Shown here: positions 1 through 64,000 of the stretch, one piece after another | Position numbering within the stretch: the first letter of the stretch is position 1 | Layout: the number at the start of each line of letters is the position of its first letter | Made by a program: the position numbers and the translations under genes | The notes under the pieces: generated by a model | What the model was told of the DNA's origin: nothing | What the model saw: only the letters and a program-made list of their open reading frames with translations | Database searches by the model: none | From: Escherichia coli | GTDB lineage: Bacteria > Pseudomonadota > Gammaproteobacteria > Enterobacterales > Enterobacteriaceae | Reading direction: 5' to 3' (one strand) | DNA length: 64,000 nt | Assembly: GCF_003334355.1 (NCBI RefSeq) | Contig: NZ_QOWP01000015.1

Positions 1-449
1 CTGACCATCCACTGGCGGCGAAAACGCGAATTACACCGGAAGATCTCGCCAGCGAGACGCTGTTGATTTATCCGGTACAGCGTAGTCGACTGGATGTCTG
101 GCGGCATTTTCTTCAGCCGGCAGGCGTCAGCCCGTCACTGAAAAGCGTCGATAACACCTTATTGTTGATTCAGATGGTTGCCGCACGGATGGGTATTGCC
201 GCGCTACCGCATTGGGTAGTAGAGAGTTTTGAGCGCCAGGGTCTGGTGGTGACCAAAACCCTGGGCGAAGGCTTGTGGAGCCGACTGTACGCCGCCGTGC
301 GCGATGGAGAGCAGCGTCAGCCAGTTACGGAAGCGTTTATTCGCTCAGCGCGCAATCACGCCTGCGATCATCTGCCGTTTGTGAAGAGCGCGGAGCGACC
401 CACTTACGATGCACCCACAGTGAGGCCAGGATCACCAGCGCGCCTGTAA
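1..449 (+). CDS. metR: LysR-family regulator MetR, 3' portion (gene starts upstream of window)
   Basis: In-frame translation to stop at 447-449 ends ...[32 protein letters not shown]; position next to yigM matches K-12 synteny. Confidence 0.8.
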
Positions 450-1236
450 TGAACGTTGGCCAGTGCGGCTGTTGGTGCCAGATAGCCAGGTTTACCAGCA
501 GCCCTGCCGGAACGTGCATATTATTCATAATGCCCAGCGTTCCGGCGTCCACCTGCGTCGCGCCGTAGTTCCACATAAAGTAGCCAATCCCGGAAGCCAC
601 CACGCCAAGAAACACCAGAATGCCCCATTGCAACGTGGTTTGCGGCATTTTCTGCGTATTTCCCAGCAAGAACCATGCAATTACCGCCACCAGGAACGCG
701 CCAAGATAGAACCACGCAAAGGCGTTATGCTGCGGCATCGGGCGAGTTTCCATCAGGCGTTTGTAACCCACCATGCCGATGGCAAAAGTGATATTGGAGA
801 GTTGCACCAGCAACAAGCCAGTCCAGAAATGGTCGGTGACCTGATCATAGCGAATAATCCCGGCACCAATCACCGCCAACAAGGCACTAAAAGCATATCC
901 CCAGCGCAGACGGCGCTTACTCATGATGTCATAAATCAGCGTGATGTAGAGCGGCGTCAGTACGGTGAACAGCAGCAGTTCGGAAACCGTCAGGTAGAGA
1001 TAAGCGCGGAAACTCAGCATATACATCACGCCGAGCTGCATCGCGCCCACCAGCATATACAGGCCGACTGTTTTCAGGCTATTGCCACGGGTACGCAGAA
1101 ACGGCAGAAAAACGAGTGCCGCCAGGCCAACGCGCACCAGCACCGCAAAATAGCTATCGACGTGCCCCGCAAGGTACTCGCCATAAAAGCTAAAGGAGAA
1201 GGCCCACAGAATCGTGGTGATGATAAGTAGCGCCAC
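337..1236 (-). CDS. yigM: EamA/DMT-family inner-membrane transporter (YigM/BioP, biotin uptake)
   Basis: 299-aa ORF, highly hydrophobic multi-helix protein; 3' end overlaps metR 3' end by 113 nt. Confidence 0.8.
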
Positions 1237-1311
1237 AATGGAAAACTCTTTGATTAACGGGTATCCATTGTAGCGAAGTATCAGGTTGACAACTGACCAA
1301 ATAAAGAACGA

Positions 1312-2112
1312 TTACGATAAATAGAGTTTACGCAGATAATGCGGCACCGCGTCGTCGGCATTAGTACCAATCACTTCCAGCTCGGGATGAAGGTCTTTCA
1401 GACGCTGGTGCGCACTGCCCATAATGCAGCCTTTCCCCGCCATCGACAGCATTTCGGCGTCGTTCATCCCGTCACCAAACGCAATACAATCCTTCAGGCT
1501 GTAGCCCAGTTTCTTCGCCACCGCTTCCAGCGCATGGCCTTTTGAAACGCCGCCCGCCATCACTTCCAGACAGGTTAAGGTAGAGAAACTGACGTTGACG
1601 CGATCGCCCCAACGAGCGTTAATCGCCTGCTCCAGCGGCAGCAGTTGTTCATGGGAATCGCAGGTGAAGAACACTTTGCTGACGCCTTCCGGCTCCAGTA
1701 ATCCAGGCTCATACAGCGCATATTGGAACACCGCTTCTTTAAAAAAGCGCATCTCTTCCGGGCGATGGCGATTCATAAACCATTCGTCGTCGCGATAAAC
1801 GTTAGTAATGATGTCCGGATTGTCGTTGACTACGCCAAACAGATCGCTGGCAATGTCGCGATCCAGGTTATGAGCAAAAATCAGATTACCATCCAGATCG
1901 TGAACGCGCGCACCATTGGAGGTAATCATGTAAGACTTAATCTCCAGATTATCGCGAATTTGCCCCACATCAACGTGGTGACGACCGGTCGCAAACACAA
2001 AGTTGATGCCGCGCGCGGTGAGCAGCTTCAGAGTTTCTTTGGCGTAAGGGGATAACGTATGGTCGGGAGAAAGTAACGTGCCATCTAAATCAGACGCAAC
2101 AACCTGGTACAT
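1312..2112 (-). CDS. yigL: HAD-superfamily Cof-type phosphatase YigL
   Basis: ORF trimmed to ATG at 2110-2112 giving 266 aa starting MYQVVASDLDGTLL (HAD motif I DxDGT). Confidence 0.85.
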   Translation of the reverse strand: MYQVVASDLDGTLLSPDHTLSPYAKETLKLLTARGINFVFATGRHHVDVGQIRDNLEIKSYMITSNGARVHDLDGNLIFAHNLDRDIASDLFGVVNDNPDIITNVYRDDEWFMNRHRPEEMRFFKEAVFQYALYEPGLLEPEGVSKVFFTCDSHEQLLPLEQAINARWGDRVNVSFSTLTCLEVMAGGVSKGHALEAVAKKLGYSLKDCIAFGDGMNDAEMLSMAGKGCIMGSAHQRLKDLHPELEVIGTNADDAVPHYLRKLYLS

Positions 2113-2119
2113 AAGAAAT

Positions 2120-3142
2120 TTAAACCTCTGTAGAGCGGTTTCCGCTGGGTGAGTTATGCCTGTTGAAAAAATCAACGATGGCGTGGAGCGCGACTGAGCG
2201 CATTGCGTCCTTTTCAAAAAGGATCTCATGGTAAGCACCTTTAATTACCAACGGCCGTCCTCCTTCGACAGGATGGCCCGCGGCGGTGCGGAGTTCACAA
2301 AAACGGTCATGCATGCGGTTATCCACCACGCGTTCCTCTTCAGCCTGCAAGAGAAGCGTTGGCGTGGCGTCATCACCCGCACCGGCTAACACCTGTTCGC
2401 CAGCCAGAATACTTTCGCGTACCCAATGGTAGGTCGGCCCACCGACGCGAATCGTTGGGTCATCAGCATAGAAGCGTAAGTTACGTCGATATCGCTGTCT
2501 GCTGTGGGTCAGTACGTTGATAGCAAACGGCAACGCGCGCCAGCGCCCGGTGCCTATTGCATAGCCATCACGGAAACGTGGATGCGCTTCGGCCCAGTTG
2601 AGGATCTGCCGTGCCATAAATGACGGCATACGAATCACGATCCCAAACATTGGCGCAGTTAGCGCAATGGCGTCACATACACCTGGATGGCGTTGCAGAA
2701 ATAATGTGGAGATCGCACCGCCCATCGAATGTGCCAGTATATAGCGTTTACGCCACGGACCGGGCTGAACCTCCTGCTGCCAGAATGCCGCCAGATCATC
2801 AACATAATCATTAAAGCGATTAACATGCCCGAGATGCGGATCGGCTAACAGGCGACCGGAACGTCCCTGCCCGCGATGGTCGATGATTAAGACATCAAAC
2901 CCCAAATGGAACAGGTCGTAGGCCAGTTCCGCATATTTTACGTAGCTCTCAATACGCCCCGGGCAGATGACTACCACCCGGTCATGGTGCTGTGCGCGAA
3001 AACGGACAAAGCGCACCGGAATGTCATCCACACCAGTAAACTCTGCTTCATCACGCTGACGCCAGAAATCAGTCAGCGGTCCCAGGGTAAAAGCAGCAAA
3101 CGCGTTTTCTCTTGTTTCCCAGTCTTTTTGCTGCTGAAACAT
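2120..3142 (-). CDS. pldB: lysophospholipase L2
   Basis: 340-aa ORF with alpha/beta-hydrolase nucleophile elbow (AHSMGG). Confidence 0.85.
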   Translation of the reverse strand: MFQQQKDWETRENAFAAFTLGPLTDFWRQRDEAEFTGVDDIPVRFVRFRAQHHDRVVVICPGRIESYVKYAELAYDLFHLGFDVLIIDHRGQGRSGRLLADPHLGHVNRFNDYVDDLAAFWQQEVQPGPWRKRYILAHSMGGAISTLFLQRHPGVCDAIALTAPMFGIVIRMPSFMARQILNWAEAHPRFRDGYAIGTGRWRALPFAINVLTHSRQRYRRNLRFYADDPTIRVGGPTYHWVRESILAGEQVLAGAGDDATPTLLLQAEEERVVDNRMHDRFCELRTAAGHPVEGGRPLVIKGAYHEILFEKDAMRSVALHAIVDFFNRHNSPSGNRSTEV

Positions 3143-3252
3143 CGGGTAATCTGCCTCTTAAACCACGTAAAATCGTTTTTTTTAGCGTGCCTGACACAAC
3201 GCTGCGACAGTAGCGTATTGTGGCACAAAAATAGACACACCGGGAGTTCATC

Positions 3253-3873
3253 ATGACCTTAGAATGGTGGTTTGCCTACCTGCTGACATCGATCATTTTA
3301 AGCCTGTCGCCAGGCTCTGGTGCAATCAACACTATGACCACCTCGCTCAACCACGGTTATCGCGGCGCGGTGGCGTCTATTGCTGGGCTTCAGACCGGAC
3401 TGGCGATTCATATTGTGCTGGTTGGCGTGGGGTTGGGGACGCTATTTTCCCGCTCAGTGATTGCGTTTGAAGTGTTGAAGTGGGCAGGCGCGGCTTACTT
3501 GATTTGGCTGGGAATCCAGCAGTGGCGCGCCGCTGGTGCAATTGACCTTAAATCGCTGGCCTCTACTCAATCGCGTCGACATTTGTTCCAGCGCGCAGTT
3601 TTTGTGAATCTCACCAATCCCAAAAGTATTGTGTTTCTGGCGGCGCTATTTCCGCAATTCATCATGCCACAGCAGCCGCAACTGATGCAGTATATCGTGC
3701 TCGGCGTCACCACTATTGTAGTCGATATTATTGTGATGATCGGTTACGCCACCCTTGCTCAACGGATTGCTCTATGGATTAAAGGACCAAAGCAGATGAA
3801 GGCGCTGAATAAGATTTTCGGCTCGTTGTTTATGCTGGTGGGAGCGCTGTTAGCATCGGCGAGGCATGCGTGA
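3253..3873 (+). CDS. rhtB: LysE/RhtB-family homoserine/homoserine-lactone exporter
   Basis: 206-aa hydrophobic ORF; divergent from pldB. Confidence 0.85.
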
Positions 3874-3881
3874 AAAATAAT

Positions 3882-3915
3882 GTCGGATGCGGCGTAAACG
3901 CCTTATCCGACTTAC
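3882..3915. repeat. REP (repetitive extragenic palindromic) element
   Basis: tgtcggatgcggcgtaaacgccttatccgac matches REP consensus; between convergent rhtB and rhtC. Confidence 0.75.
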
Positions 3916-3934
3916 TCTGAAGACGCGTCTGGCA

Positions 3935-4555
3935 TCACCGCGAAATAATCAAATGAATGCCAAATCCGGCAAATAACGCCCCGGCAAAACCATCAATCCA
4001 CTTCGCCAGACGTTGATAACCACGGCGCATTTGCGGCAGGGCAAACAGGCTGGCAACGACGGTAAACCACGCCAGTGTTTCGACAATGATCAGCGCAAAA
4101 ATGCCCCAGCGCGCGGTAGTGCCAACGTTATCACCGACAAACAATGAGAACACCGAGCCAAAGTAGATAATCGCTTTCGGATTAGCGAGATTGGTCAGTA
4201 AACCTTTCAGGAAACTGCGCCCGCTTTTCGCCAGCTCAATCTGTGGTGCAGGCGCAGATACAGCCTCTTTTTTCAGTGCACCGCGTAGCATCTGGTAACC
4301 CATCCAGCAGAGATACAGGCCACCGCCAACCATAATCAGCGTATGCAGCCAGGCCATTTTTTCGATAATCAAATGCAGGCCAAGCAACGCAATCCCAGCC
4401 CAAACCATTACACCGCAGGTAATGCCCAGCACGCCCATCATCGCTTCTTTACGGGAACGACTGACAGCGGTCTGAGAGACAAAAAAGAAATCGGGACCGG
4501 GGCTCATAAGCGCCACAATATGCACCATGGCGACGGTGAGAAATAACATCAACAT
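3935..4555 (-). CDS. rhtC: LysE/RhtB-family threonine exporter
   Basis: 206-aa hydrophobic ORF paralogous to rhtB. Confidence 0.85.
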   Translation of the reverse strand: MLMLFLTVAMVHIVALMSPGPDFFFVSQTAVSRSRKEAMMGVLGITCGVMVWAGIALLGLHLIIEKMAWLHTLIMVGGGLYLCWMGYQMLRGALKKEAVSAPAPQIELAKSGRSFLKGLLTNLANPKAIIYFGSVFSLFVGDNVGTTARWGIFALIIVETLAWFTVVASLFALPQMRRGYQRLAKWIDGFAGALFAGFGIHLIISR

Positions 4556-4618
4556 ACATTTGACTCGCGGGGGAAACGTTTACGGAGTCTTCATCCTGGC
4601 ACTTTTTTATGCCGCTGA

Positions 4619-6448
4619 CTACTCTTCGTCGTCGCCGTCAACATGCGCGCGGATAAGCGCCATAAACGGTTTACCAAAGCGTTCCAGCTTGCGCATCCCA
4701 ACGCCGTTAACGCTGAGCATTTCGCTGGCGGTGATCGGCATCTGTTCAGCCATCTCAATCAAGGTTGCGTCGTTAAACACCACGTACGGCGGGACATTGC
4801 TTTCATCGGCAATCGATTTACGCAGTTTGCGTAATTTGGCGAACAGTTTGCGATCATAGTTGCCGCCGAACGATTTCTGCATCGCTTTCGGTTTGAGCGC
4901 CACGATACGCGGCACGGCAAGTTGCAAAGAGGATTCGCCGCGCAGCACCGGGCGCGCGGCCTCTGTCAGTTGTAGGGCAGAATGCTGGGCAATATTTTGC
5001 GTCACCAGGCCGAGGTGAATCAGCTGGCGGATCACGCTCACCCAATGTTCATGGCTTTTATCACGGCCCATGCCATAGACTTTCAGTTTGTCATGACCAT
5101 AGTCGCGGATACGCTGGTTATTAGCACCACGAATCACTTCCACCACATAACCCATCCCAAACCGCTGATTCACACGACCAATGGTGGAAAGGGCAATCTG
5201 AGCATCGGTTGAACCGTCGTACTGTTTCGGCGGATCGAGGCAGATATCGCAGTTCCCGCACGGCTCCTGACGCCCTTCGCCAAAATAGTTCAGCAATACC
5301 AGACGACGGCAAGTTTGCGCTTCGGCAAACGCGCCCATCGCATTGAGTTTGTGGCGCTCGATATCCTGCAACTGCCCCTGCGGCTTCTCTTCCAGACAAC
5401 GGCGCAGCCACGCCATATCAGCCGGATCGTAAAACAGCATCGCTTCCGCAGGCAGGCCATCACGCCCGGCGCGACCGGTTTCCTGATAATAGGATTCGAT
5501 ATTGCGCGGAATATCAAAGTGGACCACGAAGCGAACGTTTGGTTTATTGATGCCCATGCCGAACGCCACCGTCGCCACCACAATTTGCAGGTCATCGCGC
5601 TGGAATTTCTCCTGCACGTCGGCGCGGACATTATTTTCCAGCCCGGCATGATAGGCCGCCGCGCTAATACCCTTGCTTTGCAGGCGCGCAGCGGTGTCTT
5701 CTACTTTCGCCCGGCTGTTGCAGTAGATAATGCCGGGCTTACCGCGCTGTTCCTGCACGTAGCTCATCAACTGATCGAGCGGTTTGAATTTCTCCATCAG
5801 CATGTAGCGAATATTCGGACGGTCAAAACTGCTGATTTGAATCAGCGGATCGTTCAGCCCCAGCAGGCGCACGATATCCTGGCGCGTGGTGTCGTCGGCT
5901 GTGGCGGTCAGCGCCATAAACGGCAGCGTCGGGAACCGCTGGCGCAACTGACCGAGCGCGGCATATTCCGGGCGGAAATCGTGGCCCCATTGGGAGATAC
6001 AGTGCGCTTCATCAACGGCTAATAACACCGGATTCCAGTGCGCCAGATGCTCAAGAAAGTTATCCAGCATCAGGCGTTCCGGCGCGATATAAAGCAGGCG
6101 GATTTGCCCGGTGCGACAGCCTGTCATCACTTCAAGTTGCTGCTCGCGGGTTTGCGTCGAGTTAAGGCACGCCGCCGCCACGCCGTTGGCTTGCAGTTGA
6201 TCCACCTGATCTTTCATCAACGAAATCAGCGGTGAAACAACCACGGTAAGGCCGTTTAGCAATAAGGCAGGAATTTGATAGCAAAGGGATTTTCCGCCAC
6301 CGGTGGGCATGACGACCAGGCAATCGCGACCGGAAAGCACAGTGTCGATAATTTCTTCCTGGCCGGGGCGAAACTGTTGGTAGCCAAAGGTTTCTTGTAA
6401 AACCTGTTTAGCTCCGGACTCCAGATTCAACACTTCCGCCTGCGCCAC
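4619..6448 (-). CDS. recQ: ATP-dependent DNA helicase RecQ
   Basis: Walker A TGGGKS, DEAH box ([15 protein letters not shown]), Zn-binding cysteines, HRDC tail; start placed at GTG (609 aa), ATG two codons upstream is also possible. Confidence 0.9.
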
Positions 6449-6580
6449 ATTCACCCCGATTGCCTGAAATAAAAACAGGCGCTATTTTCAGCGCCTGCGC
6501 GAGAAACTGCAATGCTTTTAGTCTCTGAGAGGGTAATCCTGGATGCTGGATTCCAGATTTGCCAACCACTCAACCGTTCA

Positions 6581-7450
6581 TCAAAACAAATCGTTTAGCA
6601 TAACCCCCACACCGACACGGGTCTGGTTGAAGTTATAGTCGATGAGCGATTCGCCATAGCCGCTGTAAACCTGAGTATAAAGGCGCACATGTTTGGTGAT
6701 CGGGTAACTTAAGCCTAACTCCGCGCCGCCGTAGCCGGTGTTCCAGTTATACTGTCCTTTCGCACTGAGCACCGCATCACCGAGGTGATAGCCGATTTTA
6801 AGCTGGTAGTAACCCATATATTTGGTGATATCCGGGTTATCGTCAGTATTACCCACCACATACCACGGCTTCACTTCTACCAGCCAGTTACCGTTTTCTG
6901 CCATCAGGCGAGTATAAAGGCGGTTCCAGCTGCGGGAGGTCGGGTCTGAACGCCCGTTAGAGTCGTGGTTATACCCCATCTCCACATCGCGCAGCGTCCA
7001 ACCTGCAAAACGGTAATCGGTGGCAAAACCGAGGAACAATTGCGGTTCGTAGTTGGTTTCACGAAACGGTGAAGACTCTTCGCTATTGGACAGTTGCCAC
7101 CAGGATTTTTGCGTATAAGACGCACCCAACACCGAGTTCGGGCCTAAAATCCCACGCCACAGTGGAAATGCCAGGCTCAACTGAAACTTTACTTCATCCT
7201 TACGCGCATTTTCCGCCCAGTCGTAACTGGCAATCGCTTCTTTGTTCAGATCGCTGGTTTGGGTGTAGATGAGGTAGTTGGTGTCATAAGGATAGAGCGT
7301 GAACGGATTGTCATGCTCCTGCAGCATATTGGCGATAATACTGCCACGCACCGCTGGCGCGTCATGCACCTCTTTCACCGTTGCCTCTTGTGCATATACT
7401 GCCATAGGCAACATAAACACCGGCAACAACCAGCCCTGCAGAGTCCGCAT
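6581..7450 (-). CDS. pldA: outer-membrane phospholipase A
   Basis: 289-aa ORF with signal peptide and beta-barrel-like sequence; K-12 synteny. Confidence 0.9.
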   Translation of the reverse strand: MRTLQGWLLPVFMLPMAVYAQEATVKEVHDAPAVRGSIIANMLQEHDNPFTLYPYDTNYLIYTQTSDLNKEAIASYDWAENARKDEVKFQLSLAFPLWRGILGPNSVLGASYTQKSWWQLSNSEESSPFRETNYEPQLFLGFATDYRFAGWTLRDVEMGYNHDSNGRSDPTSRSWNRLYTRLMAENGNWLVEVKPWYVVGNTDDNPDITKYMGYYQLKIGYHLGDAVLSAKGQYNWNTGYGGAELGLSYPITKHVRLYTQVYSGYGESLIDYNFNQTRVGVGVMLNDLF

Positions 7451-7614
7451 CGGTCGTGTTCTCCGTAACGAATTATTGATAAGGTGAATGTTTTTCTGCG
7501 GGCTATTTTACATACTTAACTCCATTGCCGTTAGTTATCCCTTCCTAAAGTAGAAACCAACAACAAAGAAGCATAAAATCAACATTTCATTAACCAATGA
7601 AGTGTAAGGATGAT

Positions 7615-8082
7615 ATGTCTGCCGTACTGACCGCTGAACAAGCCCTGAAATTAGTGGGTGAGATGTTTGTTTATCACATGCCATTTAACCGCGCATTGGG
7701 GATGGAACTGGAGCGTTACGAAAAAGAGTTCGCACAGCTGGCCTTTAAAAATCAGCCGATGATGGTGGGTAACTGGGCGCAAAGCATTTTGCACGGCGGG
7801 GTCATTGCGTCGGCGCTGGATGTCGCCGCAGGTCTGGTGTGCGTGGGAAGTACCTTAACCCGCCACGAAACCATCAGTGAAGATGAACTACGCCAGCGGC
7901 TATCGCGGATGGGGACCATTGATCTTCGCGTTGATTATCTGCGCCCAGGCAGGGGCGAGCGTTTTACTGCTACCAGTAGCCTGTTGCGTGCAGGCAATAA
8001 AGTCGCCGTCGCCCGCGTTGAATTACACAATGAAGAACAGCTTTATATTGCCAGTGCCACCGCCACCTATATGGTAGGTTGA
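7615..8082 (+). CDS. yigI: hotdog-fold (PaaI-type) thioesterase YigI
   Basis: ORF trimmed to internal ATG giving 155 aa; synteny. Confidence 0.75.
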
Positions 8083-8133
8083 AGACATAAAAGCAGGTAA
8101 ACTGCTGTTACCAATTAAAAATGAGTATTCCCG

Positions 8134-9024
8134 ATGGATGCAAAACAAACGCGGCAGGGCGTATTACTCGCTCTTGCCGCTTATTTTATTTGGGGTATAG
8201 CGCCAGCGTACTTCAAGTTGATTTACTACGTGCCCGCCGATGAAATCCTGACGCATCGCGTGATCTGGTCGTTTTTCTTTATGGTGGTGCTGATGAGCAT
8301 TTGCCGCCAGTGGTCCTATTTAAAAACGCTGATTCAGACGCCACAGAAAATTTTTATGCTGGCAGTCTCTGCCGTGCTGATTGGTGGCAACTGGCTACTG
8401 TTTATCTGGGCGGTGAACAATCACCATATGCTGGAAGCGAGCCTTGGTTACTTTATTAACCCGCTGGTGAACATTGTGCTGGGGATGATTTTCCTCGGCG
8501 AGCGATTCCGCCGGATGCAATGGCTGGCGGTGATTCTGGCGATATGTGGCGTGTTAGTCCAGCTGTGGACTTTTGGTTCGCTACCTATTATCGCGCTGGG
8601 ACTGGCATTTAGTTTTGCCTTCTACGGTCTGGTACGCAAGAAGATTGCCGTTGAAGCGCAAACCGGCATGTTAATTGAAACCATGTGGCTGCTGCCCGTG
8701 GCGGCAATTTACCTGTTTGCTATTGCCGACAGCTCAACCAGCCATATGGGGCAAAACCCGATTTCGCTGAATTTACTGCTGATCACCGCCGGTATTGTCA
8801 CTACCGTACCGCTGTTGTGTTTTACTGCGGCTGCGACACGCCTGCGTCTCTCAACGTTAGGCTTTTTTCAGTACATTGGCCCGACGCTGATGTTCCTGCT
8901 GGCTGTGACGTTTTATGGTGAAAAACCGGGTGCCGATAAGATGGTGACCTTCGCCTTTATTTGGGTGGCGCTGGCAATTTTTGTGATGGATGCGATTTAT
9001 ACGCAGCGTAGAACGTCCAAATAA
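8134..9024 (+). CDS. rarD: EamA-family transporter RarD
   Basis: 296-aa polytopic membrane ORF; synteny. Confidence 0.85.
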   Translation: MDAKQTRQGVLLALAAYFIWGIAPAYFKLIYYVPADEILTHRVIWSFFFMVVLMSICRQWSYLKTLIQTPQKIFMLAVSAVLIGGNWLLFIWAVNNHHMLEASLGYFINPLVNIVLGMIFLGERFRRMQWLAVILAICGVLVQLWTFGSLPIIALGLAFSFAFYGLVRKKIAVEAQTGMLIETMWLLPVAAIYLFAIADSSTSHMGQNPISLNLLLITAGIVTTVPLLCFTAAATRLRLSTLGFFQYIGPTLMFLLAVTFYGEKPGADKMVTFAFIWVALAIFVMDAIYTQRRTSK

Positions 9025-9058
9025 AAAATAAATATATTCTGAAAAAATATGCCGACTC

Positions 9059-9499
9059 TTGCATGAGAGTGGGCATATTGCCATGCTGACCGGAGACTCA
9101 TACAAGGATGTAAAATTTATGTTACGTATATTTATCCCAACATCTAACGGTAAGATTTCCAGACGTCGTTATATATTTTCATTTATTTTAATAAATTTCA
9201 TTTTTGCCTTTCTTATTATCTTTTTTAACGATGGAGAAGCAGGCTTTCTTGTTATAGTCTCTACCATCGTACTCCATTATCTCGTCATCAACATGAATTG
9301 CCAGCGACTCCGTGATAGTGGTTTCATCTATATAAAAACTTATGTTTTTGGTACATTAGCAGTATATATCATCTCTATCATCACAATGATAGCCGAAGAT
9401 TTTGCCTGTTCAGGCAATGGTTCGATGATTTTTTTGATTTGTTATTTTTCCACTTTCAGTATGCTAATGCTTGCACCTACTGATTCATCAAAACAATAG
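9059..9499 (+). CDS. yigG: small inner-membrane protein of unknown function (YigG); start uncertain (9059 or internal ATG)
   Basis: AT-rich ORF encoding a very hydrophobic protein; several in-frame ATGs near 5' end. Confidence 0.6.
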
Positions 9500-9512
9500 T
9501 TATGGAGTATTT

Positions 9513-9893
9513 ATGAGTAAGGAATATATGAACGATGGTTCATTAAGTGAAAAATGGAAATACCGATTTAATTTTTATGATCAACATGGTTTTCCTGGAT
9601 TCTGGGGGGCAACACCAGAATATAAAGCAGCATTTAAAGCATTAAAAGTAAGACAACGCTTAACTATTCAAATGAATTTCATTGCTTTCTTCTGCTCCTG
9701 GATATATTTATTTGTCCTTGGGTTATGGAAAAAAGCAATTATAGTTCTATTACTTGGTATTCTATCTCTATTTGTTGGTGCACTAATTGGCGTTAACATT
9801 CTGGGAATTGCCGTAGCAGCCTATGTTGCTGTTAACACGAACAAATGGTTCTATGAGAAAGAGGTAAAAGGGTTAAATACCTGGAGCCTTTGA
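9513..9893 (+). CDS. yigF: small membrane protein, DUF2628 family (YigF)
   Basis: 126 aa from ATG 9513 preceded by SD-like tggag; two predicted TM helices. Confidence 0.65.
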   Translation: MSKEYMNDGSLSEKWKYRFNFYDQHGFPGFWGATPEYKAAFKALKVRQRLTIQMNFIAFFCSWIYLFVLGLWKKAIIVLLLGILSLFVGALIGVNILGIAVAAYVAVNTNKWFYEKEVKGLNTWSL

Positions 9894-9899
9894 ATAACA

Positions 9900-9937
9900 G
9901 GTGGCTTAGCCAGACTAAGCCACCGCTCTCGTTTTTT
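9900..9937 (+). terminator. rho-independent terminator after yigF (also faces corA 3' end)
   Basis: 10-bp perfect stem ggtggcttag/ctaagccacc followed by T-run gttttttac. Confidence 0.6.
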
Positions 9938-10886
9938 ACAACCAGTTCTTCCGCTTAAAGTACAGATACGGTGCCAGGCCCGCGAGGATCATAAAGATAA
10001 TCGCGCCTGGGTAGCCGAAACTCCACTTCAGTTCTGGCATAAACTCAAAGTTCATCCCGTAGCTGGAGGCAACCAGCGTTGGCGGCAGGAACACGACGGA
10101 TACCACCGAGAAAATTTTGATGATGCGGTTCTGCTCGATGTTGATAAAACCCATTGCCGCCTGCATCAGGAAGTTCACCTTCTGGAACAGGGATTCGTTA
10201 TGCGGCAGCAGGGATTCGATATCTCGCAGGATTTCACGCGCCTGCTCCAGTTGCCCACCCGGTAAACGCGCTTTACGCACCAGGAAGTTGAGCGCACGCT
10301 GGGTATCCATCAGACACAGGCGCACTTTCCAGCCGATATCTTCCAGTTCCGCCAGAGTGGAGAGCGCCTCGTCGTACTCATCGCCCTGATGCCCTTCCAT
10401 AATCACCCGGCTCAACTGCTCCAGGTCGCTATAGATATTTTCAATTTCATCTGCCAACTGTTCGATTTTGGTTTCGAACAGATCCAGCAGCAGCTCGTAG
10501 GCGTTACCGTCCACCATCGACTGGCTACGGGCACGCATACGATACAGACGAAAAGCGGGCAGTTCACGCTCACGCAGAGTAAACAGACGACCATCACGGA
10601 TGGTAAATGCCACAGTGGAGTTACCGGCGTGATCTTCCGCATCTTCAAAGAAGAAGAAGGAGTGAATATGCAGGCCGTCGTCGTCTTCAAAGAAACGTGC
10701 CGATGCTTCGATGTCTTCCAGTTCCGGGCGGGTTGCCAGGCTCTGACCAAGTTCAGATTGTACGCGCAGTCGCTCGTCGTCGTCCGGTTCGACAAGATCA
10801 ATCCATACTGCATTTACAAGGGGTTGTGACTCTTCGACTTCCAGCCGGGTCAGTCGGTTATTTTCCAGTTGAAATGCGCTCAGCAT
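9936..10886 (-). CDS. corA: Mg2+/Co2+/Ni2+ transporter CorA
   Basis: 316 aa from [10 protein letters not shown]; C-terminal YGMNF (GMN) motif and two TM helices. Confidence 0.9.
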
Positions 10887-11255
10887 GACCGGGACTCCCA
10901 ATGCTTAAAATATCGGACAGTTCGGTGGGCACACAGAAACAAATTGGGTTTCAGACCATTAAACAGCCTGACTCAGCGCGACGGGAAAAATTGAGGTCGC
11001 TGACAACCGCTAAGGCTATCAGCAAAAAGGGATAGCCTTAGGAGTTGATCCTGGATGACAGGATAGTGAGCCAGTATCTACTGGGTGTGTCCAAGGCGAA
11101 TGTCCTCTTAGAGTGATCGTGCGCGCATGTTACGCCAGCAAAATTTTGCCGTCAACACGCAACAGAACACCACAGAACAATAGTTGAACTTCGCGCTTTT
11201 TGGTACTCGTCAAGGTCGCTAACAGGATAAAAAAATCCCACATCCAGGACCTATA

Positions 11256-12020
11256 ATGGCGCATCGGCTACTCATTGGTAAAGGAATGATCACCTTGAAT
11301 CTCAAACGGATTTTTCTCGCCCTCACCTTACTTCCCTTGTTTGCTGTTGCCGCTGATGATTGCGCACTCTCAGATCCGACGCTGACCGTACAGGCGTATA
11401 CCGTTAATCCTCAAACAGAGCGGGTGAAAATGTACTGGCAAAAAGCCAATGGCGAAGCGTGGGGAACGTTACATGCTCTGCTGGCGGATATGAATAGTCA
11501 GGGTCAGGTGCAGATGGCGATGAACGGCGGCATCTATGATGAAAGCTATGCGCCGCTCGGTTTGTACATCGAAAACGGTCAGCAGAAGGTGGCGTTAAAT
11601 CTCGCTTCAGGTGAAGGGAATTTCTTTATCCGTCCTGGCGGCGTGTTTTATGTCGCGGGAGATAAAGTCGGCATCGTTCGTCTGGATGCCTTCAAAACCA
11701 GTAAAGAGATTCAGTTTGCGGTGCAGTCAGGGCCAATGTTGATGGAAAACGGTGTAATTAATCCGCGTATTCATCCCAACGTCGCCTCACGTAAAATTCG
11801 TAACGGTGTTGGGATTAATAAACATGGGAATGCCGTGTTTTTGTTGAGCCAGCAGGCGACAAATTTTTATGATTTTGCCTGTTATGCCAAAGCGAAACTG
11901 AACGTTGAGCAGCTGCTTTATCTTGATGGCACGATTTCACATATGTATATGAAAGGCGGGGCAATCCCGTGGCAACGCTATCCTTTTGTCACCATGATTT
12001 CCGTCGAGCGGAAAGGTTAG
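11256..12020 (+). CDS. yigE: DUF2233-family secreted protein YigE
   Basis: 254-aa ORF with N-terminal hydrophobic signal-like segment; synteny. Confidence 0.7.
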   Translation: MAHRLLIGKGMITLNLKRIFLALTLLPLFAVAADDCALSDPTLTVQAYTVNPQTERVKMYWQKANGEAWGTLHALLADMNSQGQVQMAMNGGIYDESYAPLGLYIENGQQKVALNLASGEGNFFIRPGGVFYVAGDKVGIVRLDAFKTSKEIQFAVQSGPMLMENGVINPRIHPNVASRKIRNGVGINKHGNAVFLLSQQATNFYDFACYAKAKLNVEQLLYLDGTISHMYMKGGAIPWQRYPFVTMISVERKG

Positions 12021-12056
12021 AATGATAGTTTTGTGTCAGATACTAAATATGGTGCT

Positions 12057-12093
12057 GATGCCGGATGCGACGTAAACGCCTTATCCGGCCTAC
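12057..12093. repeat. REP element
   Basis: tgatgccggatgcgacgtaaacgccttatccggcctac, canonical REP, between convergent yigE and uvrD. Confidence 0.8.
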
Positions 12094-12165
12094 ATGACGT
12101 TGCAATTTATTGAATCTGAATGATTTTTAGGCCAAATAAGGTGTACAGCACCGCATCCCGCAACG

Positions 12166-14328
12166 TTATACCGTCTCCAGCCGGGCGTAAGCCGCCACCA
12201 GCCATTTGATTCCCTGGCCCTGGAACGCCACCTGCAAACGGCTATGTTCACCGCTGCCTTCCATATTGACGATGGTGCCTTCACCAAACTTAGCGTGGCG
12301 TACACGCTGGCCGAGCTTGTAGCCGCTGTCGTTCTCGACCATCGGCGTACCCATACGCTGATGGCTGACCGGGCGGCTTACCGTGGCGCGCAGGCGCACC
12401 TCTTCCACACACTCTTCCGGCAACTCACCGATAAAGCGCGACGGGCGATGGTAAACCTCTTTGCCATACAGACGGCGAGTTTCCGCGTAGGTCAGCGTCA
12501 GTTTCTGCATCGCACGGGTTACGCCAACGTAGGCCAGACGGCGTTCTTCTTCCAGACGACCGCCTTCATCCAGCGACATCTGGCTTGGGAACATGCCCTC
12601 TTCCATACCGACGATAAACACCTGCGGGAACTCCAGCCCTTTCGCCGAGTGCAGCGTCATCAACTGCACCGCGTCCTGCCAGGTATCCGCCTGCCCCTCG
12701 CCCGCTTCCAGCGCCGCATGGGAGAGGAATGCCTGCAGCGGCATTAAATCTTCGTCTTCTTCGTTGTAGCTGAACTGGCGCGTTGCCGTCACCAGTTCCT
12801 CCAGGTTTTCGATACGCGTCTGACCTTTTTCGCCCTTCTCCTGCTCGTACATGGTGCGCAGGCCGGAGTCTTTAATTACCCGGTCAGTCTGTACATGCAG
12901 CGGCATATCGGCAGTTTCTTGCGCTAAGGCGTCGATTAATTCCATAAATCGCTGCAAGGCGCTGGCAGCTCGCCCGGCGAGGGCTTTTTCCTGCAACAGC
13001 TCACGACATGCCTGCCAGAGTGTTAACTGGCGATCGCGCGATGTCTGACGTACCACGTCCAGCGTCCGGTCACCAATACCCCGCGTTGGCGTATTCACCA
13101 CACGCTCAAAGGCCGCGTCGTCGTTGCGGTTGGCAATCAGGCGCAGATACGAGAGCGCATCTTTGATTTCCTGGCGTTCGAAGAAGCGCATCCCGCCGTA
13201 AATACGGTACGGCATACTGGCCTGCAATAACGCCTCTTCGAGCACCCGCGACTGGGCGTTGCTGCGGTAGAGAATGGCGCACTCGGCAAGCGCTCCGCCG
13301 TTGTCCTGCCAGGTTTTGATGCGGTTAACCACAAAACGCGCTTCATCGAGTTCGTTAAAAGCGCAATAGAGGGAAATAGGCTCACCGTCCGCGCCATCGG
13401 TCCACAGTTTTTTACCCAGACGCCCGTTATTGTTTTCAATCAGGGCGTTAGCGGCGCTCAGAATATTGCTGGTAGAGCGGTAGTTTTGCTCCAGACGAAT
13501 AGTTTCGGCACCGGGGAAATCATTAAGGAAACGCTGAATATTCTCCACCTGCGCCCCGCGCCAGCCGTAGATTGACTGGTCGTCATCACCGACGATCATC
13601 ACTTTGCCGGTGTCGCCCGCCAGCAGGCGGATCCACGCGTACTGAATGTTGTTGGTATCCTGGAATTCGTCCACCAGGATATTGGTAAAACGTTCGCGGT
13701 AGTGTTGCAGGATATGCGGCTTGTTAAGCCACAACTCGTGAGCGCGCAGCAGCAGCTCGGCGAAGTCCACCAGGCCCGCGCGGTCACACGCTTCCTGATA
13801 CGCCTGATACACCTTCTGCCAGGTCTGCTCCACCGGATTACCGTAGCTTTGAATATGATGCGGACGCAGGCCTTCATCTTTCTGGCTGTTGATGTACCAC
13901 ATTGCCTGCCGCGGCGGCCACTGCTTCTCGTCGAGGTTCATGGCTTTGATCAGACGCTTAAGCAGGCGTAGCTGGTCTTCACTGTCGAGGATCTGGAAAT
14001 CCTGCGGCAGATTGGCGTCCATATGGTGCGCACGCAGCAAACGGTGCGCCAGCCCGTGGAAGGTGCCGACCCACATACCGCCCTGGCTCGTGCCCATCAG
14101 TTGCCCGATACGATGACGCATCTCCGCCGCCGCTTTGTTGGTAAACGTCACCGCCATAATCGAGTATGGCGAGCAGTTTTCCACGCTCATCAACCAGGCG
14201 ATACGATGCACCAGTACGCGCGTCTTACCACTGCCCGCGCCCGCCAGCACCAGAAGGTTGCTGCGTGGCGCGGCCACCGCTTCGCGCTGTTTGTCATTAA
14301 GGCTGTCGAGCAGGTAAGAAACGTCCAT
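12166..14328 (-). CDS. uvrD: DNA helicase II UvrD
   Basis: ORF trimmed to 720 aa starting MDVSYLLDSLNDKQREAV; Walker [13 protein letters not shown]1 helicase motifs. Confidence 0.9.
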   Translation of the reverse strand: MDVSYLLDSLNDKQREAVAAPRSNLLVLAGAGSGKTRVLVHRIAWLMSVENCSPYSIMAVTFTNKAAAEMRHRIGQLMGTSQGGMWVGTFHGLAHRLLRAHHMDANLPQDFQILDSEDQLRLLKRLIKAMNLDEKQWPPRQAMWYINSQKDEGLRPHHIQSYGNPVEQTWQKVYQAYQEACDRAGLVDFAELLLRAHELWLNKPHILQHYRERFTNILVDEFQDTNNIQYAWIRLLAGDTGKVMIVGDDDQSIYGWRGAQVENIQRFLNDFPGAETIRLEQNYRSTSNILSAANALIENNNGRLGKKLWTDGADGEPISLYCAFNELDEARFVVNRIKTWQDNGGALAECAILYRSNAQSRVLEEALLQASMPYRIYGGMRFFERQEIKDALSYLRLIANRNDDAAFERVVNTPTRGIGDRTLDVVRQTSRDRQLTLWQACRELLQEKALAGRAASALQRFMELIDALAQETADMPLHVQTDRVIKDSGLRTMYEQEKGEKGQTRIENLEELVTATRQFSYNEEDEDLMPLQAFLSHAALEAGEGQADTWQDAVQLMTLHSAKGLEFPQVFIVGMEEGMFPSQMSLDEGGRLEEERRLAYVGVTRAMQKLTLTYAETRRLYGKEVYHRPSRFIGELPEECVEEVRLRATVSRPVSHQRMGTPMVENDSGYKLGQRVRHAKFGEGTIVNMEGSGEHSRLQVAFQGQGIKWLVAAYARLETV

Positions 14329-14386
14329 TGGCACCGCCGCGTAAAAATAGGTTGGGCGGAGAAGCGCAACGCCCTCCGCCAAAAAG

Positions 14387-14402
14387 CTGGGTATATATAC
14401 AG
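14387..14402 (-). promoter_or_regulatory. LexA (SOS) box upstream of uvrD
   Basis: Minus-strand CTGTATATATACCCAG (CTGT-N8-CCAG) about 60 nt upstream of uvrD start. Confidence 0.7.
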
Positions 14403-14411
14403 ATTTGCTGA

Positions 14412-15128
14412 TTATATCAGCGAGGTCAGAGATGCCAACCGGGAAATTTCCAGATGCGGCAGTAAACGGCTGTCCCAGGTTTGCATCAGATCGCCATTTT
14501 CCGGTCTGATCCAACAAGCCTGCATTCCGCTGCGAATTGCCCCACCCACGTCAGTGGTGAGATCGTCCCCAACATGTAAGATCTCGCCGATCGGCACGTT
14601 GAGTTTTTCCGCAGCCAAAAAGTACATATCGCTGAACGGTTTTGAGCGCCCGTGCGGGCCAGCGCGCAGCACAAACTCAAAATAATCCCCCAAACCAAAC
14701 AGCTCCGGCTGGGCGTTACCGTTGGTGATCGCCACCAGCGGCCATTTCTTCGCCAGCTGTTTTAAGGTGTCGTGAGTTTGCTGCGGGACGTCGATTCGGC
14801 TGCGCCATTTGGCAAAGTTGATCATTGCTGCGTGTGCGCCTGCACTGGCTTCTTCGGCACTCAGCCCGGCGTCGAGCATCGCTTGTTCAATCGAACGAAA
14901 ACGCCAGCGCGTCACGTCGTGATAAATCTCGGGTTCCGCTTCCCGTACCGCCTGGCGCAGGCGTTGCAGATCTTCATTCTGGAAGCTGCGCAGCGCCGGA
15001 TGATAATTTTGCACAAAGGTAAGCGCCTCTCGCTCGGTGCGCAAAATCACCGGACGGTTATCGTAAAGGGTATCATCCAGGTCAAAGGTGAGCGCCGAGA
15101 TGCGCCCCAAAGGCCGGTAAAAACGCAT
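14412..15128 (-). CDS. yigB: HAD-family phosphatase YigB
   Basis: 238-aa ORF with HAD motif I ([11 protein letters not shown]); last gene of dapF-yigA-xerC-yigB block. Confidence 0.8.
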
Positions 15129-16024
15129 TATTTCCCCCGTTTGGCGCGTGGATGCGCCGCATCGTACACCGAGGCAAGGTGTTGAAAATCAAGATGAGTA
15201 TAGATTTGCGTGGTGGAGAGGTTGGCATGACCCAGCAGCTCCTGCACACCACGAAGATCGCCGCTCGACTCCAGCATATGCGTGGCGAACGAGTGACGTA
15301 ATTTATGCGGATGAACGTGATTATTCAGCCCTTGTTTTATGCCCCATTCGGCAAAGCGTTTCTGCACATTACGCGCGGAGATACGCTTGCCCAGTTTCGA
15401 CAGAAAAAGCGCGTCGTCTTCGCTACCAAACAGGTCGCGCAAATCAAGCCAGTGCTCAATCCACGCCACAGCGTTGCGACCAATCGGCAGGCGGCGCTCT
15501 TTGCTGCCTTTCCCCATAACCCACACTTCACCAGACTCCAGGTCGAGGTGTTTAATATCCAGCCCCACCAGCTCAGAAAGACGCAGACCCGCGCCGTACA
15601 TCACTTCCAGCATTGCACGGTCGCGTACAGCGAGGGGATCATTGATATCAATATCCAGCAGCCGATTCATATCGTCGACGTCGATGTTTTTCGGCAGATG
15701 ACGCGGCGCTTTCGGTGCCGAAACACCTTTCGCCGGGTTAGCTTTGAGTTCGTTCTGGCTGACCAGCCAGTCAAAAAAGCTACGTAGCGCAGAAAGCCGT
15801 AACGCCAGACTTGCTGCTCCCAGCCCTTTACGGCGACTGCGTACAGCAAAATTGCGCACCATCGTCACATCACATTGCTGCCAGCTTTGCAGGCCGTTTT
15901 CGCTGGCAAAATTGATGATCGCCTCAAGCTGACGCTGGTAGTTAAGCAGGGTTATCGGGCTAAGCTGGCGCTCCACGCTCAGATAACGTAGGTAGCGTTC
16001 TACATCGGTGTGTAAATCGGTCAT
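15128..16024 (-). CDS. xerC: site-specific tyrosine recombinase XerC
   Basis: 298 aa; C-terminal catalytic R-H-R-Y region ([27 protein letters not shown]). Confidence 0.9.
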
Positions 16025-16728
16025 ACGCGTTCAATCCAACGCTCCAGAAGCTCCGGCAACATCAGCGCAATTTCATGAAGTAACTGCGTTCCTTGCCCTT
16101 GTTGATAGTGACTGGCATCGCGACTGGTAAACAGCACGACACCCAAATCAGCATCGCTTCCCAGCATCGACATCGCCACCGATCCCACCGCTTTCGCTTC
16201 CGGTAGCACCACCAGCAGCTCTGGTCCGTTAAGCGGCCCAAGATAGTGCTGTTCCTGCCCCAAACGCTGAATACGCAGCGGTTCGAAAGACTGACGGCTT
16301 AATGCCAGATGAGTGTGGTTCGACGGCGCACCTAAGCGCCAGCGATCCGGAAACAGGCGCAGACTCGCACCTGCCAGGCCGAGATCGCGCGCCCAGCGGT
16401 GAAAGCGCATCAGCATATCGTCGAGACTGCTGGCGGCGGTGAGACTGCGCTGCAGGTAGAGTAGGCGATAAAACAGGCCTTCGTTGGCGATAGCCTGTTC
16501 CATCAACAGCGCCATGTTCTCTTCCAGAACATGAATATGATTACGTGCGCGGGCCATGTGCCACTCGACCAACGAAACGGTGCCGCGTACCGGATGCGGC
16601 ACACGTATCGCTTCTACTGCGCGCGCATTACGGATAAAAAACTCAGGATTTTTAATCAGATAATCGACAACCGCCCGGTCATCAAGCTCCGTGAGTGTTT
16701 CCTGCAGTTCTTCCCCTGGTTGCTTCAT
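16021..16728 (-). CDS. yigA: DUF484-family protein YigA
   Basis: 235-aa ORF overlapping xerC start by 4 nt and dapF stop by 4 nt. Confidence 0.8.
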
Positions 16729-17549
16729 AGATGAATAAATCCGTCGTAGACATGTACCGCCGGGCCAGTCATATATAACGGGTGACCCGGACCTTTCCAG
16801 GCGATATCAAGACGACCGCCGGGGAGTTCCACGCGTACTTCTTCGGCCAGCAAACCTTGCTGAATCCCTACTGCAACCGCCGCACACGCGCCGCTGCCGC
16901 AGGCCTGGGTTTCTCCTGCCCCACGCTCATAAACGCGTAAACGAATATGCTCGCGCTTAACCACTTGCATAAAACCGATATTGGCGCGCTCCGGAAAACG
17001 CTCGTGGCTTTCCAGAACAGGACCAAGCGTTTCTACCGCCGCGGTATCGACATCATCGACCTGAATCACGCAATGCGGATTTCCCATCGACACCACGCCG
17101 CATAAGATTGTCTGCTCGGCGGCGCGCATAATATAGGTCTTTTCCGCTTTGTTAGCGCGAAACGACACGGCGGAAGGTTCGAAGTTGGGTTCGCCCATAT
17201 TTACGCGGACCAGATCATCATCGGTGACGGTCAGAACCATCCGCCCGTTGGCGGTGCTGACGCGGATATCACGCTTATTGGTCAGTCCTTTCAGACGCAC
17301 AAAACGGGCAAAGCAGCGCGCACCGTTGCCGCACTGCGCCACTTCACTGCCATCAGCATTGAAAATGCGATAGTGAAAATCCAGTTCAGGATCATACGGC
17401 GGCTCAACCACCAGCAGTTGGTCAAACCCTACCCCCAGGTGCCGATCAGCCAGGCGACGAATCAGCTCCGGTGAAAAAAAGACATTCTGCGTTACCGCGT
17501 CGACGACCATAAAATCGTTGCCAAGGCCATGCATTTTCGAGAACTGCAT
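16725..17549 (-). CDS. dapF: diaminopimelate epimerase
   Basis: 274 aa from [17 protein letters not shown]; catalytic Cys motifs (CGNGARC, CGSGACA). Confidence 0.9.
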
Positions 17550-17585
17550 CATTTACTCCAATCACGCGGGTACAGAAACTGACTT

Positions 17586-17789
17586 TTAGTAATTCACCTG
17601 GGATGGACCATCGCCAGTGGCGCGATCGTTTTTATCCGGCACCGTGGATTGCGTTTGCGTCTCTACCGGTTTGGTCGGCGGCGGTGCGTTTTTATCTGCA
17701 GGCGGGAAATAGAGCGGACCTTTCAGACCGCAGCCCGTCAGGCTGAAGAGAGTAAGTAATACAGTGAGTGCCTTAAACACGTTTTTCAT
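17586..17789 (-). CDS. lptM: small lipoprotein LptM (YifL)
   Basis: 67-aa ORF with signal peptide and lipobox LTGC. Confidence 0.8.
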   Translation of the reverse strand: MKNVFKALTVLLTLFSLTGCGLKGPLYFPPADKNAPPPTKPVETQTQSTVPDKNDRATGDGPSQVNY

Positions 17790-18251
17790 TATGGATTGCC
17801 TGTAAAGTTCATCGCTTTCTGCTTTCTATCATCGCAGGAGAAGACGTAAAAGCAAGCGTTTAGCGACTCTTTATGAAGTCTGAAAAGTGAGGAAATGCTG
17901 CGAGTATAACGCTTACTCGTGGGGATTTATGTTTTGCTGGTAGTTTCGTGATCGGCACCTCGCGCCAGGATGGCTTTATGCACTATCGCAATGTGGTTTG
18001 TTTGTTGTCTTTTTTAGTTCCGTCAGCGTGAGGATGCTCGCTCGGTAAACCTGATCATAATGTTTACCAGAAACAGGGAAAGACGTGGTGTAACTGCGCC
18101 CTAATGAAGAGACAAATCTTTCGCTACACAGAGACATCATTATTCCGGTGACGGATGAATCGTGCCGGAACGCAGCCGCAGAGGTGCAAACTTTGAAGCC
18201 CTGACCCCATGCCGCTATACTGCCGCCATCACTTAAAAACAGGATACAACA

Positions 18252-18572
18252 ATGAACGACAGTGAATTTCATCGCCTGGCTGATCAACTCTGGCTGACCA
18301 TTGAAGAACGCCTGGACGACTGGGATGGCGACAGCGATATCGACTGCGAAATCAACGGCGGCGTACTGACCATTACCTTTGAGAATGGCAGCAAAATCAT
18401 TATCAACCGCCAGGAGCCGCTGCACCAGGTATGGCTGGCAACCAAACAGGGCGGCTACCATTTTGACCTGAAAGGCGATGAGTGGATTTGTGATCGCAGC
18501 GGCGAAACCTTCTGGGATTTGCTGGAACAGGCGGCGACGCAGCAGGCGGGTGAAACAGTCAGTTTCCGCTAA
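18252..18572 (+). CDS. cyaY: frataxin homolog CyaY
   Basis: 106-aa acidic [32 protein letters not shown]. Confidence 0.9.
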
Positions 18573-18611
18573 GATTGCATGCCGGATAAGCCTCGCTTTC
18601 CGGCACGTTCA

Positions 18612-21158
18612 TCACGAAAAATATTGCTGTAATAGCGGCGTATCGTGATCCTGATTGGCAGGCGGCATGTTACCGATAGATTTTGTGCGGAACGGAATCA
18701 CCTGTTCACGACCATCAACCTTCACAATCTGATAGAACTGCGGCAGGTTGAAGTTGATGAAGCTTGAGCCGTAGGTAAAACGGTCATGCGATGACGAGTA
18801 GAAGCGACTGACGTCACGTACCAGCTCCTCTTTGCTGCCTTCGCAGTGGTGATATACCTCAACCCGGTTGCTTTCGTCGAGAATGTAGATATTAAAGCCA
18901 TTCTCGTCTTGCGTTTCTTCGAAAAAGAACTGGATGATCCCTTCGCTGGCAAAGCCGTCCACCACCGCCGGTAATTTGACGTGATTGGTTTCAACCTGCA
19001 CTGACAGGCCGTGCAGTTTGTTATGCGAAATCGCGCCATAAAACTCGATGGCGTTTTCCAGTTTCTGTACCGATACATTCAGGCGTTCGAAGAACAACCC
19101 CCAGGTTTGACCAGAAACGCGCAGCGCCTTGAAACGCCCGGTTTCCTGGCGGGTGCTGGAAAGACGCAATTCAATACACTCAGAAACCAGTTGCTGCACG
19201 CGAGTACGAATTAAGCCGCGCAGATGCTGGCTATAACAGAAGACTTCCACGCTATCTGGCGGTGCGGCGTCCTGATGCATTTTGCCGAGAATAGTTTTCA
19301 GGGCTTCGATCATCGATTGCTCGCCGTTGAAGTGCAGCGTACGCACTTCGTTCCACGAGTTGCGGTACAGCAGGTCAACGCTACCTACCAGGCAATTTTG
19401 ATTCTCGCCAAAGCTGAAGACATCCAGCTTACGGAAATCGAAATGCACCACCTGATTGCGGAACGCCGCTGTCGGGTCATATTCCAGGTTAACGATAATC
19501 GCCAGATGGCGGATCTCACACGGGCTGTAGAGCGCCTTCGGTGTCGGTGCAGGTAAGCGCAGCGGGAAATGGTGCGACACGTCGGCGACCATCTCCTGCA
19601 ACTTAGGCAAATCGACAATGCCGTTACCTTTAATATACAAACGGGTGCGCGAGGTCAGCAGGCCGTTAAACCATGCCCACGCCACCAGTTTATTCAGGTA
19701 ACGGTTATATTCCAGCGGCTGATGGCTGATGATCGACTCAATATTTGGCGCGCGGTTATACAGATACCAACCTGAACGGTTAGCCCGGCCCGGCGGCACA
19801 TAAATAAAGGTCAGATTCGGTTCCGAGAGATCGGGTGAAATCTGCGGGTTTACCAGCGTCACTTTACCTGGTAATGCTTCAAACGCGGCATACAGCTTAC
19901 GCGTCAGCACGCCGATATCCTGCGGACTGGCGGAGACGCTAAGGTTATTGCGACGCGCAAAGCGGATCAGATTACGGTAGCTCTGCATCATCGCGTCGAG
20001 CAACTCGTTGTGCGCCTCACGCACCTGATCAATCTTCCAGTTAGCGCGGTTATCGAGCATTGCCAGACGAGCTTCGTCCCAACCCCACTCGCTCACTAAC
20101 TGGCTCAACACTGCGCGACGCCAGCCTACGCAGGCGCGTTCACGGCTGAGCTTTTCGCACACTTTTAAATAGAAGCAGCGACGTACTAAATCCAGACGGG
20201 TAAAATCTTCAATCGCCGTCAGGTATTCAGTAACACGCTCCAGCATCATGCAGTATGGATCGAGACCAAACGATACAATCTCGCCGTCGTGCAAACGCTG
20301 TTTGATATCTTTCGCCAGCAGACGTGGGTTCGGGTATTCCCAGGAATAGGCTTCCAGCAGCAGTGTTTTCAGTACCGCTTTGTATGGGGAATCGATACTC
20401 TTGTAGAGCTGCCAAAGGCTGGCACCAAAGTACTCTTCAGCAGAAAGCGAGCTTAAGCCACCGAGATCCAGCCATTCATTTGGCGTCAGCACGCCCTGCG
20501 CGTAAAGCGTCATCACATAGTCGTCGTAATGCTCTTCTTCGTCGCACGGCACCATATTCCACAGAATACGCTTACCGGCGAGACGCACGGCGGTACGATA
20601 AAATTCGTCAAGCAGCAGTATATGCTGGGTGGAGCCACAATCTTCGCCCCCCAGGCTGCCGCTTTCATTATGACGGAAGCGGTTTTCATCAATCAGGAAG
20701 AAGCTGACTTCCACACCCAGCGAGGCGGCCCAGTTTTCCAGCAGGCTACATTTACGTTGTAGCAATTGGCGCTCTTCGCTATCGAGCCAGGATTGATGAC
20801 AGACCCAGATATCCAGGTCAGAGGAACAACTTTGCCCTACGGACGAGGTGCTGCCCATGGTGTATACACCAGTAATTGGAAGCTCACCTTTCGGCGGATC
20901 CTGTACTGACATTCCACGATACAGTTCAAGCTCGTTCAGGTAGTGGCGTTGAGTTTCATCAGGCGTGTAAAGGCAAATGCCTTTGGGAACGTTACCATCA
21001 AGGTAACCCGGCATTAGCGGATGGTGATAGTGCAACAATGTCGGCAGTAGACTGTAGACCTGTTGGAATGCAGGCCCCATAGCAGCAAGCGCGCGATCCA
21101 CACGCAATTGATTTATGGCATCCAGTCTCTGTTTCAGAGTCTCAATATAGAGGTACAA
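18612..21158 (-). CDS. cyaA: class I adenylate cyclase
   Basis: 848-aa ORF; initiation codon at 21156-21158 is TTG on the coding strand. Confidence 0.9.
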
Positions 21159-21544
21159 GACGTATCGCCTGATTTGCTACCCGTCATGACTGTGATTCCG
21201 CCAACATCAACGGTAACACGCGGCATTCGGGATATTTCGTATGTCAAAGGTAACCGTTACCACTTTTCGCGCCTGGTTTTTTTAGTTTCACGACGAAAAA
21301 ATGGTCTAAAACGTGATCAATTTAACACCTTGCTGATTGACCGTAAAGAAAGATGCGCTACATACAAGTGTAGCACCGTTTATTCTCTGTAAATTCCTTA
21401 TTACAACGGCGTGAAACGCCTGTCAGGATCCACTGCCAGACCTCATTTTACGGTTTGCGCAGGCGTCTACGTTTCACCACAACACTGACATCACTCTGGC
21501 AAGGATGTTAGGATGGACCACGGATGATAATGACGGTAACAAGC
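21159..21544. promoter_or_regulatory. divergent cyaA / hemC promoter region
   Basis: About 385-bp non-coding gap between divergently oriented cyaA and hemC; promoter positions not resolved here. Confidence 0.4.
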
Positions 21545-22486
21545 ATGTTAGACAATGTTTTAAGAATTGCCACACGCCAAAGCCCACTTGCACTCTGGCA
21601 GGCACACTATGTCAAAGACAAGTTGATGGCGAGCCATCCGGGCCTGGTCGTTGAACTGGTACCGATGGTGACGCGCGGCGATGTGATTCTTGATACGCCG
21701 CTGGCGAAAGTAGGCGGAAAAGGCTTATTTGTAAAAGAGCTGGAAGTCGCGCTCCTCGAAAATCGCGCCGATATCGCCGTACACTCAATGAAAGATGTGC
21801 CGGTTGAATTCCCGCAAGGTCTGGGACTGGTCACTATTTGTGAGCGTGAAGATCCTCGCGATGCCTTTGTGTCCAATAACTATGACAGTCTGGATGCGTT
21901 ACCGGCAGGCAGTATCGTCGGGACGTCCAGTTTACGTCGCCAGTGCCAACTGGCTGAACGCCGCCCGGATCTGATTATCCGCTCCCTGCGCGGCAACGTC
22001 GGCACTCGCCTGAGCAAACTAGATAACGGCGAATACGATGCCATCATTCTTGCCGTAGCCGGACTAAAACGTTTAGGTCTGGAGTCCCGCATTCGCGCCG
22101 CGTTGCCACCCGAGATTTCTCTTCCGGCGGTAGGGCAAGGTGCGGTGGGTATTGAATGCCGCCTTGATGATGCACGCACTCGCGAGCTGCTTGCCGCGCT
22201 GAATCACCACGAAACTGCACTGCGCGTTACCGCAGAACGCGCCATGAATACCCGTCTCGAAGGCGGATGTCAGGTGCCAATTGGTAGCTACGCCGAGCTT
22301 ATTGATGGTGAAATCTGGCTGCGTGCGCTGGTCGGCGCGCCGGACGGTTCGCAGATTATTCGCGGTGAACGCCGCGGTGCGCCGCAAAATGCCGAACAAA
22401 TGGGGATTTCGCTGGCAGAAGAGCTACTGAATAACGGCGCGCGCGAGATCCTCGCTGAAGTCTATAACGGAGACGCCCCGGCATGA
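21545..22486 (+). CDS. hemC: porphobilinogen deaminase (hydroxymethylbilane synthase)
   Basis: 313 aa from [20 protein letters not shown]; in-frame ATG 21 nt upstream is an alternative start. Confidence 0.9.
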
Positions 22487-23223
22487 GTATCCTTGTCACC
22501 CGCCCGTCTCCCGCTGGAGAAGAGTTAGTGAGCCGTCTGCGCACACTGGGGCAGGTGGCCTGGCATTTTCCGCTGATTGAGTTTTCTCCGGGTCAACAAT
22601 TACCGCAACTTGCTGATCAACTGGCAGCGCTGGGGGAGAGCGATCTGTTGTTTGCCCTCTCGCAACACGCGGTTGCTTTTGCCCAATCACAGCTGCATCA
22701 GCAAGATCGTAAATGGCCCCGACTACCTGATTATTTCGCCATTGGACGCACCACCGCACTGGCACTACATACCGTAAGCGGACAGAAGATTCTCTACCCG
22801 CAGGATCGGGAAATCAGCGAAGTCTTGCTACAATTACCTGAATTACAAAATATTGCGGGCAAACGTGCGCTGATATTACGTGGCAATGGTGGTCGTGAGC
22901 TAATTGGGGATACCCTGACGGCGCGCGGTGCTGAGGTCACTTTTTGTGAATGTTATCAACGATGCGCAATCCATTACGATGGTGCAGAAGAAGCGATGCG
23001 CTGGCAAGCCCGCGAGGTGACGATGGTCGTTGTTACCAGCGGTGAAATGTTGCAGCAACTCTGGTCGCTGATCCCACAATGGTATCGTGAGCACTGGTTA
23101 CTACACTGTCGACTATTGGTCGTCAGTGAGCGTTTGGCGAAACTCGCCCGGGAACTGGGCTGGCAAGACATTAAGGTCGCCGATAACGCTGACAACGATG
23201 CGCTTTTACGGGCATTACAATAA
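22483..23223 (+). CDS. hemD: uroporphyrinogen-III synthase
   Basis: 246-aa ORF overlapping hemC stop by 4 nt. Confidence 0.9.
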
Positions 23224-23244
23224 CTCTCATAACAGGAAGCCATA

Positions 23245-24432
23245 ATGACGGAACAAGAAAAAACCTCCGCCGTGGTTGAAGAGACCAGGGAGGCCGTGGA
23301 CACCACGTCACAACCTGTCGCAACAGAAAAAAAGAGTAAGAACAATACCGCATTGATTCTCAGCGCGGTGGCTATCGCTATTGCTCTGGCGGCGGGCGTC
23401 GGTTTGTATGGCTGGGGTAAACAACAGGCCGTCAATCAGACCGCCACCAGCGATGCCCTGGCTAACCAACTGACGGCATTGCAAAAAGCCCAGGAGAGCC
23501 AAAAAGCCGAGCTGGAAGGCATTATTAAGCAACAAGCTGCACAACTTAAGCAGGCGAATCGTCAGCAAGAAACGCTGGCAAAACAGTTGGATGAAGTCCA
23601 ACAAAAGGTCGCCACCATTTCCGGCAGCGATGCTAAAACCTGGCTGCTGGCTCAGGCCGATTTTCTGGTGAAACTCGCCGGACGGAAGCTGTGGAGCGAT
23701 CAGGACGTCACGACCGCTGCAGCGTTGCTGAAAAGTGCAGACGCCAGCCTGGCGGATATGAATGACCCGAGTCTGATTACCGTTCGTCGGGCAATTACCG
23801 ATGATATCGCCAGCCTTTCTGCAGTATCGCAGGTGGATTATGACGGCATCATCCTTAAGCTTAATCAGCTTTCAAATCAGGTAGATAACCTGCGTCTGGC
23901 CGATAATGACAGCGATGGTTCGCCGATGGATTCAGACGGTGAAGAGCTTTCCAGTTCCATCAGCGAATGGCGTATCAATCTGCAAAAAAGCTGGCAGAAC
24001 TTTATGGACAACTTCATTACGATTCGCCGTCGTGATGACACCGCCGTACCGCTGTTAGCGCCAAATCAGGATATCTATCTGCGCGAAAATATTCGCTCTC
24101 GCCTGCTGGTCGCAGCACAAGCTGTACCGCGTCACCAGGAAGAGACTTATCGCCAGGCGCTGGAGAACGTCTCCACCTGGGTACGTGCTTACTACGATAC
24201 TGATGATGCCACCACCAAAGCGTTCCTCGACGAGGTGGACCAGTTAAGCCAGCAAAATATCTCGATGGATCTTCCGGAAACCCTGCAAAGCCAGGCGATG
24301 CTGGAAAAACTGATGCAGACTCGCGTGCGTAACCTGCTGGCACAACCGGCAGCAGGGACAACGGAAGCTAAACCTGCACCTGCACCTGCACCGCAAGGTG
24401 ATACTCCGGCAGCCGCGCCGCAAGGAGAATAA
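23245..24432 (+). CDS. hemX: HemX membrane protein
   Basis: 395-aa ORF with one TM helix, coiled-coil Q/A-rich region and Pro/Ala-rich C terminus. Confidence 0.85.
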
Positions 24433-24434
24433 CC

Positions 24435-25631
24435 ATGCTAAAAGTGTTATTACTCTTTGTTTTGCTGATTGCGGGGATAGTGGTTGGCCCGATGATTGCC
24501 GGTCATCAGGGTTATGTGCTGATCCAAACCGACAACTACAATATCGAAACCAGCGTCACGGGCCTGGCGATCATATTGATTCTGGCGATGGTAGTGCTGT
24601 TTGCCATTGAGTGGCTACTGCGGCGGATCTTCCGCACTGGCGCGCACACCCGTGGGTGGTTTGTCGGGCGTAAGCGTCGCCGTGCACGTAAGCAGACCGA
24701 ACAGGCGCTGCTGAAACTGGCGGAAGGCGATTATCAGCAAGTTGAAAAGCTGATGGCGAAAAATGCCGATCACGCTGAACAACCGGTGGTGAACTATCTA
24801 CTGGCTGCCGAAGCCGCGCAACAACGTGGTGATGAAGCGCGCGCCAACCAACATCTGGAACGCGCAGCGGAGCTGGCCGGCAATGACACCATTCCGGTAG
24901 AAATCACCCGTGTACGTCTGCAACTGGCCCGTAATGAAAACCATGCTGCACGCCACGGCGTGGATAAGCTGCTGGAAGTTACGCCACGCCATCCGGAAGT
25001 ATTACGTCTGGCGGAACAGGCGTATATCCGCACAGGTGCATGGAGTTCTCTGCTGGATATCATCCCATCAATGGCGAAAGCCCATGTTGGTGATGAAGAA
25101 CATCGTGCAATGCTGGAACAACAGGCATGGATTGGCCTGATGGATCAGGCGCGTGCCGATAACGGTAGTGAAGGTTTGCGTAACTGGTGGAAAAACCAAA
25201 GCCGGAAAACGCGTCATCAGGTAGCGTTGCAGGTGGCAATGGCGGAACATCTTATTGAATGTGACGATCATGATACTGCCCAGCAAATTATCATCGATGG
25301 CCTGAAACGCCAGTACGACGATCGCCTACTGCTGCCGATTCCTCGACTGAAAACCAACAATCCGGAACAGCTGGAAAAAGTGCTGCGCCAGCAGATCAAA
25401 AACGTCGGCGATCGCCCGCTGTTGTGGAGCACACTGGGCCAGTCACTGATGAAGCACGGAGAATGGCAGGAAGCATCGCTCGCCTTCCGCGCAGCGCTGA
25501 AACAACGTCCGGACGCCTACGATTACGCATGGCTTGCCGACGCGCTGGACAGACTGCACAAGCCGGAAGAAGCTGCAGCGATGCGTCACGACGGTTTGAT
25601 GTTAACGTTGCAGAACAACCCACCACAGTAG
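24435..25631 (+). CDS. hemY: HemY, TPR-containing inner-membrane protein
   Basis: 398-aa ORF with two N-terminal TM helices and TPR-like repeats. Confidence 0.85.
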   Translation: MLKVLLLFVLLIAGIVVGPMIAGHQGYVLIQTDNYNIETSVTGLAIILILAMVVLFAIEWLLRRIFRTGAHTRGWFVGRKRRRARKQTEQALLKLAEGDYQQVEKLMAKNADHAEQPVVNYLLAAEAAQQRGDEARANQHLERAAELAGNDTIPVEITRVRLQLARNENHAARHGVDKLLEVTPRHPEVLRLAEQAYIRTGAWSSLLDIIPSMAKAHVGDEEHRAMLEQQAWIGLMDQARADNGSEGLRNWWKNQSRKTRHQVALQVAMAEHLIECDDHDTAQQIIIDGLKRQYDDRLLLPIPRLKTNNPEQLEKVLRQQIKNVGDRPLLWSTLGQSLMKHGEWQEASLAFRAALKQRPDAYDYAWLADALDRLHKPEEAAAMRHDGLMLTLQNNPPQ

Positions 25632-25678
25632 TTCCTTCTCACCCGGGGGCAAGCACCTCCGGGGCCTTCCTGACACAT

Positions 25679-25885
25679 AAAAAAACGCCTGCTCTTATTA
25701 CGGAGCAGGCGTTAAAACAGGTCTGTATGACAACAAGTGGGTGCTTCACTCAACGTTGTGTCCATGGTGTCTGATGAGGCATAAGCGACATCTGTCAGTG
25801 GACGATAAGCACCGTAAACGGCTCTGCGTCATTCCGGAGTTTATGAGGCACTAAGGCGAACATAAGAGATGGAATGAGCATCTAC
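25679..25885 (-). ncRNA. glmZ: GlmZ small RNA (activator of glmS translation)
   Basis: Minus strand reads GTAGATGCTCATTCCATCTCTTATGTTCGCCTTAGTGCC...GCCTGCTCCGTAATAAGAGCAGGCGTTTTTTT with terminal hairpin and U-run; matches recalled GlmZ sequence. Confidence 0.85.
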
Positions 25886-26309
25886 TCGTTTATTATGCCA
25901 CAGAGAATCGGGAAATAACATCCCTTAACACTTGTTATGAGATAATTCTGTAATCCTCTTTGCTTCCTGAGTAATAACTTCCTGAGTGAATATTTAACCT
26001 GAGCTTGATCCTACACATACTTATTATGAATGATAAAATTCATTCAATTAATAACACATATATTAATTGCCGTTAAAACTAAAAACAGCATCAATAATCA
26101 ACGCGATATAATAAACCTGCCTTACATATCAACTGCGCCAGAGGTAGGATTGAAAACGCTCTCCTGATTTTCCAATTCATTTTCTGGATAAATAAATAAT
26201 TTATTTTTGTCACTATTATTTATGTAATCATCCTGTCAGGGAGAGGGATCTCAATTATCAATGCTTAATTACGTCATCATTTTGATGACATGAAACCGGA
26301 GCATTTTGC

Positions 26310-26471
26310 ATGGAAATTTCGTTTTCACCCAAACGTCTTGTTGTTGCTGTCGCCGCCGCTCTTCCTCTCATGGCCAGCGCAGCAGATACCCCGTCAACTG
26401 CCACCGCACGCAAAGGCTTTGCCGGATACGATCACCCAAACCAGTATCCACAGAACGCTGCAATTTATTGA
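26310..26471 (+). pseudogene. aslA: truncated arylsulfatase aslA remnant (signal-peptide region only, about 53 codons)
   Basis: ATG at 26310 encodes [53 protein letters not shown] then stop; spacing from glmZ 5' end matches the expected aslA start, but the ORF ends about 1.5 kb short of a full sulfatase. Confidence 0.6.
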
Positions 26472-26485
26472 ATTTGCACGATCAT

Positions 26486-26520
<35 letters not shown>

Positions 26521-26554
26521 ATCAACCGCAGGCGGCCACAAAATGGCCGCTTTT

Positions 26555-27790
26555 TTACTTACTCACCACCAGCAAATGCGCATGCATAATGTCACTGGCC
26601 GGGCGACCGTGCGCCAGCAAATCAGCCATTGCTTTAAGATATGGCGGTAGATGGCGGAAATAACGCTGATACCCGGCACACAAATAATTCAGCCCCGGTT
26701 TGCCTCTGGCATCGAGCATGAAGCGGTGTTTCGGGCAGCCTCCCCAGCACGCTTTTAACACGTTACAACTGCGACACTGCGCCGGTAATTGCTTAAATTT
26801 ATCTTCACCAAACGCCTGCTGTTGCGGGGAATCGATCATTTCTGCAATTGTTTGCTGGTGCATATTCCCCAGCCGATATTGTGGATAAACATAGTGATCG
26901 CAGGCGTAAACGTCGCCGTTGTGCTCAACAATCACCGAGCGCCCACAGGTTGGCTGATGATGGCAAACCGCACCCGGCGCACCGACAAAATTGGCAAACG
27001 CCCATTCGATATTCATCACGAAAATCTTGCCGACGTCGCGTTTAATCCAGTGGTCGAATATCGCCACCAGAAATTCACCGAACTCCTCGGGGCGCACCGA
27101 CCATTCCGTTAGCTCACCCTGAATATCACCAGGCGCATGCAATTTCAGTCCTTCGCGGGCAGCCATTTCATCAGCCAGGCGCTCGACCACCGGAATAAAC
27201 TGGATGAATTCCACTCCCGCATCGCACAAAAAATCATATACCTGCAACGGTTGCTGCGCGCTGGTGCGATTAACGCAGACCAGCACGTTATAGTCGACAT
27301 GATGTTTTTGCAGCAGCGTCAGGGCACGCATCACCAGCTTATGCGTGGGTCTGCCACCTTTAGTCACGCGATATTGATTGTGGATCTCAGGCGGACCATC
27401 CAGCGATAAACCAACAAGAAAATGATGCTCCGCGAGAAACGCGCACCATTCGTCATCCAGCAGCACGCCGTTAGTCTGGAAGCTGTTACTTATCTTCCTG
27501 CCAGCACCATATTTCGCCTGTAGCGCTACGGCACGGCGGTAAAACTCCAGCCCGAGTAGCGTTGGTTCGCCGCCCTGCCAGGTAAAAGCCACTTCGTTTT
27601 GCAGTTCGCTGGCGGCGATATAGTGACGGATATACGCTTCCAGCGTGTCATCGTCCATATGCGTGACTGGCTTTTCGCGGTAAAGGGATTGTTTTTCGAG
27701 ATAAAAACAGTAGTCACAGTTCAGATTACAATCGGAACCACTCGGTTTCGCCATCACATGAAAAGCACGCGTTGGAACCTGTTGCAGCAT
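26555..27790 (-). CDS. aslB: radical-SAM anaerobic sulfatase-maturating enzyme homolog
   Basis: 411 aa from MLQQVPTRAFHVMAKPSGSDCNLNCDYCFY (CxxxCxxC radical-SAM motif); ORF-track start 27820 is an upstream in-frame alternative. Confidence 0.85.
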   Translation of the reverse strand: MLQQVPTRAFHVMAKPSGSDCNLNCDYCFYLEKQSLYREKPVTHMDDDTLEAYIRHYIAASELQNEVAFTWQGGEPTLLGLEFYRRAVALQAKYGAGRKISNSFQTNGVLLDDEWCAFLAEHHFLVGLSLDGPPEIHNQYRVTKGGRPTHKLVMRALTLLQKHHVDYNVLVCVNRTSAQQPLQVYDFLCDAGVEFIQFIPVVERLADEMAAREGLKLHAPGDIQGELTEWSVRPEEFGEFLVAIFDHWIKRDVGKIFVMNIEWAFANFVGAPGAVCHHQPTCGRSVIVEHNGDVYACDHYVYPQYRLGNMHQQTIAEMIDSPQQQAFGEDKFKQLPAQCRSCNVLKACWGGCPKHRFMLDARGKPGLNYLCAGYQRYFRHLPPYLKAMADLLAHGRPASDIMHAHLLVVSK

Positions 27791-27900
27791 GGTCACTCCT
27801 TGCCTGAAGTCATCCTTCAATACGTTAAGGGCGAAATCATACCGTGGGGCAATGAGTTATTACGGGCGTTTATTGCGAAGGGAGGGTGACGAAATGCACA

Positions 27901-27930
27901 GAAAACAAAAAACCCCGCCGAAGCGGGGTT
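27901..27930 (-). terminator. rho-independent terminator of the argX-hisR-leuT-proM tRNA operon
   Basis: 8-bp stem aaccccgc/gcggggtt with cgaa loop, followed on minus strand by tttttgtttt. Confidence 0.65.
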
Positions 27931-27936
27931 CAAAAT

Positions 27937-28013
27937 TGGTCGGCGAGAGAGGATTCGAACCTCCGACCCACTGGTCCCAAACCAGTTGCGCTACCAAGCT
28001 GCGCTACTCGCCG
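27937..28013 (-). tRNA. proM: tRNA-Pro
   Basis: Reverse complement reads CGGCGAGTAGCGCAGCTTGGTAGCGCAACTGGTTTGGGACCAGTGGGTCGGAGGTTCGAATCCTCTCTCGCCGACCA. Confidence 0.9.
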
Positions 28014-28054
28014 AAATACTGCTTTTTGAATTTTTAGTTCAATTCTTTAAAGTC

Positions 28055-28141
28055 GTGGTGCGAGGGGGGGGACTTGAACCCCCACGTCCGTAAGGACACT
28101 AACACCTGAAGCTAGCGCGTCTACCAATTCCGCCACCTTCG
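28055..28141 (-). tRNA. leuT: tRNA-Leu (CAG)
   Basis: Reverse complement reads GCGAAGGTGGCGGAATTGGTAGACGCGCTAGCTTCAGGTGTTAG...CCCCCCCCTCGCACCA (87 nt, long variable arm). Confidence 0.9.
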
Positions 28142-28161
28142 CATTGTCACAACTTCTAATA

Positions 28162-28238
28162 ATGGGGTGGCTAATGGGATTCGAACCCACGACAACTGGA
28201 ATCACAATCCAGGGCTCTACCAACTGAGCTATAGCCAC
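28162..28238 (-). tRNA. hisR: tRNA-His
   Basis: Reverse complement reads GGTGGCTATAGCTCAGTTGGTAGAGCCCTGGATTGTGATTCCAGTTGTCGTGGGTTCGAATCCCATTAGCCACCCCA. Confidence 0.9.
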
Positions 28239-28296
28239 CACTACAAATCTTGTTACGCGGTATTACTACCACCGCAGCTCAAGCGCCGGGACTAAA

Positions 28297-28373
<77 letters not shown>

Positions 28374-28475
28374 TTAGCGCCGTTGCGGGGGTGGATAATA
28401 CGGACTTCCCACCCCTCTGTCTAGTCCCTTTTTAAATAAATTGCGCGTTTGGTTACGGTTTGTGCGTTTTGCTGC

Positions 28476-29861
28476 TTATTCCTCCAGTTTATGCGCTTTC
28501 CCGTGGCGATTAAGGCCAAAAACTTTATAAATCGCCGTCACCGCCAGCATAAAGATGATGCCAACAAACAGCGACATACGCGTATCTTCATTAAAGTACA
28601 TGCCGATCAAAACGCAAATCAGGAATGCCATTGTTACGTAGTTGGCCCACGGGAACAGGATTGAGCGGAACGGATGGCTGGCAATCGCCGCTTTATGTGC
28701 ACGCCGAAAACGCAGCTGGCTTATCAATATCACAAACCATGGCACCATCCCCGGAAGCACGCTGGCACTGTAGACGTAGACAAACACACGCTGCGGATTG
28801 GGAATGATGTAGTTCAGGCATGAGCCAATTAGCAGAATAGCAATAGATACTGCCACACCCGCAACCGGTACGCCGTGACGGGAAACTTTCGCCATCGCCG
28901 CCGGTAACTGACGGTTTTTCGCCAGTGCGTAGAGCATACGTCCGCAACTGTACATGCCGCTGTTACAGCCAGAGAGCGCAGCCGTCAGCACCACAAAGTT
29001 GATAATGCCCGCCGCTGCGGTAATACCGATTTTGGCAAAAGTCAGTACGAACGGGCTGCCGTTGCTGCCAATTTCATTCCACGGGAAGATGGTGACGATA
29101 ACGAAAATCGCGCCTACGTAGAAAATCAGGATCCGCCACAGCACCTTGCCTACGGCACTGCGCAGTGTCACCTGCGGATTCTTCGCTTCACCGGCAGTAA
29201 TGCCAATCAGCTCCACGCCCTGGTAGGACGCCACCACAATACACAGCGCGGTCAGGAACCCTTTCCAGCCACCCGCAAAGAAACCGCCATGCTCTGTGAG
29301 ATTGCTAAAACCAATCGACTGCCCACCATTGCCAAAGCCAAAGAAAATCACGCCCAGGCCAATGACAATCATCACGATAATCGTGGTGACTTTGATCATC
29401 GCGAACCAGAACTCGATTTCGCCGTACAACCGCACCGCCGCCAGATTCGCCAACGCCACCAGCGCCACTGCGATCAATGCGGGTATCCACTGCGCCATCT
29501 CCGGGAACCAGAACTGGACATAAACGCCAATGGCGGTGATTTCTGAGATCCCCACGGCCATCCACATAAACCAGTAAGACCAGGCGGTGAGATAACCAAA
29601 AAACGGGCTCATATAACGATGCGCATAAACGGCGAACGAACCGGTAACCGGTTCGAGGAACAACATTTCGCCCATTGAACGCATGATGAAAAAGACGAAC
29701 AGCCCGGCGATGATATAGGCCAACAATACGGATGGCCCGGCCCATTTCAGGGTACTGGCGGCCCCCATAAACAGGCCGACGCCAATGGTGCCCCCCAGGG
29801 CGATGAGTTCGATATGTCGAGCTTCCAGCCCACGCTGTAGCTCTGGTTTGTTATCTGCCAT
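28476..29861 (-). CDS. yifK: APC-family amino-acid permease YifK
   Basis: 461-aa polytopic membrane ORF; synteny next to tRNA operon. Confidence 0.85.
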
Positions 29862-30051
29862 AAATCCTCGTGTTGTGTTTGCATGCTTTCCGGTGTTACC
29901 GGTTATCGTTATGGGTACATCGAGTGTTGCGAATGTTTTCGTAATTCAGGAGAAATGGCAAATAAAGCATTAAAAATTTGAATGCTTTGTGTAATAAAAA
30001 AGCAGACAGGCGACGAAGTGACCACTCCGTCGCTTTACAAAGAGAGGAAAA

Positions 30052-30792
30052 TCAGAGGTTGCCGGTGTAATGCCAGCGTAAATAACGCAGCAAACGAAGC
30101 TGACGCTTAATGCGGCTCGGCTGCGAAAGCAGGCGGTAGAGCCACTCCAGTCCCAGCGTTTGCCAGATTTTCGGTGCGCGTTTTACGTGACCGGTGAAAA
30201 CATCGTAAGTCCCGCCAACGCCCATATACAGCGCATCTGGATGCACCAGACGGCAGTCGCGCATGAAGATCTCCTGCTTTGGCGATCCCATCGCAACGGT
30301 GACGATTTGCGCTCCGCTGGCATGAATGCGTTCAAACAGCGCCTGACGCTGCTCGGGTTTAAAATAACCATCCTGACTGCCAACGATATTCACATTCCAT
30401 TGGTTGCGCAGTTTAGCTTCAGTTTGCGCCAGCACTTCAGGTTTACCGCCCACAAGAAATACCGGCGTCCCTTCTTTGCCTGCGCGCGCCATCAGCTCTT
30501 CCCAGAGATCGGCACCGGCAACGCGGGAAACCTGCGCCTGCGGGTACTTTTTACGTACTGAACGTACAACGCTGATGCCATCCGCATATTTAAATTCGGC
30601 AGCGTTAATTAACTCCCTGACCTCGGCGTTATCTTCAATGGTCAGCATTTTTTCGGCATTAATGGCAACCAGCGTTCCCTGCTTAAGCTGCCCGTCAGCA
30701 AACAGATAATCGAGGGCATGCTGCATATCACGCCAACCAAGCAACTGTAAGCCACGCAGCGTATAGGTCGGTGCCGTGGTGTTGTTATTCAT
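30052..30792 (-). CDS. wecG: UDP-N-acetyl-D-mannosaminuronic acid transferase (ECA synthesis)
   Basis: 246-aa ORF, last gene of the ECA cluster; K-12 synteny. Confidence 0.85.
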
Positions 30793-30794
30793 TG

Positions 30795-32147
30795 TTATCC
30801 TTCAACCTGCGTCCGGAGCGATGATTTTGTACGTTTATGAATGAGTCCGGCGCTTTCAAAAAGCCAGTACAACAGTTTTGCGATCATCAGACATGCGCCG
30901 AAGACCACGATAAAAAAGACTACGCGTGAGACAAACGAATCCAGCCCTTCACGTGCCAGCACGATCATATTGAAGATCGCCCCAAAGCAGAAACTGTGCA
31001 ATATCGCAGCCTTATAGCGATTAGTCTCGCGGTTGCCCAGCTCATACAGCCAGTCGAACCATTTGATGATCAGTCCAACCACAATCGCCCCGAGTGGGAT
31101 GAACAACGCGCCGCCCATCACCACCAGTGAGCCTATAAGCGTAGGCGAGATCGCCAGTCCGGAGTGGTTATTCAGCACTTCCCAGGTAAAGTAGTTGGCT
31201 GAGTTCAGCACCATACTCGGGCGCCCCGGCCACAGCCAGGAAGGGATAAAGACATAGAAATCGCGGACAATTGGAGCCAGGCCCTGGAAGTCGATGTTGT
31301 CGTAGTTCTGCAACAGCAACGCCAGATTCTCCCACGGCGAGAAGGTGTCGCGAGTGAGATAGAGAAACGTATAGAACGCTTCATCGCCGCTCACATTCAT
31401 TCCATAGCGTTTTAACGCCAGCCAGAACATGCCAACAATCCCCAGCACGCCCGCCGCCGCCAGCATCCACAACGAAATCCAGCCGCGAATAATGCCAATA
31501 AACAGGAAGATAGCGAATGCAATGATGATATTGGCGCGAGTGCCGCCGACAATCATATAAGTCAGCAAGCCAAAAGCGACCGTGCTGACGAGGAAAAACA
31601 GCCACGCTTTGCTGTCCTGGCGCAGAAAGTAGACCACCAGCATCGCCGGGATGAAAAAGTAAAAGAAGCGTTTTAACGCCACGCCGGAGACTTCACTGGA
31701 AAAGATCTGACTGTAGGAGTTAAGCCGGAACAGCAAAAAGCCGTTGTGCATGAAGAAGATGCCGACGCTTACCAGCGCGATGCCCATCAGGATCACCCAC
31801 GTAAGATTGGTCTCCACGCGGTTCATGGTAAACAGCGGACGGCGCGGTACATCAGCAACGCGTTTGCGTAGGCGGGTTTTGTAGGTGACATAGTAAACCG
31901 CGTAGAAGCAGCCCGCAGAAAGCAACGCCTGCAACAAGATTTCTGGCGGCGCGACACCAACATCAAAGCGAAATACCAGCACGCTGGTCAGCGGGAAGCC
32001 GAAGAAAAAGGTGAGCAAAAACAGCAATGAAAAGAAGACATTGAAGTTAAAGCGCACACGGCGAAACTCAAACCAGGTCAGCGTGGCAATAAACAGCGTG
32101 CAGAGCAGCCAGACAACAAACAGGCCACTGAATTGCAGCAGACTCAT
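30795..32147 (-). CDS. wzyE: ECA polymerase WzyE
   Basis: 450-aa highly hydrophobic multi-TM ORF. Confidence 0.85.
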
Positions 32148-33223
32148 GCGACCTCCCCGGCGGCAATCGCCAACGCCCGCTGCCAGCCTTGTAGATAGTT
32201 AGGGCTAAAGAAGGCAATGGTGTTTTTATCCACCGACGCCAACTGGCGCTGCGCTTCACGCACAATATCCTCGTTGAGATCGTCGGTAGTAAACAGCACC
32301 GGCAAATGTTGTTCCGTCATATCCTGCCAGAACGGATTTTCCCGGTTAAGCACACAAGGAATGCCCGCCTGAATCAGTAAGCACAGCGTACCAATGCCCT
32401 GCTGGCGGGCAAAAATAAAGTAACCAAGATCGCACTGACGAAGTAGCGCCAGATAGGCGTCAAATTCCAGTTTTTCGCTCAGAATTTGTAGATTTTCTTC
32501 GCTGAATAACTCCAGCCCCGCCTGACGAACTTCCTCAATGTACGCTTCGTTATTAGGCGGATATCCCATCGGCACCACCACTTTTACCGTATCGCCAAAT
32601 TGCTGATGAACGGCGCGCAAGGCAGCAATATGCTCATTGCTGCGGTCGCCGGAGTTCCCCACCAGAATGGTCATTTTCCCTTCACGTTGCCGATCGTTCG
32701 CCATCGTATTGAGCGAAGGGTCCATCCGCGTCGGGAAGTACAGCAGTTCGCCCCGCACCTTTGGGTGCGTTTTGGCAAAAAAGCTCAAATCGCCGCGGGT
32801 GGCAAATACACAGCCGACTCGCTTTTGCGCCAGGCGACGTAGTGGGTAAAAAAGCTTATATCTCAAGCCACTGGAAAGCTCATACAGGTCTGCCCCCCAG
32901 ATATGCCAGAAAAACTGGCTGGGCTTAATGCCACCACTCAGCAGAGCCAGCCACAGTGTGGGATTGAACTGACCGTGGAAGAAAAAACGCTGCTGACGGT
33001 TAGCTTTTGCTTTCGCGATGACCGCTTCCGCCAGCGATTTTTTCCCAGGGAAAAATTGCACAGAAAGCGCCGGACAGCTATCACTTAAGCCGTCGTCCTT
33101 GCCAACAACCATAAACTCGCGCGCGTGCTCGCTCGTCGCGGCCAGCGCGTCATTGAAAAACCGCAAAACGGTTCGGTTATGGTGAGGGATATCCGATCCC
33201 AGTACGTGAATCAGTACAGTCAT
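32144..33223 (-). CDS. wecF: TDP-Fuc4NAc:lipid II 4-alpha-fucosyltransferase
   Basis: 359-aa ORF; 4-nt overlaps with both neighbours. Confidence 0.85.
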
Positions 33224-34470
33224 GCCCGCCTACGCCAGAGTAAAAACACGCCACAACAAAGAGAAAAATAGACGATATAAGTTGCCATATATGCCTGCGC
33301 CGCGCCCAGTGCACCATGCGCAGGGATTAGCCAGTGGGCAAATACCATCAATAAAGTGAACTGGCTGACTTCCGCCAGAATATAAAACCGCAGTGACGCT
33401 TTGGCGATCACCAGATAACCAAAGACATAAGCGCCCACTTTTAACACATCACCCACTAACTGCCAGGCAAAGAGATCGCGCATAGCGGTAAATTTATTCG
33501 ACAACAGCAGCCAGATAGCAAAATCACGCAGCAGCCAGACGGTAAAACTCGCCGCCGCCACTGCCGGTAAGACGAATTTCAGCGATTTAACCACTTCCCG
33601 GGTGATATCGCGCTTTTCCGTTAGCCGCGACAACGTGGGCAGCAAATATACGCTGAACGATGCCGTAATAAATTGCAGGTAGGCATCGGAAATACTGCTC
33701 ACCCCTTGCCAGATCCCCACCTCATCCCAGCTATACTGCGCCGCCAGCAGTTTACGCATCATGATGTAAGCAACAGGCAAGGTCACCGACGTAATCAACG
33801 CCATGAGCGTAAATTTGCTCAACTGCCCTGCCAGACCGTTATCCCAGCTGGGTTTCAGATAGCTTAACGGGATGACACCACGTTTGATCAACATGATGGC
33901 GGCAGGAATTACCACCAGCGCGGGAATCAGCGCCAGACCCAGCAACGCCCCTTCATAACCGCCCAAACGGTAACTGACGTAGTACGCGAGAACGCCAATC
34001 AAGCTGCCGACAATCAGCGATAACGCATTACCTGCGGCATCGCGAAAGCCTTTCATCAGCGCCAGTAACAGGTTGCCCCAGGCGATCCCCATTTGCACCA
34101 GCGCCACTAAACGCACCAGCCCCTGATAGTCGGTATTACCAAACAATCCCTGGCTGATTGGCGCAGCTGCCAGCACAAAAACCAGCGCCATCAGCGTAGA
34201 GAAACCAAGTACCATCGCTGATGAAGTGCCGACCACGCGGCGCAGCTGTTGCGGATTATCATGGTACTGGGCAACGTATTTGGTTACACCGTTAAAGATG
34301 CCAGCCCCGGCAAGCACGCCGAGCACGGTAATCAACTGGCGGAAATTTGCCGCCAGCCCAAGCCCCGCCGGACCAAATGACACCGCCAGCAATTTACCGA
34401 CCAGTAACCCGGCACCAATCTTGACCAGTGTACTGGCCGCCGTCCACAAGGACGCTTTTGCCAACGACAT
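33220..34470 (-). CDS. wzxE: ECA lipid III flippase WzxE
   Basis: 416-aa polytopic MOP-type membrane ORF. Confidence 0.85.
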
Positions 34471-34471
34471 A

Positions 34472-35602
34472 TCAGGAAAAGTAGTTCAACAAAGTCGCAA
34501 TTACCGTACGCTGATTGACGGGCGACAGGTTGTAGAACAGCGGCAGGCGCAGCAGGCGCTCGCTCTCTTTGGTGGTGTAGCGATCTTCACCGTGGAACTC
34601 ACCAAAGTGTTCCCCCGCAGGGCAACCGTGCAGCGGAATGTAATGAAACACCGCCATGATTTCCGCTTCTTTCAGAAAGTTAATCAACGCGCTCCGGTCA
34701 TCAATATCCCGCAGTTTAATGTAGAACATATGCGCGTTCTGCACGCAGCCATCGGGAATCGACGGCAGCTCGATACGCCCGGCTTTCGCCAGAGGCGCTA
34801 ACGCATCGTAGTAGTTTTGCCACAGCGCCAGACGTTGCTGGTTGATACGATCCGCTGCTTCCAGTTGCGCCCACAGGTATGCAGCTTGCAGATCGGACAT
34901 CAAATAGCTGGAGCCAATATCGCGCCAGGTATATTTATCGACCTGACCACGGAAGAACTGGCTGCGGTTAGTGCCCTTTTCACGGATGATCTCGGCTCGT
35001 TCGATTAACGCTTTATCGTTAATCAGCGTCGCGCCGCCTTCACCGCCCGCCGTGTAGTTTTTGGTTTCATGGAAGCTAAAGCAGCCAATATGACCAATGG
35101 TTCCCAGTGCACGCCCTTTGTAAGTGGACATCACGCCCTGAGCGGCATCTTCTACCACAAACAAATTATGCTTTTTCGCCAACGCCATAATGGTGTCCAT
35201 TTCGCAGGCCACACCCGCGTAATGGACCGGCACGATAACGCGCGTTTTGTCGGTGATCGCCGCTTCAATCAGCGTTTCGTCGATGTTCATGGTGTCCGGG
35301 CGAACATCCACAAAAACGATTTTTGCGCCACGCAGCACAAAGGCATTGGCGGTGGAGACAAAGGTGTAGCTCGGCATGATCACTTCATCGCCAGGCTGGA
35401 TATCGAGCAGCAGCGCCGCCATCTCCAGCGAAGCGGTGCAGGACGGCGTCAGTAACACTTTGGCGCTGCCAAAACGTTGCTCCAGCCACTGCTGGCAGCG
35501 ACGGGTAAAACCGCCATCGCCACACAGTTTGCCGCTACCCATTGCCGACTGCATATAGTCGAGTTCGGTTCCCACCACCGGCGGTGCGTTAAATGGAATC
35601 AT
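34472..35602 (-). CDS. wecE: TDP-4-keto-6-deoxy-D-glucose aminotransferase (DegT/AHBA family)
   Basis: 376-aa ORF with PLP-aminotransferase features. Confidence 0.85.
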   Translation of the reverse strand: MIPFNAPPVVGTELDYMQSAMGSGKLCGDGGFTRRCQQWLEQRFGSAKVLLTPSCTASLEMAALLLDIQPGDEVIMPSYTFVSTANAFVLRGAKIVFVDVRPDTMNIDETLIEAAITDKTRVIVPVHYAGVACEMDTIMALAKKHNLFVVEDAAQGVMSTYKGRALGTIGHIGCFSFHETKNYTAGGEGGATLINDKALIERAEIIREKGTNRSQFFRGQVDKYTWRDIGSSYLMSDLQAAYLWAQLEAADRINQQRLALWQNYYDALAPLAKAGRIELPSIPDGCVQNAHMFYIKLRDIDDRSALINFLKEAEIMAVFHYIPLHGCPAGEHFGEFHGEDRYTTKESERLLRLPLFYNLSPVNQRTVIATLLNYFS

Positions 35603-35606
35603 GTGA

Positions 35607-36281
35607 TCACCTGTATAACCAGTACGCGGTGCTTTCTACATTCGCACCACTTTGTATGTATCGTTTAAGCGCGGCGGTGTTGCCCATTTGGGTCGCCACC
35701 CGCAAAGTTGTTTTACCGCGAGCATACGCCCAGTTTAGCGCCGTTTGCATCAGCTCAGCACCTGCACCGCGTCCAGCCAGCAGGCCAATTCGCGCATCTG
35801 TCGCATTGAGTTCCCGTAAAGAGACATAGCCGCGAATATCGCCGGACGCCGCACGTAAAATCAGACATTGATGATCAAAGGTGCCGCGCACGGCATTTTC
35901 AATCCACTGTGCATAAAAGCGACTGCTGGCGTCAGGCGCATACCACGGCGCACGAAAACGGCTTTGCGCAAATGCGGCGCTGGCTAACTGACGTAATGCG
36001 GGAATATCGGTCTCTTGTGCCACTACAGCACCGCTATCACTGGCATTGTTCACGGGTAGCGCCAAATCAACTTCACCTTCTACCAGGGAGAATCCCAGCT
36101 GTTGCAGGGCATCCAGTTCACCCGTATTTGATGCCGCAATTTTGGCCTGCACCCGTGACCACGGCGCTAACGCGTCTGGCGTCAGGAGCGGTGCTTCAGA
36201 CGTAATGCGCACGATGGCGCTGTTAACACCAAAGAAGGCGTTTTCCCAGGTTAGTGGCTCAATACTGGCGCGGACGGGCAC
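35607..36281 (-). CDS. wecD: TDP-fucosamine acetyltransferase (GNAT)
   Basis: 224-aa ORF; 5' region overlaps rffH 3' end by 23 nt. Confidence 0.8.
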
Positions 36282-37140
36282 GAAGTAACTCCAGCAGATA
36301 TTGGCCGTAGCCAGTTTTCGCTAATGAACTGGCAGCACGCTTCACACCCTCGTCATCGAGCCAGCCGTTACGCCAGGCAATCTCTTCCAGGCAGGCAATC
36401 TTAAAGCCCTGGCGTTTTTCCACCGTCTGTACAAAGGTGCTGGCTTCAATCAGGCTGTCGTGAGTGCCGGTATCCAGCCAGGCAAATCCGCGCCCGAGCA
36501 GTTCAACGGTCAGGTTGCCCGCCTCGAGGTACATCTGGTTGATGGAGGTAATCTCCAGTTCACCACGCTCCGACGGCTTCACCTGCTTTGCGTACTCCAC
36601 GACTTTACTGTCGTAGAAATAAAGCCCGGTCACCGCCCAGTTTGACTTCGGCTGTTTTGGCTTTTCTTCCAGCGAGATAGCGCGGAAATTGTCGTCAAAC
36701 TCCACCACGCCAAAGCGTTCCGGGTCCATCACCTGATAGCCAAAAACCGTCGCCCCTTCGGTGCGCGCCGCAACATGACGCAGCTTCGGACTGAAGCCCT
36801 GACCGAAGAAGATGTTATCGCCCAGCACCAGACAAGAAGGTTCACCATTAAGGAAGGTTTCACCGATGATAAAGGCCTGCGCCAGACCGTCCGGGCTGGG
36901 CTGTTCGGCATATTCCAGCTGGATACCGAACTCACTACCATCGCCCAGCAGGCGCTGGAAATAACCTTTATCTTCCGGCGTAGTGATGATGAGAATTTCG
37001 CGGATACCGGCCAGCATCAGCACCGACAGCGGATAGTAAATCATTGGCTTATCGTAAATCGGCAACAGTTGCTTCGATACGCCGCGCGTAATCGGATGCA
37101 ATCGGGTGCCGGAACCGCCCGCCAGGATAATACCTTTCAT
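36259..37140 (-). CDS. rffH: glucose-1-phosphate thymidylyltransferase
   Basis: 293 aa; N-terminal [11 protein letters not shown] nucleotidyltransferase motif. Confidence 0.9.
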
Positions 37141-37158
37141 GTTTGCCTCCGCTGAAAA

Positions 37159-38226
37159 TTAGCCTTTCAGACCTAAACGCTCGCCCTGATAGCTGCCGTC
37201 CTGCACCTGCTTCCACCAGCTTTCATTAGCCAGATACCACTGCACCGTTTTACGCATTCCACTTTCAAAGGTTTCCTGCGGCAGCCAGCCAAGTTCACGG
37301 GCAATTTTCGAAGCATCAATGGCATAACGCAGATCATGCCCCGGACGGTCAGCGACAAAGGTGATCAAGTCACTATAGTGCACCACGCCGTGCGGCTTGT
37401 TCGGAGCCAGTTCTTCCAGCAGCTCGCAAATGGTTTCCACAACATCGAGATTCTTACGCTCGTTGTGACCACCAATATTATAGGTTTCACCGACTTTCCC
37501 GGTGGTCGCCACGCAATACAGCGCGCGAGCGTGATCTTCCACATACAGCCAGTCACGGATTTGCTGCCCGTTGCCATATACCGGCAGCGATTTACCCGCC
37601 AGCGCGTTGAGGATCATCAGCGGGATCAGTTTTTCCGGAAAGTGGTAAGGACCGTAGTTATTCGAGCAGTTGGTGATAAGCGTCGGCAGACCGTAGGTCC
37701 GCAGCCAGGCGCGCACCAGATGGTCGCTGCTGGCTTTTGACGCGGAATAAGGGCTGCTCGGCGCATACGGCGTGGTTTCGGTGAAGAAATCATCCGTCGA
37801 GTGCAGGTCACCATATACTTCGTCGGTGGAGATATGATGAAAACGGAACGCTGATTTTTTATCTTCCGTCAGCGTATTCCAGTAAGCCCGCGCCGCTTCA
37901 AGCAATGTATAAGTCCCGACAATGTTGGTTTCAATAAACGCTGCCGGGCCGTCAATAGAACGGTCAACATGGCTTTCGGCTGCCAGATGCATGACACAGT
38001 CTGGCTGATGCTCAGTGAATACGCGTGCCAGTTCTGCCCGATCGCAGATATCAACTTTCTCAAAGGCAAAGTGCTCGCTTTGCGCGACCGGTGCCAGCGA
38101 CATCAGGTTTCCGGCGTAGGTCAGCTTATCGACCACTACCACCGCATCGCTCGTTTCGTTGATGATATAACGCACCAGCGCCGAGCCAATAAACCCGGCA
38201 CCACCTGTTATCAGAATTTTTCTCAT
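37159..38226 (-). CDS. rffG: dTDP-glucose 4,6-dehydratase
   Basis: 355 aa; Rossmann GGAGFIGS and SDR YxxxK (YSASKAS). Confidence 0.9.
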
Positions 38227-39488
38227 CAGCGCCAGACTCCTTTGGCATCGACGACATACTGCTGATGGACATTGTCGCCATTGATAACTTTGAACTGACT
38301 ATGATCGACCAGCATCACCAGCACGTCTGCCGTTGCCAGCGCCTCGTCAAGCTGCGCCAGAGTACAAAGCCCGGTCAGTTTTTTCGGCAACTGGTGGATG
38401 TTAGGCTCAACAACCAGCGTTTCGCCGCTGTGCCACTGGGCGATCAGTTCAGCGATTTCCATCGCCGGGCTTTCGCGCAGGTCATCAATATTCGGTTTAA
38501 ACGCCAGACCAAAGCAGGCGATTTTCAGTTCACTGGCGCGTTTATCGGTAGCAGCAAGGCAGTCGGCAACCGCCGCTTTCACCTGATCGATAACCCAGAA
38601 CGGTTTGTGATCGTTAACTTCGCGCGCGGTACGGATAAGCCGCGCCTGCTGGGGGTTCTGTGCCACGATAAACCACGGATCAACAGCAATGCAGTGACCG
38701 CCCACGCCAGGGCCAGGCTGAAGAATATTAACGCGAGGGTGACGATTCGCCAGGCGAATCAGTTCCCAGACGTTAATCCCCTGATCGGCACAAATCAGCG
38801 ACAATTCATTAGCAAAAGCGATATTCACATCGCGGAAGCTGTTTTCGGTGAGCTTACACATTTCCGCCGTCCGCGAGTTAGTGACGACACACTCACCTTC
38901 GAGGAAAATTTTGTACAGTTCGCTGGCGCGGGCCGAACAAACCGGCGTCATACCACCAATCACGCGATCGTTTTTAATCAGCTCGACCATTACCTGTCCT
39001 GGTAACACGCGTTCCGGGCAGTAAGCAATGTTGACGTCCGCCTGCTCGCCCACCTGCTGCGGGAAAGTGAGATCCGGACGCATCTCTGCTAACCATTCTG
39101 CCATCTTCTCGGTTGACCCCACCGGCGAGGTGGATTCAAGGATCACCAGCGCGCCTTTTTTCAGCACTGGCGCAATGGAGCGAGCAGCCGATTCAACGTA
39201 GGTCATATCTGGCTCATGATCGCCCTTAAACGGCGTGGGTACAGCAATCAGCCAGGCATCCGCTTCAACTGGCGTCGTGCTCGCTCGTAAAAAACCGCCT
39301 TCTACGGCAGTTTTTACTACACTCGCCAAATCAGGTTCGACGATATGGATTTCGCCACGATTGATGGTATCAACCGCATGTTGGTTGATATCGACACCAA
39401 TTACCTGTTTTTGCCGTGAGGCAAACGCTGCTGCCGTTGGCAGCCCGATATAACCCAGTCCGATAACAGAAATGGTCGCAAAACTCAT
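38226..39488 (-). CDS. wecC: UDP-N-acetyl-D-mannosamine dehydrogenase
   Basis: 420 aa; N-terminal [11 protein letters not shown]-binding fold. Confidence 0.9.
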
Positions 39489-40615
39489 AGTGATATCCGA
39501 TTATTTTTTAACGCTTCCAGAATGCGAGAGCATGCCTGACCATCACCATACGGGTTATGGGCGCGGCTCATAGCTTGATATTCGTTTTCGTCTTTTAAAA
39601 GACGCGTCACTTCCTCGACAATTCGCTGCTTATCCGTGCCTACCAGACGCACCGTACCCGCCGTCACCGCTTCCGGACGCTCAGTGGTATCGCGCATCAC
39701 CAGCACAGGTTTCCCCAGCGAAGGCGCTTCTTCCTGAATGCCGCCTGAGTCGGTCAAAATCAGCCAGGCGTGGTTCATCAGCCAGACAAACGGTAAATAC
39801 TCCTGGGGATCGATCAGAATGACATTTTTCACATGCCCCAGAATGCGATTGACCGGCTCTCTGACGTTCGGGTTGAGATGCACCGGATAGACAATCTGGA
39901 TGTCCTGGTGCGTGGTGGCGATGTCTGCCAGCGCGTGGCAGATTTCTTCAAAGCCACGACCGAAACTCTCACGCCTGTGACCGGTCACCAGAATCATCTT
40001 TTTATCGGGGTCGATAAACGGGTAATTTGCCGCCAGTTCTGAACGCAGCGTGTCGCTGCTCATCACCTGGTCACGCACCCATAACAGTGCATCAATGACT
40101 GTATTACCGGTAATGAAGATTCGGCTATCCGCAACGTTTTCACGCAGCAAGTTTTGCCGGGAAGTTTCGGTTGGAGAGAAGTGATACATCGCCAGATGCC
40201 CGGTCAATGTACGGTTAGCCTCTTCCGGCCACGGCGAATAGAGATCGCCCGTGCGCAGACCAGCCTCAACGTGACCAACAGGAATACGCTGATAAAACGC
40301 CGCCAGGCTGGTTGCCAGCGTCGTCGTCGTATCGCCGTGAACCAGCACGACGTCTGGTTTGAACTCGGCAAGAATAGGTTTTAGCCCTTCCAGAATCCGA
40401 CAGGTTATCTCTGTCAGGCCCTGTCCTGGCTGCATTATGTTGAGATCGTAGTCAGGTACAATGGAAAAGAGTTTCAGCACCTGATCGAGCATTTCCCGAT
40501 GCTGCGCAGTGACGCAAACTTTAGCCTCAAAAAAAGGATCTTTTGCCAACGCATGCACCAACGGCGCCATCTTGATGGCTTCCGGGCGCGTACCAAATAC
40601 AGTCAGTACTTTCAC
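39485..40615 (-). CDS. wecB: UDP-N-acetylglucosamine 2-epimerase
   Basis: 376 aa from [19 protein letters not shown]. Confidence 0.9.
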
Positions 40616-40670
40616 ATCGATTCTCTTCGAATAAGCGGCGAGCGCCTTTGCGCTCACCGCAGCAGTGTTG

Positions 40671-41717
40671 CTATTTCGAGCAACGGCGGGTTAATGCGAC
40701 ACCAGCCCCGATCAGCCCCCCGACAATGCCCCACATAATCATCAGGAAGGCACGACGTGGGCTATCGCGTTTTACCGGTTCTTCCGGCGTACGCAAATAG
40801 CGATAGGTCTGAAAACGCGGATCCAGGGTTGGACCAACATTCAGGGTGTTTAACATGGCCCGATTCTGATCATAGTCGAGATCAAAGGCCGGACCGACGG
40901 CCTGTAAATTTTCCAGTCGAGCCTGAAGCATTGGACGCCCAAGCAGGAACATTTCTGAATCAGGTAATTCCTCGGCAGGTACATCTGTCGCACTGCGCGA
41001 AATATTATGCTGCTCAGCAATTTTCAGCGCCTGCTCAATGCTGTTCATCCGGCGGTCGTAGATGGCTTTCGCCACCTCTTCCTGACGCTTCACCTGAGCT
41101 TTCATCTGGATGGTACGCGCCGCCCATGCGCCTTTCAGCTCATCATTCAGATGGCTGGCTGCACGCTGGCTGGCAAAAGCAACATACTGACGTAACAGGT
41201 TATTAGCGTCAGGCGCGGTTTCGGCAATAAGCTTCACGCTGTCATTGACCGCGCGGGTAAAGTCTCCGGGGATAAACTGGATGTTGTTAATCATTTCATC
41301 CAGCAACGCCGCATCGGCTTTGCTGTTGCCCACCATCCGCTGTTTGTAATAGTCGGTTTGCAGCCAGAACTCTCTGCGGGTATCCCACGAGGCCAGTTGC
41401 ATAACAAACTCTTTATAGGCTTCGTCCATGACCGATGGTTGGTCGGCAGAAGCCATGTTTGAACGGACATCCAGGTTACGCAAAAATTGCTGCTGCGAGT
41501 AATATCCCCCCAGCATATTCACCGTTGGACGATCGGTAATCGCCGTCGAGCTCCACTCCTGACGAGCAAAAAACGTATACGCCAGCGCGATTAACGCAAA
41601 CGCCAGCCCCATGCCAATAATCCATAGCTTCCCAGCCCACAAGGTACGAAACAACCCACGAATATCCAGTTCATTTTCAGCGTCTTCGGCCGGTTTCCCA
41701 GGCATTGGTTGTGTCAT
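40671..41717 (-). CDS. wzzE: ECA polysaccharide chain-length modulator
   Basis: 348 aa; two TM helices flanking a periplasmic coiled-coil domain. Confidence 0.85.
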
Positions 41718-41728
41718 CACATCCTCAT

Positions 41729-42832
41729 TTATTTGGTTAAATTGGGGCTGCCACCACGATTTCTACGCAGTCTGCGTTTTACGCGCTTAATAAAGCGAGC
41801 AACTTTCCAGGCACGCTTAATGCAATATCCATAGAGGAAGAATGCTAGCAAAAAGAGCACCAGCATGACCCACTCCGAGACAAAATGAGAATATTCTGCC
41901 AGCACGCCAATGGAAGCGAGCAGTGCTGCGGCAAGGGTAATCAGCACAAACGCCTGACGGGAAGTAAACCCGGCACGCATGATCAAATGGTGAATATGCT
42001 GACGGTCAGGAGAGAATGGGCTCATGCCTTTACGCAGGCGACGGTACATAATCGCCACCATATCCATTAGCGGAATGGCGATTATCCACAAAGCGGTAAC
42101 CGGGCTGATGGGATGGGTTTTGCCCTGGGTCGTTTCGAGCAGGATCCAGATAACGGTAAAACCAATCAGCGTACTGCCCGCATCACCCATAAAGACTTTG
42201 TAGCGGCGACCCAGGATACCAAGGTTAAGCATGATGTATGGCAGGATGGCGGCGATCATCGCAAAGCACCAGATTGCGAGGCTGGTTTGCCCGTCGAACC
42301 ACAAAATCATACCGATTGCTGCAAACGAGACGCAGGACAACCCGCCCAGCAAGCCATCAATGCCATCAACCATGTTGAACGCATTAATGGCCGCCCAGAC
42401 GGCAAATAGCGTCAGGAAGTAACCAAACGGTCCGAGCACCATCTCCCAGGAGCCAAAGATATAACCCAGGCTACTGAGATAAAGCTTGCCGAACACCATC
42501 ATAACAATGCCAACAGCGGCCTGTATGGTGGCACGGATTTTTACGCTGATATCAAAACGGTCATCCAGCGCGCCAATGAAAACAAGCACACCGGCACAAG
42601 CGAGATAGAGAGATGCATGCGGAATATAGTAATCGACAATTCCGAACGTGAAGCAAATCCCTGCGTAAACCGAAATCCCCCCAACGAGAGGTATCAATCC
42701 CTGGTGACGTTTGCGGAAGTTTGGTTTATCCACTAAACCGACTTTTTTTGCCACCTTACGGGCAAAAAACAGAAACAGTGTCGTGAATAAAAAAATACTG
42801 ATGAGATCAGTACTCACTGTCAGTAAATTCAC
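41729..42832 (-). CDS. wecA: UDP-GlcNAc:undecaprenyl-phosphate GlcNAc-1-phosphate transferase
   Basis: 367-aa polytopic membrane ORF, first gene of ECA cluster downstream of rho. Confidence 0.9.
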   Translation of the reverse strand: MNLLTVSTDLISIFLFTTLFLFFARKVAKKVGLVDKPNFRKRHQGLIPLVGGISVYAGICFTFGIVDYYIPHASLYLACAGVLVFIGALDDRFDISVKIRATIQAAVGIVMMVFGKLYLSSLGYIFGSWEMVLGPFGYFLTLFAVWAAINAFNMVDGIDGLLGGLSCVSFAAIGMILWFDGQTSLAIWCFAMIAAILPYIMLNLGILGRRYKVFMGDAGSTLIGFTVIWILLETTQGKTHPISPVTALWIIAIPLMDMVAIMYRRLRKGMSPFSPDRQHIHHLIMRAGFTSRQAFVLITLAAALLASIGVLAEYSHFVSEWVMLVLFLLAFFLYGYCIKRAWKVARFIKRVKRRLRRNRGGSPNLTK

Positions 42833-43020
42833 AATGCATGCTCTCAGAGAAAATTATTAGCAGAAGTATAACCACGAAGACCTTTATTCAGAAGGGAAAG
42901 TCCGTTCCGAACCCACCAGTCCTGTGCAAAAATTAACCATTTGATATGCAAATTGCATAACACGCCAGCAAATTCCAGGAATTTTCCTAACATCGCCAGC
43001 GCGGCATTAAGATTACAGAT

Positions 43021-43054
43021 ATAAAAGCAAAACGCCACGTAAACACGTGGCGTT
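43021..43054 (-). terminator. rho-independent terminator downstream of rho
   Basis: Stem aacgccacgt/acgtggcgtt with aaac loop; minus strand continues ttttgctttt. Confidence 0.6.
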
Positions 43055-43071
43055 TTTGGCATAAGACAAAT

Positions 43072-44331
43072 TTATGAGCGTTTCATCATTTCGAAGAAAT
43101 CGTCATTGGTCTTGGTCATGGCCAGTTTATTAATGAGGAATTCCATTGCATCGATTTCGCCCATCGGGTGAATGATTTTGCGCAGGATCCACATTTTCTG
43201 CAGTTCTTCCTGAGTCGTGAGCAGCTCTTCTTTACGGGTACCGGAACGGTTGTAGTCGATAGCCGGGAAGACGCGTTTTTCAGCGATCTTACGAGAGAGG
43301 TGCAGTTCCATGTTGCCTGTACCTTTAAACTCTTCGTAAATAACTTCGTCCATTTTAGAACCGGTATCGATAAGCGCCGTCGCGATAATGGTCAGGCTGC
43401 CGCCCTCTTCCACGTTACGCGCCGCACCGAAGAAGCGTTTCGGACGATGAAGGGCATTGGCGTCCACACCACCGGTCAACACTTTACCTGACGCCGGAAC
43501 AACAGTGTTGTAAGCGCGCGCCAGACGAGTGATGGAGTCGAGCAGAATGATAACGTCTTTCTTGTGCTCAACCAGGCGTTTGGCCTTCTCGATCACCATT
43601 TCCGCAACCTGAACGTGGCGAGATGCGGGTTCGTCAAAGGTAGAAGCAACAACTTCACCTTTTACCAGACGCTGCATCTCGGTTACTTCTTCCGGACGTT
43701 CGTCGATCAGCAGAACCATCAGCACACAATCCGGGTGGTTGTAAGCAATGCTCTGAGCAATGTTCTGCAGCAGCATAGTTTTACCGGCTTTCGGCGGTGC
43801 CACAATCAGACCACGCTGACCACGACCGATAGGTGATGCCAGATCCAGTACGCGAGCGGTTAAATCTTCCGTAGAACCGTTACCACGTTCCATACGCAGA
43901 CGAGAGTTTGCGTGCAGCGGGGTTAAGTTCTCAAAGAGGATTTTGTTGCGGGCGTTTTCAGGTTTGTCGAAGTTAACTTCGTTAACTTTCAGCAGCGCAA
44001 AATAGCGTTCACCTTCTTTCGGCGGGCGAATCTTACCAGAGATGGTATCACCAGTGCGGAGGTTGAAACGGCGGATTTGGCTAGGGGAAACGTAGATGTC
44101 ATCAGGACCGGCGAGGTAGGAGCTGTCTGCGGAACGGAGGAAACCAAATCCATCCTGCAATATCTCCAGTACGCCATCACCAAAGATATCTTCGCCACTC
44201 TTTGCGTGCTGCTTCAGGATGGCAAAAATAATGTCCTGCTTACGCATACGAGCCAGGTTTTCCAGCCCCATATTTTCGCCGAGAGTGATCAGCTCAGAAA
44301 CCGGCGTATTCTTTAATTCGGTAAGATTCAT
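43072..44331 (-). CDS. rho: transcription termination factor Rho
   Basis: 419 aa from [25 protein letters not shown]; Walker A PPKAGKT. Confidence 0.95.
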
Positions 44332-44415
44332 AGTGGTGTGAGTTCTTAAACTTGGGGTAAATCTCGAACTTAATGTTGTGAATGGTATGGCAGGATCATC
44401 CATGCCTGTTTACGG

Positions 44416-44517
44416 TCATCGACTCATGTCTTTTCGCTGCCTGGTCACAGGAGAGTACGCAGAACTGAAACGACAAGACGGATTGAGTGACGAGCCAGAA
44501 ATCTGTTCACTTCGCAT
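44416..44517 (-). CDS. rhoL: rho operon leader peptide
   Basis: Minus-strand 33-codon ORF MRSEQISGSSLNPSCRFSSAYSPVTRQRKDMSR in the rho leader. Confidence 0.8.
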   Translation of the reverse strand: MRSEQISGSSLNPSCRFSSAYSPVTRQRKDMSR

Positions 44518-44657
44518 TTAAGATAAAACGGGAAGCGTTGGAAATTACAAGATTCAAACTTAATAAGGTATGTTTAATACGAAGTCAACACTAAGTTAGC
44601 ATGACTCACGCCGGGCGTCCAGTTTTTAGCGACGGGGCACCCGAACATGAAATTCCC

Positions 44658-44987
44658 TTACGCCAGGTTAGCGTCGAGGAACTCTTTCAACTGACCTTTA
44701 GACAGTGCACCCACTTTGGTTGCCGCCACTTCACCGTTTTTGAACAGCAGCAGAGTCGGGATACCACGGATGCCATATTTCGGCGCAGTGCCAGGGTTTT
44801 GATCGATGTTCAGTTTTGCAACGGTCAGTTTGCCCTGATATTCGTCAGCGATTTCATCCAGAATCGGGGCGATCATTTTGCACGGACCGCACCACTCTGC
44901 CCAGAAATCGACGAGGATCGCCCCGTCCGCTTTGAGTACATCCGTGTCAAAACTGTCGTCAGTCAGGTGAATAATTTTATCGCTCAT
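44658..44987 (-). CDS. trxA: thioredoxin 1
   Basis: 109 aa from [41 protein letters not shown] (WCGPC active site). Confidence 0.95.
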
Positions 44988-45117
44988 ATATAACTCCACA
45001 GGAATAAGCCTGGCGTGTTGGTTTCGTTGTTGGTGTAACATTAACCAACTAAAGGTTGACTTTATTTCACCGGATACGCTTTCGTAAAGCAATAGTAAGC
45101 TGATATTCTACCACACT

Positions 45118-46383
45118 ATGAGCAAAACACATTTAACAGAACAGAAGTTTTCCGACTTCGCCCTGCATCCGAAGGTTGTAGAAGCCCTTGAAAAAAAAGG
45201 GTTTCATAACTGTACGCCCATTCAGGCACTGGCCCTTCCGCTGACGCTGGCGGGTCGTGACGTAGCCGGGCAGGCGCAAACCGGTACCGGGAAAACGATG
45301 GCGTTTCTTACGTCAACGTTTCATTATCTTCTCTCTCATCCTGCGATTGCCGATCGCAAGGTGAATCAACCGCGTGCCTTAATTATGGCACCGACGCGTG
45401 AACTTGCCGTGCAGATCCATGCCGACGCAGAACCGCTGGCGGAAGCTACTGGCCTGAAGCTGGGCCTGGCTTACGGTGGTGATGGCTACGACAAACAGCT
45501 GAAAGTGCTGGAAAGCGGCGTTGACATTCTGATTGGCACCACGGGTCGTTTAATTGACTATGCCAAGCAGAACCATATTAACCTCGGTGCCATTCAGGTA
45601 GTGGTACTGGACGAAGCCGATCGCATGTACGATCTGGGCTTTATTAAAGATATCCGCTGGCTGTTCCGCCGTATGCCGCCTGCAAACCAGCGCCTCAACA
45701 TGCTGTTCTCCGCCACGCTTTCGTACCGGGTACGTGAACTGGCGTTCGAGCAGATGAACAATGCCGAATATATTGAAGTGGAACCGGAACAGAAAACGGG
45801 CCACCGTATTAAAGAAGAGCTTTTCTACCCTTCTAACGAAGAAAAAATGCGTTTGCTGCAAACGCTGATCGAAGAAGAGTGGCCAGACAGAGCGATTATT
45901 TTCGCCAATACCAAACACCGTTGTGAAGAGATCTGGGGCCACCTGGCGGCAGATGGTCATCGTGTCGGTTTGTTGACAGGCGATGTCGCGCAGAAAAAAC
46001 GTCTGCGTATTCTTGATGAATTTACCCGTGGCGATCTGGATATTCTGGTTGCCACCGACGTTGCCGCGCGTGGTTTGCATATTCCGGCAGTGACGCACGT
46101 CTTTAACTACGATTTACCCGATGACTGTGAAGATTACGTTCACCGTATTGGTCGTACAGGTCGCGCAGGCGCAAGCGGTCACTCTATCAGCCTGGCGTGT
46201 GAAGAGTATGCATTGAATTTGCCTGCTATTGAGACCTATATTGGTCACTCAATTCCGGTAAGCAAATACAATCCGGACGCATTGATGGCCGATCTGCCAA
46301 AACCGCTGCGCCTCACGCGCCCACGTACAGGCAATGGTCCGCGTCGTACTGGCGCTCCGCGTAATCGTCGTCGTTCAGGTTAA
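45118..46383 (+). CDS. rhlB: ATP-dependent RNA helicase RhlB (DEAD-box)
   Basis: 421 aa; Walker A AQTGTGKT and DEAD box (VLDEADRM). Confidence 0.95.
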
Positions 46384-46516
46384 ATAAAATGTCATACTCA
46401 AAATCATTCAAACTGTATCAAGATGGCAAGAGAATGAATCCCGATGAGCATACTGTAGTAAGTGATTCAGGTGAAAGAATGCAGCCAACACAGAGACAGA
46501 TTGAAGGATGAAGAGT

Positions 46517-48001
46517 ATGGGTTCCACCTCGTCGCTGTATGCAGCCATTGATCTCGGTTCGAATAGTTTTCATATGCTGGTTGTGCGCGAGGTGGCTGGA
46601 AGCATCCAGACGCTGACGCGAATAAAACGCAAAGTGCGTCTGGCTGCTGGCCTGAATAGCGAAAATGCCCTGTCTAATGAAGCAATGGAGCGCGGTTGGC
46701 AATGTCTGCGCCTGTTTGCTGAACGTCTGCAAGATATCCCTCCCTCGCAAATTCGCGTTGTCGCTACGGCGACATTACGTCTTGCCGTCAATGCGGGTGA
46801 TTTTATTGCCAAAGCGCAGGAAATCCTCGGTTGTCCGGTACAGGTGATCAGCGGTGAAGAGGAAGCACGTCTGATTTATCAGGGCGTTGCTCACACAACT
46901 GGCGGTGCCGATCAGCGCCTGGTGGTGGATATAGGCGGTGCCAGTACTGAACTGGTAACCGGCACGGGTGCACAAACCACCTCGTTGTTCAGCCTGTCGA
47001 TGGGCTGCGTTACCTGGCTGGAACGCTATTTTGCCGATCGTAATCTGGGGCAGGAAAATTTTGATGCTGCAGAAAAAGCGGCACGCGAAGTGTTACGTCC
47101 GGTTGCCGATGAATTACGGTATCACGGCTGGAAAGTGTGCGTTGGTGCTTCCGGCACCGTGCAGGCGTTACAGGAAATCATGATGGCACAGGGGATGGAT
47201 GAACGCATTACCCTGGAAAAGTTGCAGCAATTGAAACAGCGAGCCATTCATTGCGGTCGGCTGGAGGAACTGGAGATTGACGGGCTGACGCTGGAACGTG
47301 CGTTAGTGTTCCCGAGTGGTCTGGCGATCCTGATTGCCATTTTTACCGAACTGAATATTCAGTGTATGACCCTGGCGGGCGGTGCGCTGCGTGAAGGTCT
47401 GGTCTACGGTATGTTGCATCTTACCGTCGAGCAGGATATTCGCAGCCGTACGCTGCGTAATATTCAGCGCCGCTTTATGATCGATATTGATCAGGCGCAG
47501 CGCGTAGCCAAAGTTGCGGCTAACTTCTTCGATCAGGTGGAAAAGGAATGGCATCTTGAAGCAATAAGCCGCGATTTGCTCATCAGCGCCTGTCAGCTTC
47601 ATGAAATCGGCCTGAGCGTTGACTTCAAACAAGCGCCGCAACACGCTGCTTATCTGGTGCGTAATCTGGATCTTCCCGGTTTTACCCCCGCACAGAAAAA
47701 ATTGCTGGCGACGCTACTGCTCAACCAGACTAATCCGGTCGATCTCTCATCGCTGCATCAGCAAAATGCCGTACCGCCGCGCGTCGCAGAACAACTCTGC
47801 CGTTTACTCCGCCTGGCCATCATTTTTGCCAGCCGTCGCCGTGACGATCTCGTGCCAGAGATGACATTACAGGCTAACCATGAACTGTTGACCTTGACGC
47901 TTCCGCAAGGTTGGCTAACCCAACATCCGCTGGGTAAAGAGATTATTGCTCAGGAAAGCCAGTGGCAGAGCTATGTCCACTGGTCGCTAGAAGTGCATTA
48001 A
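46517..48001 (+). CDS. gppA: guanosine pentaphosphate phosphohydrolase / exopolyphosphatase family
   Basis: 494 aa from [20 protein letters not shown] (Ppx/GppA ASKHA fold). Confidence 0.9.
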
Positions 48002-48047
48002 TGAGTAAGTGCCGGATGCGATGCTGACGCATCTTCTCCGGCCTTGA

Positions 48048-60426: not shown

Positions 60427-60778
60427 TTTGTCTTTTCTTGCATCTTGTTCGAAGGAATGCCTAAAGAGTTACCATAGATTTTGCGAATAGCACAAGATAT
60501 TTTTTGGCCGATTTTTATGATGCGTTTAATAATTTCAATAGAAATTGTTGTTTTTTAAAAAGAAAATAGTGAGTGAAAAAAATTCAATTTCAGTATGAAT
60601 GTTGTTCCCTTCCTAGTAGTTCATCCTTTGTCCGCTGCATTTTTGCGAGCATCATTCCACCGCCAGAACAACTCAACTTCACTTGCACAAATAAACAGGA
60701 ATCAGCCACTAAAATTCACGAATTAGCGGGCTACAGCAGCGATATCTTATGCACATAATAGTGACTCAAGGAGGGCTT

Positions 60779-62299
60779 ATGTCACTGTCAATTGTTCATA
60801 CCCGCGCAGCCCTGGGAGTAAATGCGCCCCCAATCACTGTTGAGGTACATATCAGTAAAGGTCTACCCGGCTTAACGATGGTGGGCTTACCAGAAACAAC
60901 TGTAAAAGAAGCTCGCGATCGCGTGCGCAGCGCCATTATCAATAGCGGATATGAATATCCGGCGAAAAAAATCACCATCAACCTGGCTCCAGCCGATCTG
61001 CCAAAAGAAGGGGGACGATATGATTTACCTATCGCCATTGCGTTGCTGGCGGCCTCAGAACAGCTTACAGCCAATAAGTTAGATGAATATGAATTAGTCG
61101 GAGAACTGGCGCTTACAGGCGCTCTGCGTGGCGTTCCCGGCGCAATCTCCAGTGCAACTGAAGCTATTAAGTCGGGCAGAAAAATTATCGTCGCGAAAGA
61201 TAACGAAGATGAAGTGGGGCTAATTAACGGTGAAGGATGCCTGATAGCCGATCATCTGCAGGCTGTCTGTGCGTTTCTGGAAGGTAAGCACGCTCTCGAA
61301 CGCCCGAAACCAACTGATGCAGTATCCCGGGCGCTACAACATGATCTCAGTGATGTTATCGGTCAGGAACAAGGAAAGCGAGGACTGGAAATTACCGCCG
61401 CTGGCGGGCACAACCTTTTACTGATTGGGCCGCCGGGAACAGGTAAAACAATGCTCGCCAGCCGTATTAATGGCCTGTTGCCAGATTTAAGCAATGAAGA
61501 GGCACTGGAGAGTGCTGCGATATTAAGTCTGGTAAATGCTGAATCAGTACAAAAACAATGGCGGCAGCGCCCGTTCCGCTCACCTCATCACAGTGCATCG
61601 TTAACTGCGATGGTAGGCGGTGGCGCAATTCCAGGGCCCGGTGAAATTTCGCTGGCGCATAACGGCGTGCTTTTTCTTGATGAGTTACCTGAATTTGAAA
61701 GGCGTACACTGGATGCCTTGCGAGAGCCGATTGAATCCGGGCAGATCCATCTTTCACGCACGCGAGCAAAAATAACCTATCCAGCCCGTTTCCAGCTTGT
61801 CGCGGCGATGAATCCCAGCCCTACCGGACATTATCAGGGAAACCATAACCGCTGCACACCAGAGCAAACGCTGCGTTATCTCAACCGGCTCTCGGGGCCC
61901 TTTCTCGACCGCTTCGATCTCTCACTGGAGATCCCATTACCACCCCCCGGCATTTTGAGTAAAACGGTAGTGCCGGGAGAAAGCAGCGCCACCGTTAAAC
62001 AACGCGTAATGGCCGCCAGAGAGCGCCAATTTAAGCGGCAGAATAAACTGAATGCCTGGCTGGATAGTCCGGAAATACGCCAATTCTGCAAACTTGAGAG
62101 CGAAGATGCGATGTGGTTGGAAGGAACACTGATCCATCTGGGGTTATCGATTCGTGCCTGGCAGCGGTTATTGAAAGTTGCACGAACCATTGCTGATATT
62201 GATCAGTCTGACATTATCACACGTCAGCATTTGCAGGAGGCAGTTAGCTATCGTGCGATTGACCGTTTGCTCATCCATCTGCAAAAACTACTGACATAA
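60779..62299 (+). CDS. comM: Mg-chelatase-like AAA+ ATPase ComM (YifB)
   Basis: 506 aa from ATG 60779 with SD aaggaggg; Walker A GPPGTGKT. Confidence 0.9.
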   Translation: MSLSIVHTRAALGVNAPPITVEVHISKGLPGLTMVGLPETTVKEARDRVRSAIINSGYEYPAKKITINLAPADLPKEGGRYDLPIAIALLAASEQLTANKLDEYELVGELALTGALRGVPGAISSATEAIKSGRKIIVAKDNEDEVGLINGEGCLIADHLQAVCAFLEGKHALERPKPTDAVSRALQHDLSDVIGQEQGKRGLEITAAGGHNLLLIGPPGTGKTMLASRINGLLPDLSNEEALESAAILSLVNAESVQKQWRQRPFRSPHHSASLTAMVGGGAIPGPGEISLAHNGVLFLDELPEFERRTLDALREPIESGQIHLSRTRAKITYPARFQLVAAMNPSPTGHYQGNHNRCTPEQTLRYLNRLSGPFLDRFDLSLEIPLPPPGILSKTVVPGESSATVKQRVMAARERQFKRQNKLNAWLDSPEIRQFCKLESEDAMWLEGTLIHLGLSIRAWQRLLKVARTIADIDQSDIITRQHLQEAVSYRAIDRLLIHLQKLLT

Positions 62300-62323
62300 A
62301 AAAAGGGCATTTCGCCCTTTTTA

Positions 62324-62662
62324 TTAATCATCAGAATCGGTGTAGTCTTCAGCACCTTCAACCTGCGGTTTACCGCCGGAAAGGGTGTGAAAACGTTTTG
62401 GACGCTTAATACGCGTCATATACTTGGACCACACGCGTTCTGCTTCTGTCACTGGCTCACGTTCGCCACGGCATACTGCTACGAAGAGTTTCTCTTCCTC
62501 GGTAACCGGCTCGCGTTTGCCAAGATCCAACTCATTGAAGGCATAACCATGACGCTCAAGCAGTTGTGCCTCTTTGATGGTGAAATCACCATGACGAGAG
62601 AATCCACGTGGATAATGTTTATTGTCGAAATATCGATTAGTCGTCGTAAAGCTTTCCGCCAT
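62324..62662 (-). CDS. yifE: YifE/MaoP (macrodomain Ori organisation protein)
   Basis: 112-aa ORF; divergent from hdfR. Confidence 0.8.
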
Positions 62663-62780
62663 CCTGCACGCTCCTAATTCTTTGACCGAGCTAGTTATGG
62701 CGCGGAGTATTAGTTACGCTTGACAGAGTGTAAAACAAAACATTTAAATCATAACGACAAATAATTTTGCGGAGAGCACT

Positions 62781-63620
62781 GTGGATACGGAATTGTTAAA
62801 AACTTTCCTGGAAGTTAGCCGAACGCGTCACTTTGGTCGAGCGGCTGAATCGCTCTATCTGACCCAGTCAGCAGTGAGCTTTCGAATCAGACAACTGGAA
62901 AATCAACTGGGTGTGAACCTTTTCACCCGCCACAGAAACAATATCCGTTTAACCGCTGCCGGTGAAAAACTACTGCCTTATGCAGAAACGCTCATGAGCA
63001 CCTGGCAGGCCGCCCGCAAGGAGGTGGCGCATACCTCACGACATAACGAGTTTTCTATCGGTGCCAGCGCCTCATTGTGGGAATGTATGCTTAATCAGTG
63101 GCTGGGACGTTTGTATCAAAATCAGGATGCCCATACAGGCTTACAGTTCGAAGCGCGAATTGCCCAACGGCAGTCTCTGGTAAAACAGCTGCATGAACGC
63201 CAGCTTGATCTTCTTATTACCACTGAAGCGCCCAAAATGGACGAATTTAGTAGTCAGTTGCTGGGATATTTCACTTTAGCGCTTTATACCAGTGCCCCTT
63301 CAAAACTAAAGGGAGATCTTAATTATCTGCGACTTGAGTGGGGGCCAGATTTTCAACAGCATGAGGCAGGTTTGATCGGTGCTGACGAAGTGCCCATTCT
63401 GACAACCAGTTCTGCTGAACTGGCACAGCAACAGATTGCGATGCTTAATGGTTGCACCTGGCTACCCGTCAGCTGGGCGCGTAAAAAAGGCGGCCTGCAT
63501 ACCGTTGTCGATAGCACAACACTTTCACGGCCGCTTTATGCCATATGGCTGCAAAATAGCGATAAAAATGCGTTGATTCGCGATCTTTTAAAAATTAACG
63601 TACTGGATGAAGTGTATTAA
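62781..63620 (+). CDS. hdfR: LysR-family regulator HdfR
   Basis: 279-aa ORF with GTG start at 62781; N-terminal HTH. Confidence 0.85.
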
Positions 63621-63680
63621 TATGAATGGCTGGCAAGGATGCCGGTAGAAGGATTTACTTCGGAGAGGGTTATTTCAGAT

Positions 63681-63711
63681 AAAAAAAATCCTTAGCTTTC
63701 GCTAAGGATGA
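63681..63711 (-). terminator. rho-independent terminator at the distal end of the rRNA operon (after trpT)
   Basis: Stem atccttagc/gctaaggat with tttc loop; minus strand followed by T8. Confidence 0.7.
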
Positions 63712-63715
63712 TTTC

Positions 63716-63791
63716 TGGCAGGGGCGGAGAGACTCGAACTCCCAACACCCGGTTTTGGAGACCGGTGCTCTACCAATTGAACTACGCCCCT
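63716..63791 (-). tRNA. trpT: tRNA-Trp
   Basis: Reverse complement reads AGGGGCGTAGTTCAATTGGTAGAGCACCGGTCTCCAAAACCGGGTGTTGGGAGTTCGAGTCTCTCCGCCCCTGCCA. Confidence 0.9.
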
Positions 63792-63799
63792 AATTAGGG

Positions 63800-63876
63800 T
63801 GGCGGAACGGACGGGACTCGAACCCGCGACCCCCTGCGTGACAGGCAGGTATTCTAACCGACTGAACTACCGCTCC
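63800..63876 (-). tRNA. aspT: tRNA-Asp
   Basis: Reverse complement reads GGAGCGGTAGTTCAGTCGGTTAGAATACCTGCCTGTCACGCAGGGGGTCGCGGGTTCGAGTCCCGTCCGTTCCGCCA. Confidence 0.9.
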
Positions 63877-63928
63877 ACCGAATTCTTTTACAACCACCGG
63901 TTTTATGACCGGCTTACTGCTTAATTTG

Positions 63929-64000
63929 ATGCCTGGCAGTTCCCTACTCTCGCATGGGGAGACCCCACACTACCATCGGCGCTACGGCGTTTCACTTCTG
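63929..64000 (-). rRNA. rrfC: 5S ribosomal RNA, 3' portion (runs off window end)
   Basis: atgcctggcagttccctactctcgcatggggagaccccacactaccatcggcgctacggcgtttcacttctg is the reverse complement of the 5S rRNA 3' 72 nt. Confidence 0.85.

Follow-up and report, generated by a model that had tools for sequence, protein, structure and literature searches.

An ancient, probably passive overlap between the convergent coding ends of metR and yigM (bioP) in Enterobacterales

Introduction

Two convergent genes both need transcription to come to an end, a setting that is served by bidirectional intrinsic terminators, in which a hairpin is combined with T and A tracts. Convergent genes are likewise the ground plan of excludons, whose transcripts are necessarily complementary at their 3' ends and for which the definition demands proof that a long antisense transcript exerts a reciprocal regulatory effect. 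Long overlaps between the coding sequences of convergent genes form a small known class. Among 338 genomes, Pallejà et al. 2008 (PMC2478687) counted 968 overlaps of more than 60 bp, of which only 54 convergent cases were possibly real, and for most of these 54 conservation did not reach beyond very close species. The same class of conserved long convergent overlaps is described by Rogozin et al. 2002 (cited in PMC2478687).

The overlap between metR and yigM of Escherichia coli resembles the conserved convergent overlaps of Pallejà et al. (PMC2478687) in being a 3'-3' overlap of more than 60 nt between well-characterised genes that is kept in orthologs, and presumably also in its origin by loss of an original stop codon or spacer followed by read-through into the neighbour. 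Unlike most of the cases in that survey, it spans at least three families of Enterobacterales, and we did not find the pair in the supplementary lists of the same paper. The metR/yigM overlap is an unusually deep-rooted member of this class and in kind an ordinary product of 3' read-through.

According to the passages retrieved from two reports (PMC5120140, PMC4049904), YigM is a biotin transporter. The first of these, Côté et al. 2016 in mBio, describes the metR/yigM overlap with the same genes and coordinates as treated here; in the retrieved passages, the metR deletion of the Keio collection, like the yigM deletion, shows synthetic lethality with bioA and sensitivity to MAC13772, an inhibitor of BioA, and the authors conclude that deleting metR disrupts yigM too. 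In these passages the overlap is noted only as a genetic caveat. The practical points, that deleting or engineering metR or bioP damages the other gene and that Keio metR mutants are biotin-transport mutants as well, are already in this literature. The overlap is real, ordinary, already annotated and published. What the present analysis adds to the retrieved passages of Côté et al. is its phylogenetic depth, the way in which constraint is split within it, the forced origin of both stop codons and a frozen junction of 13 nt.

Results

Geometry of the overlap

We analysed a stretch of 64,000 nt from E. coli (contig NZ_QOWP01000015.1 of assembly GCF_003334355.1), referred to as the window. It begins within metR, the 3' part of which occupies positions 1-449 of the plus strand and ends with the residues ...GSPARL and a TAA stop codon at 447-449; the complete gene encodes the LysR-type regulator MetR of 317 aa. 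The minus strand carries yigM at 337-1236, which starts with GTG and encodes a biotin transporter of the EamA/DMT family of 299 aa, its TAA stop codon being the reverse complement of positions 337-339. The two coding sequences thus share the 113 nt from 337 to 449, one on each strand. An earlier note, made from the letters of this DNA, had placed the metR stop inside the oppositely oriented yigM and described a 113-nt convergent overlap at these positions; the sequence and its list of open reading frames bear out both statements, and RefSeq annotates the same 113-nt overlap between metR and yigM, the latter under its current name bioP, so that the gene names given in that note were also correct. 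In MG1655, bioP lies at 4011076-4011975 and metR at complement(4011863-4012816); in E. coli K-12 the pair metR/yigM is b3828/b3827. Positions 1-1400 of the window are 100% identical to E. coli NZ_CP025842.1 and have a match in each of the 5,426 complete E. coli genomes that the search covered.

Within the overlap, first codon positions of metR face first positions of yigM, second positions of metR face third positions of yigM, and third positions of metR face second positions of yigM. The shared segment holds the conserved ends of domains of both proteins. MetR contains the Pfam domains HTH_1 (residues 5-63) and LysR_substrate (86-288) and matches the PDB entries 5fo5 and 4ab5, the latter being the solved regulatory domain of Neisseria MetR, which aligns with residues 87-296 of the E. 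coli protein. YigM contains two EamA domains (3-128 and 139-275).

Conservation across Enterobacterales

A scan of one genome per species yielded 80 Enterobacteriaceae loci with a full-length YigM and a convergent metR. At all 80, the distance from the yigM start to the metR start is 1741 nt, with no insertion or deletion between them, and the overlap is present throughout. Its length is 113 nt in most of them (70 species); seven species have 116 nt and two have 98 nt, and in a single one (L033), where YigM is cut to 284 aa, it is 68 nt. MetR is five residues shorter in two species (L022 and L042). The same 113 nt with identical geometry are found in Yersinia, and overlaps of 95 and 98 nt in Pectobacterium and in a Dickeya-like contig, respectively. 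Both stop codons are therefore kept in orthologs, the point on which the earlier note had proposed to check the overlap, and the recurrence of one geometry in 79 of the 80 species as well as in Yersinia exceeds chance.

Two lineages lack the overlap. In Serratia marcescens, a 36-nt spacer separates yigM and metR, YigM having 286 aa (...WVAPKQIG) and MetR 314 aa (...ARPGAAGAKALAAGV); the spacer contains a GGGCCA...TGGCCC hairpin. Erwinia toletana has a DUF1456 gene between yigM and metR, with 287 aa for YigM and 312 aa for MetR. The tails of both proteins in Serratia and Erwinia are unrelated in sequence to those of the overlapping lineages. Lineages with many members carry naturally truncated forms of YigM: 284 aa, 285 aa in Salmonella Gaminara, and 286-287 aa in Serratia and Erwinia.

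By parsimony alone, which sets the overlap as the ancestral state, the overlap probably arose once before Enterobacteriaceae, Yersiniaceae, Pectobacteriaceae and Erwiniaceae split and would have been lost secondarily in Serratia and in Erwinia. As outgroups we considered YigM homologs of at most 51% identity; all five examined lay in other neighbourhoods without metR, and they do not show the state that preceded the overlap. Compared with Serratia, the overlap region breaks into two homologous parts at about position 391-408, with only 10-18 nt occurring twice, and comparison of the yigM 3' end with the metR tail revealed no significant same-strand repeat in Serratia or Erwinia. Tandem duplication as the route by which these two lineages lost the overlap was rejected, no trace of it having been found.

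The sequences between the genes in these two lineages have features of their own. The Serratia spacer (L087, 3362-3397) carries the inverted repeat GGGCCAcctcagtacggaTGGCCC, which may represent either a terminator acting in both directions or what is left of an insertion, and about 91 nt in this spacer region have no counterpart in the overlapping lineages. The Erwinia DUF1456 insert (L088, 3365-3976) encodes 158 aa, and a clear stem-loop, AGCGGAGCGGgtaaACCGCTCCGCT, follows yigM there.

Each stop codon is written by the partner gene

In the frame relation of this overlap, an antisense stop arises from a codon of the form NTT, NTC or NCT that is followed by a codon beginning with A. The yigM stop at 337-339 is forced by the conserved MetR residues F281-I282 (TTY ATH): since TTY followed by A reads as TAA or TGA on the other strand whichever Phe codon is used, the stop is always present, and it is invariant in the 80 species. 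In the opposite direction, the YigM codons F262-I263-T264 (T or I at the third residue among orthologs) generate both the metR TAA and, directly behind it, an in-frame back-up TGA at 450-452, the two together spanning 447-452. The length variants follow from the same rule. In the 116-nt overlaps, metR has lost its first stop and ends at the second, whereas in the 98-nt overlaps it stops at codon 313, opposite YigM V268.

At MetR F281/I282 (window 336-344), the codons are TTT and ATT in 80 of 80 Enterobacteriaceae species and also in Yersinia, Pectobacterium and the Dickeya-like contig; in the non-overlapping lineages codon 282 is ATC (Serratia) or GTG (Erwinia). The fixed TTT ATT makes residue E299 of YigM fixed and its stop codon TAA rather than TGA.

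Long open reading frames of the window contain, in the antisense frame of this type, 0.043 stops per codon; open runs there average 21 codons, and the probability of a run of at least 15 is 0.52. At such an average, tails of the lengths seen here (15 and 17 codons) are nothing unusual and are expected by chance once the conserved cores of the two genes abut.

Constraint is partitioned within the 113 nt

We determined nucleotide diversity per codon position across the 80 species. The overlap falls into two halves and a short junction. Positions 403-449, which encode YigM residues 263-278 in the region of the last transmembrane helix and, antisense to them, the variable MetR tail (residues 303-317), evolve as yigM only. 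Here the diversity at yigM wobble positions is 0.43, compared with 0.415 +/- 0.045 elsewhere in the gene, the signature of yigM alone, and the second positions of MetR codons 303-317, which are the third positions of yigM, are just as variable as yigM wobble sites (0.36-0.43). It follows that the last 15 residues of MetR drift freely. Positions 337-389 evolve mainly as metR. They encode the end of the MetR regulatory domain (residues 281-298), which is almost invariant and in which the first and second metR positions are conserved, opposite the variable YigM tail (residues 283-299). Changes at metR wobble positions rewrite these last 17 residues of YigM, including radical exchanges between D and G, among R, K and T, and among A, E and V.

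Synonymous sites gave an asymmetric picture, with P values that are optimistic because related species were treated as independent: compared with amino-acid-matched expectation, synonymous diversity was reduced in metR codons 281-298 (0.278 vs 0.415, P=0.0003) and unreduced in yigM codons 263-278 (0.432 vs 0.446, P=0.37). The synonymous sites across the overlap were the second check that the earlier note had proposed, and its statement that the overlap constrains the sequence stands in part. It holds for positions 390-402 on both strands and for the metR synonymous sites opposite the YigM tail, where diversity is lower by about one third; it does not hold for the yigM synonymous sites opposite the MetR tail.

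The junction at 390-402 sets YigM W279-V280-A281-P282 opposite MetR A299-E300-R301-P302 and is nearly invariant on both strands in the 80 species. It contains the least synonymous variation of any four-codon window in metR or yigM (P<5e-5 by amino-acid-matched resampling, likewise optimistic for related species). Two of its metR codons are CGA and CCC in all overlapping lineages, including Yersinia, Pectobacterium and the Dickeya-like contig, whereas the non-overlapping lineages have CGC CCT (Serratia) and CGT GCT (Erwinia). Suppressed synonymous variation in both genes was seen only at 390-402 and not throughout the overlap. Strong dual constraint is thus confined to about 13 nt, constraint is moderate on the metR side, and none is measurable in bulk on the yigM side. 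Over most of the 113 nt, amino-acid selection acts on only one of the two proteins.

Tails are kept open somewhat more often than random codon choice predicts

To gauge how neutral the tails are, we simulated the overlap with partner codons redrawn randomly from the synonymous usage of the genes themselves, using a simple codon model that ignores shared ancestry. MetR reaches its 317 aa in 78 of the 80 species, compared with about 48 expected under this simple model with species that are not independent, and YigM reaches its 299 aa in 79 of 80, compared with about 67 under the same provisos. The main signal comes from YigM V268, which is GTG in 77 of the 80 species, where GTT or GTC would truncate MetR. 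In addition, the wobble bases of YigM H276 and L270 are nearly fixed, and YigM E299 and the TAA stop are invariant. These counts are suggestive of tails that are kept open beyond expectation and are not strictly neutral. A strong role of the tails is argued against by the natural truncations of YigM, by the shorter MetR of L022 and L042 and by the unrelated tails of Serratia and Erwinia, and we infer that residues 303-317 of MetR and 283-299 of YigM are functionally dispensable.

Transcription and its termination

The earlier note had further stated that transcription of each gene must pass through the coding end of the other. This follows logically, as an mRNA has to span its own coding sequence, and full-length metR and yigM mRNAs must by the same logic be complementary over at least 113 nt. 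It is also consistent with the lack of an intrinsic terminator and with a published Rho-dependent region on the yigM strand. On either strand, in or near 337-449, we found no intrinsic or bidirectional terminator and no G+C-rich hairpin with flanking A/T tracts; Rfam covariance models gave no match at E<=1 in positions 1-1500 of the window, and the folds 3' of each stop codon have modest z-scores (-2.1 and -2.8) and lack U tracts. The pair thereby differs from bidirectional intrinsic terminators, as it has no hairpin with T/A tracts, and the Serratia spacer hairpin and the Erwinia stem-loop contrast with it in this respect. Beyond the yigM stop, the strongest hairpin of the minus-strand RNA is formed by the inverted repeat CCAGGGTCTGGTGGTGACCAAAACCCTGG at 237-265, inside metR; no U tract follows it, and the fold of 180-345 on this strand has a z-score of -2.8.

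For the yigM strand, supplementary file 2 of Adams et al. 2021 (PMC7815308) lists a region of Rho-dependent termination that peaks at position 608 of the window (MG1655 4011704 +), a coarse location, the scores being computed over windows of 800 nt. Without bicyclomycin, read coverage is 98 on the upstream and 21 on the downstream side (800 nt each); with it, the two values are 300 and 326. The Rho score is 5.07 (P=1.3e-12; PMC7815308). These data fit a model in which Rho ends yigM-strand transcription around the yigM 3' end and in the metR antisense. The yigM-strand region is the only entry for the pair in the supplement of PMC7815308, which has none for the metR strand, and the supplements of two E. 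coli transcriptome papers (PMC6131387, PMC10349824) hold no entry for a metR or yigM 3' end.

Discussion

We favour the reading that metR and yigM form a genuine, ancient and largely passive tail-to-tail overlap, to which we assign a probability of about 0.8. The functional cores of the two unrelated convergent genes would abut within about 13 nt without an intergenic spacer, the core of MetR comprising its regulatory domain and a short conserved extension to P302, and that of YigM its last transmembrane helix to P282. As there is no spacer, each ribosome would continue past the core of its own gene, translating conserved coding DNA of the partner in antisense, and halt at the first stop codon. 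These stops are created by conserved residues of the partner, MetR F281-I282 for yigM and YigM F262-I263-T/I264 for metR. The resulting tails, MetR 303-317 and YigM 283-299, would shift with synonymous substitutions in the partner and be mostly free of amino-acid selection, with weak selection probably guarding them against being cut short. Because the genes leave no room for a terminator hairpin between them, each transcript would end within the other gene, presumably by a Rho-dependent mechanism in the case of the yigM strand.

Could the whole 113 nt instead be selected for two proteins at once, with both C-terminal tails acting as functional peptides? The avoidance of stops in both tails beyond random synonymous choice would fit such true dual coding, as would the lowered synonymous diversity of metR at residues 281-298 and the near invariance of E299, R291 and R293 in YigM and of D305, P311 and S313 in MetR. 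However, the second positions of the MetR tail vary like yigM wobble sites, the YigM tail tolerates radical amino-acid exchanges, and yigM synonymous diversity is not reduced opposite the MetR tail. Several of the seemingly conserved tail residues are moreover fully forced by the partner, as is MetR P307 by YigM W274-V275, and natural lineages exist that have shortened tails or carry unrelated sequence in their place. We therefore consider selection on both tails as peptides to be unlikely. Doubt about the overlap itself can be set aside with greater ease. Most long overlaps in prokaryote annotations are mispredictions, and many convergent ones reflect 3' extensions (PMC2478687), which raises the question of whether one of the two reading frames is over-extended and the real protein shorter. 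A stop codon, unlike a start codon, cannot be mis-chosen, and both frames are open, without insertions or deletions, to the same stop in 77-79 of the 80 species and in Yersinia. The overlap also contains the conserved domain ends of YigM (EamA) and MetR, and in the retrieved passages of PMC5120140 deletion of metR destroys YigM function. The stop codons of the orthologs, together with the phenotype published there, essentially refute an annotation artefact.

Biotin synthesis consumes S-adenosylmethionine (SAM), and a link between methionine and biotin metabolism is therefore conceivable. On this basis the overlap might be kept because convergent transcription couples metR and bioP expression in an excludon-like manner, through antisense pairing, cleavage by RNase III or collision of polymerases. 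The necessary complementarity of the full-length mRNAs would be in line with such coupling, and so would the conservation of the arrangement across several families and the combination of a missing intrinsic terminator between or near the stops with Rho limiting read-through on the yigM strand (PMC7815308). Yet lock-in explains the conservation equally well, as separating the overlapped cores needs an insertion or a duplication; Serratia and Erwinia manage without the overlap, and metR and yigM are absent from the supplements of the two other transcriptome papers (PMC6131387, PMC10349824). With excludons, metR/bioP shares the convergent arrangement and the necessarily complementary 3' ends of full-length transcripts. 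We regard regulatory coupling as improbable, and just as improbable its specific form, in which a Rho-gated coupling of the methionine/SAM regulator MetR to the biotin importer BioP would have retained the overlap across Enterobacterales. If it were true, it would tie the supply of SAM to whether biotin is made, at the expense of SAM, or imported.

Under the favoured passive reading, metR/bioP offers a clean natural example of a long convergent overlap that can be maintained over very long periods without costing much. The cost is small because the two proteins mostly do not compete, each nearly free-running tail facing the conserved core of the other. In addition, the analysis supplies exact single-base changes that would truncate one of the two proteins and be silent in the other: G383T leaves MetR V296 unchanged (GTG to GTT) but turns YigM S285 into a stop, and C433A leaves YigM V268 unchanged (GTG to GTT) but turns MetR S313 into a stop.

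A few observations concern the annotation of the neighbourhood and of the ortholog set. On the minus strand, the mechanically called reading frame of yigL at 1312-2238 has 308 codons from a GTG, while RefSeq gives yigL 266 aa (1312-2112); the longer frame is a mere in-frame upstream extension that overlaps the end of pldB. Some database entries of YigM exceed 299 aa at the N terminus (P0033; P0041, 328 aa; P0081, 358 aa; P0084, 324 aa), the start in P0033 lying 29 residues upstream of the usual one, and these long entries are probably start-codon miscalls. Finally, a contig titled 'Chryseobacterium sp. 18061' (L059, CACSKA010000013.1) carries a typical Enterobacteriaceae yigM-metR locus with a 113-nt overlap and with 83% (YigM) and 92% (MetR) identity to E. 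coli, and its assembly is probably contaminated or mislabelled.

Follow-up and report, generated by a model that had tools for sequence, protein, structure and literature searches.

The window analysed here is a stretch of 64,000 nucleotides of Escherichia coli DNA, and the locus of interest is the gap in it between the convergent genes rarD and corA. Two small genes lie in this gap, for which the names yigG and yigF, given to them in an earlier note made from the bare sequence, were found to be correct. The features are as follows, in window coordinates.

8134–9024, + strand: rarD, EamA-family transporter, left core flank
9014–9935, no strand: variable cassette region in its haplotype A (K-12-type) form, i.e. 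the rarD|corA slot including the AT-rich yigG-yigF, delimited by haplotype comparison and GC profile
9046–9078, + strand: hairpin in the rarD-yigG spacer (AUAUGCC...GGGCAUAU, inner stem)
9105–9108, + strand: AGGA, Shine-Dalgarno sequence of yigG, its own ribosome site
9119–9499, + strand: yigG, 126 aa, predicted four-helix inner-membrane protein, divergent DUF805-like, NCBIfam PRK11371
9270–9419, + strand: intragenic promoter fragment "yigG 1.2" with its AT-tract at 9335–9348, located by placing the primer and synthetic sequences of PMC7229825 in the window
9504–9507, + strand: GGAG, Shine-Dalgarno sequence of yigF, its own ribosome site
9513–9893, + strand: yigF, 126 aa, DUF2628 protein, predicted to be in the inner membrane
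9900–9924, no strand: GC-rich hairpin with a 10–11 bp stem, candidate bidirectional terminator between the convergent yigF and corA stops
9936–10886, − strand: corA, Mg2+/Co2+ channel, right core flank

The GC content of positions 9059–9893 is 0.344, compared with a mean of 0.523 (sd 0.036) for 835-bp windows over the 64 kb (z = −4.96). This is the lowest-GC stretch of that length in the whole window, with 0.25% of windows equally low, and GC falls below 0.40 nowhere else in the 64 kb. The third codon positions follow the same trend: GC3 is 0.31 in yigG (z = −5.3) and 0.29 in yigF (z = −5.8), the 47 reference ORFs having 0.59 ± 0.05; GC1 and GC2 of both genes are likewise low, and a codon index referenced to the window gives z-scores of −3.4 (yigG) and −3.7 (yigF). 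Composition and codon usage are normal in rarD and corA. The AT-rich contrast of the gap described in the earlier note, which could have been undone by GC and codon usage resembling those of the neighbours, is clearly present by both measures, and the AT run that it quoted was found at 9176–9230. The AT content lies well above the genome background across several hundred base pairs, as is characteristic of promoter islands and xenogeneic DNA. By itself, AT-richness does not tell whether the DNA is foreign or has drifted towards AT in a locus that is silenced and under weak constraint.

YigG scores 255.6 bits with its NCBIfam equivalog model PRK11371 (curated cut-off 217). The first 12 positions of this model correspond to an older upstream start, ATG 9083. 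The match to the Pfam DUF805 model (PF05656) is below significance (E = 0.023, 15.6 bits), and a YigG profile searched against 1.84 billion representatives gave 23 matches, which form a very narrow clade and include no canonical DUF805 protein. The AF2 model (pLDDT 88.4) has helices at residues 15–38, 42–67, 72–92 and 100–118, and beyond the protein's own clade nearly all of its Foldseek matches are DUF805 proteins, with weak E-values (0.1–1) and TM-scores of 0.5–0.67. In addition to the four-helix fold, YigG has the DUF805 loop motif R-L-H/R-D-x-G, with R63, R65, S67 and G68 invariant. Judging by the predicted structure, YigG is a divergent DUF805-like four-helix protein; no relative with a solved structure was found by sequence. 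YigF matches the Pfam DUF2628 model (PF10947) with E = 5.2e-10, residues 17–117 aligning with positions 9–91 of 93, and is named DUF2628 domain-containing protein in RefSeq. In the alignment columns, an N-terminal segment carrying a conserved KW..RF.FF, which is probably cytoplasmic, is followed by a hydrophobic hairpin region with an invariant LGLWKK. The AF2 model of YigF (pLDDT 86.5) has 132 Foldseek matches with E ≤ 0.001 and TM-scores of 0.7–0.99; nearly all of the best 50 of these 132 are DUF2628, the rest being unnamed membrane proteins or fragments, and no solved structure was related to it by sequence or fold. YigF is a DUF2628 protein. The structure predictions agree with the proposal that both products are multi-helix membrane proteins. 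To our knowledge, no function is known for either DUF805 or DUF2628, and the literature on the two families yielded no functional lead.

With the RefSeq starts, which PRK11371 matches, the two genes are separated by 13 nt; the slight overlap suggested earlier arises only when the longest ORFs with a TTG start (9059–9499 and 9471–9893) are taken. This spacing, together with the co-occurrence of the genes, suggests an operon and a possible interaction between YigG and YigF. As both proteins have exactly 126 codons, tandem paralogy was considered, and was ruled out by an hhalign probability of 0.2%. The pairwise dN/dS is 0.15–0.27 for yigG and 0.02–0.16 for yigF (0.02–0.04 within the K-12-type allele), and since both are thus under purifying selection (0.02–0.27 overall) they are real genes. 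YigG has a dN about 30 times that of the flanks at equal dS.

There is a hairpin on either side of the pair. Positions 9025–9118 fold with −23.7 kcal/mol (z = −3.6), and the 9046–9078 hairpin could either mark where the rarD transcript ends or serve as a leader structure of yigG. The 9900–9924 hairpin, located between the stops of yigF (9893) and corA (9936), has a folding energy of −17.5 kcal/mol on the + strand and −21 on the − strand (z about −3.7). It had been described as a strong terminator shared with corA, and a pattern scan indeed scores it as terminator-like on both strands; a stem with an adjoining U-run is found on the − strand (corA), and it is less canonical for yigF, as the UUUUUU run of the + strand begins 7 nt past the stem. 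This hairpin travels with the yigGF cassette and not with corA: in BL21 it lies 3' of yigF and ahead of corA', a duplicate of the corA 3' end, and another hairpin is found downstream of the true corA. Rfam gave only sub-threshold chance matches around the cassette, and no known RNA element.

New in this analysis is that the rarD|corA gap serves E. coli as a cassette slot, with occupants that are polymorphic. Among 5,426 complete E. coli genomes, yigGF was found at ≥80% coverage in 2,962 (about 55%), and 566 of these carry a deeply divergent allele that is merely 80–90% identical (about 10% of all genomes). A DUF3289/DUF943 cassette, a colicin-M-like effector/immunity pair which either replaces yigGF or is added to it together with a duplicate of the corA 3' end, is present in 2,627 genomes, and both cassettes in 301. 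An O157-type filler occupies the slot in 1,433, and O157-type strains have a third, degenerate yigG-like copy. The last 3–4 codons of rarD (from about 9014) vary among the haplotypes; homology to the D and "empty" haplotypes ends 24 nt into the compared stretch, at 9013, and the first 84–110 nt past rarD are common to haplotypes A, B and C. On the other side, it is the last ~147 bp of corA that haplotypes B and D carry in duplicate as corA'. A yigG remnant is left in haplotype C and a degenerate, start-less yigG-like frame in haplotype D. Deletion derivatives of the slot were seen, one of them with a yigG remnant. The sole candidate for a virgin empty slot, strain 2022H048, was rejected as it arose from the O157-type haplotype by deletion and is not ancestral. 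As to whether K-12 arose from a two-cassette haplotype by deletion, the comparison of corA' with corA has one informative site only.

At least three deep YigG lineages occur at this one chromosomal position within E. coli. Between allele E and the K-12 allele the dS is 0.7–1.2, compared with 0.05–0.16 for the flanks. The K-12 YigF is 83% identical to that of Superficieibacter and 70% to that of allele E, and the reverse is observed for the K-12 YigG (44% and 76%, respectively); such a mosaic of identities requires exchange between lineages. No integrase, transposase, IS element, tRNA/att site or flanking direct repeat was found at the cassette, the junctions being the last rarD codons and the corA stop, and exchange apparently takes place by homologous recombination in the core flanks.

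In a scan of 100,044 species genomes, yigGF was found in about nine species representatives only, all of them Enterobacteriaceae. The slot also contains the pair in Superficieibacter, Atlantibacter, Kosakonia and E. whittamii. In Salmonella the pair adjoins corA, with a YigG about 58% identical to that of E. coli, and it has been reported absent from serovar Enteritidis (PMC3579871). Across these genera the pair changes much more rapidly than the genes flanking it. At the slot of E. whittamii there is an orphan immunity gene. In Atlantibacter, corA' and rarD' fragments lie between the two cassettes, which are therefore alternative occupants in tandem and not one functional unit. Relatives of YigF occur alone, with no conserved neighbour, in Pseudomonas, Pantoea, Budvicia and Nocardia, and neighbour clustering of 73 loci gave no constant partner outside Enterobacteriaceae apart from spurious high-GC ORFs.

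The pair was put forward in the earlier note as an old horizontally acquired module, a proposal that universal conservation with the same flanks in Enterobacterales would have refuted. Conservation is not universal even within E. coli, about 45% of which are without the pair, and published calls of horizontal transfer and the patchy distribution are in line with acquisition. As a whole, the proposal is too simple, considering that slot and orientation are shared by five genera or more (Escherichia, Salmonella, Superficieibacter, Atlantibacter and Kosakonia), that the dS between E. coli and E. whittamii is 0.39–0.45 for the pair, close to the 0.26–0.39 of the flanks, and that E. coli has, besides this allele, two further deep allelic lineages and an unrelated toxin/immunity cassette. 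The first two of these observations, along with a shared gene order, allow a reading in which the AT-richness is no mark of foreignness, the pair being an old vertical resident that was silenced and drifted towards AT, and that was lost from the lineages now without it. The yigG traces in haplotypes C and D, by which each E. coli haplotype examined derives from a yigG-bearing slot, and the lack of mobility genes and repeats would fit such a history. It is a possible one, but we find it doubtful, given the distance of allele E from the K-12 allele relative to the flanks and the inter-lineage exchange needed for the YigG/YigF mosaic. Furthermore, the Kosakonia copies have a GC3 of 0.54–0.59, so that low GC is no obligatory end state, and GC1 and GC2 are low as well. 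A long-standing cassette slot whose occupants are exchanged by recombination is a better description than an old acquired module.

That this locus is AT-rich, encodes two small membrane proteins and was probably acquired has been known in the E. coli literature for years. The locus was called horizontally transferred by Nakamura 2004 and Lawrence-Ochman 1998 (cited in PMC3661553), and it appears under the name "yigF/yigG" as a 663-bp promoter island to which H-NS binds in every ChIP study (PMC3661553 Table 1; Shavkunov/Ozoline 2013). The H-NS-repressed promoter within yigG has been dissected (PMC7229825; Singh/Warman/Grainger), and the locus served as an example of a silencing extended protein occupancy domain, or EPOD (PMC8282354; Freddolino 2021). 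Other mentions of yigG in the literature are screens or citations, apart from one study in which a Salmonella ΔyigG strain showed an attachment and chlorine phenotype with partial complementation (PMC3579871).

Taking these data together, we consider it probable that yigG-yigF is a bicistronic unit encoding two unrelated inner-membrane proteins, carried on an H-NS-silenced AT-rich cassette in a swap-prone slot. The 0.9-kb cassette fills the gap between the two convergent core genes, and slot occupants are swapped, stacked or deleted, apparently through recombination in the conserved flanks. According to the literature, H-NS coats the AT-rich DNA to give both the promoter island and the extended protein occupancy domain, and because of this coating the operon is silent in laboratory K-12 save for spurious intragenic initiation. 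The proteins would then act in the inner membrane under a non-laboratory condition which relieves the silencing. YigF, found alone in many other bacteria and strongly constrained, may be the conserved working part, and YigG a rapidly evolving partner confined to Enterobacteriaceae. As suggested by the Salmonella deletion phenotype, the likeliest role is an accessory one at the envelope or surface rather than ion transport with corA. Any such role is dispensable, since about 45% of E. coli are without the pair and yigG is a pseudogene in BL21(DE3).

A relevance of the corA neighbourhood to function had also been raised. A functional link between yigGF and corA, such as a part in Mg2+/Co2+ homeostasis or in the response to ion stress, would have only adjacency and the shared hairpin in its favour, and the genomic context speaks against it: yigGF converge on corA and are transcribed separately, the same intact corA is present in strains that have yigGF, in those that lack it and in those with other cassettes, genes for YigF homologues elsewhere do not adjoin corA, and the hairpin is part of the cassette. 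On these grounds the functional link was rejected, and we regard it as scarcely credible. It is also highly improbable that the reading frames are artefacts or decaying relics without function in AT-rich junk DNA. The silencing of the K-12 locus reported in the literature, the BL21 pseudogene, the numerous truncated database entries and the start-less frame of haplotype D would agree with decay, but intact 126-codon frames with Shine-Dalgarno sequences are retained across genera, dN/dS is well under 1 (above all for yigF), the AF2 models are confident and YigF belongs to a broad conserved family.

Immunity to pore-forming colicins is usually provided by small polytopic inner-membrane proteins. 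YigG and YigF are of this type, and the pair could be a conflict cassette (toxin immunity, phage exclusion or toxin/antidote) in a conflict-gene hotspot, with YigG as the hypervariable specificity or immunity part under diversifying selection, acting with YigF against a membrane-acting toxin or phage. The slot is common to a colicin-M-like T6SS effector/immunity pair, with which yigGF is stacked in 301 genomes, and the deep YigG lineages at one position in one species and the elevated dN of YigG at flank-like dS would be expected of such a part. We nevertheless hold this to be unlikely. Neither PADLOC nor PHROGs gave any match to a defence or phage family for yigG or yigF, DUF2628 and DUF805 are not in the supplements of a T6SS effector-immunity survey, and no pairwise dN/dS reaches 1. 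In many genera the homologues of YigF are encoded by single-copy genes that stand alone in a stable context, the Atlantibacter fragments indicate alternative occupants, and the allele relationships of YigG and YigF are mosaic instead of co-varying. If true, it would give both DUF families their first function.

Returning to the silenced cassette in an exchange-prone slot, the population picture of a sub-kilobase gap between core genes with interchangeable two-gene cassettes and no mobility machinery may be useful, and slots of this kind could be a cheap hunting ground for accessory functions in the envelope or in conflict. In YigF and YigG the large DUF2628 and DUF805 families have tractable members, and the clear purifying selection on a yigF that is silent in the laboratory points to an inducing condition yet to be explored.

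Compared with known systems, yigGF resembles classical genomic islands in being silenced by H-NS, atypical in GC and codon usage and variably present among strains, but differs from them in that it has no integrase, IS element or tRNA target, is not flanked by direct repeats and is shorter than 1 kb. The orphan T6SS effector-immunity cassettes (DUF3289 + DUF943; Geller et al. 2024) occupy the same slot, and these and displaced polymorphic-toxin 3' modules are similar to yigGF in two-gene make-up, deep alleles and corA' junctions; yigG and yigF differ in having no toxin or known immunity domain and no defence-library match, in their dN/dS below 1, and in that YigF is widespread as a stand-alone gene. 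The locus is itself one of the H-NS-silenced promoter islands and EPODs of K-12, the studies of which cover the DNA only and not the slot polymorphism or the protein families. With respect to DUF805 (PF05656; YhaH/YhaI in E. coli), YigG retains the N-terminal G-[KR]-I-S-R..Y and the loop R-L-R-D-S-G but is under Pfam significance and forms a narrow, fast-evolving clade, whereas YigF agrees with DUF2628 (PF10947) in both sequence and predicted fold. A DUF805-like and a DUF2628 gene as a fixed pair are found in this Enterobacteriaceae slot alone.

The stretch at 9059-9893, described in the earlier note as lower in GC than its surroundings, is indeed the only one of the 64 kb with GC below 0.40: its GC content is 0.344, against a mean of 0.523 (sd 0.036) over all 835-bp windows of the 64 kb (z = -4.96). 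The AT run quoted in that note sits at 9176-9230. Codon usage deviates as well, with GC3 values of 0.31 for yigG and 0.29 for yigF versus 0.59±0.05 for 47 reference ORFs, and a window-referenced codon index that is 3.4-3.7 sd low for both genes, while the flanking rarD and corA are typical. A megablast search of 5,426 complete E. coli genomes found E. coli chromosomes 100% identical to region 8950-9960, annotated at the matching sites with rarD, yigG ("protein YigG"), yigF ("DUF2628 domain-containing protein") and corA.

Layout of the rarD-corA interval (window coordinates)
Within 7800-11400, ahead of rarD: yigI (gene order read from the window)
8134-9024, + strand: rarD, left flank
9119-9499, + strand: yigG, 381 bp, RefSeq-length, AGGA at 9105-9108
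9513-9893, + strand: yigF, 381 bp, RefSeq-length, GGAG at 9504-9507
9936-10886, - strand: corA, right flank

With RefSeq-length genes, yigG and yigF do not overlap but lie 13 nt apart; the overlap reported earlier came from taking the longest TTG-started ORFs (9059-9499 and 9471-9893). Positions 13-138 of the NCBIfam model PRK11371 cover the 126-aa YigG; the first 12 positions of the model come from an older yigG start further upstream. The rarD-yigG spacer contains a stable nested hairpin (9046-9078, + strand; -23.7 kcal/mol and z -3.6 for 9025-9118), which lacks a U-run, is common to haplotypes A, B and C of the interval (listed below) and overlaps the TTG previously read as the yigG start. 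As for the strong terminator said to be shared with the corA 3' end, a hairpin at 9900-9924 (folding energies of -17.5 kcal/mol for the + strand and -21 kcal/mol for the - strand, with z about -3.7) is terminator-like on both strands in a pattern scan, but its U-run on the + strand begins 7 nt past the stem, so that on the yigF side it is a less canonical terminator than "strong" would imply. An 18-codon leader ORF of the YsgD/CorL family, ysgD, lies upstream of corA (11038-11094, - strand) and is identical to the RefSeq-annotated copy.

The pair is not universal in E. coli: at least 80% of 8950-9960 is covered in only 2,962 of the 5,426 genomes, and 566 of these 2,962 are only 80-90% identical over the region. 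The rarD-corA gap is a polymorphic slot with several alternative occupants.

Occupants of the slot in E. coli, defined by inspecting representative genomes (corA' is a duplicated 3' fragment of corA)
Haplotype A: rarD, yigG-yigF, corA; this window and K-12
Haplotype B: rarD, yigG-yigF, corA' (last 147 bp), DUF3289-DUF943, corA; BL21(DE3) and strain B1, about 301 genomes
Haplotype C: rarD, DUF3289-DUF943, corA, plus 52 nt left over from yigG codons ~13-30; XDL
Haplotype D: rarD, 99-aa ORF (- strand), corA', DUF3289-DUF943, corA; O157:H7 and JML285, about 1,433 genomes
Haplotype E: divergent yigG-yigF, amino-acid identity 76% and 70%; CRKP-1
Near-empty haplotype: deletion derivative of D; 2022H048 (which also lacks yigE)

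The yigG remnant marks haplotype C as derived from B by deletion. The variable region extends from the last rarD codons (about 9014) to the corA stop; neither repeats, mobility genes nor Rfam elements were found at the cassette flanks. The hairpin at 9900-9924 moves together with yigF: BL21 has it ahead of corA', and a different hairpin follows the true corA of that strain. The DUF3289/DUF943 cassette occurs in 2,627 of the 5,426 genomes, among them BL21 but not K-12, and consists of a colicin-M-like periplasm-acting toxin, found fused to T6SS components, and its immunity protein (PMC11148199). An internal stop interrupts yigG in BL21(DE3), where the gene is annotated as a pseudogene (comparison locus L005, own coordinates 4170-4550); the adjacent yigF is intact and 100% identical to the window copy. 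Haplotype D carries a third, very divergent yigG-like frame directly upstream of corA' (loci L002, 4632-5021, + strand, and L006, 3412-3816), which matches the YigG family with an hhalign probability of 97% (E = 4e-11; identity 25-37%). This frame offers no ATG, GTG or TTG as a start until about codon 38, lacks a yigF partner and is unannotated in RefSeq. For the 99-aa hydrophobic ORF of the O157-type slot (L002, 4119-4418, - strand), searches of Pfam, NCBIfam, PADLOC and PHROGs all gave no match. A second presence/absence polymorphism lies about 2 kb from the slot: a 903-bp "SAM hydrolase/SAM-dependent halogenase family" gene, located downstream of or replacing yigE at six of seven further E. 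coli loci inspected (the seventh, L002, ended earlier), is missing from the window (12021-12100 region, after yigE at 11256-12020), where tblastn finds no match to it anywhere.

Outside E. coli, a pattern scan covering 100,044 species with one genome apiece detected slot-type YigF among Escherichia spp. and in Superficieibacter (YigF 83%, YigG 44-46%), Atlantibacter (63% and 47-48%) and two Kosakonia species (46-48% and about 30-33%). Each time the gene lies between rarD and corA behind a YigG homologue, and the flanks are 84-94% identical. On Salmonella contigs yigF adjoins corA; as Salmonella YigF contains both scan patterns yet is missing from the scan, the Salmonella representative must lack the gene. 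In Atlantibacter subterranea (L013, 5429-5890), yigGF is separated from DUF3289/DUF943 by a 267-nt corA' that matches the complete gene at 95.5% identity and, back to back with it, a 192-nt rarD', a copy of the rarD 3' end (94.8%). The slot flanks have here been duplicated in tandem, an arrangement which shows both cassettes to be alternative occupants of the slot, joined head to tail. In Escherichia whittamii (L010, 5487-5975), yigG-yigF is followed by an orphan DUF943 immunity gene, with neither the DUF3289 toxin nor corA'. A 1,564-bp contig of an "uncultured Alistipes sp." MAG (L007, CASFSC010000152.1) encodes proteins 100% identical to E. coli rarD-yigG-yigF-corA, which almost certainly means that E. 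coli DNA has contaminated a Bacteroidota metagenome bin.

The question of whether the cassette was acquired or has drifted in place has evidence on both sides. Between allele E and the K-12 allele, dS is 0.70 for yigG and 1.19 for yigF, against 0.05-0.16 for the flanks. K-12 YigF resembles its Superficieibacter counterpart (83%) more than that of allele E (70%), while for K-12 YigG the order is reversed, with 76% identity to allele E and 44% to Superficieibacter; these opposite affinities amount to a mosaic. The dS excess and the mosaic favour horizontal exchange; long residence is favoured by the same slot in five genera, by an E. whittamii dS matching the flanks (0.39-0.45 for the pair, 0.26-0.39 for the flanks, compared with E. 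coli) and by yigG remnants in haplotypes "lacking" the pair. Low GC (0.33-0.39) is kept in Escherichia, Superficieibacter and Atlantibacter, but the Kosakonia copies have a GC3 of 0.54-0.59. A silenced locus under weak constraint may also have drifted towards AT, and this remains a serious alternative to foreign origin. We conclude that yigGF has long resided in a slot whose contents are exchanged by recombination. The old acquired module proposed earlier broadly agrees with published views, but the cassette slot is the better picture; an ultimately foreign origin is plausible, though not proven by composition.

Both products are small multi-TM proteins, as anticipated, with membrane-helical AlphaFold2 models. 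That of YigG (pLDDT 88.4) has four helices (15-38, 42-67, 72-92 and 100-118). YigG matches Pfam DUF805 at E = 0.023 only, and a profile built from 13 YigG sequences retrieved 23 proteins at E <= 0.001, many of them fragments, from 1.84 billion cluster representatives. Orthologues sharing the fold occur in Escherichia, Salmonella, Atlantibacter, Intestinirhabdus, Pseudescherichia, Phytobacter, Kosakonia and Mangrovibacter, beyond which the fold neighbours are almost all DUF805, with weak E-values. The invariant loop R63-x-R65-D-S67-G68 resembles the DUF805 hallmark motif, and the charge distribution (positive-inside rule) suggests that the N-terminus and the 2-3 loop are cytoplasmic. YigF matches DUF2628 (E = 5e-10), and its model (pLDDT 86.5) begins with short helices at the N-terminus and continues with long, hydrophobic ones. 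Nearly all of the 50 listed Foldseek AFDB50 matches, from Proteobacteria and Actinobacteria, are annotated as DUF2628, the exceptions being a few unnamed membrane proteins and fragments. Its invariant columns include K14, W15, R18, F19, F21 and L69-G-L-W-K-K74. Distant YigF homologues (35-46%; Pseudomonas, Pantoea, Budvicia, Pragia, Leminorella, Xanthomonadales and Nocardia) stand alone, with neither a conserved neighbour nor YigG. YigG and YigF share no homology (hhalign probability 0.2%); no relative of solved structure was found for either, nor any match in PADLOC or PHROGs.

Nei-Gojobori estimates against six other loci give dN/dS values of 0.15-0.27 for yigG, 0.02-0.16 for yigF (0.02-0.04 inside the K-12-type allele) and 0-0.03 for the flanks within Escherichia. 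This purifying selection shows that both are real genes and makes it very unlikely that they are "junk ORFs". YigG is a fast-evolving yet constrained protein: between E. coli and E. whittamii, at comparable dS, dN is 0.108 for yigG versus 0.003 for rarD and corA. The two genes are probably co-transcribed, given the 13-nt spacer and the lack of a terminator between them. Their products would act in the inner membrane once H-NS silencing is lifted, with YigF as the putative conserved functional core and YigG as a lineage-restricted, fast-evolving partner, and may affect envelope or surface properties. H-NS coating, silencing and spurious intragenic initiation at yigGF are taken from the literature (PMC3661553, PMC7229825, PMC8282354). 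We regard the descriptive model of gene models, families, purifying selection, slot polymorphism and silencing as likely to be right, and an envelope-accessory role specifically as a tentative suggestion. The cassette bears neither mobility nor defence signatures. The most interesting alternative is that yigGF, which shares its slot with a toxin-immunity cassette, is itself a conflict cassette; we consider this improbable. A role linked to the adjoining corA is less probable still, and we give it hardly any weight.

The locus is one of the 78 "promoter islands" of MG1655 ("yigF/yigG", 663 bp), H-NS-bound in all ChIP data sets considered, called horizontally transferred by two independent methods and presented in Figure 1 of that paper (PMC3661553). 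An H-NS-repressed, AT-tract-dependent intragenic promoter within yigG has been dissected in vitro (PMC7229825), on a fragment that we located at 9270-9419, and IPOD-HR places yigF, yigG and rarD in a small extended protein occupancy domain that silences them (PMC8282354). In Salmonella, a ΔyigG mutant attached less well to polystyrene, spinach and tomato and grew less at higher chlorine, and yigG was reported absent from serovar Enteritidis (PMC3579871). A literature search on DUF2628 and DUF805 returned nothing functional. Against this record, the locus itself is already known, and what is added here, the polymorphism of the slot and three deep lineages of YigG, is modest.

Follow-up and report, generated by a model that had tools for sequence, protein, structure and literature searches.

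Gene layout, probable translational coupling and neighbourhood of the DUF484 gene yigA between dapF and xerC in Escherichia coli

The window analysed here is a stretch of 64,000 nucleotides of Escherichia coli DNA, and the genes discussed below all lie on its minus strand. The small lipoprotein gene lptM (yifL; 17586..17789) is an open reading frame of 67 residues, annotated in RefSeq as the LPS translocon maturation chaperone LptM. It lies upstream of dapF, from which it is separated by a gap of 36 nt, and is probably the first cistron of a transcript shared with dapF. The dapF gene (16725..17549) encodes diaminopimelate epimerase (346.5 bits on TIGR00652, cut-off 114.65); its open reading frame opens with ATGATG at 17552, and the second ATG is the RefSeq start. 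It is followed by yigA (16021..16728), which encodes a 235-residue DUF484 protein according to its open reading frame and family profiles, and by xerC (15128..16024), which encodes a tyrosine recombinase. The xerC product scores 370.3 bits on TIGR02224 (cut-off 335.15) and 281.2 on the XerD model, under the cut-off of 329.6 of the latter. Next comes yigB (14412..15128), which encodes a HAD-family (HAD-IA) phosphatase of ARAPDP/FMN. Downstream of yigB, uvrD (12166..14328, RefSeq annotation) is a separate, LexA-controlled transcription unit.

Over this locus the sequence matches that of E. coli K-12 with 100% identity, and the locus is found in 5,426 of the 5,426 complete genomes of E. coli that were searched. 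RefSeq coordinates on the identical K-12 sequence agree with our calls for dapF, yigA, xerC, and yigB. A Rfam scan of the whole window gives no match within 14-18 kb, and a consensus scan of the minus strand between the genes detects neither a sigma-70-like promoter beyond chance nor a terminator-like site. We take (lptM)-dapF-yigA-xerC-yigB to be a housekeeping operon, all cistrons of which would be carried on a single transcript ending at the uvrD control region; alternatively, internal promoters may be present inside the operon. The operon has been given in the literature as yifL dapF yigA xerC yigB (PMC11376589).

From dapF to yigB, each gene overlaps the next. The TGA stop codon of dapF and the ATG of yigA share 4 nt in the sequence ATGA (16725..16728; ...CATCTATGAAG), the stop codon of yigA and the start codon of xerC likewise share the 4 nt of an ATGA (16021..16024; ...GCGTATGACC), and the TAA of xerC and the ATG of yigB share 1 nt in TAATG (15128..15128; ...GAAATAATGCG). 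Read directly, the junctions confirm that the four genes lie end to end with overlaps of 4, 4, and 1 nt, as the sequence-only reading of this DNA had claimed. To put these overlaps in context, we use the annotation of the window's first 50 kb, which has 32 adjacent same-strand CDS pairs. Nine of the 32 pairs overlap (by 1, 4 or 23 nt), and three of the nine belong to dapF-yigA-xerC-yigB. The six other overlapping pairs sit in the hem and wec/rff operons. Because 6/29 (21%) of the other same-strand pairs overlap too, such overlaps are ordinary for tight operons. At this locus the overlaps exist and probably have a function, yet they are no commoner than expected for operons.

The calculated Shine-Dalgarno duplex energies are -5.9 kcal/mol for dapF, -3.3 kcal/mol for yigA, -3.1 kcal/mol for xerC, -8.6 kcal/mol for yigB, and -8.2 kcal/mol for uvrD, compared with -2.1 +/- 2.5 kcal/mol at random positions. 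The dapF gene has its own Shine-Dalgarno sequence GGAG, and yigB has a strong one, GGGGGA. The energies of yigA and xerC are near the null, and neither gene has a usable Shine-Dalgarno sequence. Accordingly, of two features expected of translational coupling, an overlapping or abutting stop and start codon is present at all three junctions (ATGA, ATGA, and TAATG), whereas the lack of a ribosome-binding site in the downstream gene applies to yigA and xerC but not to yigB. Judging from these signals, ribosomes that finish the upstream gene would most likely restart at the ATGA overlaps, so that yigA and xerC would be translated by termination-reinitiation. The output of YigA and XerC would then be tied to dapF translation and would step down along the operon. 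Alternatively, weak internal ribosome-binding sites may serve yigA and xerC. In addition, a genomic SELEX table (PMC8743547) lists an NtrC/RpoN site as intragenic and lying between yigA and xerC. We considered a sigma-54 promoter for xerC within yigA and rejected it, as positions 14300-17900 contain no TGGCAC-N5-TTGCA-like site.

The best match of the consensus scan (11/12) is the promoter-like site of uvrD (14411..14438), in which the sigma-70 elements TTGGCA and TATAAT are spaced by 16 nt. The LexA box of uvrD, CTGTATATATACCCAG (14387..14402), which matches CTG-N10-CAG, starts 9 nt past the yigB stop codon, just after the -10 hexamer. It had been proposed that both elements lie immediately downstream of yigB. 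This is correct for the LexA box, but the promoter is not strictly downstream, because its -35 element TTGGCA is positioned within yigB and its -10 element TATAAT overlaps the TAA stop codon of yigB. The uvrD leader contains a G+C-rich hairpin, GGCGGAG...CTCCGCC, followed by a run of T (14343..14380). This hairpin, presumably the attenuator of the uvrD literature, could halt read-through from yigB. The fold of 14326-14400, from which it is taken, has a minimum free energy of -20.7 kcal/mol, no better than that of shuffled sequences (z -0.22).

The description of yigB as uncharacterised does not hold. Its product scores 494.8 bits on NF008018 (cut-off 225), the NCBIfam name of which is 5-amino-6-(5-phospho-D-ribitylamino)uracil phosphatase YigB, and the ARAPDP and FMN phosphatase activities of YigB have been published and serve as a positive control (PMC12051542). 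Within the riboflavin pathway, YigB is known as a promiscuous HAD phosphatase. The position of its gene in the operon is not conserved: among 98 loci from 19 sequence clusters, yigB is present in only some lineages or is set off by 1-3.3 kb of unrelated genes. Searches of defence-system and phage libraries with YigA and YigB return no match. Textbooks or databases already cover the operon and its overlaps, as well as the uvrD control region and the YigB enzyme, and the locus is a rediscovery. A multicistronic unit dapF-orf235-xerC-orf238, described reportedly around 1988-1990 by Richaud and Printz and by Colloms et al., is the identical locus, with the same four genes and overlaps and no difference from the sequence analysed here.

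YigA is a DUF484 protein of unrecorded role, in agreement with the sequence-only reading. Residues 11-233 align with positions 2-219 of the 219 of Pfam PF04340 (DUF484) with an E value of 4.7e-90, and the protein scores 407.6 bits on NF008203 (PRK10963; cut-off 254). No function for YigA is found in the databases and literature searched, where "yigA" mainly matches an author surname and "DUF484" mainly matches DUF484x numbers. Present in 5,426 of 5,426 genomes, YigA belongs to the small set of core proteins of E. coli for which a homologue has been solved but no function assigned.

The protein comprises a conserved N-terminal motif (residues ~17-62), a long helix (residues 53-97), and a GAF domain (residues ~100-230). 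The helix and the GAF fold are both present in the predicted structure (pLDDT 91.2, pTM 0.74), the top structural match of which is 3E98, followed by generic GAF domains. In PDB searches with the YigA sequence and the family profile, 3E98 and weak GAF matches are the only results. YigA has the three-dimensional fold of a GAF domain and, like 3E98, combines it with a helix. At the level of sequence, E. coli YigA matches DUF484 only and gives no match to Pfam GAF, GAF_2 or GAF_3 even at E <= 10; a weak GAF_2 match is obtained with some homologues. The 3E98 entry, a "GAF domain of unknown function" (DUF484) from structural genomics in 2008, is PA5279 of Pseudomonas aeruginosa, which shares the YigA-like fold at ~26% identity. 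Since neither a function nor a ligand has been assigned to it, it offers no explanation of YigA. From the GAF domains of PtsP (EI-Ntr; 3TRC, 3CI6) and from other stand-alone or N-terminal GAF sensors (NifA, NlhH, fRMsr/YebR, and CodY), YigA differs by its DUF484-specific N-terminal motif and long helix, and by having no attached output domain, no cysteine, and no match to Pfam GAF.

YigA, with a pI of 6.06, is a cytoplasmic, mildly acidic protein without an enzymatic or DNA-binding output domain. Cysteine occurs in at most 28 sequences at any column of the 71-sequence alignment. We considered that YigA might be a free methionine-R-sulfoxide reductase (YebR/MsrC), a GAF-fold enzyme, but the catalytic cysteines are absent; fRMsr-type chemistry is therefore excluded. 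In a Salmonella PNK assay, YigA shows no RNA binding (PMC6511874). By resemblance of the predicted fold, the long helix probably makes a dimer, and YigA would most likely bind a small molecule and act via contact with another protein.

To describe the gene neighbourhood of yigA, we use the same 98 loci and 19 clusters, all of which are reachable by single-sequence search from E. coli YigA, with ~700 more distant family representatives lying outside the sample. All 19 of the 19 clusters have dapF immediately upstream of yigA, and 14 retain the ATGA overlap between the two genes. The xerC gene is directly downstream of yigA in 18 clusters (E. coli and 17 others read dapF-DUF484-xerC), at a junction that ranges from -20 to +287 nt. 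With xerC in this position in 18/19 clusters, yigA is not frequently unlinked from it, and the placement of yigA directly before xerC, proposed from the E. coli sequence, extends to nearly the whole sample. In the remaining cluster, with 34 loci from Colwellia and Cognaticolwellia, dapF-yigA is retained and the locus has no xerC, the order in Colwellia being dapF-yigA-yigB-uvrD. Gaps of 18-223 nt take the place of the dapF/yigA overlap in Colwelliaceae. In addition, lysA often precedes dapF in the block. The identity of YigA within the sampled lineages goes down to 18%. The dapF-yigA-xerC block is ancient and hardly varies; it ranks among the most stable gene blocks in the sample, and dapF is a more constant neighbour of yigA than xerC.

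A collection scan with a narrower YigA alignment finds only Alteromonadales and Chromatiales-type genomes, and a YigA profile search for taxonomic breadth finds Enterobacterales only. In a search of plasmids for a yigA-xerC pair without dapF, DUF484 occurs in 21 of 72,556 records. Among the matches listed, these records are megabase-sized and chromosome-like, or also carry dapF and usually xerC. DUF484 has no PHROG match in phages. An apparent DapF::DUF484 fusion (P0260, at locus L097) is rejected as a 1-nt frameshift near the end of dapF, probably an assembly error, because reading in the +1 frame restores the usual end of DapF, ...AYRGEVEW*, with a TGATG start behind it. A garbled yigA-xerC "fusion" (P0201) looks like a similar artefact.

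Taken together, a housekeeping operon in which yigA and xerC are translationally coupled is in our judgement quite probably the best explanation of the locus. The sequence-only reading took the tight coupling as a hint at a functional link between YigA and XerC. This hint is borne out in part: xerC adjoins yigA in 18/19 clusters, but dapF is tied to yigA no less closely. Therefore, synteny does not single out XerC. An interaction prediction for YigA with XerC, of the kind suggested as a check, gives no sign of an interface. AlphaFold2 modelling of a YigA-(G4S)6-XerC single-chain fusion, a crude test with shallow pairing (17 paired rows) and without PAE, DNA, XerD or a YigA dimer, returns a pTM of 0.46. 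The N-terminal confidence of YigA is not raised, the first five 10-residue blocks scoring 44/68/87/82/56 in the fusion and 51/78/92/86/70 alone. As to the role of YigA, we hold a part in dimer resolution with XerC to be rather unlikely, and a part in diaminopimelate or cell-wall precursor metabolism with DapF to be rather unlikely as well, and give roughly even chances to a role with neither or to an unknown one.

It is possible, and we say so tentatively, that YigA has no direct link to either neighbour, that the block is kept by hard-to-separate overlaps and steady low co-expression, and that the target of YigA is encoded elsewhere. No functional tie is known between dapF and xerC, which nevertheless occur together in 18/19 clusters; synteny at this locus therefore does not require shared function. 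Overlaps are also present in unrelated operons of the window, and the fusion model contains no XerC interface signal. Moreover, YigA (mean pairwise identity 0.30, compared with 0.59 for DapF and 0.48 for XerC) evolves at roughly double the rate of its neighbours. However, the three-gene order is kept over deep divergence, with YigA identity as low as noted above, which is unusual for unrelated genes, and yigA and xerC remain adjacent even where, as is often the case, they do not overlap.

A role of YigA as accessory factor or regulator for XerC, in which it would hold XerC inactive, load it or tune XerC-first strand exchange and the ATGA coupling would fix the ratio of the two proteins, appears improbable to us. 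The position of xerC directly 3' of yigA in nearly all clusters is consistent with such a role, as is the absence of a Shine-Dalgarno sequence from E. coli xerC, which would make it dependent on yigA translation. The divergence of YigA tracks that of XerC slightly better than that of DapF (Spearman 0.56 and 0.38, respectively, in 15 lineages), a weak correlation confounded by phylogeny; we do not use such mirror-tree-style comparison as evidence, as it is too weak and too phylogeny-confounded. The variable yigA/xerC junction, the Colwelliaceae with yigA and no xerC at the locus, and the fusion model, in which the pTM is low and the N-terminal confidence of YigA falls, argue against this role. 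So does the absence of DUF484 from true plasmids and phages, which are rich in Xer sites and tyrosine recombinases. In accordance, XerCD-dif recombination has reportedly been reconstituted from purified XerC, XerD, and FtsK, and the genes reported from the classical xer screens are xerA-D (argR, pepA, xerC, and xerD), whereas yigA is not known to have come out of them. Accessory factors already described for Xer (the FtsK gamma domain, PepA, ArgR, ArcA, and phage XafT) have a hypothesised XerC/XerD role alone in common with YigA and are unrelated to it in sequence and fold. The genotype of the cloning strain DH10B, as quoted in PMC7657623, includes a yigA nonsense mutation, which also counts against a role with XerC. 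Regulation of XerC by YigA, if it took place, would give this well-studied recombination system a further level of control that is new.

Doubtful, too, is the proposal that YigA works with DapF or in the diaminopimelate, lysine or peptidoglycan-precursor pathway, for example as a GAF metabolite sensor that modulates DapF, with xerC as a passenger. In vitro, DapF needs no partner for activity, dapF occurs without DUF484 in many bacteria, the dapF/yigA overlap is gone in Colwelliaceae, and the sole DapF::DUF484 fused open reading frame is the frameshift described above. The proposal accords with the invariant dapF neighbour, with the ATGA overlap in 14/19 clusters, including loci where hslVU stands beside xerC, with the frequent lysA ahead of dapF, and with the Colwelliaceae, which retain dapF-yigA after loss of xerC from the locus. 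The invariant dapF, the conserved overlap, and the xerC-less Colwellia loci make it a fairer framing to consider DapF alongside XerC. It is very unlikely that YigA is a metabolite-sensing GAF adaptor connecting the diaminopimelate step of DapF and cell-wall precursor supply to XerC activity, an arrangement that would gate dimer resolution, or XerC-first recombination of plasmids and integrating phages, by envelope or growth state and would account for the persistence of the dapF-yigA-xerC order across deeply divergent lineages.

Three loci (L089, L090, and L097), which we take to be betaproteobacterial from their hslVU-ubiE-ubiB synteny, read dapF-DUF484-xerC-hslV-hslU. In Bacillus subtilis, codV-clpQ-clpY-codY places an XerC-like recombinase gene beside hslV/hslU-type protease genes and a GAF-domain gene. 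The three loci resemble this arrangement in bringing together an XerC-like gene, hslV/hslU-type genes, and a gene for a GAF-domain protein.

The genes dapF (16725–17549), yigA (16021–16728), xerC (15128–16024), and yigB (14412–15128) follow lptM (17586–17789) and precede uvrD (12166–14328), all on the minus strand. DapF and YigB match the families TIGR00652 and NF008018, respectively, and XerC scores above the cut-off of TIGR02224, while the XerD model stays below its own cut-off. YigA matches PRK10963, annotated as 'hypothetical protein', and Pfam DUF484 (E 4.7e-90). From 14.3 to 17.9 kb the sequence matches E. coli K-12 MG1655 at 100% identity, and a search of 5,426 complete E. coli genomes finds it in every one. 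Outside this stretch, identity of the window to MG1655 is ~99.3%, so the DNA derives from a different E. coli strain, one with a deletion in aslA. The dapF–yigA–xerC–yigB locus is already known, and its packing is ordinary operon architecture. The original operon descriptions reportedly date from 1988–1990. The operon is listed as yifL-dapF-yigA-xerC-yigB in a study of fitness in bacteraemia, where the scored gene was xerC (PMC11376589).

The sequence-only reading described overlapping stop and start codons throughout, and reading of the sequence confirms ATGA at dapF/yigA, ATGA at yigA/xerC, and TAATG at xerC/yigB. Over the window's first 50 kb, nine of the 32 same-strand neighbour pairs overlap, six of the nine belonging to the hem and wec/rff operons. 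The overlaps in dapF–yigA–xerC–yigB are real yet not unusual. The uvrD LexA box, said to lie immediately downstream of yigB, does so: CTGTATATATACCCAG begins 9 nt past the yigB stop. The best uvrD promoter match has its -35 within yigB and its -10 TATAAT spanning the yigB stop codon. This -10 (14411–14416) is partly made of the stop TAA (14414–14412), and bases at the end of the yigB operon also belong to the uvrD promoter. The uvrD leader, 3′ of the LexA box and promoter region, contains a G+C-rich hairpin and a T-run, presumably an attenuator.

Shine-Dalgarno strength was computed as pairing energy with the 16S rRNA anti-Shine-Dalgarno, with random positions in the window as the null (-2.1 ± 2.5 kcal/mol). 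Ribosome-binding sites are present for dapF (-5.9 kcal/mol), yigB (-8.6 kcal/mol), and uvrD (-8.2 kcal/mol), whereas yigA (-3.3 kcal/mol) and xerC (-3.1 kcal/mol) are near the random level, which argues that translation of the latter two probably needs ribosomes from the upstream gene. The weak Shine-Dalgarno sequences together with the overlaps suggest that yigA and xerC are probably translationally coupled: ribosomes that finish the upstream gene would reinitiate at the ATG overlapping its stop codon. For yigB, independent translation can occur as well. The dapF ORF opens with a tandem ATGATG (17549–17552), the second ATG being the RefSeq start; its GGAG Shine-Dalgarno lies 5 nt from the first ATG and 8 nt from the second. 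Promoter- and terminator-like sites between the operon genes are not above the shuffled-sequence level. A scan for sigma-54-like sites finds none, although an NtrC/RpoN site placed between yigA and xerC appears in a table from genomic SELEX (PMC8743547).

The gene neighbourhood of yigA was compared across 98 DUF484 loci, annotated with E. coli DapF, YigA, XerC, YigB, and UvrD as queries. The sample comprises 80 loci found by a single scan of a genome collection (Colwellia, Cognaticolwellia, Rheinheimera, Pseudidiomarina, Idiomarina, Shewanella, Paraglaciecola, and Arsukibacterium), 17 retrieved via 11 distant representatives of the family, and E. coli, and it forms 19 clusters at 60% YigA identity. 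In all 19 clusters, dapF lies directly upstream of yigA on the same strand, and 14 keep the 4-nt ATGA overlap. The gene directly downstream is xerC in 18 clusters, with a junction spanning -20 to +287 nt. Because the xerC linkage is conserved, the frequent separation of the two genes that was named as evidence against a functional link is not seen. The exception consists of 34 Colwellia and Cognaticolwellia loci arranged dapF–yigA–yigB–uvrD (e.g. L002, L004, L008, L012, L016, L017, L019, L022, and L025). These 10-kb loci contain no recombinase gene on either strand. Gaps of 18–223 nt replace their dapF/yigA overlap.

Upstream of the block, lptM and lysA recur, and hslV–hslU recur 3′ of xerC in loci that we take to be betaproteobacterial. 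L089 (4174–8593), L090, and L097 read dapF–DUF484–xerC–hslV–hslU–ubiE. They place a XerC-type recombinase gene by hslVU and a GAF-protein gene, like the B. subtilis operon codV-clpQ-clpY-codY; the likeness may be coincidental. An apparent 515-aa DapF::DUF484 fusion (P0260, L097 4001–5548), from a twelfth family representative left out of the count, is rejected: a 1-nt shift disrupts the frame within the final ~10 dapF codons, and reading on in the +1 frame recovers a regular DapF C-terminus followed by a TGATG junction.

The interaction was modelled as a single chain, YigA-(G4S)6-XerC, from an alignment of 17 paired rows (same loci) and 44 YigA-only rows. Both halves are well folded, the pTM of 0.46 is at the level of two independent bodies, and confidence at the YigA N-terminus is lower than for YigA alone. 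The model, with shallow pairing and containing neither DNA, XerD, nor a YigA dimer, lends a YigA–XerC interface no support and is a weak negative. The functional link hinted at by the sequence-only reading is partly supported. It keeps the conserved xerC linkage in its favour, but yigA is joined more constantly and more tightly to dapF, and the interaction model does not back the link. For YigA, a role with XerC and a role with DapF and the diaminopimelate pathway are equally probable, each rather unlikely by itself, and a role with neither takes the remaining probability.

YigA evolves at about twice the rate of its neighbours (mean pairwise identity 0.30 vs 0.59 for DapF and 0.48 for XerC). 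Its most conserved residues lie outside the GAF domain, in the N-terminal motif YL...P(D/E)FF......L..PH...G.(V/I)SL(V/I)E.Q...LR. L53 is invariant, L24, F30, F31, S52, and R62 are at least 90% conserved, and N82, G164, S183, and G196 are conserved further along. YigA is mildly acidic (pI 6.06) and lacks an output domain. It also lacks cysteine, which excludes fRMsr-type chemistry. Judged from the fold, YigA is most simply read as an adaptor, probably dimeric, that would bind a small molecule and work via protein contacts. Searches of phage and defence libraries with YigA give zero matches, and in Salmonella it is a verified non-RNA-binding control (PMC6511874). The literature searched gives YigA no function; it reports a small expression change after 5-azacytidine, a yigA mutation in an evolved line, a fitness effect on muskmelon (placed without evidence under 'ribosomal homeostasis'), and a yigA nonsense mutation in the DH10B genotype (PMC7657623).

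YigB had also been called uncharacterised, wrongly: its NCBIfam name is 5-amino-6-(5-phospho-D-ribitylamino)uracil phosphatase. E. coli YigB is the positive control for this activity in a 2025 paper, according to which it also dephosphorylates FMN and its deletion causes no riboflavin auxotrophy (PMC12051542). Among the loci sampled, the operon position of yigB is not conserved, and the gene is absent there in many lineages. In Rheinheimera-type loci, 1–3.3 kb of unrelated genes part xerC from yigB; in these and related loci they encode a LysR-family regulator, an HvfX/DoxX-like protein, and a periplasmic substrate-binding protein (L018 6573–8294; L014 6549–7491).

DUF484 is essentially absent from plasmids (21 of 72,556 records). 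Among the matches listed, the records are megabase-sized and chromosome-like, or also carry dapF, usually with xerC. Several PLSDB records of ~90–140 kb (H12, H13, and H16–H19), labelled as plasmids of E. coli, Salmonella, Citrobacter, and Enterobacter, contain the chromosomal dapF–yigA–xerC block; these are likely pieces of chromosome deposited under a plasmid label, or else plasmids that acquired large chromosomal segments.

The RefSeq annotation has a DKNYY-family gene fragment with a frameshift between lptM and cyaY (17948–18126, plus strand). A 161-aa ORF (17976–18461, minus strand) overlaps it, antisense to cyaY, and is probably spurious. The cyaA ORF (18612–21158, minus strand) has a TTG start in the mechanical ORF list, with the coordinates of the RefSeq CDS. 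Compared with MG1655, ~1.58 kb within aslA (26443–28021 of the MG1655 comparison sequence, L100) is absent from the window at ~26449, and the deletion point sits between GlmZ (25679–25885) and a tRNA cluster (27940–28373).

Follow-up and report, generated by a model that had tools for sequence, protein, structure and literature searches.

The TTG start of cyaA in Escherichia coli: a conserved weak initiation codon, very probably in use and keeping translation of adenylate cyclase low

Adenylate cyclase sets the level of cAMP and, in this way, controls catabolite repression. In the stretch of Escherichia coli DNA considered here (64,000 nucleotides; 'the window'), the reading frame for this enzyme, cyaA, opens with TTG. 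The locus thus raises two questions: is this TTG really the codon at which translation begins, and, if it is, why has so weak a codon been kept? A first, sequence-only reading of the window had proposed answers to both. It held that the 848-codon frame has no in-frame ATG at its 5' end, that inefficient initiation is a known way of limiting adenylate cyclase levels, and that the TTG is a conserved regulatory feature rather than an error. Below, we take up the identity of the gene, the anatomy of its start, the conservation of the codon within E. coli and between species, and finally what the codon might be for. The features to which we refer are collected in Table 1.

Table 1. Positions of features at and around the cyaA start (window numbering)
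Feature	Position	Strand	Basis or remarks
cyaA CDS, class I adenylate cyclase	18612-21158	-	848 codons plus stop; ORF list, translation, NCBIfam profile, RefSeq
TTG (UUG) start codon of cyaA	21156-21158	-	Direct reading; conserved 61-mer; homologous TTG in relatives
First in-frame ATG (codon 27), rejected as an alternative start	21078-21080	-	Direct reading
Shine-Dalgarno-like AGGCGAU, -12 to -6	21164-21170	-	AGG and GAU, split by a one-base mismatch, base-pair with the 3' end of the 16S rRNA
In-frame TAG stop, 7 codons 5' of the TTG	21177-21179	-	Shuts the frame to any upstream start
Upstream ORF, 17 codons, ATG at 21185-21183	21132-21185	-	Out of frame with cyaA; overlaps the TTG
CRP-like site TGTTAAATTGATCACG at the main cya promoter, whose likely -10 (TAAATT) it overlaps	21312-21327	-	TGTGA-N6-TCACA, 2 mismatches

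That the gene encodes adenylate cyclase, as first proposed, is borne out by its protein profile and by its surroundings. In a profile search, the cyaA protein scores 2048.3 bits against NCBIfam NF006977, the class I adenylate cyclase equivalog (cut-off, 1761), and the alignment is full-length: residues 1-848 of the protein lie on positions 1-848 of the 848 in the profile. Because this alignment runs from residue 1, the N-terminus of the curated family is the position of the TTG. RefSeq annotates cyaA with the same coordinates, and the same start, as the reading frame found here. According to the RefSeq features, whose coordinates match, cyaA lies between cyaY, downstream, and the divergent hemCDXY operon, upstream, in the synteny hemC-cyaA-cyaY. 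(For hemC, on the plus strand, the longest ORF runs from an ATG at 21524 and encodes 320 aa, versus 313 aa from the RefSeq start at 21545.) Every one of the 5426 complete E. coli genomes contains a match, at 93.8-100% identity, to a 581-bp query spanning the cyaA start; each match, among those listed, falls under a feature named 'cyaA: class I adenylate cyclase'. The window is collinear with the genome of E. coli strain 720632; over 50 kb, just 29 positions distinguish the two. In a few E. coli genomes the cyaA 5' region is duplicated (5429 places in 5426 genomes), one of the copies being plasmid-borne.

The anatomy of the start is simple. On the coding strand, the codon GGG is followed by the stop codon, TAG, then by the six codons CAA ATC AGG CGA TAC GTC, then by the TTG, and then by TAC CTC TAT ATT GAG. 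Direct reading and the ORF list both give TTG as the first codon, where it had originally been placed, and the six codons that separate the TAG from the TTG include no ATG, GTG or TTG. Because of the TAG, no in-frame ATG can be reached upstream without an intervening stop. Inside the gene, codons of the start type next occur in frame at codon 18 (TTG), codon 20 (GTG) and codon 27 (ATG); this last is the first ATG of the frame, and so the 5' end of the 848-codon frame is devoid of ATG, as claimed. Of the 45 genes annotated within the window's first 50 kb, 38 start with ATG, 5 with GTG and 2 (cyaA and ysgD) with TTG. The second of these two, ysgD (11038-11094, minus strand), is an annotated small-protein gene of 18 codons.

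Within E. coli, the start is nearly invariant. The exact 61-mer centred on the T of the TTG is present in 5419 of the 5426 complete genomes, and the TTG is therefore no sequencing error, in agreement with the sequence-only reading. The remaining 7 genomes differ somewhere within the 61-mer; the one of these that was inspected has a change at -25, and retains the TTG. The most divergent E. coli record (93.8% identity over 581 bp) also has the TTG, and its upstream 30 nt are identical. When the TTG alone was replaced by ATG or by GTG, the resulting 61-mers perfectly matched none of the 5426 complete E. coli genomes.

For comparisons between species, one genome per species (GTDB collection) was surveyed for the invariant motif LLL(D/E)EFYR(T/S), which lies about 180 codons into cyaA, by means of a degenerate pattern at the DNA level, and the N-termini were projected onto E. 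coli codon 1. This yielded at least 120 loci, about 105 of them with enough upstream sequence. In the pattern, Arg had to be encoded by CGN and Thr/Ser by NCN, so that it matched particular codon families only; because of this, and because the set of species is arbitrary, the start-codon counts given below are a sample rather than a census.

Is the TTG the real start? In E. coli and 19 other Enterobacterales (among the matches listed), codons 2-26 vary at 23 of their 25 third positions, as against 7 of the first positions and 2 of the second. Third-position variation of this kind is a coding signature, and it reaches as far as the TTG. The peptide comprising residues 1-26 is identical in 15 of these 20 Enterobacterales, again among the matches listed, and the N-terminus can be aligned as far afield as the Vibrionaceae and Pasteurellaceae. 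Upstream of about -16, indels and unrelated sequence take the place of alignment in the 20 Enterobacterales listed. Among the same matches, the TTG is the sole in-frame codon of the start type after the upstream stop in 11 of the 19 other Enterobacterales. A cyaA entry was sought in the TRAINSPOTTER N-terminomics supplements, and none was found there. The alternative is that initiation occurs at the ATG of codon 27, the TTG being no more than the point to which the ORF mechanically runs in the 5' direction. In its favor, ATG opens more genes than any other codon (38 of the 45 annotated ones considered above), and ORF calling invariably reaches back to the first codon of the start type. The alternative is exceedingly improbable, however, and we reject it: residues 1-26 are conserved, and vary almost entirely at third positions; the N-terminus aligns to that of Vibrionaceae and Pasteurellaceae, and the family HMM begins at position 1; the GCGCTTGCTGCT upstream of codon 27 has nothing like an SD sequence; and mutation of the UUG is reported, in the account given in PMC5499595, to alter expression.

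Taking TTG as the start, we can ask how widely it is shared. Among the matches listed, TTG occupies the homologous codon in 18 of the 19 other Enterobacterales. The exception is a metagenome-assembled genome (MAG), Enterobacteriaceae bran_bin.7, in which TTT takes the place of TTG; the upstream ATCAGGCGATACGTC is conserved, the frame of 852 codons is intact, and no alternative in-frame start was found near the TTT. The TTT is probably an assembly or consensus error; otherwise, it is a natural loss of the start codon. The reduced endosymbiont Ca. Pantoea edessiphila has a degenerate N-terminus and was not counted among the 19. All 11 of the Vibrionaceae listed have TTG at the homologous codon, with the canonical AAGGA ahead of it in place of AGGCGA. 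Psychromonas, among the matches listed, also has TTG at the homologous position of its cyclase. Neither ATG nor GTG is the start in any of the Enterobacterales and Vibrionaceae sampled, as far as the listed matches go.

Outside these groups, the picture is mixed. The five Pasteurellaceae among the matches listed have TTG (2), GTG (2) and ATG (1). Two Marinobacter genomes (L086 and L109) encode cyclases with long N-termini whose only candidate start is a TTG behind GGAG or GGAGG; a third (L078) is less clear, its sole candidate start being a TTG further upstream. Among the matches listed, the class I cyclases of Orbaceae start with ATG, as do those of all three Shewanellaceae, and those of Pseudomonas, Stutzerimonas and their relatives start with an ATG about 15 codons further upstream, and hence have a longer N-terminus. 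Non-ATG starts in class I cyclases thus reach beyond the Enterobacterales and Vibrionaceae, possibly through several independent changes. Comparison of orthologs upholds the claim that the TTG is a conserved feature, and narrows it: conservation is clade-specific, since Pseudomonadales and Shewanellaceae use ATG. Given the ATG of these two groups and of Orbaceae, a weak start is not intrinsic to the enzyme family.

Is it the codon that is conserved, or merely the DNA around it? As a neutral gauge, we used four-fold degenerate sites at which all of the species compared share the first two bases. Among the matches listed, 2 of 37 such sites are invariant in the 20 Enterobacterales, none of 11 in the Vibrionaceae and none of 10 in the two groups combined, and between E. 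coli and Vibrionaceae 55-85% of comparable four-fold sites differ. The first base of the start codon, on the other hand, is T in 31 of 31 species of Enterobacterales and Vibrionaceae among these matches. Because T is fixed even though A or G in its place would still initiate, and because the four-fold sites are near saturation, the weak codon itself is under purifying selection. The SD and flanking sequences of the Vibrionaceae are different (AAGGA), which indicates that the conserved unit is the codon and not the surrounding DNA element.

The earlier reading had suggested looking for an SD sequence 5-12 nt upstream of the TTG, and one is found, AGGCGAU. Its duplex with 16S rRNA has a predicted energy of -5.9 kcal/mol, which is the median for the same set of 45 annotated genes that was used above to compare start codons. 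Within this SD region, GGCGA is invariant in the 20 Enterobacterales, and of the 15 nt that precede the TTG, whose consensus is AYCAGGCGANAYGTC, 9 do not vary (both among the matches listed). A weak SD as the limiting element was considered, and was rejected on this median strength. No sequestering RNA structure was detected when the 216-nt 5' UTR, taken from the estimated transcription start, was folded together with the first codons (-51.8 versus -50.2 +/- 4.1 kcal/mol for shuffled sequences; z = -0.38). Because the SD, an interrupted AGG.GAU, is average in predicted strength and the structure of the 5' UTR is not significant, the weak element is the start codon, and neither the SD nor RNA structure.

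Might something else upstream control the start as well? In Escherichia, the short upstream ORF of Table 1 could also govern initiation at the TTG. Its ATG lies 29 nt 5' of the TTG, with GGCGGA ahead of it at a spacing of 9 nt; the ORF crosses the ribosome-binding region of cyaA; and its ATGACGGGTAGC motif is common to E. albertii and Salmonella, and is present as a close variant, ATGACGGATGC, in Citrobacter. We consider such control very unlikely. The ATG and the TTG are 29 nt apart in E. coli and Citrobacter but 30 nt apart in E. albertii and Salmonella, so that no consistent reading frame is kept; the Salmonella ATG has no SD before it; and the segment is missing from most of the Enterobacterales listed, which nevertheless keep the TTG. 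Somewhat more generally, the AYCAGGCGANAYGTC block or the upstream ATG, which is specific to Escherichia and Salmonella, might provide an additional layer of translational control, as a site for a trans-acting RNA or protein, or as an occluding ORF. In Vibrio cholerae, cyaA mRNA is reportedly repressed by Qrr small RNAs (PMC9732341), and this sets a precedent in a relative for extra control of cyaA; for E. coli, we would give the idea only a slender chance.

Several other features of this region caught our attention. In E. albertii and Salmonella, the upstream ATG shares the frame of cyaA and no stop intervenes, allowing a possible extension of 10 aa. The 5' UTR of Escherichia includes a segment of about 60 nt (about 21177-21235, minus strand) that is missing from most of the sampled Enterobacterales. 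Some other genera have unrelated sequence of similar length in its place; in species without the segment, the conserved promoter block is correspondingly nearer to the TTG. Inside this Escherichia-specific segment is a CRP-like match, TGTGATTCCGCCAACA (21191-21206, plus strand; 2 mismatches), of a kind expected at chance level. Further upstream is the CRP-like site at the likely -10 of the main cya promoter, reportedly the CRP-repressed P2 (Aiba/Mori 1985). The core of this site, GTGTTA(A/G)ATTGATCACGTTT, is invariant in 19 of the 20 Enterobacterales among the matches listed, with one substitution in Pantoea stewartii. A scan of the window with the CRP consensus gave 16 matches versus about 26 expected, which is chance level, and so cross-species conservation is all that supports this site. 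It is transcriptional context, and lies outside the start-codon feature. Just 5' of the promoter block, a terminator-like hairpin, GTGCTACACTTGTATGTAGCGC then ATCTTTCTTT (21355-21376, minus strand), is kept in several genera of Enterobacteriaceae.

We return to the TTG and to what its weakness accomplishes. For the control region of cyaA, the source cited in PMC5499595 is Roy et al. 1983. According to the same article, Reddy, Peterkofsky and McKenney (1985) found that adenylate cyclase was synthesized from UUG, GUG and AUG, in the cyaA context, in the ratio 1:2:6. This reported ratio sustains the proposal that inefficient initiation limits adenylate cyclase. The UUG start itself is described as present in many Enterobacterales and in other gammaproteobacteria (PMC5499595, NAR 2017). 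The mechanism with the best support is as follows. UUG is mismatched to the initiator fMet-tRNA at the first base of the codon, and 30S initiation complexes consequently form on it less efficiently than on AUG. This sets a low rate of translation for the cyclase, whose product, cAMP, is a global regulator. Selection holds the first base at T; a change from T to A would give about 6-fold, and from T to G about 2-fold, more enzyme. The selective reason, we infer, is the avoidance of excess cyclase and cAMP. Taking all of this together, we are close to certain that the TTG is the true initiation codon of cyaA, and that it keeps translation low: its anatomy, annotation and conservation are observed, and its effect on expression comes from the literature.

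The codon might do more than limit. Compared with AUG, UUG makes initiation depend more on the condition of the initiation machinery, and this dependence allows polyamines, through the same codon, to stimulate synthesis of Cya. Polyamines raise UUG-dependent binding of fMet-tRNA for cya, which belongs to the polyamine modulon (PMC7177335); translation of cya being reportedly responsive to polyamines, the UUG would be more than a passive limiter. A stronger version, complementary to the one we prefer, is that UUG has been kept mainly as a sensor (of polyamines, IF2/IF3 and ppGpp) that couples cAMP to nutritional state. Enhancement of fMet-tRNA binding extends to UUG and GUG members of the modulon, cya among them (PMC7177335), and PMC5499595 connects the conservation of UUG in cyaA and spoT to the finding that, of the non-AUG classes, UUG mRNAs respond least to cold, to nutritional state and to ppGpp. 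GTG, moreover, is missing from the sampled Enterobacterales and Vibrionaceae, though the gain in expression it would bring is only about 2-fold. Sensing and limiting are not separable from sequence, however, and the mixture of TTG, GTG and ATG in Pasteurellaceae suggests that in some lineages the exact codon is only loosely constrained. We regard a mainly sensory role as possible, and rather unlikely. Limitation of enzyme dose is the reading that we favor.

How does this start compare with what is known? The UUG start of cyaA was already known in E. coli, in which it was discovered, and has been tested experimentally since the 1980s; it is a textbook case of a weak initiation codon that tunes the dose of a regulatory enzyme. 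The gene, codon and context here are those of E. coli K-12 cyaA (Roy 1983; Reddy 1985, both as cited in PMC5499595), without substantive difference. Our survey adds only clade-level detail, and the TTG opens no new question. The addition is small and quantitative: the first base has been kept across Enterobacterales and Vibrionaceae even though synonymous divergence is close to saturation, and Pseudomonas and Shewanella have ATG. Class 2 of the polyamine modulon (cra, cya, frr, gshA and spoT, plus uvrY; PMC7177335) is characterized by an inefficient UUG or GUG start combined with a normally placed SD. The cyaA of the window, with its UUG and its SD-like element at -12 to -6, fits this form; stimulation by polyamines is itself taken from PMC7177335. 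The class I cyclases of Pseudomonas and Shewanella belong to the same family, and have an N-terminal catalytic region in common with E. coli CyaA, yet unlike E. coli cyaA they start at ATG. A further parallel is infC, the gene for IF3, which is subject to feedback, IF3 discriminating against its own AUU start; we know of no loop like this for cyaA. The AUU of infC and the UUG of cyaA are both conserved, non-canonical starts that set or regulate the level of a dosage-sensitive protein, and the two appear side by side in PMC5499595.

Follow-up and report, generated by a model that had tools for sequence, protein, structure and literature searches.

GlmZ (SraJ/RyiA, b4456; Rfam family RF00083) plays a central part in regulating how cell-envelope precursors are made. 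In Escherichia coli K-12, this small RNA (sRNA) is made as a primary transcript of 207 nt, is processed to a form of ~151 nt and pairs with glmS at positions -41 to -19 (PMC4152352). The cleavage by RNase E is guided by RapZ, which is in turn sequestered by the sRNA GlmY, and GlmZ is assisted by Hfq (PMC4152352, PMC7073468). GlmY (RF00128) is placed in the same Rfam clan, has two similar 5' stem-loops and is bound by RapZ as GlmZ is, but differs in having no glmS-pairing linker (PMC4152352). In Salmonella and Yersinia, a homologous GlmZ occupies the same place beside hemCDXY, with its stems maintained through compensatory changes.

The locus described here lies within a 64,000-nucleotide stretch of E. 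coli DNA (the window), the relevant features of which are collected in Table 1. Searching the whole window with Rfam cmscan at the gathering threshold returned RF00083 (GlmZ_SraJ) at 25679..25885 on the minus strand, with 218.4 bits against a gathering threshold of 60 (E 3.4e-56); the match covers positions 1-214 of the 214 in the model and is not truncated. A permissive local Rfam scan recovered GlmZ again (E 6.8e-58) and gave no other match of note inside glmZ. The sequence is identical in 207/207 nt to positions 3986432..3986638 of K-12 MG1655 (blastn), and its 5' end, where the RNA starts with GTAGATGCTCATTCC at 25885, coincides with the annotated start of b4456 at 3986432 in K-12. The initial annotation had assigned GlmZ to the minus strand at 25679-25885, which the full-length covariance-model match and the K-12 identity bear out to the base. 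In addition, the fold of the whole RNA is more stable than that of shuffled sequences (MFE z-score -3.3).

Table 1 Features of the glmZ locus and its surroundings, with positions in the window
Feature	Position	Strand	Basis or detail
hemY	24435..25631	+	ORF list; PGAP annotation of a 99.9% identical genome; convergent with glmZ
glmZ primary transcript, 207 nt	25679..25885	-	+1 is G at 25885; Rfam and K-12 identity
glmZ intrinsic terminator	25679..25713	-	11-bp GC-rich stem 25713..25684 and T7; terminator scan
Single-stranded linker with putative glmS-pairing site, nt 149-170	25716..25737	-	predicted duplex; unpaired in the consensus fold
Putative RapZ/RNase E processing site, ~nt 151	about 25735	-	published K-12 processing (PMC4152352)
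Stem-loop 2 (central), nt 73-146	25740..25813	-	helices 5-7 paired in 92-100% of 42 sequences
Stem-loop 1, GlmZ nt 1-65	25821..25885	-	CM alignment and RNAalifold consensus, 42 species
aslA-glmZ intergenic region, 424 bp	25886..26309		32.5% GC; identical to K-12
Extended -10, TGgCATAAT	25892..25900	-	sequence; CATAAT at -12..-7 (25897..25892), TG at -15/-14 (25900..25899)
Putative -35 hexamer, ATGTTA	25916..25921	-	sequence inspection; 3/6 matches, 18-bp spacer
aslA stub	26310..26471	+	46 native codons to 26448, 7 foreign codons, stop at 26469-26471
REP element followed by terminator-like hairpin and T6	26485..26557	+	terminator scan; overlaps the aslB stop codon
aslB, intact gene for anaerobic sulfatase maturase	26555..27790	-	ORF list and PGAP annotation of a 99.9% identical genome; convergent with the stub

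The overall arrangement is that of the K-12 GlmZ locus, with the same 207 nt, the same 424 bp upstream, the same promoter and terminator, a convergent hemY and a divergent aslA start. Gene and promoter show no differences from K-12, whereas two SNPs fall in the 47-nt spacer between glmZ and hemY and the upstream neighbour aslA is mostly deleted. Because gene and promoter are identical, the published K-12 experiments apply directly to this copy; what was found there on promoter activity, on the ends and the processing of the transcript and on the parts played by Hfq, RapZ and GlmY is thus expected to hold here by virtue of that identity. Judged by its sequence, the copy represents the K-12 reference allele and is an already known member of the GlmZ family. 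Taken as a whole, the region is almost certainly the chromosomal glmZ, with a promoter of the K-12 sigma-70 type and a place in the circuit that would activate GlmS.

For comparison across species, species-representative genomes were scanned once with a 5' DNA motif (15 specified bases), which yielded 120 loci, and these were filtered by similarity to GlmZ nt 41-207, the region outside the search motif. True homologs numbered 41 of the 120, with 68-99% identity over nt 41-207, and come from Escherichia albertii, Citrobacter, Enterobacter, Kluyvera, Pantoea, Erwinia, Serratia, Yersinia, Photorhabdus, Morganella and others. The motif itself was not selective enough: some two thirds of these loci were chance matches in unrelated phyla, which the similarity filter removed. 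The resulting alignment holds 42 sequences, in some of which the 3' end was set by hand because internal T-runs mislead automatic trimming.

On this alignment the Rfam structure is paired in 87.7% of cells, as compared with 34-39% in slid controls, where the partners were moved by 1-3 columns. Changes on both sides are seen at 18 pairs of the Rfam structure, and on four of five measures none of 500 shuffles came up to what was observed; on the remaining measure, further standard pair types, 138 of 500 did. RNAalifold independently recovered the same architecture, with the linker unpaired, and found 21/47 pairs to be compensatory. The two 5' stem-loops and the terminator stem-loop are kept by covariation, most of which lies in stem-loop 2 (both-sided changes in 10/16 pairs) and in the terminator, where compensatory changes occur at 8/11 stem pairs across species. 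No variation is seen at the base of stem-loop 1, in part as a result of the search motif, which fixed that portion of the RNA; elsewhere in stem-loop 1, compensatory UA>CG changes are found at alignment columns 13/69. Cross-species variation in GlmZ also includes many indels, which are located in loops.

At the top of stem-loop 1, the Rfam consensus projected from the cmscan alignment gives five non-canonical pairs in E. coli, and over nt 14-53 (25872..25833) the RF00083 register is paired in only 28% of cells across the 42 Enterobacterales sequences. A register shifted by approximately one position (columns 13-15/67-69, 21-25/56-60 and 29-30/52-53) is nearly 100% paired and shows compensatory changes. 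On account of the five non-canonical pairs, the Rfam register was set aside here for that of RNAalifold. The apical loop of stem-loop 1 carries a 15-nt insertion in a Yersinia GlmZ.

The linker between stem-loop 2 and the terminator is predicted to form a duplex with positions -41..-21 of K-12 glmS, made up of an 8-bp and a 7-bp helix (dG -19.2), in agreement with the published site (PMC4152352). The pairing target was the K-12 glmU-glmS junction, the strain's own glmS lying outside the window, as do rapZ, glmY and hfq. Shuffles of the linker gave a duplex as good as that with glmS in 13/1000 cases, which is modest by itself, and when 28-nt segments are taken along the whole of GlmZ, those that pair best all begin at nt 149-154. 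A duplex prediction of full-length GlmZ against the entire glmU-glmS junction, in which shuffled sequences scored better, was replaced by this linker-restricted test. The RNA contains a single-stranded linker complementary to the K-12 glmS leader, which is the trait that separates GlmZ from GlmY.

In the proposed circuit, a constitutive sigma-70 promoter would give rise to a 207-nt RNA composed of two 5' stem-loops, the single-stranded linker and an intrinsic terminator. Together with Hfq, the linker (nt ~149-170) would pair with the glmS leader at -41..-21 and open the hairpin masking the ribosome-binding site of glmS, such that more glucosamine-6-phosphate synthase would be made. When glucosamine-6-phosphate is plentiful, the adaptor RapZ would deliver GlmZ to RNase E, and a cut within the linker at ~nt 151 would remove the pairing site; under scarcity of glucosamine-6-phosphate, RapZ would be sequestered by the decoy sRNA GlmY and full-length GlmZ would accumulate. 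We infer the RapZ-dependent processing to ~151 nt and the Hfq-dependent activation of glmS in this strain from K-12 identity only. The GlmZ sequences of Photorhabdus (two loci) and Morganella (one locus) lack the conserved TGTTGTC half of the pairing site but keep the GACCTG half (columns 186-195), a pattern suggesting that pairing with the glmS leaders of these species is shorter or shifted.

The GC content of the region upstream of glmZ contrasts with the 52.3% of the whole window, and at 424 bp the region agrees with the AT-rich stretch of ~420 bp in which the initial annotation had located the glmZ promoter. Indeed, the identical K-12 sequence has been dissected by deletions, which put that promoter within -40..+1, corresponding to 25886..25925 here (PMC3045617). 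In K-12, transcription of glmZ proceeds from one constitutive sigma-70 promoter within -40..+1, sequence beyond -40 being dispensable (PMC3045617, Göpel et al.); the promoter is lost once the sequence upstream of -20 is removed, and mutation of the -35 or the -10 lowers or abolishes expression, the -10 mutation abolishing it (PMC3045617). We infer that ATGTTA serves as the -35 hexamer, a placement that fits the published description of three consensus-matching bases (PMC3045617). The glmZ promoters of Salmonella and Yersinia are dependent on sigma-54 and GlrR, with an overlapping sigma-70 promoter in Salmonella, whereas the promoter in the window appears to be recognized by sigma-70 only (PMC3045617). 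In K-12, GlrR does not bind the glmZ fragment from -424 to +32, and deletion of glrR or rpoN has no effect (PMC3045617). In agreement with this, the 424 bp upstream of glmZ hold no GlrR site of the form TGTC-N10-GACA with two or fewer mismatches, and no sigma-54 promoter was found in the upstream sequence near the glmZ +1. In its sequence the promoter is of the Escherichia type, with sigma-70 elements only and no GlrR sites.

The same 424 bp had been said to hold, of necessity, the aslA promoter as well. This is a reasonable proposal because aslA is divergent from glmZ and no co-directional gene lies immediately upstream, but the word "must" goes further than the evidence: a sigma-70 consensus scan of the intergenic region (25886-26309) gave 3 sites where 2.3 +/- 1.4 are expected, which is chance level, and the aslA promoter was not located. 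One plus-strand site is present at 26012..26039, to be read against a scan total at chance level in AT-rich DNA. The scan also missed the real glmZ promoter, because the -35 of the latter is too weak for the scan rule. Formally, transcripts in the aslA direction could also stem from hemY, which has the same orientation as aslA, by read-through past the terminator of glmZ.

At the 3' end of GlmZ, the terminator hairpin has a dG of -19.8 kcal/mol. Both the hairpin with its U-run, seen as the 11-bp stem and T7, and the distance of about 45 nt to the hemY stop had been described beforehand; the spacer measures 47 nt (25632-25678). On this side of the gene, hemY is convergent downstream of glmZ in 32/33 of the other Enterobacterales species' loci with enough flank. 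An aslA-like gene is found upstream in 3/41 loci, or in 2/28 when at least 1.5 kb of upstream flank is available, which agrees with the published account that the upstream side of glmZ is variable (PMC3045617). On the hemY strand, the spacer contains an 8-bp GC hairpin at about 25642..25663, and the glmZ terminator hairpin is then followed by only UUAAAA. Termination of hemY probably relies on the spacer hairpin together with the glmZ terminator hairpin, without a good U-run. Both spacer SNPs relative to K-12 lie in 25632-25678, and one of them is inside the GC hairpin.

Each of the 5426 complete E. coli genomes contains sequence that matches the region, with strain 720632 matching best (99.9%). 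glmZ is at least 99% identical in 5425 of the 5426, with a median of one copy each. Among 25 sampled RefSeq records, nearly all have no annotation at glmZ, which is consistent with the earlier description of the gene as invisible to the ORF track; two carry a "hypothetical protein" over it. The K-12 RefSeq record (NC_000913.3) gives glmZ as only 172 nt, 3986432..3986603, corresponding to 25885..25714 of the window and stopping before the terminator hairpin, as against the 207 nt of the literature and the Rfam match. The glmZ copy in the window adds no new biology. Rather, the call serves as a quality check, in that a textbook sRNA was read from raw sequence with exact ends at a place that automated RefSeq annotation usually leaves blank.

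On the far side of the intergenic region, 1579 bp are missing with respect to K-12 (blastn), and only the first 139 nt of aslA (26310..26448) remain, as the description of a truncated aslA remnant had anticipated. The deletion joins aslA to sequence that in K-12 lies 62 bp past the stop codon of aslA, at the margin of a REP element, with the junction at 26448/26450, and PGAP classes the resulting stub as an incomplete arylsulfatase pseudogene. An identical junction occurs in 1729/5426 complete E. coli genomes (about 32%), and the deletion is therefore an old and common allele, in which the maturase gene aslB is left intact but orphaned. A hairpin with a 9-bp stem (26530..26552, plus strand; dG -15.1), followed by T6 to 26557, lies between the stub and aslB, and at 26489..26552 the Rfam scan gave a naRNA4/REP match below threshold. 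With its T6 on the plus strand, the hairpin is predicted to terminate transcription in the aslA direction; on the aslB strand no T-run follows it. The hairpin and T6 are also found downstream of full-length aslA in ETEC1749 and O157:H7 86-24, which identifies them as a native terminator-like element that the deletion retained; a stub transcript would consequently run into the terminator-like signal that the full-length mRNA also meets.

Two other identities for the 207-nt stretch itself were considered. The paralogous decoy sRNA GlmY shares one Rfam clan (CL00011) and its overall fold with GlmZ, and a lower-scoring overlapping clan match was indeed present before it was removed, yet the GlmZ model, with 218 bits, won the clan competition, K-12 glmZ (b4456) has the identical sequence, and the glmS-complementary linker is one that GlmY does not possess (PMC4152352). 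Moreover, the neighbours are hemY and aslA, and the place beside hemY is that of glmZ (PMC3045617), GlmY being encoded upstream of glrK. The clan score, the K-12 identity and the linker together rule out GlmY, for which we see practically no chance. That the stretch is instead protein-coding is extremely improbable. Here the candidate is a GTG-initiated ORF of 116 codons in the ORF list (25424..25774, plus strand) that overlaps glmZ, and the two sampled records with a "hypothetical protein" under the glmZ match point the same way; against this, the ORF has its start within hemY, in a different frame, and crosses the terminator of glmZ in antisense, and most PGAP records have no annotation at glmZ. 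The cross-species changes also track RNA base-pairing through compensatory double changes and place indels in loops, with no codon pattern, and the coding reading of the overlapping plus-strand ORF was rejected.

With GlmZ retained as the identity of the stretch, it may still be asked whether the truncation of aslA altered local transcription, either through a stub transcript that reads antisense through aslB, as the initial annotation had proposed, or through an effect of the new context on glmZ. The stub keeps its start codon and complete upstream region, it points at aslB from a distance of about 84 nt, and its RNA would be untranslated past the premature stop. However, the near end of the deletion is 563 bp away from the glmZ +1, whereas glmZ expression needs only -40..+1 (PMC3045617), and the REP element with the hairpin and T6 (26530..26557, plus strand), the same element that follows intact aslA elsewhere and for which terminator activity is predicted, still stands between the stub and aslB. 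In addition, aslA and aslB are convergent in all the E. coli strains compared, including K-12, which is the ancestral layout, and transcription toward aslB is therefore no consequence of the truncation. The antisense proposal is weakened accordingly: the truncation as such gives no grounds for expecting aslB to be newly transcribed in antisense, and altered local transcription as a whole is unlikely. A more specific scenario, which we regard as a long shot, is that the retained aslA promoter region, start codon and 53-codon ORF (a signal-peptide-like N-terminus with a short tail) are still expressed, yielding a small exported peptide or a short transcript that ends at the REP element and terminator, and that this would affect aslB, or glmZ via interference between the divergent promoters.

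The reading preferred here, a K-12-type glmZ beside a long-standing deletion allele of aslA, leaves the latter as a common strain polymorphism that bears on the scoring of aslA for virulence or invasion (PMC11879602) and not on glmZ. A literature search for a described aslA deletion allele gave only papers on the presence or absence of the gene or on its association with virulence, and no account of this deletion junction. Studies that score aslA as an invasion-associated trait probably read this deletion polymorphism (PMC11879602).

K-12 itself lacks 9 bp of the hairpin just past the aslB stop (comparison locus L002, about 2195-2215), where K-12 reads GGCGGCCGCCGATTTCT in place of GGCGGCCACAAAATGGCCGCTTTTTT, while the full hairpin and T6 (26530-26557) are present in the window, ETEC1749 and O157:H7 86-24. 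This loss may have weakened the K-12 terminator in the aslA direction.

Beyond aslB, which is adjoined by a cluster of four tRNAs (Arg-His-Leu-Pro, 27940-28373, minus strand), the window contains two further tRNAs near its end (63719-63876, minus strand). O157:H7 86-24 has an extra tRNA-Leu in the argX-hisR-leuT-proM cluster (comparison locus L006, 4107-4419), giving five tRNAs as against four in the window and K-12. Two other RNA elements score above the Rfam threshold, namely a TrxA 5' UTR thermometer at 44958-45057 (minus strand, 78.8 bits) and Rev39_5p_UTR at 60208-60497 (minus strand, 157 bits).
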